DNA from: Octopus sinensis
Taxonomy: Eukaryota
Direction of reading: 5' to 3'
Assembly (NCBI RefSeq): GCF_006345805.1
Contig: NC_043000.1
Coordinates: forward strand, 51,026,001-51,090,000
Length of the DNA: 64,000 bases
The position numbers were made by a program, and so were the translations under genes. Below are positions 1-64,000 of this stretch, one piece after another. Position 1 is the first letter of the stretch; the number at the start of each line of letters is the position of its first letter. Under the pieces are notes generated by a model, which was not told where the DNA came from, searched no databases, and worked only from the letters and a program-made list of their open reading frames with translations.

Positions 1-2974
1 GAACTGTATATAAAGATATAAGTCATTACAAGTTAAGGTTATCTTTACAGATTTTCTATTGAAATTATTGCCAGTACTGATTTGTTATGATGTTTCATAT
101 CTGAGTACATCTAATGTAAACAAAAATGCAATCGAAGGTGGAAAAATAGGTATTGAGTGTACATGCATAGAGTTTCAGGAGCTCTTGCTCCTTCTTCAGC
201 ACCACATCCAACCCATCAAGTATCCACAAACTCATTGCTCAAATAGCCACTAAATATAGCAGTGTAATATTATTGGATGTACCAATTTTACATATTAAGC
301 AAATTCCTGGCAGCTGGTACATACCTATTAACTAATTGAAGGGACACAATATTGACTTATAAACTTTTTAATATACTTCGTAGTATATATCATGGTTGCA
401 TAATGAAATATGGTGTCTCTAGATTACAAGTACCATAAATATAAAAATATATTAAAGATTTAAATATCAAAGTTAGGCCTTAGACACATATTTTTGTTAT
501 TACTAATAATTTTGATTTCTGTTTATTTTCAAGTAATCATTGAGAATTCAAACCTAACCACTTTTAGAGATATTCATAAGCTATAATTACAGATTATTTT
601 TTTCCGTTTTCAAGAAGCTATCATAAGAGTTTGTCTGCAATGTTTTCCCTGTTATATGGTTTTGATAAAAAATCTTTAGAATATGACAATGTTCACTATA
701 TATCATCTTTGGTAAATATGGCCAGTATATTCTTTGTCTCTTATTTTCAGTAGATTGACCTTTCTCATTTTGATATTATTTTGACTCTACCAGCTATATA
801 TCTTTTCTTCCCCAATGTCCATTGCAGACAATTTGATGATTTTAAAACAGTAAAAGTTATATACATCAGAAAACATTACAAAATCTGCATTGTACAATTC
901 TAAGCTATTTTTCTGTAGAAATGGTAAATTCTTGACTTAATTCTAAAAGTAAATATGAATCGTGAAAAAAGTATTATCCAGTTTCAGTTAAAGATGATAA
1001 AAAATGTGATGAGGCATATGGATATACTCACATACATGTATTCATGCATTTACATACTCACAGATATGCACCCATACATTCATCCATAGATATATTCGCA
1101 TGCACACACACACACACACACACATATACATATAGACACACATGAGATTGACAGTAATTTTGAAATTTCATTGTTGGCTTTGTCAGACTGTAAAATGTTT
1201 AGACTTTCTATATGCTTTCATTTACCCAGTGGATGGAAACTCATGAGTATATAAAGAAGGAAGCAAACATACCTTTTTGCATTCAGTTATTTTATTAGAA
1301 ACTTTATCTGTTACTCTGCTGGTTTGCTTAGAGTTCTTTTGATAGTTCATGATTTGCATGTGAGTACATGTATTCAATGGTAGTTATATTAGTTCTTTGG
1401 TTTCTGAGTTCAAATTCCATCATGGTTAACTTTTTCTTTCATCTTCCTGGAGTATACAAATAAAATACCAATCAAATACTGGAAATAAATTTCCCTCTTC
1501 CCCCACTGCTCTTCCACTCTTACAGTCAACTATACTGCAGTATAAGAGTGTTGTGAGAGATCAGTTACTATCTCCCATGACTCCATGGTAAACCTTTCAC
1601 TGTGTAATGAATGATTAGACAGTTATGGTAGATTTTCCAGCTTTTGGTATACCCCTAATTCTGGCTTTCTGCATTTTGATGATCATGAAAGATAATCCAT
1701 TTAGTAACTATTAAGGGTACAGGTACAAAGGGAAAATATGAGAAAAAGCAAACTATTTTCGAAGGAGGGTTCAGCCAGGGTCTTGCAACTTATTCCCATT
1801 TGGCACAGACTTCAAAATCTGTCCCAGGTAATGTATATTTATGTGTGCCTTTAATTATATATGTAAGAATATAATTCCTTCCAGAAATGTATTAAAGACA
1901 CAACTTTGTTTGAGCTTAGTCTTTTTATGAATGATTTTTTTCATTTTTTTTTTCATTAGTCATTTAGTTCAGACCCATGTCCATTAATGTTTCAAGACCA
2001 CTTGACCTCATCTTCTGGATAAAGTAGTGATAGAAGCACATTGTAAGTCTGTATGGGTGTACTGTTTGTGTGAGAGTGTATACATACATACACACACAGA
2101 CATATCTATATATAAGACAAAGAAACACTAATAGGATTTACAACCTTCCATTTGAATGTAGAATCATTCATATTAGATTCTTTAACAGTAAATGTGAAGA
2201 TACTGTTAGAAAGTAGTAAATGGTAAAAGCATTGAAAATGAAGCATTAGAAAGTTGAAGAGGTTAGTGAGCAATTCATTTCTAAATGGTTTATCAAAATC
2301 AACAGATACCTTCTGCCAGCATTTCTGTTTTACTCCATGGTTGATTGGCCTTGCAGGATTACCACATATATATATATATATATATATATGGAAATTGACT
2401 CTGAGGCTGTTCGAGCAAAAACTATATATAGTGTCAGTAAATAAGAAATGTGCTATGAACTGATTCATTCCCCCTGATAGATATCCAAGATAAAATTTAT
2501 CTTAGCTAACACCTATATCTTTGTGGTTAGTAAAGAGTTTGCTTTTTCTCATATTTTCCATTGGCTCTTTCATCCTTAAAAGTTACTAAATGGATCAGCT
2601 ATCATGATCGTCAGAAAGCAGAAAGCCAAAATTGGGGGTATACCAATATCTGTCTAATTCTTAATTTTGCAGTGAAAGGCTTACCGTTTTTTACCATTTT
2701 CACTTTCATGTGATATAACATATTGGCTAGTTATTCCTGAAATATTAATATTGTGGAAATAGTTGTTGAGTTTTTATATTTTCATTATAAACAGAAAGTC
2801 CTTCATTTTGTTCTTCTTTGAATATCTTTATTGGATTTAAGATTTTTAAGAAACTGAAAAGGGTTTATAAAACCTTTTATACTTCAGTTTTAGATTGGTA
2901 ATAAAGAAATAGTTAAAAATGGATCAATTAAAAGAAAAATCTATATTGCTTGTTTTAACAAAAAATTATTAATT

Positions 2975-3185
2975 TCATCATCATCATCGTCATCATCATC
3001 ATCTTTGACATTATCATTATTTGTCTTCATCAACACTTTTGTCATTGTTGTCATTATCGTCATCCACCTCCTCAACATCTTTGTCATTGTTAAAATCATC
3101 GTCATCATCCACTCCTTCTCTGCCACAACCATTATCTCATCTTAATCATCATCTCTCCTCCTCCCCCCTTCTTCTCATCATCATT
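2975..3185. repeat. Degenerate (CAT/TCA)n trinucleotide microsatellite
   Basis: Runs of tcatcatcatcgtcatc; source of the Ser-rich and Asp-rich ORFs in the track. Confidence 0.85.
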
Positions 3186-6100
3186 TCTTCTTCACAAATG
3201 TTTCAATACAGACTTGAGCTAGTTATTAGTTGGAGCTTCTCTGTGTTTTCTGTTTTACACCTTGTTTATTTTGTCTTGATCAGACAGGTGAAACAATGGA
3301 TTTAGAATGGTTTTCATAGGTGTTATAGTCTGCAGATTTCTAATGTGGTTGAATAGTTGCACATGTAATTGTATCAGAAATCTTCTATAGTTTATGCTTC
3401 CAGAATTCTATGATATATTGTTCTAATTTATGTACACTGGCTTTGGGAAATTGTGTGTGTGTACTCTTGGTGTCTGATGTGATATCCAGAATGTTTTCAT
3501 TGGTTTATAGCATACTGTTGTTTGTACCAAAGTCAGTATATTTCCATTGACATATTAAATGAATAACTAATTTGTTGCTTTGGAGTATGAGAGCAATATA
3601 AAATAAATGTTATGGAGTATTCATATCTGTTTTTGCTTGTGGAAGTTAATGGAAAAATTATAACTAGAGAAAAGCAGCATAAAAATCAAAGTAAATGTTT
3701 CAACCAAAGCTAAATAATTGGTTATTCAGTGTTGAAACCCAATTATTGATCATATCCAATTCTTTATTTCTGAAGGAACTGATTGATTAATATGATATTA
3801 TAGTCTTTTGTTTTAAAAATCATGTGTGGGTTTCAGCTTTTGTGCCATTCTCAGTATTTTAACAAAATTTCATTTCCTTGAACTTTAGTATATTTCTGCA
3901 ATTTGAAAAGAAATGAATATAATGGTCACAGGTGGCAGTTGCTGGAAGAATTTGAAAAATTCCTCCTGTTTCAATCAGAAATATCTTGGTTCATTGTACA
4001 ATGATTGTTTGTAATGTTAGAATTAAAATAATTAAATCTTAATAATTGGAAGCAGTTTTTTATTTTTCCAAAAGGAACAGAGTTGCCTTCAGAAAAGGCA
4101 TTTTAACGTGGGCAGTTTTTAGGGAATTGCTTTATATTTTCTTTCTTTTATATTTGAATTAGTGTTACATTGTTTTATAGAATGTTTCCCTCTTTGTTTC
4201 AAAGACAATGACATATTTACAAAGCAATTCAAACTCCTTTTTTTTTAATGTGATTAATCACAATTCCAGCATACTTCTATTACTTTTATCGACTATGTCT
4301 TTTCATTTAATTGTTGTTGTTGTTGTCAGATATAATTAATTTATCATAAGAAATTATTATGTTATTACCATAATTTAATACATTATTAACTATTGCTGTG
4401 ATCTCCAAAATCTATAAATGGAGACAGAAAATTTCTCTTACAGTCATTTCTTTTTTATACTTGACTATTTTGATACTTTTGCATTACAAGTCTATTCTTC
4501 AATTCTTGTCCTATATATTTTTGGCATCAATTCATCAGCCATACTCTACTCTGTCTTTTTATTTTTTGTATCAGTTTTATCAGCCTTGCTCATATTATCC
4601 TCTTTTTACTACCGTTATTATTTGTTAAATGTTCTGTACTTGGTGCATCCAAATGACTTCAGGTTCAATCCCACTGTATGGCACCTCTTAAATAAGTGTC
4701 TTTTACACTAAGCTTGAGCTGACCAGTGCCTTACTAGCTCTGTCAAACCATCTAACCCATACCAGCATGAAAAATGATTATGATATATACACACACACAC
4801 ATACGCATGCGTATGTGTATATGAGTATACATTTGTGTTTTCTTATCTTGACATCATAGTATCATTATAAACGAACATCACTCTCATTAGAAGTGGTGTC
4901 CCCACGGAAACATCCAAAACTATCTTGCTTGGAAACAGGTGTGGATTGGCAACTGGAAAAACATCTGGCCAAAGAAAACCTGCCTTGCTGACTTTTCTGT
5001 GACCCATGCAAGTATGGAAAAGTAGATGTTAAAACAATGATGTAGATAAACAATGATGATGCTATGTATTTGGTTTCTATTTGATTTGTTTTCATTATCC
5101 AAGCATGATCCTATAAATCTAATTTCTTATGGTCTTGAAAAACCATGGGAATTAAATATAGATGAATATCAGCCATATCAATTATGTTTTTTTTTATTTC
5201 AATGCCTTATAAAAACATTTACAAAAAGCAAATTACATGCTTCAAGTGATATTAATATTAATATGGTTTTTATTTTCTTATATATAAATAGTAGTCAAGT
5301 CAATCTTATCCCAGTCAAATTTGCAAAGACACAATAACTATGTTTATCAAGGAAACAATCTTGTATCGAACCAGCTCTAATGAATAATACATTATTAGAA
5401 CACTGAAAGCTGCCTTAAATACTTTTTTATCTTTTCTGTTGTTCTTGCATTGCTTACATTGCAAAACTAAATCACAAAGTCTGACTTTCTCTTTTCGGAA
5501 AGAAAAAAGGAAAAAAAATCCCTTAAATATTCCTTCAAAACTCCAGTTCTTAACTGTTAGTAACCTTATACAAAATTCAAGTGTGACCTGTACTAGAATA
5601 GTGCAGCCATATTGGGGTCAGTGTTATTAATACACTTAAGACATGTTTGACCTCATTCCCAAAATGCTCACCTAATTGATTGACATGAAATCAATCAACA
5701 GCACACTGCAACCTCTCTCTCTCTCCCTTAGATGTGCTGCTTCTTCATTCTACCTCTTGTACTACAGAGGCTTCCGCTTCTTATAAATGGCTGGTTTCTG
5801 ACCACATCCTTTCAGGCCTACCCATCTTGCTTATCTCTCCTCTTCTCATTACCCTTATTTTCCTCCTCCATATACTAAATGAATCACACTACCTATTTTT
5901 TCCTCCACCAAAGTGTCATCTCTCTGAAATTCTCTCTTTGTTTTTTTTTTTTTTTTTTTTTTTTGCAGTTGTCAAATAACACTTGTTCAAGAAAACCATC
6001 AATCATATCTGTTCCACTGATCTGATAAGCCCTACTGTAGCCATTTATATAGTCCCTTCCTTTAGATCAAGATTTTAAAAATATAAACATTTGATAGCAT

Positions 6101-9100
6101 CACTTCAATGTAAAGACACCTTCTTATGGCACTAAATCCTATTTTCAGTCTCTTATCATGACAGTTTTATAAAAAGAAGTTCGGTAAATTTTTGAAGTCA
6201 GAAAATAAATATCTTTTGAATTTTACTCTCCTATGTCATCGTATTTCTGCATTTAGGTTATTCAGCTCATTGATTGTAAGTATTTGTAATATAATTTATG
6301 AGGCTTCTAATTCATTGAAGTTTAACAATGGCTGTAACAAAATTTATAATCTTGTAATCTTTAGGTTTGTCTCTTATAATTAAAACCTTTAAAACTATTA
6401 AGAAAATAGCCATAAAAATTTTTCATTATTGAAATAAAACATTTTTTTCAAAAATAAACAAAACTGATACTTGATATGAGACAGTTGCTAAATTGTTAAA
6501 GGCTTCAAGCATTGTATAACTGTTTTGTTATATTCTTAATAATACAGATATGTTTTGGTATGTTTGTATTATATCAGTGTGTGACACAATGGTAAGGAAG
6601 GAATTCTCCTGCCTGTTATGTACTCCTTAGACAAAGAACTATGTTATGTATTAGCTTCATTGATTGGAATGGATTGCCCCATAATTCCGTTGTAAATTTG
6701 TAGTCTAGGATTCATAAAAATATGATATACTTTCTAATCTTAGATTTATTACTTGTGATTTTGTTCATTAAAGATATTTATTTATTTATAATTTGAAGTA
6801 AAAGCCTAATTATTCATTCAAAATATTCTTATTAGTCGTTTCAGCTCTGCAGCTGACATTACATGTCTTTTCCTTTTTTTTATCTTAATACGGCAAGTTA
6901 CTTGCTAAAAGTTGAAATATTCAAGCTGACATAACATAAACTCCTAACAACTGGAATAGAAAGCACAAGTTTTTATCTTATTTTGCTTGTCAAGGAACTT
7001 GTTAGGAAAGTTAAGAATGGATGTCTGAAGAGAATATTGATTTTCCCCCCTTCCTTATATAATGTAATCGGTGAGTGAAATAGAAGTTACAACGATAGCA
7101 TCCGTAAGCTGGTATTAAAATGCCTTCAGTGACCTAGCTTATCTAGCTCAATAAGTAGTAAATTATATTTACATAGCTTTATCTCATGGGCACATGGAGC
7201 AATATACAGCAGATAGTAAAGTCCCATTTTCTACTTATTTACATGATAAAACATACGAAAGTGAAAGTAAGAAAACAAAATTTAATATTTCACAAGTTGT
7301 TTATTCTTATGGTTTAAGGGCTTAAAGCATCAGGGATTTTAATTTTATATTTAATCATACATGTAGTTTTTGTAATTCTTTATATATCGACTAACCTAGG
7401 AAAAGATAATAAATACTCTGCCAACCACAAAATATTTCCATCATCTTTATAAATCTTCATAATTATTTAGTTTACTTAAATTCAGCTTTATGATCCCATT
7501 AGATGTCTCTTTGTAGCAATTGTTCCATTATAAATTTTTCCTATGTTCAAGGCTGTTTAGTGGTTGATTGGGTTCTTGACAAAAAAAGAAAAAAAAAAGG
7601 TATTTTTCTTATTCATTACAGAATGAGACTAGCATTGTAAGAATTTGAACTAAGTCAATAAACCAATTGTCAAATTAACTAACCACATTGCTGCTTTCTC
7701 ACTAAGTTTCTCATCTGTTTGTGCTTAATTTCCAATAAAGCAATTTGAAGCAGATGAAATTAAGTGATGTCTTCAAGAATGCAATTTTGCAACCTTGTTT
7801 GAATATAAATTTATGATGCAAAAGCCTATAGAGTGACACATTATCCATTTTGGATTTTCTATATTGCTCTATGTTAGATTGCTTACAAGAAAAAAAAAGG
7901 CAAGGTAGTAATGTTATAAAGTATGCTATTAAACATAAACTAAATTATGAAAACTAAATAACTTTAAACATGAAATATGAAATAATAAAATAGCTATGAC
8001 AGAGCCTAAGGTTAGAATGCATAAAATGGGTGAAATAAAACTGTATCCAACAAACCACATAATCGGTTGATGCTTCAGTGATTATATATTATAGCAGCCA
8101 CATTGTGTTCAAAGAACCATGTAGTATTCAAACAACTATCTTGTCTTGCAACTAAGTATGATGGAATTTGATAAAATCTGAGCTAGAAGGTAGAAATGGG
8201 TGTGCATGTGTGTGTATTTCCTTTGATAAAAACACGATGATCCATTGTAATACTTTTTTTGTTTGCTTTTTGTTTTTTATTTTAATTGTTTAAAGATAAG
8301 TACTCTCTTCCCTTTTTAATTTTGTTGTCCATTTCTGTCCTTGGTTGTATGCTGAACTTTCTAAAAGATTTAGGATTGCAATGTGGCTCTCACTCTTCCA
8401 AAAGAAAATAAATACGAGCCATTGAACTAATAAGCCTAATTCATGGTTATTTTACTCCTTGCTCCATTATGAGCCTAAATGGATCAACTAAATTCAATCT
8501 TAGGCTCTCAAAGTGATCCAACATCATTTCAACTATTACTGAAGATTACAAGCATTATCCTTTCATACGAAGAAGTAATAAAAATGCTGGCATGGGGTGA
8601 GAGGGAGGGAATTTTTGTTGAGCCAAGGATAGAGAGTATAATAATAATGTAATAAAATAAAACTGATAATGCATTGGTGGAAATGGATTGTTTGAGCTTC
8701 CTCAATACACATCTGGTATATAATTCAGTAATTCTGGAGGAATTAATGCAGTATGCATCCCGAGAGCTTACATACGCAAAAGACTAAATGTATCGAGCAT
8801 TTAATTTTGCCTTCAACTGCTTCTGATGCTAATACACCTTTTAATGTGTCTGCTACTGCTGCTACTACTACTGCTGCAATAATAGTGTTATTAATGATTA
8901 TCATGATAAAAATAATTGAATAATAGTAATAATGAAGATTAAAGATAATAAAAGTTCAAGGCAAGAATAATATCCAGTGTTATCTTTTAATCAGCAAATA
9001 CTGAAAGAAATTGCTTTCCTGATCCTTTCCTGCAGCTGAAGATTTGGAGAAGTTCTTAAAATTCTATCAAATTGCATGCATTAAGTACAGTTAATATGCA

Positions 9101-10572
9101 TTGAGAAAGCAATCAAAATAAAGCTTCAGGATTCAGAATTTGCTTTTCTCTATTTTAGAAATAAATACACTTGTTTCTCAACATGGAAGAATATGCTAAA
9201 ATGTGTGTGTGCACATGCATGTGTATGCATGTTTGTGGGTACATGTGTGCCTACATATTCATGTGCTGGTTAATTTATATTTGCATATATCATCTACATA
9301 GCCGTTTTTAATATTTCTTTTCTATATTGGCATGGGTTGGATGGGTCACCATTATATGATTCAATTCTTATTTAAAACTAATGCTCTCCTAAACTGTGAC
9401 CATTAGAACTCCCATGAACCAAACTTTGGTACATTGGAAACCTATAACTAACAACATCAGTGTTTATAAAGTGTATAGTCCAAAAAGAGAAACATAAGAA
9501 ACCATTTTCCTTTTACTACACTGTTGATATAAAAAAGGACTATTGGTGTTGATATATTATTTCTAAAAAAAAATTTACATTCTTTCAATTGATATGATTT
9601 GTTTTTTATGGGTCTGTGATATATTGATAGTTGTATCCAGAAAAGTGTTGGTCAATGTGTACGTTTTGGGAAAAAGACCACATGTATAAAAAGTTTTACT
9701 GCTCACTGAACAACATGTTTTGTACTGTATTTACAGCCTGTCTGTGAATTCTGTATATTACTGTTATTACAATTTATCTTCTGTTATATCGGATATGAGG
9801 CTTTGGCAGTCTAATCTGTAGCTGCAAGGATCTTGAGAGCTTTCATTTTGGTTGAGTTAGTTTAAGCATTCTACTTAAAATATATCCATTCTAGTTAGAC
9901 AAGCCTGCTTTATGATGCTACAGACTTGCATATTCCAGATTCTTCCTTCTGTTTCCAACTGATAAAGATGTGTGTAATACTCCAAACTTCTGTAGAACTG
10001 TTACATATTGCGGCAATATATTCTATCTGAACTACCTTGGTATCAAAAGTTAAAATTATATTTTCAAAGGCTGGTTACCGCAGCTGAAGTACAATTCAAA
10101 GTTTGAAAAAAAACATTTTTTCATAAAAATTATTTATTTGTTCTTTGATGGTTCAAATACCCTCCCAGTCATTCATCAAGGCTTTTATTCTTCTGTTTTA
10201 ACTAGCTGCTGCAAGGGAAGCAGCTCATCTTCCTGGTACAACCACTCTGGAGTTGTTAGTATTCTCATTAGAAAAAGAACTTTTATGGATCTCTCATTAA
10301 TATAAACTTTTTTATAGCCACCTTAGCAGTTTCCTGTCATGTTTAGTGGGATGATTTTCTTAAACATAAATGAGTTATTATGCTGCCTCTTTATATTCAG
10401 TATAGTAATCACAGCATGCAAAAATGAATATGTATAAAATGTCAGGAACAAAACATTATACCATCTATAAAAACACTAGAACAGCAGCTTAAATGAACAG
10501 GTTCTGGATCTCTTCTTGATAACATTGTGATAAATATCAAGTATTTTATAAAGCTAAGATAATCCTTTTAAT

Positions 10573-10780
10573 TATAGGCACAAGGCCTGAAGTTTTGGAG
10601 GAGGGTGTTAGGTAATTACTGCAACATCAGTGCTAAATTGGTACTTATTTCATCAATCACAAAAGGATGTAAGGCAAAGTCAACTGTGGCAGCATTTGAA
10701 CTCAGAACATAAAGACAGATGAAATGCCAGTAAACATTTTGTCTGGCATGCTAACAGTTGTGCTAGCTCGCTACCTTTAA
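10573..10780 (-). mobile_element. tRNA-headed SINE, family B, old copy
   Basis: Reverse complement has ttctgagttcaaatgctgccacagttgactttgccttacatcc...aaataagtacc, homologous to copies at 14.3, 16.0, 21.1, 29.4 and 38.7 kb. Confidence 0.8.
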
Positions 10781-13257
10781 AGCTAAGATAATAATACAAT
10801 CATTGTTGAAGCAAGTAGACAAATGACTGACTTTGACTTTGAACAGCAGCAGAATATTATTCAGATGTGTAATCTGTGATGTATTATTATATGAGGAATT
10901 AATTCATAGACAGTTTTTGATGTATGATTTATTTCTTCTGTTGATGTAGATTTTTTAATTGTTATTTGTTTTGTTTTGAATAATTTCTCTGTAGAATAAT
11001 TTTTAATTCTCTTTTGTGTGTATTAATAATAATTCTGACAGCAGTTCCTCTTCATTTGCTAGATTAGTAATAATGTCACTGGTTCAAAGATAAAATAGCC
11101 TATACCTACCTTCAATATAATTACTTTCACCAAATGAAGGTCTTGTTTAAATTCAGTTCAAAAGTATGTAGTTACCTGGGCACTGATCCTATACTGCTTC
11201 TTGTACAATAAGACTTTATATGAAATGGTTTCATCTTCATTTCTTTATGAGAAGCCAGTAAAGACATTGTTCTGTGCTTTCTGTAAGTTTGTACAACTTC
11301 AGTTGAGAAATCTCTATGTATATTATGGTTGTTAGAATTGAGGGAGCTTTGTGGTTATCATCACTGTCTACAATTTTGTTCCAATTGTTTTCAAATTTAG
11401 CATATGGATTCAGCTTTGTATACTAATTATGAAAATGAAATTCATTTTCCCTATAAATTCATAATTAAAATGTTATTAGCCTTTAAACTTTCCAAAATTT
11501 GGGTATTTTAGCCAATCAGAAGTGAGTATTTTACACATCACCAGGAAGTTCTGTTAGCATAGTATGCAAAAAAGCACCACATGTTTGATAGCTGATTGCA
11601 AAGAACTTTGTTTCTATAGTAACCAAAGATATTCCGTATGTACACAAGGAGTGTAAACAAGTCCTGCATGCAACACTCAGTTCTTCAGTGACCTGTAGCA
11701 ATCTTATAATCATATCCCAGAAATCGTGGGCTATGATTTCAAACAGAAAACTGTGAACCGTAGCATTGAATTTATAAATTCAAATCACTACTGTGACAAA
11801 TGATGGAAAAGGCAGTGAACATGCTGTTTCCTGATTGGCTGTAAATTCTGACAATTATCAACTTTGAACACCTGTAACATTTTCACAAAATTTTTCTGGA
11901 ATAAATGAATAACAAATTTGGATTCAGTGTCAAAAATTACATCTATATGACAGAATAAAAAATTTTTTTAAAGATTTCTACATGCAGTAATGTTAACCAC
12001 AATGATCTGAATTGAGTGAGAATTTGCTGGAGTGCCATTTAATTTACAATGTTGGTCATTGTGAGATCACGTACTGCATACTGTATACATGTATACATTT
12101 CAAAACTGCTTCAACTGAAATTATTTACTATTTCAAAGAGGAAATTTGGGGTTTGGGATTTAGCTTCTGCTACTTTAGGGTTGGATGAGCTATATTGTAG
12201 TGTATTGTATTGTTGGGATGTAAATCAAGAAATACCATAGATGTATGATTCAAAATTAGTTGACTCCTGGTTAAAGGAGACATAAGACAAAGCTATATCC
12301 ACATGTCTACAGAGAGTGAATCTGTTTTGTTGGTTAATGATAATAGTTAGATTACTTCATTAAATTAGTTTAGTCTTCTCTTCTATTATCACTACTTTAA
12401 ATTAGGTTACTTATTTTCATGATGAAAGCCACCTTAGTTTTTAAGAAATTATTTTGATAAACAAGTCTCAAGTGATATATAAACTTCAAAATTGATTGAT
12501 TGCTTAAAGCAAAAATAAAGTTTTCTCAAGAACAAAATTTAAAATATGTAAATAGCATTAAGTAAACATAATCAAAAGAAATAGGAGTAATAAGAATGCA
12601 ACCCCTTTTTTTTTTATTATTAGAATTATAACAAATGTCCTGTTTTGCTAAAATTTCTTTATATTTTTTAAAGATTTGAATACTTGAACATGACAATTAT
12701 ATTACAAATTATCTACTTATTTTCTTTGTTCCAGTCTTCTTGCCTGCCAAAATGGAAAGGTTTCTTGATAATTATCTGCATTTATTTACTGATTTTGTCT
12801 GCAAATTCTTGTGTGCTTATTTATTCACCGAATAGAGCAGAATTCTGTTTCTAAATATAATTCTGTGGATTGCATTAATTTTTTTTTTTCTTCCAATGAA
12901 TTCCACTAATTGAACAGTTCTTCTGTTACTTAGAAAGGTTTTATATTAGATATTAACACTATTTATTTTTGTTATTTCATACACCTAAAGTTTGAGATAT
13001 AGATTGAAAATTAGTGTAGCTTTTAGCTAACTGATAGGTCAGCAACATTGAATTAAAATGCTAAGTTTTAACCTGCAATTAACTATAGTAGTTATAAATA
13101 TCAAGTAAAAAGACTGTAAGATGAGTTAGTATGTTTGGCTGAGGGTGGAACCAGTGATTGTGTATTAAACTACATCTTTTGATTCAGTGAAATTATTTCA
13201 ATATGATAAAATTTCTGGATATGTAGCTATAATAAATGTATTAAATGACAATATATA

Positions 13258-13297
<40 letters not shown>

Positions 13298-13879
13298 CTG
13301 TAGTATATCTTGTGCATACAAATAGAAATACAACTGCTACTGTTGAGCTTTAGATCTCCACATAGATTTTCATCACACAGTCTGCTTCACTTCCATGATT
13401 TAGCTACCACTATACATAGAAGTATTACTAGTTATGATATACAGAGCAAATGTAGGAGAAACTACGATAAACATAAGTTTATCGTAATTTTTGCTATATA
13501 TATACAAAACCTGAAGTATTCAGACATCATTATCTTCTTTCAACCTCACTAATGTTGTCAAAAAGACTGTGGAAGCAAAATGTTTGGTTATCGTTTGGTT
13601 ACAAATGCTGATGAAAGGAAGATAAACAGTCTGATCATTTGCATTAGGACTCCACTCTAGATTTTCTCTTGGGGATTTACTCTTTTAGCCTTTGCATTTA
13701 CAAAGGTTTCGTAGTAATACCTGTTAACTAAAGCTCAGTGTTTATTCACATGCACACACACCCACATATATATTTACATGCACACACACACACACGGTGC
13801 AGGATTATAAACTGTCCTATCTCTAACTTTCCTGATCACTGTTCTAATTTTAGCTATAATAGGAGTCTACGTTAATACT

Positions 13880-14190
13880 GGAGGTGCAATGGTCCAGTGG
13901 TTAGGGCAGTGGACTGGCGGTCGAAGGATCGCGGTTTCAATTCCCAGACCGAGTGTTGTGAGTGTTTATTGAGCGAAAACAACTAAAGCTCCACGAGGCT
14001 CTGGCAGTGGATGGTGGCGATCCCTGCTGTACTCTTTCGCTGCAACTTTCTCTCACTCTTTCTTCTGTTGGCCTGCTCACTTAATCAGCAGGGTGGTGTC
14101 ATTTGAAGGCTAAAACAGTGCGAAGCGCATTGTGACCAGCAATGTGTAGCAACATCTGATAGCCTGGTTGGTCACGTGATCATGTGATCA
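13880..14190 (+). mobile_element. tRNA-derived SINE, family C (OR1/OR2-like octopus SINE)
   Basis: A-box tggtccagtgg and B-box ggtttcaattcc; head and body homologous to the minus-strand copies at 17.1-17.9 kb; ends in a short tandem tail (gtcacgtgatcatgtgatcaca). Family name is from memory. Confidence 0.85.
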
Positions 14191-14261
14191 CATTAATACT
14201 ACTTTTTAAAGATAATTTTTATGCATTTTATGATTATTTTATTAGGTAATATTTATGTTGT

Positions 14262-14482
14262 TAAGGCAGTGAGATGGCTGAATCGTTATCATGCTGGACG
14301 AAACATTTATCAGCATTTTTTCCATCCTCACATTCTGAGTTCAAATTTCACTGAGGTTAATTTTGCCTTCCACCATTTCTAGGCTGATGAAATAAGTGCC
14401 AGATGAGTACTAGGGTTGATGTAATTACCTTATTCCCTCCCTTGAACTTCCTGACCTTGTGTCAAAATTTTAAACCAATATT
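14262..14482 (+). mobile_element. tRNA-headed SINE, family B
   Basis: aaggcagtgagatggctgaatcgtta...ttctgagttcaaatt...ttttgccttccacc...aaataagtgcc; matches the other in-window copies. Confidence 0.8.
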
Positions 14483-15114
14483 AACAGTGTTGTTGAGTTA
14501 TTCTAGTGCTCTGTTTAGATAAAACTATGATATGGAGGGAGTGGATTCAACAGCTCATTTAACTGCTACATCTCGTTATCTTAATTCTGATGAATATTTT
14601 TCTTGATGCTTTGAATTTCAAATATGTTTTTTGTTTAAAGAGAGTAAGGAGTTTTCTGATGTTATTTTAGTATATCATATAAATTTTGCAGAAGCTCACA
14701 AAGTTTAAAATATATTACAAGATTCATGAATACAGACCTTCATAAGCATTAAAAAATTTTTTAAATGTGTTGCATTTACATGAAATTTACACAGTTTAAA
14801 TAAAAATATTCATGTGAAAATGCTCTTTTTTCCTTTCAATTTCCTCAAACGGACATTATGATATTTAATTAAAGAAAATGATTAGGTTTATTGTTTCTTA
14901 TTTTGGAATAGCTGTTTAAAACTTCGGCACAATTTGTAAAGAATTAATAAAGTCTATTTTTAAAGAAGTCAAAATACTAAATGGAAAATAGATTTTAAAT
15001 ACTGATATAGTAATATAAAATATATAAAAAAAACAAATCAAATTTAAAAACATGCCAATCTACAGATTTATGTATATTTAATGTATATTTTTGTGTGTGT
15101 ATGTAAGTTATGTC

Positions 15115-15146
<32 letters not shown>

Positions 15147-15959
15147 CATACAAACTCACAGTTAAACACATGTATAGTAATTATTATTATTATCTAAAAT
15201 GCTTTCAGCAATAAATAATCATAGAATTGTGTTTTACTCAAATTAAGATAGAGTTTCTTGGATTATTATCTTCGCCCAGCAGCCATTCCAATTTAGAAAC
15301 TTCAATTTAATTTTTTTTTTATTTCAGTCACTTCTTTGAATTATTCTTTTGTGCTTCTTTATATTCTTAGAAGCGTAATTAGGATTTGGTAAAGAGAAAC
15401 AAGTTTATTGAGTTCATGTTCTCTAATGTTTGATTTACACAGTGTTTCTTGGAGATTTTGAAAATTTACATATTAACCTGTTATGCTAAAAACTGAATTT
15501 CTATTTTTGTTTCATGTTAACTATGGCTTCTGGTCAAGGGAATGTATTTCAGAAAACATTAACATAAAATGATAGTATTTATATTTGATATTTTTTATTC
15601 TTAATAATAAAGATAGATACTTAATATTGTGACTACTAAAATTTATAAGGCTTCCAGGATGGATTCTGGATCAACTGTGTAAATTGAAATGATCAATAAG
15701 AATATATAATATATTGCTATAAATAGTCAATTCTCTTGAGGCTTAGGTCTGGTCTGCACCATATGGTCCTGATGCTCTCTTTATGACCCTTAACAAAATT
15801 AGAATATTAAAAGAAAAAATGAAGAAAATAATCCTTGAATAATGTGTGAAAAATGATAGGAAACAAAGGATGTTTCTACACATATTGGTTGTCATTATGA
15901 AAAGGACAAAGTTTCTCTCCTTTATTCTCTTATGAATTATTAAGTGAAAATAGACATAT

Positions 15960-16160
15960 GCAAGCTGGCAGAGACGTTAGCACGCCAGGTGAAATGCTTA
16001 GCCATATTTCATCGGCCGCTATGTTCTGAGTTCAAATTCTGCCGAGGTCGACTTTGCTTTTCATCCTTTTGGGGTCGATTAAATAAGTACCAGTGACACA
16101 CTGAGGTCGATATAATCGACTTAATCCATTTGTTCCCTCTGTGTGTAGCCCCTTGTGGGC
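15960..16160 (+). mobile_element. tRNA-headed SINE, family B
   Basis: gctggcagagacgttagcacgcc...gccgaggtcgactttgcttttcatccttttggggtcgattaaataagtaccag; the central domain resembles the MetaSINE-type conserved domain (from memory). Confidence 0.85.
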
Positions 16161-16182
16161 ACGTTCAACTCCATTCTTTCAT

Positions 16183-16238
<56 letters not shown>

Positions 16239-16664
16239 CTCATACCTGCTATCACTCTCAATGCCCTATCATATCAACTGTTACACTTAACTTACCATAT
16301 CAATCAGCATCACTCATGCCATGCACTTCTACCCTTTTTATCCCCCCCACCTCCCCTCATGATCCACTGAATCTTGAGATGCTCCTGTATCCCATCACCA
16401 CCTCTGTCTTTCCAGCTCTCTATTCCCATCCATCCATATATAACACAAGGAAATCTTGTATTTCTATTACAGAGTTTGTTCTTCCATCACTCTCTAGCCA
16501 CTCAGTTGCCTAGCATAAAACCATTACTCCTCTCACTCTTAACTATTAACTCCATGCTACCATTTAGACAAGCAGGTTTTCTCTTTTATCTTTTCCTTCC
16601 TCTTCTTTTCCTTCTTGTTCCATTCATTTATCTTGCTTTGCAAGTTACTTGGCAATCTTGTTAG

Positions 16665-16830
16665 TGTGGCACACAAAATCATCCCAGTGCACTTTGTAAA
16701 ATGGTTGACATGGAAAGGGCATCCAGCTATAGAAACCATTCCAAAGCTGAGATTGGAACTTAATGCAACTCTACAGCTCTCTGTATCCTGTCAAAGTGTT
16801 CAACCCAGGCCTTTTAATGATGGTGATGAT
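16665..16830 (+). mobile_element. 3' tail fragment of RTE-type LINE or partner SINE
   Basis: aagggcatccagctatagaaaccattccaaa...gtcaaagtgttcaaccca...atgatggtgatgat, homologous to 32040-32206. Confidence 0.7.
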
Positions 16831-17067
16831 ACATGCAAGTCTATACATACATACATACATACATATATATATATATATTATATATATATATATATATAAG
16901 TTCTTCTATAAAGCTCAAAACATATGTACCGCAACATCCTTTGTGTCCTGTTTTTCATTTTATTTCATTTGATACATATATCCTCTCACATATGCTACTA
17001 GCTGGCATATACAGGTGCTTACATTTATCAAGTAGTCACCCTGAATTTATATATATATATATATATT

Positions 17068-17377
17068 TGTTGTTGTTGTTGGCATGCAAGTGGCTGAGAA
17101 CTCCACAGACATGTGTACCCTTAATTTAGTTCCAGGGGATATTCAGCATGACACAGTGTGTGACAAAGCTGGCCCTTTGAATTACAGGCACAACAGAAAC
17201 AAGAAGTAAGAGTGAGAGGAAGTTATGGTGAAAGAGTACAGCAGGGTTTGCCACCATCTCCGGCTGGAGGTTTAGGTATTTTTGCTCAATAAACAATCAC
17301 AATGCCTAGTCTGGGAATCGAAATCACGATCCTATGACCTCGAGTCAACTGCCCTAATCACTGGGCCATTGCGCCTC

Positions 17378-17379
<2 letters not shown>
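17068..17379 (-). mobile_element. tRNA-derived SINE, family C, with (CAA)n tail; copy 1
   Basis: Reverse complement starts tggaggcgcaatggcccagtgattagggcag...gatttcgattccc and ends gcatgccaacaacaacaac. Confidence 0.85.
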
Positions 17380-17442
<63 letters not shown>

Positions 17443-17611
17443 AGTTCTTCTATAAAGCTCAAAACATATGTACCGCAACATCCTTTGTGTCCTGTTTTTC
17501 ATTTTATTTCATTTGATACATATATCCTCTCACATATGCTACTAGCTGGCATATACAGGTGCTTACATTTATCAAGTAGTCACCCTGAATTTATATATAT
17601 ATATATATATT

Positions 17612-17921
17612 TGTTGTTGTTGTTGGCATGCAAGTGGCTGAGAACTCCACAGACATGTGTACCCTTAATTTAGTTCCAGGGGATATTCAGCATGACACAG
17701 TGTGTGACAAAGCTGGCCCTTTGAATTACAGGCACAACAGAAACAAGAAGTAAGAGTGAGAGGAAGTTATGGTGAAAGAGTACAGCAGGGTTTGCCACCA
17801 TTTCCGGCTGGAGGTTTAGGTATTTTTGCTCAATAAACAATCACAATGCCTAGTCTGGGAATCGAAATCACGATCCTATGACCTCGAGTCAACTGCCCTA
17901 ATCACTGGGCCATTGCGCCTC

Positions 17922-17923
<2 letters not shown>
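17612..17923 (-). mobile_element. tRNA-derived SINE, family C; copy 2 within the tandem duplication
   Basis: Identical to 17068-17379 except one base. Confidence 0.85.
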
Positions 17924-17973
<50 letters not shown>

Positions 17974-20061
17974 ATATATATGTATATATATACATATTCA
18001 CACAGAGACATATATATATTCACTTACTTTTAGAAATCTACAACCTTTTGAGGTAGTCCCCCTACATGGCCACATTTCAATGGCTAAATCAAGTAAAAGA
18101 TAAAAGGTGTGTGTGTGTGCATGCATGCGTGCCCGTGTGTGTATGTGTGTGTGTGTGTGTGTGGTGTGTGTGTGTGCATGTTTGTGTGAGTGTGTGTGAA
18201 TGTGTGTGTAGAACTCCCTGATGATCTATTACGTGAAAATATTAAATTATGGCAAGATTTCATAACTTGTATTTTATGATCAATGCATTTCTTGTGTTTT
18301 ATAAAATACTTTGTGAATATCTGTATGATATGTATTTTGAAACTGTAGAGTACTGGCTTGAAATGCCTTTTAACACTGATAGGAGGAGAGATATTGTTGA
18401 ATAGAGATAAAATCATTGGGGATCTTCAATTGAACATTTTGTGTGTACAGATATTTGTGCACACAAGTGTACACTTGTAAGTACATAAATGCATGCATCT
18501 GTGTGAGAGTTTCTTCTATATATTTGCTGCATCTAACTACTGTCCAGCAACAAGTTTTATTTATGTGTGTATGTGTGTGTGTTGAGATACATTGATAGAT
18601 AGTGTACAGTCTATATATATACACATAAGTGAACTTTGGCAAAGTGGTTTTAGTTCACATTTCAATGGCTTACACCCACATATATCTGTGTGCACACATA
18701 TATGTGTGTGTGTGTGAAGGCCATTAAAAAGTATCCCCATTTCATTATTTGTATTTATTTATCACTTAAAGGTGCTTTTGCCATATATTTTTCTTTCTGC
18801 TCATGTTATATCATAGTTCAAAGTCTTGATCAAAATGTTTGAGCTCTTATCAGTTCTTCATCTGTTTCAATGCCATTTGATATAATACATAAAGAAATAT
18901 ACAGTACTATATGAGAAACAATAAAATCATATGATTTTTTTTTTGTTATTTTTTGCAATAGATTTTAAGATAAAGAGACATCATATTGGTGCAATATCCT
19001 GATAGAAAATCAATGTATTGAAAATATAAAAAATATAGAAAAAATAAATCAACAAGTTTGTTATATTCTTAGAGTAGAAGAGGATAATGGAAGATGTACA
19101 GATCAATGTGAAGGTCAAATTTAAGTTTTTATCTTTTAGCTTATAAGGAAGAATGTGCTGAGCTTTTTAAGATGAATAAAAATTTAAGTATTTCCTTTTT
19201 GGTTATTTATGCATTTAGCATGAAAAAGACTTCTGAAATGAAATTTACGTGATGAAAACTGTTGAAGTTTGTAACAAAAGTACATTCCAAATTTAATTAT
19301 ATCAAAAATATGTGTGAACTTTTAATAAATATGAAAGTAAATTTAATTCTAAATTTGATTGCTTTTTAAAAAAAAATTTTTGGTTGAAATATATAGTTTG
19401 TTGATTTATTTTATCATTTTTACCATTAAATTATCAATATTCTTTAATAATATAAAAACTTTTCTATATTGACATTCACCTAGAATAGACTTCACCTTAA
19501 ATTTCATTTATATCTTTTGTGCCTTTGTCTGAAGTGTATGAATACTTTTTTTGAAACCAAATCTGAAACTGTTGACCTTATTCTCAAGTGTTATAGACTA
19601 AATGTATTGTACTTCAGTATTTTGTTCTGAAATATTTCATACCATAGTTTTGGGATAAACATGTCTTTTTTTTTTTTTTCTAATAGGTTGACTATACTTC
19701 TCCATGATATCTTTGTGTGTTGTTAGAGCTTATTTCTTATTTGGTTTTGTTGATAGATACTAATTGCAGATTTTAAATCAATTTCCTATTCATTGCTATT
19801 AAAAAGTATCTTGTCTAAGGATATGTTTATGGGTGTGATATATGTATATATGTGTGTGTATAGATAGATATTGATATGAATGGAGAGCTAGAAACAGTGT
19901 CAGCATATATCCTAATGCATTTTAAAGAATGGTTTAAACAATTATGTTCAAGTGCAGAAAACCATACTTAAAGAAAAGTTGAGGAGGCTATATGTTCAAG
20001 GAGCTATACTGTTACAATGTCCAATTTGGAAACTTTTAGGAAACGTTTTTTTCTCTTTAAA

Positions 20062-20656
20062 AGCATGGTTATGTGGTTAAGAAGCTCTCTTTACAACCAC
20101 ATAGTTTCATGTTCAGTCCTACTGCATGGCATCTAGGGCAAGTGTCTTCTACTATAACCCAAGGCCAACTAATGGCTTGTGAATAACTGGTGGGTGTTTA
20201 CGCCTACTGACTACAGACACACACACACACACACACATCTATGTCTTTGTGTTTGTCCATCACTGCCATTTGACGACTGGTGTTGGCTTGTTTACATCCC
20301 TGTAACTTTGCAGTTCAGCAAATGTAACTGGTAGAATAAGTACTCAACTTAGAAGAAAATAATGGGGCCAGTTCAACTAAACACTTAACCCTTTAGTGTT
20401 CAGATTATTCAATCAAACATAATGCCTCTTGATTCATATTGATTTGAATTAATCATGCATTATCTCATATCTTCAAGACCTTGATGGTGTAATTACCTAA
20501 TGTAGAATAACATTGTAGGGTAGGTGTGAGAGCCTGGATCTGGTCTGTTTGAACATAAAACAGATTAATTATTTTGGCTGGATATGGTCGGTTTAAATAC
20601 TAAAGGTTTAAAGGTGTAGCTGATGTCTAATGATTAAAAGAAGTAAAAGATAAAAG
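20062..20656 (+). mobile_element. tRNA-headed SINE, family A (RTE-like tail), interrupted by a TTAA MITE
   Basis: Head gcatggttatgtggttaag...gggcaagtgtcttctactata; body tgtttacatccctgtaac...agaataagtac; tail ...aagtaaaagataaaag resumes after the 20389-20607 insertion. Confidence 0.8.
20389..20607. mobile_element. piggyBac-type (TTAA) MITE
   Basis: TTAA at 20385-88 and 20608-11; TIRs ccctttagtgtt / aaatactaaaggt; no ORF. Confidence 0.8.
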
Positions 20657-20994
20657 TTATAATGGAATGTCTTTTCATAAAAAGGCTAACTAAATTCCTC
20701 AGACTCATGAAACATATATTAATAAGATACATTACGTATCATAACTGCTGATAGCGAGATGTTGCTCAAATTATTCTTTGGTAGCTTTAATTCACTTTTC
20801 CATTACAGATAGTACTTATGATCTAATTGCTTAGTAATTGATGTTATCTACATTCTTCTTAACCAGCTATTGAAATCTTGATGTAATGTTTGGTTACTAA
20901 GCAGTCAATTTAATAACTCTGTTACATGCACCAGTAATTGTAATATTCTCTTAATTACCTCTAAATTCAAAGGAAATCAACATTTATTTTCTAT

Positions 20995-21068
20995 TATTAT
21001 TATTATTATTATTATTATCATTATTATTATTATTATTATTACTACTACTACTACTACTACTATTATTA
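20995..21068. repeat. (ATT)n(ACT)n microsatellite
   Basis: Direct reading of the sequence. Confidence 0.95.
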
Positions 21069-21290
21069 AGGTAATGAGTTGGCTGAATCATTAGCATGCT
21101 GGGCAAAATGCTTAGCAGCATTTCATTTGTCTTTACATTATGGGTTCAAATGCTGCCAAGGTCAGCTTTGCCTTTCCTCCTTTTAGGGGTCGATAAATTA
21201 AGTACCAGTGAAACACTGAGGTCGATGTAATTGATTAGTCCCCTCCCCAAAATTTTAGGCCTCATGCCTATAGTAGAACAGATTATTATT
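21067..21290 (+). mobile_element. tRNA-headed SINE, family B, flanked by (ATT)n
   Basis: aaggtaatgagttggctgaatcattagc...ggggtcgataaattaagtaccagtg...cctatagtagaacagattattatt. Confidence 0.85.
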
Positions 21291-22913
21291 ATTATTATTA
21301 TTATTTTCTCCCTTCCCCGAAAATGTATAATCAACAAGCCCCCTTCACTCAAAATGTGTCATCTAGAAGAATTTAAATAGTACTCTGCTTTACTTTTTAT
21401 AAAAACAAAGTTTTTTAAATTACCTTGGGGAAGCTTTCAAACATTCCTAGATTCCCCTTGTTTAATTTTGGTCACAAAAGTTAAGGTTTCCAGACATATA
21501 GTCTACATATTTTATATTTTGTAAGTATTGCTTTTAGTCACCGGAGGTTTCTTCAAATGATAAAGTGAGAACAGGTGTTAGTAGCAGTGGTTGTAATTGT
21601 AATATAATTAAATATTGCATTGCTTAACTGGTAGAGAACAACAAGCATTTGACAGCATTTCAAATGCCAGGCAACTATGTTAATTTTTGCTGGACCCATG
21701 ACAGCAGTTCCATCAAAGAGAACTTGTAGGGAAGATATATCTAACAAATAGTGACTATATGTTCTCATCATCAAGGAATCTCTGCAGATGCTGTAGCCTT
21801 TGTGCATGTCTATGCATCATCAATTATACCATACTGAACTTTCCAATCTAGTCAGAAGAAAACTAAGGCAAGGTAAATAATGTTAACATTCTGAAACTAA
21901 ATTTCTACATTTTAGTCTATATTTCTTTTATTATTTTGTACTTTTGTACTTATTTCCTTCCCTATGTGCTTATAATATAATAAATTATGCATGTTTATTG
22001 CTTAATACTCTTTAAAAATGCTCACTAAATTAATGATGAAAAGTGATGGATATATTTTAAGTCTGCCTAATAAAACTAAAATAAAATACCTTGTCTAAGA
22101 ACATAGTGTGATAGTTGTGGCAGTATATATATATATATATATATATATAGAGTGCTGCTGATCACTGATAGCTTGAGCTCTGAATGTTTTAAGGCTTATA
22201 AATATAAACCTTTGCTTTGAATATTCTAAAAGTTCTCAGAGAAACACAAATTAAGATATATGACTGGAGTTTCTGCCAGTAATATAAATTAGACAATACA
22301 GACGATGCTTGTTTTAGCATTTAACTTTGCAATCAATATCTTAACACCCACTCATACCTATGATGTATTTTATCAATTTAAGGCCAGAAGGAAACAAACA
22401 AAAGGTTAGAAGTTACATGAAATAAAAGGAAGTTGGTAAAGCCATGTAGAATTATTTATATTTACTGCAAATCACATTAATTGCTAGTCTTAAGTTCAAA
22501 TAATTTCATGAAATTTTACGAGAAGCAAATTCTTATACTGTATTGTATGCTTTTGTTTCTTTCATTTAGTTTTGTTTTCATTTAGCTAACACTGTTTATT
22601 TTCTTTCTTCACAGTAATAAACTCAGTTGTTTCAATCACAAGCTGAGTACTAACTTTAGAACTAAATAAAATAATGCTTTGAATGAAATGCTAAGCAAAC
22701 TCAAGATGTTTATTAATGTTTCCTATTTTGCTCCATCAAGGAATTGTTTTACTACCATCATTATGAGCATTCATACTATTTTCTATTCAACTTGATTCTC
22801 TTGTACAACATTCAGAGAAATGTTTTTATTTTAGATGTTACAATTGGGGACAGAAATGTTGAAGGCGATTAAGTTTTTGTTGCCTTTGATAGGGGAGATA
22901 CTATTGTTCTTAC

Positions 22914-23013
22914 ATTTGTTAGCAGCAACAGACTGGTTGTTTACTGGATGTTTGGGATGTGGATAGAAATTGACTAGTGGTGTTACTGTTACTAGTTCTT
23001 TGTCTGTATCAAA
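22914..23013 (-). other. Candidate 100-nt internal exon (FDTDKELVTVTPLVNFYPHPKHPVNNQSVAANK), unverified
   Basis: Long pyrimidine tract plus aaccag acceptor, GTAAGA donor, open phase-0 frame; no recognisable homology. Confidence 0.25.
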
Positions 23014-23391
23014 CTGGTTAAATTGTACAAATGAAACAAAGATAAATAATCAAATCAGCAATATTTAATACACATACACATACAAATATAAACACACATG
23101 CAAACTCATAGACTAACTAAAATGAAATAAAGGAAATAAAAATTTTCCCTGATCTAAGTTAAGAACTATAATCATAGTAAAAAATATTTCGCAGTTATCA
23201 AACACTTTTTTATCATTTCATTGATTCCACAGTAGTAAAAAGAAAATTTGTACTCATACACACAAATATATATGTCAATATGTACAGATGTGAATATCTG
23301 TGTTTGTGTGCATATGTGCATGTTAATGTGTGTGCACATGTGTGTATAAATATATGTATGAATGTATATATCCTTTCTCTCTCTCTCTCTT

Positions 23392-23428
<37 letters not shown>

Positions 23429-23483
23429 GTATGTGTATATATATATGTATGTATATATATATATGTATGTGTATATATATATG

Positions 23484-23524
<41 letters not shown>

Positions 23525-23679
23525 ATATATATATGTGTATATATATATGTATGTATATATATATATATATGTATATATGTGTATATATATATGTATATAT
23601 ATATGTGTATATATATATGTATGTATATATATGTATATATATATGTATGTATATATGTATATATATATGTATATATATA

Positions 23680-23729
<50 letters not shown>
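23392..23729. repeat. Compound (TA)n/(TATG)n microsatellite
   Basis: Direct reading; source of the YIYI-type ORFs. Confidence 0.97.
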
Positions 23730-23732
<3 letters not shown>

Positions 23733-24194
23733 TCTGCTCAAATTTGAAAGAACTGATTTTCAAACACACAATATATTTGCATTCAGAAAGCTAATAATCA
23801 AATAAAGGAATAGAATACGTTAAATTACTATGTATTGATTATGATTGTACAACAATCAAAATTAACTTTTTTTGTAAGCTTTTGGTGGTGGTTAGGTTGA
23901 AATTTGGTTTCTGTTAGAATTCAAATTTCTGAGAAAGTATATATTTTAAAATGTATTACTTATTTTTACTTTGAAAATAGAAGTTCTTTTTGAAAGGAAA
24001 TAGATAATTCTCAATTTTTTTTAAAGCAAATTTGCAATATGTAAACTAAGCTATATCTAGATTTCCAACTATTGGTGGTTTACAAATATATGATTAGTGC
24101 AGCAAGCTTTGTTGCTATGATGTTTGCTTTGTAGCCATGTGGTTTCAGGTCTGGTCTCCCTATGTAGGACCTTGGGAAAAGTACTCTACTGAAT

Positions 24195-24575
24195 AGCATG
24201 ACTGTGTGGTAAGAAGCTTGCTTCCCATCCACATAATTCCGGGTTCAGTCCCATGCCACGGGATCTTGAGCAAGTGCGTTCTATTATAGCCTCATGCCAA
24301 CCAAAGCCTTGTAAGTGAATTTGGTAGATGGAAACTGAAAGAAACCTGTCACAATATGTGTGTCTTTGCGTTTGTCCTCCATCACCACCCAGCAAGAAGT
24401 ACTGATGTGTTTACATCCCTCATAGCCTAGTGGTTTGGCAAAGAGACTGATAGAATAAGTACCAGGCTCAAAAAAATAAGTACTTTGGTTAATTCATTTG
24501 ACTAAAAAACTTGTCCAAGGTAGTGCCCTGACATAGTCACAGTCTAATGACTGAACAAAGTAAAAGAGATAAAAC
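24195..24575 (+). mobile_element. tRNA-headed SINE, family A
   Basis: actgtgtggtaagaagcttgcttccc...ccgggttcagtccca...ggtagatggaaactgaaagaa...gatagaataagtacc...aatgactgaacaaagtaaaagag. Confidence 0.85.
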
Positions 24576-24589
24576 CTGAATATATATAT

Positions 24590-24975
24590 ACTAGCAGTAT
24601 CGCCCGGCGTTGCTCAGGTTTGTAAGGGAAATAACTATAAAGCATTTTTAGAGAGTTATAGCCAAAAAATAGCAAAAAAATGGAAAAAAAATGATGGTAA
24701 ATTTTTTTTGAGAGTTAAAAAAGGTGGAGTTGCGTCCCCTAGACGGTCTGTGGTTTGGGTTTCTGATTCTCGACCCCATGTCGAATTTATCGATTTTTTT
24801 CAGAACTGGGGGAACTTTTCAAAATTTTCGCTGCGTTAGTTTTGAATTATAACATTGGGCTATGTGTGTGTCAAGTTTCATCAGAATCGGTTGAAAGCCG
24901 TGGTCGGAGTGAGGGTACGAGAAAACAGACACACAGAAAACGCACAGACAAACTGCCGTTTATATATAGAGAGAT
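24590..24975 (+). mobile_element. Non-autonomous Helentron/HINE-like (DINE-1/Lep1-type architecture) element, young
   Basis: 5' actagcagtatcgcccggcgttgc; 3' aagtttcatcagaatcgg...acagacacacaga...aactgccgtttatatatagagagat; sub-terminal inverted match; inserted in a TA run; about 16 CpG retained. Confidence 0.7.
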
Positions 24976-25374
24976 ATATATAGTGTATGTGAGTGTATTT
25001 TACTGTTTCCTTGCCTTGACATCACATGATAGCTGTAAATGAGTGTTACTATCGTGCAAGTAGTGTATTTAGGGTTGGTTAGATGAAGAACCAAATATAA
25101 TATAATGCTAACTGATGGATTTTCACCTCACTCAGAGATTAGTGTGTAGTGGTGGTCTGCCCTTGGACAGATCCTATGCATGTGAACCGACTCCAGCACT
25201 CTCTATGCAACCTGGAAAGGTCCATATTCTCACCTGCTGCCATTAAGTAGAAACATGTGTAGGTCTAAGGTCTATTTATATATATATATATATATATTCA
25301 TAAAGAATTAAAGGTAGTGCTATGCTACTTTGTAATAATCCTTATTATTATTATTATTATTATTATTATGCCTT

Positions 25375-25575
25375 CCCCCTATTGGGAGTTTTAATTCTTA
25401 CTTATTTTCGTTGTCATCCTGCTTTTGTACATGGACTTTTTCAAACGGACAAAACCCTTTGTAACTTTCATCCTGTGTTTTGTCCCTTTATGTTTTAATT
25501 GATTTTTGTTAGCCCTTGTGGCCAATAAACTAACGAATTATTATTATTATTATCATTATTATTATTATTATTATT
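25375..25575 (+). mobile_element. LINE-like 3' UTR fragment with (ATT)n tail
   Basis: Ends gttagcccttgtggccaataaactaacgaattattatt; same tail motif as family B SINEs; (ATT)n on both sides. Confidence 0.55.
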
Positions 25576-26329
25576 ATGATATATGTTTATATACTGTGAG
25601 TCATTTCTGCTGACACACCACTGATTCTGTCACTCTGCTATTCACAGAGTAATGTGAAATGAAGTGTTTTGTTCAGAAACATAATGCATCACCTGGTCCA
25701 GGAATCGAATGCATGATCTAGTGATTACTGTTAAACTGCTATTGACCTCAATGATAGAGGAGGCAAATATAGCTAAAGTTGTGTATAATATATATTATTT
25801 AGGTCACCAAGGAATTTCATTTGATCAGTATGAATTTTGAATATAGGCTTTGACTGGAAGGCAAAGAAAATAATCAGTATTTATTTACTAAGGAATGTAT
25901 TTTATTTAGGAGAGATTGTTTTACTTAGAGGAATTAATAGTTAAAGCTTAAAATTTAAGATAAGTAATCGGTTAAAATAACCTAAGGTAAAAAAAAAGAA
26001 TTAGACCAAAATTAATTACAAATTGTTTTAAAAATTAATTAAAAAAATCAAAATACATTAATGTAAATTTTAAAATAAGGGAAAAATAATTAAGAATACT
26101 AAATTTTCTAATTGTAGAGTTTTATGATTTAAATAATAATAGAAACAACAATAATAATAATAATATAATTAAAGCAATAAAAATTAGAATATTCAGTAAA
26201 AGAATAGTGCTGAAGTAAATAATACTATCACACTGTTATGTATATTAAGTGTACTGGGCCTAGAAGACATATCCAACTTGTTATATTAGGGTGTACTGAT
26301 CATTACTCAGTTTATTAGTGAATGATTTT

Positions 26330-26870
26330 AATGTTCTTCAAAATAAGTGTGAACATCTTAACATTAATTCATTTCTTTTATTCAGTATGTTAGATTTGGA
26401 TGTAAGGATATGCAGTGTCTCATCAGGGCATAAGTTACATTTTAATTCATCAGCATTATACAGTAGTTCACCACTTATAAACTATTTAATATCATACCTC
26501 TCTTTTTAGGCTCCAGAAGAATTTACTTTTCTTCTAAATTTAAACAAGGAAATGTCATTATATAATCTCAACTTGAAGCCAATTGCACAAGATTCTTTGT
26601 TGTTACTGAATATTTGTGCAATAAGTTCTTTCTGGAGCATCAGTTATCCAGTGGACATTTGAGATGATTTTTACCGTTACATAAACAGTTTAGCTTTTGA
26701 GAGATTTTTCATTGGAAAATTTCATTATCTTTATCTCTATCAAAGTGATAGGCCCTCCATATTATACATCATGGAAAATAGTTGGTCTTATTTATTAAAG
26801 TTTTTAGATATTCCTTTTTTTTATGGTAAAGGTATATCTTTTAATGATGTATCAACGAATAGCTTCTCCA
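26330..26870 (-). mobile_element. Decayed Penelope-like element: N-terminal segment joined to GIY-YIG endonuclease domain, RT absent
   Basis: Frameshifted minus-strand translation gives SLKDIPLP*K-KEYLKTLINKTNYFP*CIIWRAYHF, then NCLCNGKNHLKCPLDN*C, FKLRLYNDISLFK, YDIK*, and KCNLCPDETLHILTSKSNILNKRNELMLRCSH. These match the PLE N-terminal and GIY-YIG/Cys motifs I recall. Confidence 0.8.
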
Positions 26871-28045
26871 TTGGAAAGGTAATCCTCTGCAGGCACTCTA
26901 ATGTATTTGAGGAATAAAAGCACTAAAGAAAAAGGAATTAAAAATCCAGGTGAAATCTTTTAAAGAACTCTGTAGAAATCAAACTTTGTTATGTATGCGT
27001 GTATATATATGTTTGTGTGTATACTCATATGCATATCTGTGGGTTTGTGTGGCTGTATAAAAACTGTTTCTATGCAACTTCCTTAATACCACTTGAACAA
27101 AAAATAGTGACATTGTTGATGTTCACCAGTAAACAAAATTCCCATAGATTCAGTGTCATCAGCAATTTCAATGTGTGAGGACCACTGGAAGAAAAACACA
27201 TTACCTGAAAAACAAATGTGTTGATGGCAAGAAGAGCATCTGTCATCAAAATATAAAAAAATAATGCCTCCACATGATTTGTCCAACAAATGTCAGCATA
27301 GACAAAAAATGGATATAAAATCCTTTTCTTACTGCTGCTACTACTACTACTTCTTATAGAAGTTAAACAGGAGTTGGAAATTTTTCTCTTTGAATGGATT
27401 ACAGTTTTTCTATTGTGATAAGGATTTTATTTTCTTCATTAAAGACATTTCGAAAAGTATTGCTACCGTTTTTGTTTTATCTTATTTTGCATCCCTTGTT
27501 TCTCCAATTGTCTGTTACAAATACATTACAGAATCCTTGCATTATGGAAGCACTGAATTCCTGAAAATCTTGCTATATCATGGAGTTCTGTAATGTGAAA
27601 TCTATGTTGCTGAACATCAACATAGAATAGACTTCAATGGGAAAATATTCTTCATTTCTGGATTTCCACTTTGCAATAAGATTTTCATGAGTACAGTACT
27701 TCCATAATGTGTTATAGTTCGTGTATTAAATTGCCAATGTTGCTAGGACTATAATCATTAAAATTTGGTTCTTGTTATATCACCTAAATCAATGTAACAT
27801 AAAGCCAAGTTGGTAATGAAATGGGTGATTTTTCCAAAACTTTACATGTGCCAAACACTTTCCATGTGATTTTGAATATTAACATCTATTTCATAATAGT
27901 AGCACCATATATACTTGAAGTTCCTATGAAGCACCATTATATGCTTAAGTATCAAATAGGGAATGTTGCCATGAATGATATACATAATGAAATATATTGA
28001 GCCATTTGTAGAAACTAGCATTATAATTTTTTTATACCGTGCATC

Positions 28046-28271
28046 TTAAACCATTTATTACTATATTTCTATTGAAATACATTGCCTTTGTATGGATAAA
28101 CTTTGAAAATTTTCCACACTGTAATAAGATAACTTAGTCATTATTATTCTGGTGTTTGGAACATAATATGAAAGTTTGATAGAAATCTTTAATTTAGATC
28201 CCTTTAAAACAGATCATTTATATCACAGAATGAAGGGCAGTCTCAGGTGGGTTATTATCAAAAGAATGCAA
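28046..28271 (-). mobile_element. TTAA-type MITE, second family, old copy
   Basis: Reverse complement aligns with 49394-49622 (cttttgata..., ttgttttaaag.gat.taaa.taaa, acaaaggca.tgtatttcaa). Confidence 0.7.
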
Positions 28272-29361
28272 GCAAAGAAATGTTTAAGTTATATTATATT
28301 CATAGATCTTCTGAGATATGAAGAATATGTTTTTGAATAATGTCATCTTTTGAGTGATGCTGCTAATATGTTAATAAAATTCTTGTGAATCATTGACAGT
28401 TTTTAAAAGTTGATTTTTTGATTAAGCCATTTGGCTTACACAGTTTTGTTTGTCTGTTTTTTCCTTGTTCTTAGATCACTCATTCTTTTGTTTGTTAGTT
28501 TTATGAGTTCTAATTCCAAAATATTCATATGTTTCTTGCTTTGCCAATATAAGGCTTTGACTCATAATATATTGCTCCACTGTTAGAAATCTTATCAAAT
28601 GATTATACTAGAAGTAGTCCTCATAAAGTTTCAGCTAAAGACTTAATTAACTGAAACCGAAGAGTAGCTTCAAAGAAAAATGTTTGAATTTTATAGACAT
28701 TGCTTCTATTTCCTTTCTTCAGAAGATTTTTGTTTATTTCCAGCACATTGTTTTGGTTCCAATTAGCCTTAGTACAGTAGCAACAGCTAATTTTGTCATA
28801 AAAAAAATAAACAAAATGTAAAAGAAGGCAAGTTAAGAAATGATTTTATGAATAAGTAAATGAAATTAACTTCCAAAGTAATATCTCTTGTAAGTAACTA
28901 GCTTATTCTTCCAATTAGCTACACTAACAAGAAAAGATCCAATTTTGACTGGTTATTCTTAATAGCAGAGAAATTAATCAAAAGATCAATTGTCTTTAAC
29001 CTCTCAAGTTTTTTGAATTAGGTTTTGTATTTAGATGATATAATTGTGATATAATTATTATGTTAATAACCATATGATTATTGAAAATTTTAACATTAAT
29101 TTGGTTATTGCAACATCAAAGAATTTCTAAGATTTAAATGTATATACTTAGATAAGAAAATGAATGCAAAGGAATTTTTTTCAATTTAAAGCATACAAAC
29201 TTCAGAAAAAATTAACATACTTTCAAAAGTACAACCACTTTAAAAATAACCACACATCTTTGTATGGTATGCCTATAAAAATTGTTAATAAAAGAAAATC
29301 TTTAATGTTGTTATCTATATCTCTGTCTCTCATCCTAAACCTTTACCATTTTTGGTATAAC

Positions 29362-29578
29362 AAGAGTGGTGTGATGGCAGAATTGTTAGCATACCAGACA
29401 AAATGCTTAGAATCATTTTGTTTTTACATCTTGTGTTCAAATGCTACCATGGTTGACTTTGTCTTTCATCCTTTCAGAATCAATAAAATAAGTACCAGTC
29501 ATGTACTGAGGTCAATGTAATTGATTAACCTCCTCCCAACAAGTTTCAAACCTTGTGTCTATAACTGAAAGGATTATT
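29362..29578 (+). mobile_element. tRNA-headed SINE, family B
   Basis: ggtgtgatggcagaattgttagc...gttcaaatgctaccatggttgactttgtctttcatcctttc...aaataagtaccag. Confidence 0.8.
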
Positions 29579-30183
29579 GGTATAACTGCCATCGTTGTTG
29601 TTATCATCATTAGGAAATAGGTGCTGAAATATTGATATTACGTCAGTTTAGAATTATAGATATAAAAAAATACATTCCTTGATAGTATAAATTCTGGTAC
29701 TATGGCATAATTAGATCTGCTACTCTCAGCAGCACCACCACAATGGGGATATCAACTATTACATGCATGGACTAGAATAAACTACCTTTCCTATTTATGC
29801 AGTAAAGACATTTTCTTATATCAAAATAAAAATTCCTCACCTGCTCTCAAGAAATAAATTAAATCATATTCATTTTACATTAATTTTTCTATGTTTGCAA
29901 GCATTTAATAATATAACCTTTCAGTATTTACTTGTACTTTGGAAATTTCTTTATATTCTCCATGCATTTTAAAGTTATCTACAGCATTTCAGAGATGAAA
30001 TAAGTAAATTACTTGTAATACAAATCAGAAGAAATATTTTTGCAGATATTTCTATGTTATTAAACCTTGTTGTCTATCATTGAATAAAACCAACTCAAAC
30101 CATTTCATTCACATTCATATTCTTTGAAGTAATGATATAGCAGCTGGTTCATGCATAATACATTCCATAAGACTTGTCATATT

Positions 30184-30233
<50 letters not shown>

Positions 30234-30450
30234 TATATCAGTTAGGAAGTAGTTACTCTTAGTCCCTCATGAACCTGTGAGGAATTCTCTTGCTCAGAGT
30301 TCATATATCTTGCATGAAAATATCAGAATCTCTTGCATAAAAGCATCAATACTTTTCTGTTATATTTTTTATCTGGAAAAAAACAAAACAAACAAAAAAA
30401 TCCAACAATTTTATTCTCAGTCACTTGTTTTGTTATGTAACTTTACCAAA

Positions 30451-30840
30451 AGTATGGCTGTGTGGTAAGTAACTTGCTTACCAACCACATGGTTCTGGGT
30501 TCAGTCCCACTGCGTGGCACCTTGGGCAAATGTCTTCTACTATAGCCTTGGGTTGACCAAGGCCTCATGAGTGGATTTGATAGACAGAAACTGAAAGAAG
30601 CCTGTTGTATATATGTATATATATATGTGTGTTTGTGTGTCTGTGTTTGTCCCCCCAACTTTGCTTGACAACCGATGCTGGTGTATTTACGTCTCCATAA
30701 CTTAGCGGTTCGGCAAAAGAATGCGATAGAATAAGTACTAGGCTTACAAAGAATAAGTCCTAGGGTCGATTTGCTCGACTAAAGGTGGTGCTCCAGCATG
30801 GTCGCAGTCAAATGACTGAAACTAGTAAAAGAGTAAAAAG
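30451..30840 (+). mobile_element. tRNA-headed SINE, family A, well-preserved full-length copy
   Basis: tggctgtgtggtaagtaacttgc...gggttcagtcccactgcgtggcaccttgggcaa...ctccagcatggtcgcagtcaaatgactgaaactagtaaaagagtaaaa. Confidence 0.92.
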
Positions 30841-31877
30841 CAAGCGAAACCATTTTGAATATCTAACTTAAGCTATGTAGTTAGTTATTAAAAAGCTTGA
30901 ATTTCAGCCTGTTCATTTTCTTGGAAACACAGAGTTCTAAAATTTTGCTAGAAATTTTGCTCATCTTAAAATCAGTAACAGTGATATGACTGAACAGATT
31001 ATGTAATTCTGTTATAGAGAATATCTATTGTTTTATTAATTTTAATCAGTACTGCATGTGTAATTGAATTCACTCAACAAATGTAAGGAAATATCTATGC
31101 AATTTAACTACGTATTTTCATGTGAATCATATATATATATATAAATACGCATGAAAATTTTGATACACAAACCACAAATTTTTGTTCCACTGCAAATATT
31201 GCATTTTATAGTTGGGTAAATTATTCTTATTTCTTCGAAAACCAATATCATTCACAAAAAATTAATCCTTCATCAAATAATGTTCTTTCTGGTTATATGA
31301 ACATCTATAATGTGTAAAAGAATAAACTTCAACTATCAAGAGAAAGAATTAGAAATGTATTCTTTTCTATAATTAACAAACCCATTCTTGAAGAAGTTTA
31401 TTGAAGATTTGTTGAGATTAGATGAAATATTTTGAATTAATCTGTGATTAAATCTAACAACCTAAATGTAAAAATGTTCTTCCCTATTGTACAACTTTAT
31501 ATATTTTCTCTGCAAAACCAAAAAAGGAAATCCATTTTTGTTTTCTTTCCATTTTTCCATAATATACTGTAAATACTGAGCGTTCAAAATTCTGTTCCAA
31601 TCTATGTCATTAGATATTCAAAACAAATTGTGAGATATTTTGAGTAGTAGCCAAATGTATGTGAAATCTTGGAATAAGATTAGATTTTTATACTACTAGT
31701 TTCAGTTATTGTGTGCGGGAAAGGCTATAAATGTTTATGTATTTAAATTTAAATCACAATATTTGTTCTAAATTAAGTAAATTGTTTCAGTTTTAGAAGT
31801 GCAAATACTAGGCCTCTCATTTACTTACCATTGCTTATGTGTTTGTGTGTACGTTATATATGTGTGTTTGTTTGTGT

Positions 31878-32206
31878 GTGTGTGTATATGCATGCTGGGC
31901 CTCATGAAACAGTGACAAATGACCGAGACCTTTGGCAATATGCTGTGTTTGGGAAGAAAGATCTATTAAGCCAAGTAAAATAATAGTCATGGCAGATACC
32001 AGTGTCATGCAACTGGCACCCATGTCAGTGGCACATGAAAGCACCCATTACCCTTTCAGAGTGGTTGGCAGAGTATCCAGCCAGAGAAACCATGCCAAAT
32101 CAGACTGGAGTCTGGTGCAGCCCCTCAGTTTACCAACTACGGTCAAACCGTCCAACCCATGTCTGCATGGGCAATGGACATTAAATGATGATGATGATGA
32201 TGATGA
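31878..32206 (+). mobile_element. 3' end of RTE-clade LINE (ORF C-terminus, 3' UTR, (GAT)n tail)
   Basis: Translates ETVTNDRDLWQYAVFGK (RTE C-terminal DR..W motif), then UTR ending aaccgtccaacccatg...attaaatgatgatgatgatg. Confidence 0.8.
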
Positions 32207-32209
32207 CTT

Positions 32210-33065
32210 CTCTTTAATGTACCCATTGTTGTGTTTAGCAACTCAATTCATACCTCAAAATCTGAACACTATTGCATTATTGCAATATAGATTGAGAACA
32301 TCAGCAACCTCTTCAAATCCGCCTGTATTTTCCAGTCATTAGCTTCATTCATAAGGCTGAGTTTTGGCTTCCTTTTGTTCTTGCTCCCACACGAGAAATT
32401 ACTGAGGACCACTTGGTGTTAATTCTCAGTGTATTAATACTGTTCCATTACTGTTTTAGTATATCAGCAAAAATACTCAAGACTTAGTTATTCTTCAGAG
32501 ATGCATAATCTCTGTGCTTGTGTCAATCAACAGTCTCTCTCAAGCCCAAACATTAATACTGGCTGCAGGTGTTATCATGTAATCACAATATAATTGACTC
32601 TTTTATTTTTGGTATCATGTCTCACGCTAACTTCCTTTGCTCAGATGTCTGCCATTAAGGCATTGAATACCCAAATTACCAATTTACTCACATGCTTTTT
32701 CTCCCCAACATGGTGAATGACTTTGATCACAATATCTTGCCTACCTTTTTTATATTCTGACAAGAAGTTCAGCTCATATATTCTGCACCATACTGCTCAC
32801 CTTTTACATTTCCAGGTTGGCCTCTGCCATTGCAACGATTTTCCTAGGCTTCATTTTCTTCCTTACAACATTTTCAACTGGGTTGCATGAACAACAATGT
32901 CTACTGACTTCTCTAGCATCGTGTAGCAGCAGGTTTTTGCTAATTTAAATTTCTCCACCAGAGATGTTAAAGGCAGCTAAAATTTCGCATTAGCACTTAC
33001 ACAACCTAATTTCTGTAAATCCCTGTGGGAGACCGAAACCACTGTCATAAAAATCTGTTAGCATT
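32210..33065 (-). mobile_element. Decayed Hero/NeSL-type RLE non-LTR retrotransposon fragment
   Basis: Frameshifted minus-strand translation: GLPQGFTEI, LPLTSLVEKFKLAK, AMAEANLEM, NN*VLSIFADILKQ, SLMNEANDWKIQADLKRLLMF, IEL. Motif order matches post-RT, zinc-knuckle and RLE regions of Hero-like elements (from memory). Confidence 0.75.
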
Positions 33066-33261
33066 TTTTTTTCATTCTCATAGTGTTTCAGACTTAATTT
33101 GAAGTATTCTCACATTCTCTTTCCTTGTAACACTTTGTTGTATTGAAAATGTGATTACCATTAAAACACTGTTATTGATTCACTCTGTTATCTTCCGGTT
33201 CAATGAAAATTTGGGTTTCTGCTCAAAAAAGAAGTTTTAATTACTATTATTATCATTCTAA

Positions 33262-33478
33262 GTACCATAATGATCTGATGACAGAATTGTTAGACGAAAT
33301 GCCTTACAGTATTTCTTCTGAGTCTTCATGTTCTTAGTTAAAATCCCACCAAGGTGAACTTTACTTTTCATTCTTGTAGGATCTATAAAATATAGTACCA
33401 GTCAAGTATTGAGTTTGGCATAACTAAACCCTTCTCACTAGATGGATGACCTTATATATTTTTCAGAAATTGTTAATA
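33262..33478 (+). mobile_element. tRNA-headed SINE, family B, degenerate
   Basis: gacagaattgttagacgaaatgcc...gaactttacttttcattc...atagtaccagtcaagta. Confidence 0.7.
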
Positions 33479-33547
33479 TTACCATCATGATATTCTATAT
33501 TGACTTATGCCCCTTTTATGCTGCTCCATTTTGAATATTGGCTATCA

Positions 33548-33777
33548 CAAGCACATGTACCTTTAACGTAGTTCTCAAGGAGATTCAGCACGACACAGAG
33601 TGGGGAAAGGCTAGCCCTTAGAAATACAGGTACTATTCATTTTTGTCAGCTGAGTGGACTGGAGTTATATGAAATAAAGTGTCTTGCTCAAGGACACAAT
33701 ATGTTGCCAGGAATTGAACTCATGACCTTATGACTGTGAGCTGAACATACTAACCCACTAAGCCATATGTCTTCACA
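33548..33777 (-). mobile_element. tRNA-derived SINE, family D
   Basis: Reverse complement gtgaagacatatggcttagtgggttag...gagttcaattcctgg...ccttgagcaagacactt...ccagtccactcagctg; tail shared with family C. Confidence 0.8.
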
Positions 33778-33789
33778 CACACATACACA

Positions 33790-34005
33790 CACTAATCCCT
33801 ATCACAGGTGTTATGTTCCAAAACCTCCTGCAATAGGTGAAAATCTGCAAAGTAGAAACAGTGCAGTACTGTATATTTTTTTAATATTTTTTTTATAACT
33901 TGTATATATTAATTTTATTATAAATGCAAAAGAACACCATGGAGGAATCAACATACACTTAAATGATAAACCCCGATATGTGAACCATGATATGGTGAGG
34001 GATTA

Positions 34006-34008
<3 letters not shown>
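33790..34008 (+). mobile_element. Tc1/mariner (Tigger/pogo-like) MITE
   Basis: TIRs cactaatccct / agggattactg, followed by TA; second copy at 35259-35376. Confidence 0.75.
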
Positions 34009-34050
<42 letters not shown>

Positions 34051-35258
34051 CATATATGTATGTATCTATATGTATGTAGATTTGTCTAATTTCTGTTTTG
34101 TGATGAGGCCTTGGTCATGGGCAGTTAAAATCAGAGTCTTTGTTTTTGATTTAAGCCTAGAGTTTTTGCACCATCATTAGTTTTCACTCTGCTTTAAAAT
34201 TATTATTTTTTTTTGTTTTAGAATTAGTGGTTATAATCCTATAAGGGATAAACATATCTTTTAAAATATAATTTTGCACATGCTTATAATATAGTGACAA
34301 CAGACTGACATTAGTTTAATTAAATGTATCATGATGGGTGCCATCTGTTGAAGGAATTATTGTTTTTCACTCTATGTTTTACTTAAAGAGTTTTTGTTTT
34401 TGTGTCAGAGACAGATAGATTCCAGCATTAAACTCACACATTTTCTGGAAAATTGGCCAAACGTCTTGCAGCAGCTGGCAAGGGTATTTGAGACAATATT
34501 AAGGAATAAAGCTTACTAAATATATTAGTTGAAGATCTTCTGTAGTTGTATTAGTTTTATCTCTCTCTTTCTTTCTCTCTTTCTCTTTCTCCCAATCACA
34601 CCCATGCATACACACATACGTAAATATCTGTTGATAAACTAACATTTAACACCTTAGTGCAGTTGACCCACCAATCTGTATGACTGACTAACACCAATCA
34701 CACAAAGTCATTAGGTATGAGAAAATAATATACTTCACCAGTGTACGATTCAATTATAACAGTATCTACACACTTCTAAAACAGTTGCATATTGAGCATT
34801 TTGTGTTATTGCATGGAAATGCAAAATGCATGTATATGTATGTGTTTATATATACATATAAGGTGGTCAATTGGAAAACTCATTTGAATATCAGCAAATA
34901 CCCTCAAAGTATTTGATTTCTTCAGATTCTTTGCCTTTTGAGTTCAAATCTCACTAACATCAGCTTTGTTTTTCACCTTCCTGGGTCAATACAAAAATGC
35001 ATCAACCAAGTATTTGGGACAGATTTATTTGTCTCTCTCTGAATAAGATACACAACACTGTGAGAAGGATGTAATGAATCATTCACAGTCTCTCTTTCTT
35101 CCAAGACTACCGCTTATATTCTATCATGGTAGAAAACTTGAGGCTCTTGCAAAATGTTGCACTCACATATACAGTAATTGCTTGCCATATTGTGGTTCAC
35201 CTATCATGCACTCAGGATGTCACAAATTTTTCAGGCTAATATATGTAAATTTATATTG

Positions 35259-35376
35259 CAGACTCCTCAGTATATCTGGGTTTCTGCGGCCAATAAGTAT
35301 TTATATTTCTTTAGATTTTAATTATTTCTGTGGGATGTTTTGCAATGTAATACCTGTGATAGTCGAGGGATTACTG
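35259..35376 (-). mobile_element. Tigger-like MITE, same family as 33790-34008, shorter
   Basis: Reverse complement begins cagtaatccctcgactatcacaggtattacattgcaaaac, homologous to the left end of the 33790 copy; TA at 35377-78. Confidence 0.65.
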
Positions 35377-35971
35377 TACATTAAACATTTTTACACATAT
35401 ATATATTTATGTATTATATATATGTAATCCAGCTCACAGTTCAAAATTGGAATTGTGATGCAGATCATTCTATGCTGTAGGCATCTATTTTGAGTTTCTT
35501 TAATACTAGTGTATTCTATTTATTGTTTTGCATCATGGTTTTTCCCTTTTGTTGAGGGGATATTGGAAGTCATCAATACAGCAAGTAATACATTTATTGT
35601 ATTTAACTTATTCTAGACAACACCTATGTCACTAAATTGCTTTGGGGTAATGTACTTTATATCAAAGTTTCTTTAATTCTGTCTTCTTAGCACACCAGGC
35701 CATTGGGGGTTGTATTTGCAGTTTTAATACAGCTGCCATGATATGTCTTCACACATAGATTTCTTCTTTTCTCCCTTTCATTTTAATGTGTCTTTTTACA
35801 ATTCTTTCAAGGTTGATAAATAAAAGAAGAAATCAATTTATTGACCTATAACTTTATGGAAACTAACAAATTATGCTTTTTGATTTATATAGTGAATGTA
35901 TGCTTTTTTTTCTTTCTGATTTACTCTGTTTATCTTTAGATATTTATCTTTATCTTGCCCAATCAAACAAA

Positions 35972-36004
35972 AAATAAAATAAAATAAAATAAAATAAAAT
36001 AAAA
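35972..36004. repeat. (AAAAT)n microsatellite
   Basis: Direct reading. Confidence 0.9.
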
Positions 36005-37204
36005 CAGATCATATTGTAAGTATTACTGTGTAATAGTTATTGAGAACTAATATTAAGGGTATATCAGTTTGGGATTTGTAAAATTTCACTTGCAATTTCT
36101 TATAGTATTCCTTTTGTCTATTTAAGAAAGAGAATTAGAAGCTCTTCATTTTGAATGAAAAATAAAAAGTGAATCTTAAGGAGACATGGAAGGATTCAAA
36201 TTGATTTCAATATATAAACACTTTTACTTTATTTGAAACTAATTCCTATGCAGCCTATTAATTTGAAGCAGTCTCTCTTTTTGAAAATTAATGACAATTC
36301 ATTACACTAAACGCTGTGTGTATTACTATCAAAACTAAAATCTAGTAACTTTACTGAAAAATCAAGTAGTTGTACTGAGACCCTCAGCTGTGACAGAATT
36401 TGATGTGAAGTTAATTCATTGTGATACATTGTTTTTGTTGTTATAAATTTAGTTGTTGGAGTAAATTTTAGTGTAAAGACATAAAACTATGTTGTTGTGA
36501 AGAATAGAACATAGTGTTGGGATCCTTTGAGTTGACATATTTTTAGTTATTTGGACTTCACACTTTCAAATTGACTCCTGATTTTGTCAAATTTTGCTTT
36601 TGTTTTATCGCATAAAGGAAACAGGATTTTATCATTTCCATATTTTGCATATATATTTTAAAGGGCCCTTTTAACATGCAGATATGCTTCTTGGTAGACA
36701 AAATTATAAAGATAAATTCAAATGTTTAATACTGGTAAGTAGGGTAGTTTTAAAGAAATTTGCAAAGATATTAATTTGATCAAATATTATAATATAAACA
36801 GAAACTATAAAACCAAATTTGAAGTCATTGAGACACATTTGTAGATTGTTGTTGGTAGAATTAGTTATATTGCTGTATTCATAATGGTGAAGAGTTTTCA
36901 TGATAGCTTGATGTATAAGGTGTCTTTAATGTTGACATTTTCTTGGCCAGACACAGATTCTATTTATGATTGCCTTCCTCTTAGCTGAAATTTTGCCAAG
37001 ACCTTCTCAGCTGTGACTGAATTTGAACTGTAGTTAATTCTACACTTACCATTGTGATACTCTATTTTTATTGTAATTAATTCAGCAGCTATGCAGATAG
37101 GTAAGTGTAAAAGACACGAAATTATATTGTTGTGACTAAACACAATTTCAGGACACTTGTGTAGACATACTTTTATCTATTTGGACTTTACAGTTTCATA
37201 ATAA

Positions 37205-37418
37205 CATAGTTATAGATTCTGAGTTCGATTCCAGGCAGTGACCTGAATAATAATAATAATAACAATAATAATAATAATAGCAACATCGAAAAATACCTTA
37301 TGAATGAGAACTCAGGTTCGAAATTTCCCCAAGACACTGATGAAGGCTGTAGGGTATATCAGCTGAAACATGTTAACAACAAAGAAGATGAGAATAAATA
37401 TCCATCAATTGTAAATAA
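37205..37418 (+). mobile_element. SINE-like element with B-box head remnant, (AAT)n spacer and Penelope-type tail containing a decayed hammerhead ribozyme core
   Basis: gagttcgattcc B-box-like motif; CTGATGA (37337-43), GGCTG/CAGCT stem, GAAAC (37365-69). Confidence 0.7.
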
Positions 37419-37431
37419 TTATTATTATTAT

Positions 37432-38031
37432 TATTGAGTGAGAGAGCAGTGTATGCCATCAAAGTGACATTGAGGTACAAATTTACGTAGCCAATATACC
37501 CATCATGACTACCTATCTGATAAGGGTATACCAGGCACATGCATCACAACCATATGTATGTGACATGGTGATCTCACATCAAGATAAACAGTGCATGACC
37601 TTGCAGGTGGGGCCCAGTTAAAATTATCTTCAGGTCGAATTGCCCATCCTGCTCAAAAGGTCCCAGAATAAGATTTGTATTAAGGATGATGAACAAAACA
37701 CCCATGTTTCCAGAGGTGATTTATTCAAACCCTGAAGAATTCCTCTCAACACATGGCTATGCTGCTCCCCAACTACTTCGTCATCCACTAAGGGACATGC
37801 TCAAATTGTTAAGATCAAACAACTGACAAGCAAATCTGTGGTATTAAGCAGATTATTTGCTGTAGCCCGTCCTTTATACCAAGACAGAACAATGTACATT
37901 ATAACACTGTCAATCAGTTAGGATCAAAAGCCATGAGAGCCATTGCCTGGTACCATATCAGGGCAGGCTGGTACTGCATCAGGGCATTGGACAGGCTGGT
38001 ACTGCATCACATCATGGGCAGGCTGGCACTG
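37432..38031. mobile_element. About 550-bp non-coding interspersed repeat anchored on (TTA)n, with tandemly repeated terminus
   Basis: GC-richer block starting at an (ATT)n tract; resembles an abundant octopus repeat (from memory); terminal 21-mer repeated about 4 times. Confidence 0.5.
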
Positions 38032-38709
38032 TTGATGTTGTTGTTGTCATTGTGGTTGTGTTTTTTTCTTCATTAGGTAGAAACAGTTGAAGGTTAATTA
38101 AAGAAGGCTGTTATAATTTAAAAGTTAGAACTAAACTGTCACAATGTGCGAATGATTTAATTTGGAAAAACTTTGGTGGTGTCATTTACAGCTTGTTAGA
38201 ATATATTAGCATGACTTCTTGCAGATTGCTAAGAATACTGGAAAGAGAAGCAATCCACGATATCTGATGCTTATATAAATAATGTGAATTTCAAATCACA
38301 AGTAACCACTTTTCAACCACAGCTAATTCACAAGCACGTACTAATTCTGAATTTATTATTAAAATCATGAACACAGCTGTGACTATAAAATATTTAGCAC
38401 CTTCCTCACCTTTCACAAAAGGCTTCAGTTATCTTTTAATTGATCATATTTTTGTTTATGACATCATCAAATCTAATGAACTAAACTACCAAATAGGTTG
38501 TTTATACTAGATGGCTACTTAAAATGATCAGTGTATGCATCTGATGTTTTGACACAAATTAAACAATTACTTGGTTCTGGATATCAACAGATAAAACAAC
38601 ATAATTTACTCATTATTTGTTTCCTTGTTGTTCATCATAACATTTAATCACTGTCAAAATAAACTGAACAGGTTTTATGTTTATATAGCTGCTGAATGTA
38701 ATGAATATG

Positions 38710-39118
38710 AAGGCAGTGAGCTGGCAGAAATGTTAGCACACTGGACGAAATGCTTAGCGGTATTTCGTCTGCTGTTATGTTCTGAGTTCAAATTCTGCAT
38801 CCTTTCATCCTTTCGGGGTCGATTGAATAAGTACCATTTATGCACTGGGGTCGATGTAATCGACTTAATCCCTTTGTCTGTCCTTGTTTGTCCTCTCTGT
38901 GTTTGGCCCCTTGTGTGTAGTAAAGAAATAGGTATTTTGTCTGCCGTTATGTTCTGAGTTTAAATTCCACCGAGGTCAACTTCGCCTGTCATCTTTTCGG
39001 GGTTGATAAATTAAGTACCAGTTACGCACTGGGGTCGATGTAATTGACTTAATCCCTTTGTCTGTCCTTGTTTGTCTCCTCTATGTTTAGCTCCTTTGTG
39101 GGCAATAAAGAAATAAGA
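38710..39118 (+). mobile_element. tRNA-headed SINE, family B, dimeric (body and tail duplicated)
   Basis: ggtatttcgtctgc...cactggggtcgatgtaatcgacttaatccctttgtctgtccttgtttgtc...aaagaaata occurs twice in tandem. Confidence 0.9.
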
Positions 39119-40304
39119 ATGTAATGAATATGGTCATTTTTTGAATGAATGACAAATAGATAAAGATGGTCTCTAATGTAAAGCCTTCTGATAAAATTAA
39201 TCTATCAAATACATTAAAAGAAAGTTTGACTATTTAAGATAAATTTTCACTTAAAATTTGCAACAAGAAGTAATGTAAAGCACATCAAGTAGTCAACTTT
39301 ATAATACTTGGTTTACATTAATTTGTTAAATGATGTTTCTAGTTTATTTTCAGTTAGCACTGGAGATTCATGTATTCATTTAAAGTTAACTCTATAGTGG
39401 TGGTGTTGGTGGTGATAGAATTGAGATGAGAACAATGCTTTTAGGGTATTATTATGCCTTAAGGCAGGAGAACCTCCACACTCATCACTGCGAAGTAGTA
39501 ATACAATTGTCAGTTTTGAAGTGCTACTAATGCTTGTGATGAAAGATCGTACTGTCTATCTATATGCTAGGTAAATTTCTGTGCTAAGAGTTTCATGTTT
39601 TGGCAACTAGAACATTGTTAAGTGTGATTCTGTTCTAAGAACATGTACATATATATGAATCTAAAGTTCATTTTAACATCTCTCTCTCTCTCTCTCACAC
39701 ACACACAGATACACACACAAATACACACACTCACTCACTCACTCACTCACTCACTCTAACAGTGCCACCCACAAGCCAATGCTTCTTGCTGCTTGTAAGT
39801 CATGAAAAGTGAAAAGGAGGATTTAGTATTTAATTAAGCTTTTATTCTTTAACTTTTTTCTTCAGCCTTTTGAGTAGAAGATCTCCTCTGGTATCATTAT
39901 CTAATTAGTTTTATTGTCTGTTTCCTACAGTGCATTGAAAAACATCCGAAATTCATCCATGTCAATTATTTATTTTTGTTACCTCATAAATAATGCTTCA
40001 GGTGTGATGTAAGTCACTTATTAGAGGAAATTAACTTTACACTATTGTCACATTTCATCATTTATTTTACATGCACTGAGGAATGTCTCTAATACCTAGT
40101 TGCTTTTTCACTTCATTTTTGCTGTCTAGGTTTTATACTGTATATATAACAGGTTATTGTTACTTATTTCTTTTCTTATTACTATACTCATGTTAAATGG
40201 ATTGTAGTGTTCAGCCTAGGTTAATTACTGAAATATATAGTGAATAATAATTATAACTTTCAGATTCATAAAAGCCATAAATCATTCAAAGAAAGAAACT
40301 AGTA

Positions 40305-40510
40305 ATGAAGGGGCCTTTATTCAGTTACTCACCTTGCTAGGAAGTGCAGCCAAAATTACTCTGAAATCACATCCTATCAACTTAAAAAGAGAGTGAAATA
40401 TTGAATAATGTAGTTTGAGACATGCTGTCTGCAAGAATGCATGATGTTTAAGAATGGAATACTCTGACCAAAGGACTCTTCAATCAGAGCTAGTCTGAGG
40501 CCAAAGAACA
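40305..40510 (+). mobile_element. Old SINE-like repeat, family E
   Basis: cttgctaggaagtgcagccaaa...aaatcacatcct...ataatgtag...ggaat...gaccaaagg...gagctagtctgaggccaaagaac; family recognised from memory. Confidence 0.55.
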
Positions 40511-40820
40511 CATCCTTGTTCTGTGGTACAGATTATGATTGGAAAATAATGTAGAATAATGATTCAGTAAGACATCGTCATTGTTTTAATATTCACCTTT
40601 CCTTGCTAGCATTGGTCAGATATGGAATTTATTGAAGTGGATTTTCTACAGCCAAATATCCCTCCTGTCACCAACCTTCACCTGTTCCACCATAACCTGA
40701 TATATATTCACAAAATATTGGAAACAAAGGATGATGTTTGCTTGATGGTTGATATTTGTTTACAACTTCCACATGATGCCAAAGCAAAGACTCAACAACA
40801 CACATCTGTCTGTCTATATA

Positions 40821-41368
40821 TCTTTTTATCTTTTACTTGTTTCAGTCATTAGACTGTGGCCATGCTGGAGCACCACCTTGAAGAATTTATAGTCAAACGT
40901 ATTGACCCCAGTACTATTTTTTTAGAGCCTGGTACTTATTCTAATGATCTCTTTTGCTGAACTGCTAAGTTACATAAACATAAACACATTAACACAGGTT
41001 GTCAAATGGAGGGATGACAGACACAGAGTCACATCCATCCATTCATCCATCCATCCATACATATATACACACATACATACTTACATACATACAAACAAAC
41101 AACGAGCTTTCAGTTTCCGTCTTCCAAATCCACTCTCGAGGCTTTGGCCAGCCCAAAGCTATAGTAGAAGACACTTGCCCAAGGTGCCACGCAGTGGGAT
41201 TGAGCCCAGGTATGGCAAGCTTCTTACCACACAGCCATACCTACACTAACAAAGCTTTGGTTGGACCAGGGCTATAGAAGACTTGCCCAAGGTACTATGC
41301 AGTGAGATTGAACCCAGAACCATGTAGTTGGGAAGCAAACTTTTTACCATACAGCCATGCTTGCACCT
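40821..41368 (-). mobile_element. tRNA-headed SINE, family A, plus a second head fragment
   Basis: ttttacttgtttcagtcattagactgtggccatgctggagcacc...agaagacacttgcccaaggtgccacgcagtggga; head repeated at 41247-41368. Confidence 0.88.
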
Positions 41369-43324
41369 AGAAATTTTAAGATTATATTAATTCTGAAATT
41401 TTTTACTATTTTTTACAGTAATCCATCATAAATGTTTAGATGTATAATAAAGTTAAATTGAACTTTAGACAAACAATTACAATGTTTGTCTAAATTTTCT
41501 GATGATCTGACATGTAACCTCTCAAGGGACTGTCAAAAATGCATATATTTTAAATAGAACCGAAGCAGATTAAAATTAAAGTATTTTTGGTTATATTGTT
41601 TAAAAGTTACAAATGAATATCTCTGTTTGTGTAAATGGTTGTGTGTGTGTGTGTGCATGTGTGCATTTGTGTGTGTGTGTGTCTGTGTGCACATGCATGT
41701 ATGCACAACAAAATATGTGCAAGTTTGCATTTTCATATTTTGAACGCAAAAACTTAGAAATAAGACCTCTTTAAAATTGTGTATTACAGGTTCAAACTTG
41801 TTATTTAACTGTCTTAAGTTTCTATTTTGTTGTCTTACTGACGCCTTTTCATCGTCATCATCATCATTATGTTTATAAAACCAATTGCGTTATTTATAAA
41901 CTACCTCTTTTATATACAAACATTATTAGTTCTTTATGTTTGATAAAAGAGAAATAAATGCTTATTGAAAAATATAATTTCACTGTCACTAAAATCTGTA
42001 TCAGCTGATTCTTGTTCTCATTTCATATCTGCTATTTTTCTGCTTTTCCTTTTTCTTTTTATCTTTTTCACATTTATTCTTACTCAGCAAAATAAAGTAC
42101 AACTATTTTTTTTTAAAAATAACCTTTTTGTGTTTTTAAGTTTTGTAATTAAAATCAGTCTTTCGTTGAATGTTTTTCCGAAATAAAAGTAAACGAATAT
42201 CAGCTGCAAATTGTCATGAATTTGAGCATTTTATCAAACAAATTTTAAATTGATTTATTGAAATTTTATAGCACTTACCCAATGGCTTCAGAAATATTAG
42301 AAGTGAGAACTTTCCAAAATTGTCATTCATGGTTTTTAATCTGAGAATGTTAGCCATATCATTTCTCTCATTACTAAGTGATTGTTCGTGGTTTCAAGTT
42401 TTCTGAGAATTTTTGGAATTTTTCTCTGATAGATTCACTTCAGTGTCAAATTCACCTATCATTACATGATTGTCTTAGATCTGTGACATTTTCCTTTTGT
42501 TATTCCTCTAATTTGGATATTCCATCACATCTACTTAAGCGGATAACATAATGCGAAAGTATTTTATTTACGTGATTATGGGTATTGAGGTATGTAAGTT
42601 TTGTTTACAATTAATTTTTATAATAATGAGTCTTCATACATATAGTGAAGAAACAAATATTTCCACCTCTTTTTTAGTAGTTTTAAATCTCAGAAGGCAG
42701 CAACAAATATTTATTTGACAACATAACTATCTTTGTAATATCTTACAATTTATTGTTATGTTGAAACATATTTGTGTATGGGCATTAGTTTAAGCATTGA
42801 ACATTAACTACTAAATATGTATATATGCAGTATACATATGAATATATAAATTTTCATTTGTCTTTACATGTGTCTTTACATTAAACATAGTATTATTTTT
42901 CACTCTTAGTGGTTTCCATATTATTGCAGTCTTTCACAATATTTGTATAACTTGGTTACTGACACTCTTCATGACTATATCTTCCTAAGCTCTGTGAATA
43001 GTGATTCTTTGTGAAAATGTATTTTCCTCCCTTTTATCAGTAGCTCTGTATTTTGTATCTTTTCAAATAGCTAATAATGAAATGCAAGAGAAAAAAGTTG
43101 GTTGATATTGTATATTTTAATTTTATTTATTTTTATTTTTACATTATGTATGCGCATTTTTCAAGCAAAAAAATATTGGATGGTTGCCTCCAAATGGCTT
43201 AACATTAAAATACCTTACTGTTATAATTGCCCTACACATTCACGTGGATCAAATAAATTGATGTTGGGGAGTTATAAAGTGCATATATATATATATAGCA
43301 AATACAAATCAAGATATCTTCACA

Positions 43325-43432
43325 TATAGATATTACTACTGTTCCATTATAGCCATCATTTCAAGTTTTGTGCTGACTTGGCAGTCATTTGATGATGGTT
43401 ATAATGGAACAGCAGTCAACTATAACTACATC
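43325..43432 (+). ncRNA. Candidate pri-miRNA-like hairpin, unverified
   Basis: 22-bp contiguous stem (43339-60 with 43391-412) including 2 G:U pairs, extended basal stem, and CATC 17 nt downstream; no match to miRNAs I know. Confidence 0.4.
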
Positions 43433-44242
43433 TAGGTCTATGTCGATTTATCTACCTGTCTGTCTTTTCACACACTCTACTATGTTTATTGAGCACTCTT
43501 TATTTTGTTCATAGTACTACTTGGAAACATGCCATACTACGTATTTTTTTTTTTGTATACATTCATATTTTTAATCTTGGAAATAACAATGTGCCTATGA
43601 GTGCATGTTTTCTAAAAAGTACTGAATATTGGCCAACAGCCATCTCCCGTACTTATTTATGTAAATATCATATTTATATTTCTACCCAGTACTTAGCCAT
43701 ATAAGTAACGTTATTGTAAAGATTCCTTGTGATGGCAAAGTTACTTGTTAATTTACCTAACTGAAGCATTCACTATATGAGAGAGGGTGAGAGAGAGATC
43801 ATTGTAATTAATGAGGGAATGTTATTTACATCACTAGTCACTTCACCAATGCCACAGATCATTATTCCAGGAAACAGCTCATTATTATAATGGCCACACT
43901 TATAATCTTTCCAGACAATATGTGTTGGTCTATATTTATTTATCTATATGCCTTCACTTATTTAGTTATCCTTGATAGATCATCATTGGTACAGATCTGT
44001 TTCTCTCTCATCCTGTCTGGAACAATCATTCATATTCATTATGTTTATGAATAAGTTTTTCTCTACACATTTGTCTTATTAGAAATGTTAATTTAATATG
44101 TTGCTTTATCTTTTTCCATAAGATATCGTAATCTTCTATGCATTCGTTGCACAGCCTACAGCACTTTTACTAGTTCTCACTTTTTAAGCTATTTGGTTTA
44201 TGTGTTCAAAATACCTATCTACATTGAATTTAAAAGGAGTCT

Positions 44243-44401
44243 AGGACATTTATCCCCATAGACAATAACTCCCCCACCAATGGCAATAACTCCTGAAGAC
44301 AACAAATAACGATTTAAAACTTCTTAATATATTAGAGAGGGGGTAATTAACTAAGGGGGTTAAATGTCCTGGGGGTAGTTGTCGTTGGGGCAAATTGTCC
44401 T
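44243..44401. mobile_element. Small palindromic MITE-like element with internal sub-repeats
   Basis: Left aggacatttatcccc...acaataactcccc; right ggggttaaatgtcct, ggggtagttgtc, ggggcaaattgtcct in inverted orientation. Confidence 0.6.
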
Positions 44402-45700
44402 GATACAGTTAAATGACCAACTTTTTTAGTCTTGTGTCATATTTCTCTCTTTTCTTTTCTGAAATATTTTAAATAATAGATATATTTACTTTTACATATT
44501 CCACATCAAATTGTATATATCATCCCACACTAAATGTGTACATATTATACTTAGCAATCCTATTATCAGAGGAATGGAATCTAACTTTCAAAGACTGAGC
44601 TCTTTGTCTGAGATACTTTGTTTAATATCTATAGTTGAAATCCCTTTCATAAAGGGGACTTGTGTTTGTTTGTTCATCTAGATGTTCAGAAAGGTTAAAA
44701 TATAAAGTGAAAATATAAAATTCAGACACATACACAATAGAATGTCGTAGTTAAGATACCACTTCCAATAAAGATGTACATCCTGTCATATATTTTTCAA
44801 GATTTGCTCTTATGAATATAAGTTTCTGCTGCGATATCTTTATTCTATATTCAGGCACATAAGGTAATTACTGAAATGCTGCTCTGTTACTGCAGCTCTA
44901 GGTTGGATGTTGATGTTGTGAAGTTATTTGCTCAATCAAAAAAATAATATCTTAAATATTAATATTTTATACTTTATGGAATGTCATTCCATCAGCTGGC
45001 TAGGAAATATATTTATTTAGAGAAAGATCCCTCAGTTAAATGATAAAGCTTTTCCATATGGAAACCAAATAATTCAACAAATTCTACAAATATCAACATC
45101 AAAATTTATCATATAAACAAAAATAAACTGTAATCTTATAAACTAATTGAATATTCTAGCAAGATGAAATTCCAAGATGCTCATGTTTGATGCTTGATGC
45201 TAACAGCTACATAATTTTGTGTATTTCTTTGCATACAAACATCTCAAATGTTCCTTTTTTTTTTGTCATGCTGATGACCTTTTAGGTTAAGCAATGAAAA
45301 TATTTACAGTTTAGGTTTGTTGGTGAGAAGTTATCTCTCAAATGTCACTGGATTTCTTTAAACAATGTTTCTGCTATTTTATGAGATGTTGGCAATTATT
45401 ACACAAATGATGTATATTAATCATTTCACAATCAATGAAAACCTGGTTAAATTAGGGTGAGTTAACCAAGAAATCAAATTAATGCTATTTTCAGTTGACA
45501 AAGAATGAATTATAGTTATACTATTTATCTTAATCGTTTGTGTATAAAGTGTTTGCTGTTTCACAAACTGCAAAATGTTTGCCTATGTGTGAGGATGTAT
45601 GTTCTGCAATAAAGAGACGTATGAATGACTGCTGTATACCTGTGTGCATGTAAATGACTTTGTATTCCATAATAGGGATTGAAGTGAAATTTGACCTGAC

Positions 45701-46106
45701 TCTCTTTTACTCTTTTACTTGTTTCAGTCATGTGACTGTGGCCATGGTGGAGCACCGCCTTTTAGTCGAGCAAATCGACCCCAGGACTTATTCTTTGTAA
45801 GCCTAGTGCTTATTCTATCGGTCACTTTTGCTGAACCGCTAAGTTACGGGGATGTAAACACACCAGCATCAGTTGTCAAACAATGTTGGGGGGGGGGGAA
45901 ATTAACACACAAACATACATATATATATATATACACACACACATACATGATAGGCTTCTTTTCAGTTTCCATCTACCATATCCACTCACAAAGCTTTGGT
46001 TGGCCCGAGGCTATAGTAGAAGACACTTGCCCAAGGTGCCACACAGTGGGACTGAACCCAGAACCATGTGGTTCGTGAGCAAGCTACTTATCACACAGCC
46101 ACTCCT
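45701..46106 (-). mobile_element. tRNA-headed SINE, family A, full-length
   Basis: Reverse complement of the 30451-30840 type, from ctcttttactcttttacttg to cacacagccactcct. Confidence 0.92.
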
Positions 46107-49100
46107 ACTCATTCATTTTCCAAATGACTATTTCTTATTCCTTGTTTAGCTCAATGTATTTACTATTTTTGCAACAAATTGTATATCCTGTGGTGCTTTC
46201 CTTGTGGGAGTCAGCAATTTAAAGTTCATTACTATATATTTGTTTAATGTATAAACACTGTAGAGATAAAAAAACAAAAATTGCATACAGTTTTTGTAGT
46301 TTATGTTTCAATGTAAAATGGAATACTTTGTTGTGTGGAATGCAGGTAGTAATAGCTTTTCCCTGTTTTTCTTATGTAGTTGTTGTAGGGGTTATGGTGG
46401 AAGTTGGTAAGATGGTTATATTTGGTACATGCACTTGGTTCTTTGTTATGCATTAATGAGGCTAACAACCTAAGACAGTATTTTGGCATGTAATGCAAAT
46501 CACCTTATATGTAATGTAACTCACCTTTGATTAGAACATGTGTATTTTGTTTGTATAGACCATGTGGAAAAGTAATGCTGTTTGGATTGTATATTTTGGA
46601 ATACTACCTATCCAACCCATGCTAGCATGGAAAGCATATGTAGAATAATGATAATGACGTTTTGGTGTTTGTGCATTTGACTAGGTTTGACTAGTTGCAG
46701 GAATTTAGTTAATTTGAAAAGACTAATTTTTGTATTTTGTTCTAATTGCATTTATTTATTTCTTTAAACATGTATTCATGAACAATTGTTCCTCTGTACA
46801 TTTGAAAGAATCTAGTAATGTCTTTTAGTAGATCACAAAACAGCCTCATTCAAAAACTGAACGATCACAAATAATTGTCAGTTTTGATATAAAAACAAGT
46901 AGAAAAAATATATTGTAATGGTACGTTCTGTTTTGTAAATTTACTAAAATTATATCTTAAATGTTCAGTTTATCTGTATTACTATTATATCAGTTGCTAA
47001 CTTGTTTGCCTGAGCACCAAAACATTTAAGAATTTGATGGTTGAATATGATTACTCACACTTTAAAGGTCATGTTTCCATGCTAAGATATAGATTGTTCT
47101 ATAAATTCCCAATTCCTATATCATCTTGTTAAGGATTTTCTTATTTTTGTATTTGATTATCTGTTTCTAAATCAGGATATGTTAGATCAGTCTTAGGTAT
47201 TTTGTTCATAATTTTTCTTGGTTTATTTTGATTTTATTCCACAACCCTATCTTCCATTTCTCTTCTCATTGCCAGAATTTGCCACCTTGATGTATTTGTA
47301 TTTGAACATAAGCAAATTTTATACTTCACTGTGTGCATGAGTGGTTTCAATGAACTTCTCATCTCTCCTCTTTTCTTGTCACATTCATATATTTAAAACC
47401 CCGTGAGGAAAACATACTATCTTTGCATTTTCCTTATTTCATATTACACTTTCTGAAGCCAAGTTGCCATGAAAAATGCTTTATTTTATCTCTTTCTTTA
47501 GGAGTAACATCTATGAAATATGACATTGCTTCTCAATGTTTTCTTTTCATATCATATATCTTACACCAAATTCCACTTATATCTATACTGGTTATCAATC
47601 ATTCCAAACTTGCCACTTCCTAGTTTATGTTTCAAGTCATGTTATATTGATATTTTGCTTGTTGTGGGGCTTGAATAGTAACTTTCATGTGTTCAAGGTC
47701 TTTTGAAAAACAAAAATAAAAATGAGATGCCAAATTGATAGAGAAATGCATAAAATATTATTTAGCATTATTTATTGTCAAATCTGCAATGTTAGCATTA
47801 GGCATCGTTGATTTCTATATTGTTTTTATTCATTTTATTACATTAATGTTAATGGTTCTTTCTGAAACTAGAGAAGGTGTCATATGTTAGTTAAAGGTGT
47901 TTCTGATAATAAATTATTGTACATAGTTTCACAGTTAAAGCAAAAGTATGTTTTCCTTATTGCTTCTTAAGAATTAAAAATATTCAAATTTAAATAAATT
48001 CAATGAAATACTAACTTGCAAATGTATATTTCAGCGAATTGATGCTGCTTTAAACCTGCTAAACTAATGTTATATTCAACCAAAAATTTAGATGTGAGTT
48101 GTAGATTGCGCTAAAGTTACTGTTTACAGAACTTTGAAATTATACAATTGCCATAATAATTTTACCCCTACTCAGACACACCATTGGAGTTGTTTTGATG
48201 ATATTTGACTGTATTGTAAGATGATATCATAGCTTTCCTGTTTGAAAGGGTGACATCAAATAGAACACCAGCTGTGTGTGCATGGCATGTGTATGTGTGC
48301 ATGCACTTTTATAAATGAATTGTCAGCCTAAACCAAATCAATATCATTTCTCTAAAATAAAAAAAAAAATGAAAATTCAATCTATGATTTTAAAAATTCT
48401 GGAATAAAGAACTTTCAGATAGATGTAAAATAAAGCAGATATACAGTGCATGTATCGTTTCTTACTTTTTAATACTGTAGATTGCATTAGTTACCATTTG
48501 CAAATGTGGATGACTTGAAACAGAAATATGATTGCATTTGTCTAGATAATCCTAGTATTTCAACTAATTCTCAACTGATGATAGAAACCAGGTAATATTA
48601 CAAGTTAACAAATCAGAACTGATCACAATATTCTATAGAGATAAGAGAGAAAAACAACAGAATTATGGGCCAATTTCAAAATGAATGAATATCACATTGT
48701 TATGTTGTTCAATATAATGCTAATAGTTGTCAGCAGAGAAAATTCTACTTATAAAGCAGTCAGCAGGAATGGCTGTTACATAAATTATATTTCTTTGTGA
48801 TAAAAGCACAGTCTAGACAATATCCTCATAAAACTCTTGATTCACATCTCTGCACCAAAGATATATTATCTTTGAAATTGCAGTCCTTAGCATTATTATT
48901 TTGGTGGAGGTGATGTGTGAGTGAATAAGTGGTCATAATTGTTTTCAAAACTTCTGCTTATTTTGTTTGACAGTCAGTATATTATGGAAATGTAAGCAAA
49001 TGGGAAAATATGTAATATAGTCATGAAACAATACTCTAAATGGGTTTACTTGATTTCTAAAAAGTTAAGGAAGGTAAAAAGCTGTATAGTAACATTAGTT

Positions 49101-49393
49101 GTCGATAAAATTTACTGATAGATAAAAATGATAATTCAAAAATATTAATTCTGTAGTTTAAGGCAGAGAGAGAATTAGGTTGTGTAATTCAATGCAGAAG
49201 GTTAGTAGTAAGATGTTAGTGTTTCAAGAATTCTTTGCTTAGTGGCTTTTTTTGATATATCTTAATGGCTATTTGCTGTGTGCTCTAGCTGATTATATTT
49301 TTAAAAATGAAAGCTAGTGAGCAAAAATGAGCCTTTGTGTGGTTGATGAGAGCAGAAACATTTATTTGTAGTAATGCTTGATTTCATATTTCA

Positions 49394-49622
49394 TTAACTC
49401 TTTTGATACCAATCTGCCCAAGACTGCTATTAGTAGGTCTATGATAGAGACTTGTTTTAAAGTGATTTAAAATAAACCCCGTCATCAAAATTTCAGGTTC
49501 ATATATGCTTCACAGACCATATTTATATCGACAAAGTTATTTGACTAATTCTTTGTAATTTTCAGAATTAATTAAGACAAAGGCATTGTATTTCAAAGAA
49601 AATACAGGCACAAAAAGGTGAA
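49394..49622 (+). mobile_element. TTAA-type MITE, second family
   Basis: ttaactcttttgatacc...caaaaaggtgaa imperfect TIRs; homologous to 28046-28271. Confidence 0.7.
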
Positions 49623-50295
49623 CAAAGAATGTACTATCCAGATTTGGTTCACTATTTAGATCTTCAATTTGTGTTTCAAGGACATTTGTTCATACACTTT
49701 CTCATATGAAAATTATCTTTGATTTTATCTACCACTCTCACGTACTATGTAATTTTTCACACACGTTAGGCACTCATATATTATAGAGAACATAAGCAGT
49801 AAAATTTTTCCATCTAAAAGAATTGTCTCCTATAATTGTGAGTCTGTGATTGTGCACAGAATTACTCTCTCCCTCTCCTTCACACACACACACACACATA
49901 TTAAACAGATTGCAATGTTGAAGAATTAGAAAAATAAATATCTCAATATATGCAAGTACATTCAGAGATAATGATAATAATTCATTGTATTCCCCATAAT
50001 TTGTCATTTTATTGAAGTGTATCACCAACAATAATATAAACACGACTACATCTCTAAATATAACAAGATGTAAACTGATTTTATTGCAGAAAATAAAAGC
50101 GAATTTATTAAATTCTGTACAATATTCATCATAATTGTATACCATCTTCAATTTCAATATGATTGTGAAGAAACTTATGAACAGAAATACTCTATAATCC
50201 TAAACATGTGATCAATATGGTAACTGAAATATAAATCAAATAACTTGAGCTGCATTAAATAAATCAGAAATATGGATATGATGAAAGGCCAAACT

Positions 50296-50308
50296 ATATA
50301 CACACAGT

Positions 50309-50342
<34 letters not shown>

Positions 50343-50351
50343 CATATATTA

Positions 50352-50387
<36 letters not shown>

Positions 50388-50586
50388 TGTATGTATGTGT
50401 GTGAGTTTGTGTGTATGTGTATTTACTTTTCTACAACATGGTCCTGGAGCTGATTTCATTGTGCAATAACCTTAGGCAAGTGCTTTCACTATGGACCAGT
50501 ACAGTGGGAAAGGAGGTTTGGGTTTTGGGAAACTAAGAAAGCTGCTCATACACGCATGCATGTGTGTGTGTGTGTGTGTATGTATA

Positions 50587-50637
<51 letters not shown>

Positions 50638-50890
50638 GTATATGTATATATATATTATATATATATATATGCATATGTATGTATATATATATATATGTAT
50701 ATATGCATATGTATGTATATATATATTATATATATATATGTATATATGCATATGTATGTATATGTATTATATATATAATATATATATATATATATGTATG
50801 TATATGTATATATATATTTATATATATATATATATATATATGCATATGTATGTATATGTATATATATATGCATATGTATGTATATATATA
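50296..50890. repeat. Compound (TA)n/(TATG)n/(TG)n microsatellite cluster with recurring gcatatgtatgtata motif
   Basis: Direct reading; the motif occurs 5 times in 50670-50885. Confidence 0.95.
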
Positions 50891-52575
50891 GATAAATTTG
50901 TGTGTGTGTGCAATCATCTTTTTTTTGTTTCTCTATATTTATTGCCTGTAACTTTTTCAAATTATGACAGTGCGATAGTATGGCCACGATTCAATAACTG
51001 AAATAAGTACAAACAGAATACACACACACATACACACACACACACATATATGCATATATATGTGTGTGTGATTAAACATTTTTTTTCTATATTATTATAA
51101 CATAGGACATGGATTTCCCATATCAAAGAATAGAAATGATATACTGATTATGTTAAATTGTAGACATTATGATATATGATTCAAATGGTGCTAGAGTTTG
51201 CATAGTCTTTCATCCTTACAAGGTCAATAAAAAATATATCGGTAACATACTGCTGTAAGTGGAGATATTAGTTTGCTACTGCAAGCATAAAAGGATGTGC
51301 CTTCACTATATGTTATCACCATGTTTCAAGCTTACTGTGAGTGTGTAGTATGTATATATATATGTGTGTATGTGTATATATATGTATATATATATGCTCA
51401 TTTATTTATATACATATAAGTATTTGTATACACACAGACATACATCCACACACATATTTATATATATATGCATGGTATACTCTCGTGCACACACACATAT
51501 ATATGAAGTATATATATAATAACACATACACACACATATATAAATACACACATACACGTAATATTAAAATTAACAGGATTCTTTTGCTTTCTATTGTGAT
51601 ATTTTACCTTTGCTTAAATATGCAACAGCTAGAATACTAACCTCCCACGCTCTTCGTTCTATGATATTGCATACTAATATCTCATAGAGTATTCACTATT
51701 TTCTATCAATGCTGTCGCTACTGCGGATGGTGAGGCCTCTGTTAGCTTCTACAGATGACGATAATCAATAAATTCATGTGTTATGAGTAGTTTGTGCCTG
51801 TCGTCTACATTTTCAGAAATGTAATAAAGATATAAGAATAAATCAGAATAGCTGAATGTGGTAGAAGCAGTATTAGTTCCATACTTGCTAATGTGAATGT
51901 TGTGCAGCAATGCTTGTGATGTTCTGCTGTTTCGTTAGTGTGAGATACTGGAAATCAAATAATCATAGTAGTGCTGTTAGTAAAAATATAATAGTAGGAG
52001 TAATTGTAGTTACTTCAGCTTTGGTATTAATAGATCTCTGTGAAGGCAGTAGTTTTTGTTACTGTAAGACATTAGTAGCACAACTGACTGAGGTTCTTTC
52101 CTGTATAAATTCTCTCTTAGCTGAAAAACCATTTTTTCCCACCCCTTATTCTCTTATCCTTATCAGGCTTTTATTCCACATTTTTCATCTCTCAACATAA
52201 AAAATTCTACATCCATTCCTAAGTCATTTCCTCTGTCTTTCTTTCATTCTCCTGCTTTCATTTTCTCCCTCTTCCTCTTTTTCATATTTCAGTGACTTCA
52301 CGTGACTTTAAGCTGTTCATTCACCATGAAAAAGAATTTTCACCTTTCTCTCCTTTTCTGTTTTTTTTTTCTTTCATAACATAATAATGACATGTAAGGA
52401 ACAAAATTACAAAATATATATTCAATTAACTATTAGGTAGCCCATTGTCTTAGTTTCCTTACTGAGGGAAAATATTGCATAAAGGTCCCTTGTACATACA
52501 ACTTATTTTTCTACCTTATATCTATAGAAAGACAAATGTGTGCACACACACACACACCACACATGTACAAACATA

Positions 52576-52615
<40 letters not shown>

Positions 52616-52851
52616 TATAAATATATATATATAGATATTAAATAGATATTAAATTTTATTTAAGTAAAGATCTATGAATATGTATATATTTATGCATAGT
52701 TATGAAAGCAAATACAATTTATGCAGCAATATGTATAATGAAATTTTTTAGATTATTGAAAACACCATCCATCCATCCATATGTCTCTGTATTAATTGAT
52801 CTATTTTCTGTGCTGAAATAGTTTATATATGCAGAAGAATGAAACTATATA

Positions 52852-64000: not shown

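What the first reader, a model, noticed from the sequence alone, without database searches (positions are those of the whole stretch)
43325..43432. pri-miRNA-like hairpin in unique sequence
ctgttccattatagccatcatt (43339-60) pairs at all 22 positions with gatgatggttataatggaacag (43391-412). Both non-Watson-Crick positions are G:U wobbles on the plus strand (A:C mismatches on minus). Pairing continues basally (act/agt, then tatag/ctata) to about 30+ bp. The 30-nt loop contains UGUG, and a CNNC motif (CATC, 43429-32) lies 17 nt past the 3' arm, as for Microprocessor substrates. I recognise no known miRNA; coleoids have a large lineage-specific miRNA expansion. Alternatively it is an ADAR substrate or an old MITE core.
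Basis: partly seen in the sequence, partly recalled or inferred. Interest (0 to 1): 0.75.

Follow-up and report, generated by a model that had tools for sequence, protein, structure and literature searches.

The report
Lone hairpin-forming inverted repeat, octopus DNA
A real, single-copy 82-base inverted repeat in non-coding octopus-like DNA would fold into a strong RNA hairpin, but such hairpins are common and nothing found here marks it as a microRNA gene.

Summary
43339-43360 pairs with 43391-43412 at all 22 positions (20 Watson-Crick, 2 G:U on the + strand). The 108-nt stretch folds to -42.6 kcal/mol (z = -8). It is the second-strongest hairpin in non-repetitive sequence of the window and is single-copy there.

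The extras are weaker. The outer tatag/ctata pairing is no better than chance. The true repeat is 43335-43366 / 43385-43416, with 3 substitutions and a 2-nt indel between the arms. The next arm difference (43338/43413) favours the minus strand. CNNC at +17 has a 7.7% chance rate. UGUG (14% chance rate) lies away from the canonical apical position. There is no basal UG.

Nothing identifies it as a known miRNA. The best Rfam match is 32 bits against a threshold of 70, on both strands. No paper holds the arm sequences. No expression or conservation data could be reached.

The window is octopod-like, repeat-rich and shows no coding signal. Helices of this kind occur about once per 28 kb, which implies 10^4-10^5 per genome against 164 annotated octopus miRNA genes.

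The most likely reading is a young, neutral inverted repeat made by template switching or a small inverted duplication. A lineage-specific miRNA is possible (about 5%) but unsupported. No MITE hallmarks were found.

The parts
43335..43366 (.). Left arm of the inverted repeat (ACTACTGTTCCATTATAGCCATCATTTCAAGT).
   Evidence: Global alignment of the left half with the reverse complement of the right half; MFE pairing.
43385..43416 (.). Right arm of the inverted repeat. It differs from the left arm by 3 substitutions and one 2-nt indel; MFE pairs of this arm start at 43387.
43339..43360 (+). It pairs 22/22 with 43391-43412, with G:U at 43352 and 43360.
43391..43412 (+).
43367..43384 (+). Spacer / apical region. 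It contains UGUG (43369-72) and a small 4-5 bp secondary stem whose centre is offset from the main symmetry axis.
43325..43329 (+). tatag, proposed basal pairing with ctata at 43420-24. Chance-level and not stable in a longer context.
43429..43432 (+). CATC (CNNC), 17 nt past 43412. Two further CNNC motifs start at 43417 and 43426.
   Evidence: chance rate 7.7% for a 3-position window.

Best explanation
This is a short, single-copy inverted repeat: arms of about 30-32 nt, an 18-nt spacer, 82 bp in all (43335-43416). It lies in a 4-kb unique stretch of repeat-rich DNA from an octopod-type genome, with no detectable coding sequence.

The most likely origin is one mutational step that copied a nearby segment in reverse complement, either template switching during replication or a small inverted duplication. 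It has since drifted: 3 substitutions and a 2-nt indel separate the arms.

Shown here: the repeat, its statistical reality, its uniqueness within 64 kb, its limits, and its predicted fold. Inferred: the mutational origin and the neutrality.

If the region is transcribed, the RNA would form a hairpin of about -42 kcal/mol. Drosha/Dicer or ADAR could act on it incidentally, which would make it proto-miRNA raw material. It is most probably not a working miRNA gene.
For: - The repeat is real and compact. It has 22/22 core pairing and z = -8, and complementarity ends at 43335/43416.
- It is unique. Self-BLAST of 42300-44500 against the window matches only itself in inverted orientation. No copy exists in 20 kb of O. 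vulgaris DNA.
- MITE hallmarks are absent. There is no TSD at the repeat ends. A textbook MITE in the same window (56695-56906, TA|CAGTG...CACTG|TA, about 100-nt arms) looks quite different.
- The context is non-coding. No Pfam hits on 20 ORF pieces. No Rfam family reaches gathering score anywhere in the window. Neighbouring ORFs are absent from the protein collection.
- The base rate is high. Three such helices occur in 84 kb of this kind of DNA.
- Template switching is documented to create perfect hairpins of miRNA size in one step. Only 0.9% (57/6,054) of such hairpins in human genic regions are annotated as miRNAs (PMC10710096).
Against: - No outgroup sequence could be obtained, so the template-switch origin is inferred from form alone.
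- Genome-wide copy number is untested; only 84 kb was sampled.
- Neutrality is assumed, not shown.
- CNNC at +17 and UGUG near the apical junction coincide with a joint chance probability of roughly 1%. That is what a Microprocessor substrate would show.
- The persistently negative AT skew of the window hints weakly that the + strand may be transcribed.
Confidence: 0.6

Rival explanations
1. It is a genuine, probably young and lineage-specific, octopod miRNA gene. A Pol II transcript (perhaps an intron on the + strand) folds, Drosha cuts near 43338/43339 and 43414/43415 or near 43347/43348 (13 bp from the 43334/43335 junction), and Dicer releases a duplex of about 22 nt.
For: - The hairpin is of pre-miRNA size and stability, with at least 16 paired positions and a spacer of at least 8 nt.
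- CNNC lies 17 nt past the 3' arm and UGUG lies close to the apical junction of the MFE structure.
- The sequence is unique.
- Octopuses have an unusually large set of novel miRNAs, and that set is said to be an underestimate (PMC9699675).
- Negative AT skew is compatible with + strand transcription.
Against: - The prior is below about 0.5%: 164 annotated genes against an extrapolated 10^4-10^5 comparable helices per genome.
- A 20-22 bp uninterrupted helix is atypical of established animal miRNAs (general knowledge).
- The solid stem is about 30 bp, and reaching 35 bp needs chance-level pairs.
- There is no basal UG.
- There is no neighbouring miRNA or known family.
- The arm sequences appear in no paper text.
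- One candidate seed match (GGAACAGA) is listed as a non-seed k-mer in Data S2 of PMC9699675. That file is truncated, so this is weak evidence.
Confidence: 0.05
2. It is a relic or solo copy of a small transposable element (a MITE or a TE-internal palindrome) whose other copies lie outside the sampled DNA.
For: - Its size (82-100 bp) and palindromic form resemble short MITEs such as the human MADE1 elements that gave rise to mir-548 (general knowledge).
- The window is full of mobile elements, including a real MITE at 56.7 kb and several SINE copies.
- A trivial TA/TA flank is possible if the element is taken as 43327-43422.
Against: - There is no second copy in the 64-kb window or in 20 kb of O. 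vulgaris.
- There is no TSD at the real repeat ends. The TA/TA variant needs outer pairs that are at chance level.
- It lacks the CAGT-type termini of the bona fide MITE in the window.
Confidence: 0.2
3. It is a transcribed dsRNA element with a non-miRNA role: an ADAR editing substrate or a Dicer-dependent endo-siRNA hairpin in an intron or UTR.
For: - An almost perfect duplex of about 29 bp is long enough for ADAR or Dicer.
- Coleoids edit RNA heavily in neural tissue (PMC9699675 abstract).
- The arm differences are all transitions, two or three of them G:U on the + strand.
Against: - Transcription is unknown.
- No exon or gene was detectable in the window.
- Transitions are expected under neutral decay.
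- Known endo-siRNA hairpins are much longer (general knowledge).
Confidence: 0.1

Closest known systems
Template-switch-generated hairpins (TSM loci; Monttinen, Frilander and Loytynoja 2023, PMC10710096)
   Same: A short, near-perfect reverse-complement copy of adjacent unique sequence, of miRNA-hairpin size, arising without a transposon.
   Different: The ancestral, pre-event state has not been seen, so the mechanism is inferred from form only. The documented cases are primate.
Novel octopus/coleoid miRNA genes (Ovu-Novel families, MirGeneDB; Zolotarov et al. 2022, PMC9699675)
   Same: A hairpin of the right size and stability in an octopod-type genome. CNNC is at +17 and UGUG lies in the apical region.
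   Different: There is no read evidence, no second-species presence and no sequence match. The helix is more perfect than is usual for established animal miRNAs, and the lower stem is weak.
Rfam RF03344 mir-5365 (nematode family)
   Same: Best Rfam alignment: 32 bits, E = 4e-4 in a 3-kb search. It shares CUGUUCCAU / GGAACA.
   Different: The score is far below the gathering score of 70. The minus strand scores nearly as well (26.7 bits), so it is a generic hairpin match. The family is reported from nematodes and, in one study, a tick.
Tc1/mariner-type MITE in the same window (56695-56906)
   Same: Both are palindromic and fold into hairpins far beyond shuffles.
   Different: The MITE has arms of about 100 nt, CAGT...ACTG termini and TA target-site duplications. 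The finding has arms of 30-32 nt, no such termini and no TSD.

Membership tests
Animal miRNA gene (MirGeneDB-style criteria) | Hairpin with at least 16 complementary positions between the two arms and a loop of at least 8 nt | tested here: met
   22/22 core pairing and a spacer of 18-30 nt, depending on the structure taken.
Animal miRNA gene (MirGeneDB-style criteria) | Reads of 20-26 nt from both arms, offset to give 2-nt 3' overhangs (Drosha and Dicer cuts) | not testable with these tools
   No small-RNA read data are accessible.
Animal miRNA gene (MirGeneDB-style criteria) | Homogeneous 5' ends of the mature reads | not testable with these tools
   No read data.
Animal miRNA gene (MirGeneDB-style criteria) | Presence in a second species (the criterion used for octopus novel families in PMC9699675) | not testable with these tools
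   No cephalopod genome could be searched by DNA. The route through neighbouring ORFs failed. The 21-mer scans of the metagenome and prokaryote-genome collections hit only a coding motif in uncultured bacteria, mostly CPR/Patescibacteria, and the viral scan hit nothing.
Animal miRNA gene (MirGeneDB-style criteria) | Microprocessor geometry: a stem of about 35 bp between single-stranded flanks and an apical loop | tested here: inconclusive
   The solid stem is about 30 bp (43335-43366). Reaching 35 bp or more needs tatag/ctata, which is chance-level and re-pairs in a longer context.
Animal miRNA gene (MirGeneDB-style criteria) | Primary-sequence motifs (basal UG, apical UGU/GUG, 3' CNNC) | tested here: inconclusive
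CNNC is present at +17 (7.7% by chance). Basal UG is absent. These motifs are enhancers, not requirements.
Known miRNA or RNA family (Rfam 15) | Score at or above the family's gathering threshold | tested here: not met
   The best match is mir-5365 at 32 bits against 70. No family reaches gathering score anywhere in the window. Cephalopod-specific MirGeneDB families are probably not in Rfam, so this does not exclude them.
MITE / small DNA transposon | Target-site duplication flanking the terminal inverted repeats | tested here: not met
   No 2-10 bp TSD exists at 43335/43416, 43325/43424 or 43339/43412. Only a trivial TA appears if the ends are set inside TATA.
MITE / small DNA transposon | Multiple dispersed copies in the genome | tested here: inconclusive
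   One copy in the 64-kb window and none in 20 kb of O. vulgaris. This sample can only exclude very high copy numbers.
Template-switch mutation product | Near-perfect reverse-complement copy of an adjacent segment within a short distance, in otherwise unique sequence | tested here: met
   Arms 43335-66 / 43385-416 with an 18-nt spacer. Flanks are non-complementary and unique.
Template-switch mutation product | Outgroup or ancestral sequence lacking the repeat, with the change explained by one switch event | not testable with these tools
   No orthologous sequence is available.
ADAR substrate | Transcribed dsRNA with A-to-G mismatches between RNA and genome | not testable with these tools
   Only the dsRNA potential is shown. 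No RNA data.

The most novel reading that the evidence does not exclude
The hairpin is a very young, species- or genus-specific octopod miRNA born from a template-switch event. It would be missing from the published complement because that set required presence in two octopus species. If so, it would be a caught-in-the-act example of how the coleoid miRNA expansion was fed.
Probability: 0.04. Interest if true: 0.4.

Novelty: new member of a known kind. Interest (0 to 1): 0.15.

Why it matters
As it stands it matters little. It is one of probably tens of thousands of short inverted repeats in an octopus-sized genome. Its value is as a worked example showing that pri-miRNA-like shape plus one or two sequence motifs does not discriminate miRNA genes from background hairpins in this kind of DNA. 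If small-RNA data showed precise processing, it would add one young miRNA to the coleoid expansion and would be a candidate case of de novo birth by template switching outside primates.

Tried and rejected
1. Known-family identity. An Rfam E-value scan of 42-45 kb gave only sub-threshold generic hairpin hits on both strands. A gathering-threshold scan of the whole window gave nothing.

2. Literature.
- Arm substrings in DNA and RNA alphabets, in two registers, were found in no paper.
- The supplements of Zolotarov 2022 that are held as text contain no miRNA sequences.
- Seed-match k-mers gave only one 'non-seed' listing in a truncated file.
- No MirGeneDB 3.0 supplements are held.

3. Relatives by DNA. 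The 21-mer arm pattern hit 13 metagenome and 3 prokaryote-genome contigs and no viral ones. All are single-arm matches inside a conserved coding motif (..RLMMAIMEQDS..) of uncultured bacteria, mostly CPR/Patescibacteria, with no hairpin. This is coincidence.

4. Reaching the orthologous locus through neighbouring ORFs. Twenty exact look-ups and one homology search found nothing.

5. Taxon. A SINE-derived ORF hit one O. vulgaris predicted protein. Its 20-kb locus shares several repeat families with the window at 77-92% identity. This supports an octopod origin but gives no orthologue.

6. Coding context. No Pfam hit on 20 ORF pieces. My recollection that 52.9-53.6 kb resembles a mariner transposase was not confirmed.

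7. Extended palindrome or MITE. Outer-flank complementarity is at chance level and there is no TSD.

8. The bacterial promoter/terminator scan is irrelevant for this genome.

9. A Helitron 3' hairpin was considered and rejected. The stem is AT-rich and far too long, and no CTRR|T end follows it.

Full report
**1. The observation**

The sequence is as described. CTGTTCCATTATAGCCATCATT (43339-43360) pairs with GATGATGGTTATAATGGAACAG (43391-43412) at all 22 positions. Twenty pairs are Watson-Crick and two are G:U on the + strand (43352:43399 and 43360:43391).

With up to 3 mismatches, the 22-mer occurs in the 64-kb window only as these two arms; shuffles give 0.

| Stretch folded | Strand | MFE (kcal/mol) | z-score | Shuffles as good |
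|---|---|---|---|---|
| 43325-43432 | + | -42.6 | -7.97 | 0 of 200 |
| 43325-43432 | - | -40.5 | -7.44 | 0 of 200 |

I slid a 110-nt window over both strands and dropped microsatellite-like windows. The locus ranks second of about 22,700 windows. The first is a much longer inverted repeat at 56.7 kb. The hairpin is therefore real and far beyond what composition gives.

**2. Limits and anatomy**

- I aligned the left half with the reverse complement of the right half. The arms are 43335-43366 and 43385-43416.
- They differ by three substitutions (43338/43413, 43352/43399, 43365/43388) and one 2-nt indel (UU at 43359-60). The spacer is 18 nt.
- Outside 43335-43416 the flanks are complementary only at chance level: local score 9.5, shuffle mean 9.4, and 35% of genomic controls do as well.
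- The tatag/ctata 'basal stem' is therefore not part of the repeat. In a 181-nt context the fold pairs those bases differently.
- The + strand MFE reads, from base to apex: 3 bp, a 1x1 A.C mismatch, 20 bp, a UU bulge, 6 bp, a 4x3 internal loop, 4 bp, and a 5-nt loop.
- That gives a solid helix of about 30 bp, somewhat short of the roughly 35 bp preferred by Microprocessor (quoted in PMC10710096).

**3.

- CNNC (CATC, 43429-32) is indeed 17 nt past 43412. CNNC also starts at 43417 and 43426. The chance of a CNNC in any 3-position window of this DNA is 7.7%.
- UGUG is at 43369-72. A UGUG occurs in 14% of 30-nt stretches here, and UGU or GUG in 58%.
- There is no UG at -14.
- The strand argument (both wobbles are G:U on +) holds for the 22-bp core. 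The adjacent difference, 43338 A / 43413 C, is a mismatch on + and a G:U on -. The two strands differ by only 2 kcal/mol.
- Together these details are worth perhaps a five- to ten-fold likelihood ratio for a Microprocessor substrate. That figure is my estimate.

**4. Context**

- The window is 30% G+C. It is packed with (TA)n/(TG)n arrays and interspersed repeats.
- A SINE-derived ORF at 30446-30778 (-) matches a single protein named 'Hypothetical predicted protein [Octopus vulgaris]' at 77% identity.
- That protein's 20-kb locus (GCA_951406725.2, OX597836.1; L017) shares several repeat families with the window at 77-92% identity. An octopod origin is therefore supported. The species is not determined.
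- No coding signal was found. Twenty of the least repetitive open frames gave no Pfam hit. No Rfam family reaches its gathering score and no tRNA is present.
- The hairpin sits in a 4-kb stretch (about 41.7-45.7 kb) that matches nothing else in the window or in L017.
- AT skew is negative across almost the whole window (-0.05, and -0.106 in that 4-kb stretch). In L017 the + strand gene has -0.025 and the - strand gene +0.02. This weakly hints that the + strand is the sense strand of a long transcription unit. It is no more than a hint.

**5. Searches for identity or relatives**

- *Rfam.* In the E-value scan the best match is the mir-5365 family (reported from nematodes and, in one study, a tick) at 32 bits against a threshold of 70. 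The minus strand scores 26.7. This is a generic hairpin match.
- *Papers.* No paper in the library holds any of ten arm substrings.
- *Octopus miRNA paper.* The supplements of PMC9699675 that are held as text contain no miRNA sequences. One possible seed match (GGAACAGA) is listed there as a non-seed k-mer, but the file is truncated.
- *DNA collections.* A 21-mer covering either arm hit 16 contigs in the metagenome and prokaryote-genome collections. All are one-arm matches inside a conserved coding motif of uncultured bacteria, mostly CPR/Patescibacteria, with no hairpin. This is coincidence.
- *Orthologous locus.* Attempts to reach it through neighbouring ORFs failed.
- Conservation and expression, the two decisive criteria, therefore remain untested.

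**6. Base rate**

- I counted uninterrupted helices of at least 18 bp (G:U allowed, loop 3-60 nt) in non-low-complexity sequence. There are two loci in the window (this one and the 56.7-kb repeat) and one in the 20-kb O. vulgaris locus.
- That is about one per 28 kb. For a genome of a few gigabases (size from my own knowledge) it implies 10^4-10^5 such helices.
- O. vulgaris has 164 annotated miRNA genes (PMC9699675).
- In humans, only 0.9% (57/6,054) of template-switch-made hairpins of suitable size in genic regions are annotated miRNAs (PMC10710096).
- The prior that such a hairpin is a miRNA gene is therefore well below 1%. With the motif evidence I put it near 5%. This allows for young, unannotated, species-specific loci, which the published set excluded by design.

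**7. What it most likely is**

The form is a short, near-perfect reverse-complement copy of adjacent unique sequence, with non-complementary flanks, no TSD and no second copy. This is what a replication template switch or a small inverted duplication leaves behind (PMC10710096).

The MITE alternative lacks its hallmarks. The window holds a genuine Tc1/mariner-type MITE for contrast: 56695-56906, TA|CAGTGTATG...CATACACTG|TA, arms of about 100 nt, DNA fold -87.9 kcal/mol, z -22.6.

If the region is transcribed, the RNA would be a plausible incidental substrate for Drosha/Dicer or ADAR. That part is inference.

**8. Verdict**

It is not supported as a gene.
- The feature is ordinary, a new instance of a known kind. 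Interest is low unless small-RNA reads or orthologues say otherwise.
- The decisive tests are genome-wide BLAST, cross-species alignment and mapping of the existing octopus small-RNA libraries. All are simple but lie outside the collections available here.

Noticed in passing
window 56695-56906: A textbook Tc1/mariner-type MITE: TA|CAGTGTATGTTCAAACAC...GTGTTTGAACATACACTG|TA, arms of about 100 nt at about 89% complementarity, a 27-nt centre, DNA fold -87.9 kcal/mol (z -22.6). It is the strongest non-microsatellite hairpin in the window. No copy was seen in the 20-kb O. vulgaris locus.
   Followed up: partly
window 30455-30838, 45700-46111, 55190-55584, 40821-41209, 24199-24359, 57282-57405: Copies and fragments of one SINE-like repeat family, 82-91% identical to copies in O. 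vulgaris OX597836.1 (L017). One O. vulgaris 'hypothetical predicted protein' (P0001) is simply an ORF within such a repeat, so it is likely an annotation artefact.
   Followed up: partly
window 16847-17146 and 17391-17690: A 544-bp-period tandem duplication, 300 nt at 98% identity. Each unit ends in a (CA)n(TA)n microsatellite, and a third partial unit lies near 17914.
   Followed up: partly
window 62001-64000 (also 23390-23730, 50300-50900): Extremely AT-rich TA/TATG-type microsatellite arrays (G+C 8.9% over the last 2 kb). They dominate every naive hairpin or inverted-repeat ranking (368 inverted pairs) and must be masked before any hairpin scan.
   Followed up: yes
window 52901-53551: An isolated G+C-rich island (up to 56% G+C in 150-nt windows) with broken open frames on the + strand. 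It reminded me of a decayed mariner-type transposase, but four pieces gave no Pfam hit at E <= 0.1.
   Followed up: partly
L017 426-483 (O. vulgaris OX597836.1, inside the span of the RabGAP-TBC gene): A perfect 27-bp palindrome with a 4-nt loop in non-repetitive sequence. It is another example of how common strong hairpins are in octopus DNA.
   Followed up: no
whole window; strongest in 41703-45700: T exceeds A on the + strand almost throughout (AT skew -0.05, and -0.106 around the hairpin). The two genes in L017 show the same sign relative to their sense strands. This may mark a long + strand transcription unit (an intron), but the calibration rests on two genes only.
   Followed up: partly
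L001-L016 (metagenome and prokaryote-genome contigs): The 21-mer CTGTTCCATTATAGCCATCAT is conserved on the antisense strand of a coding motif (..RLMMAIMEQDS.FGT..) in several uncultured-bacterial contigs, mostly CPR/Patescibacteria. This is a pure coincidence with the octopus hairpin arm, and a caution for exact-word searches.
   Followed up: yes
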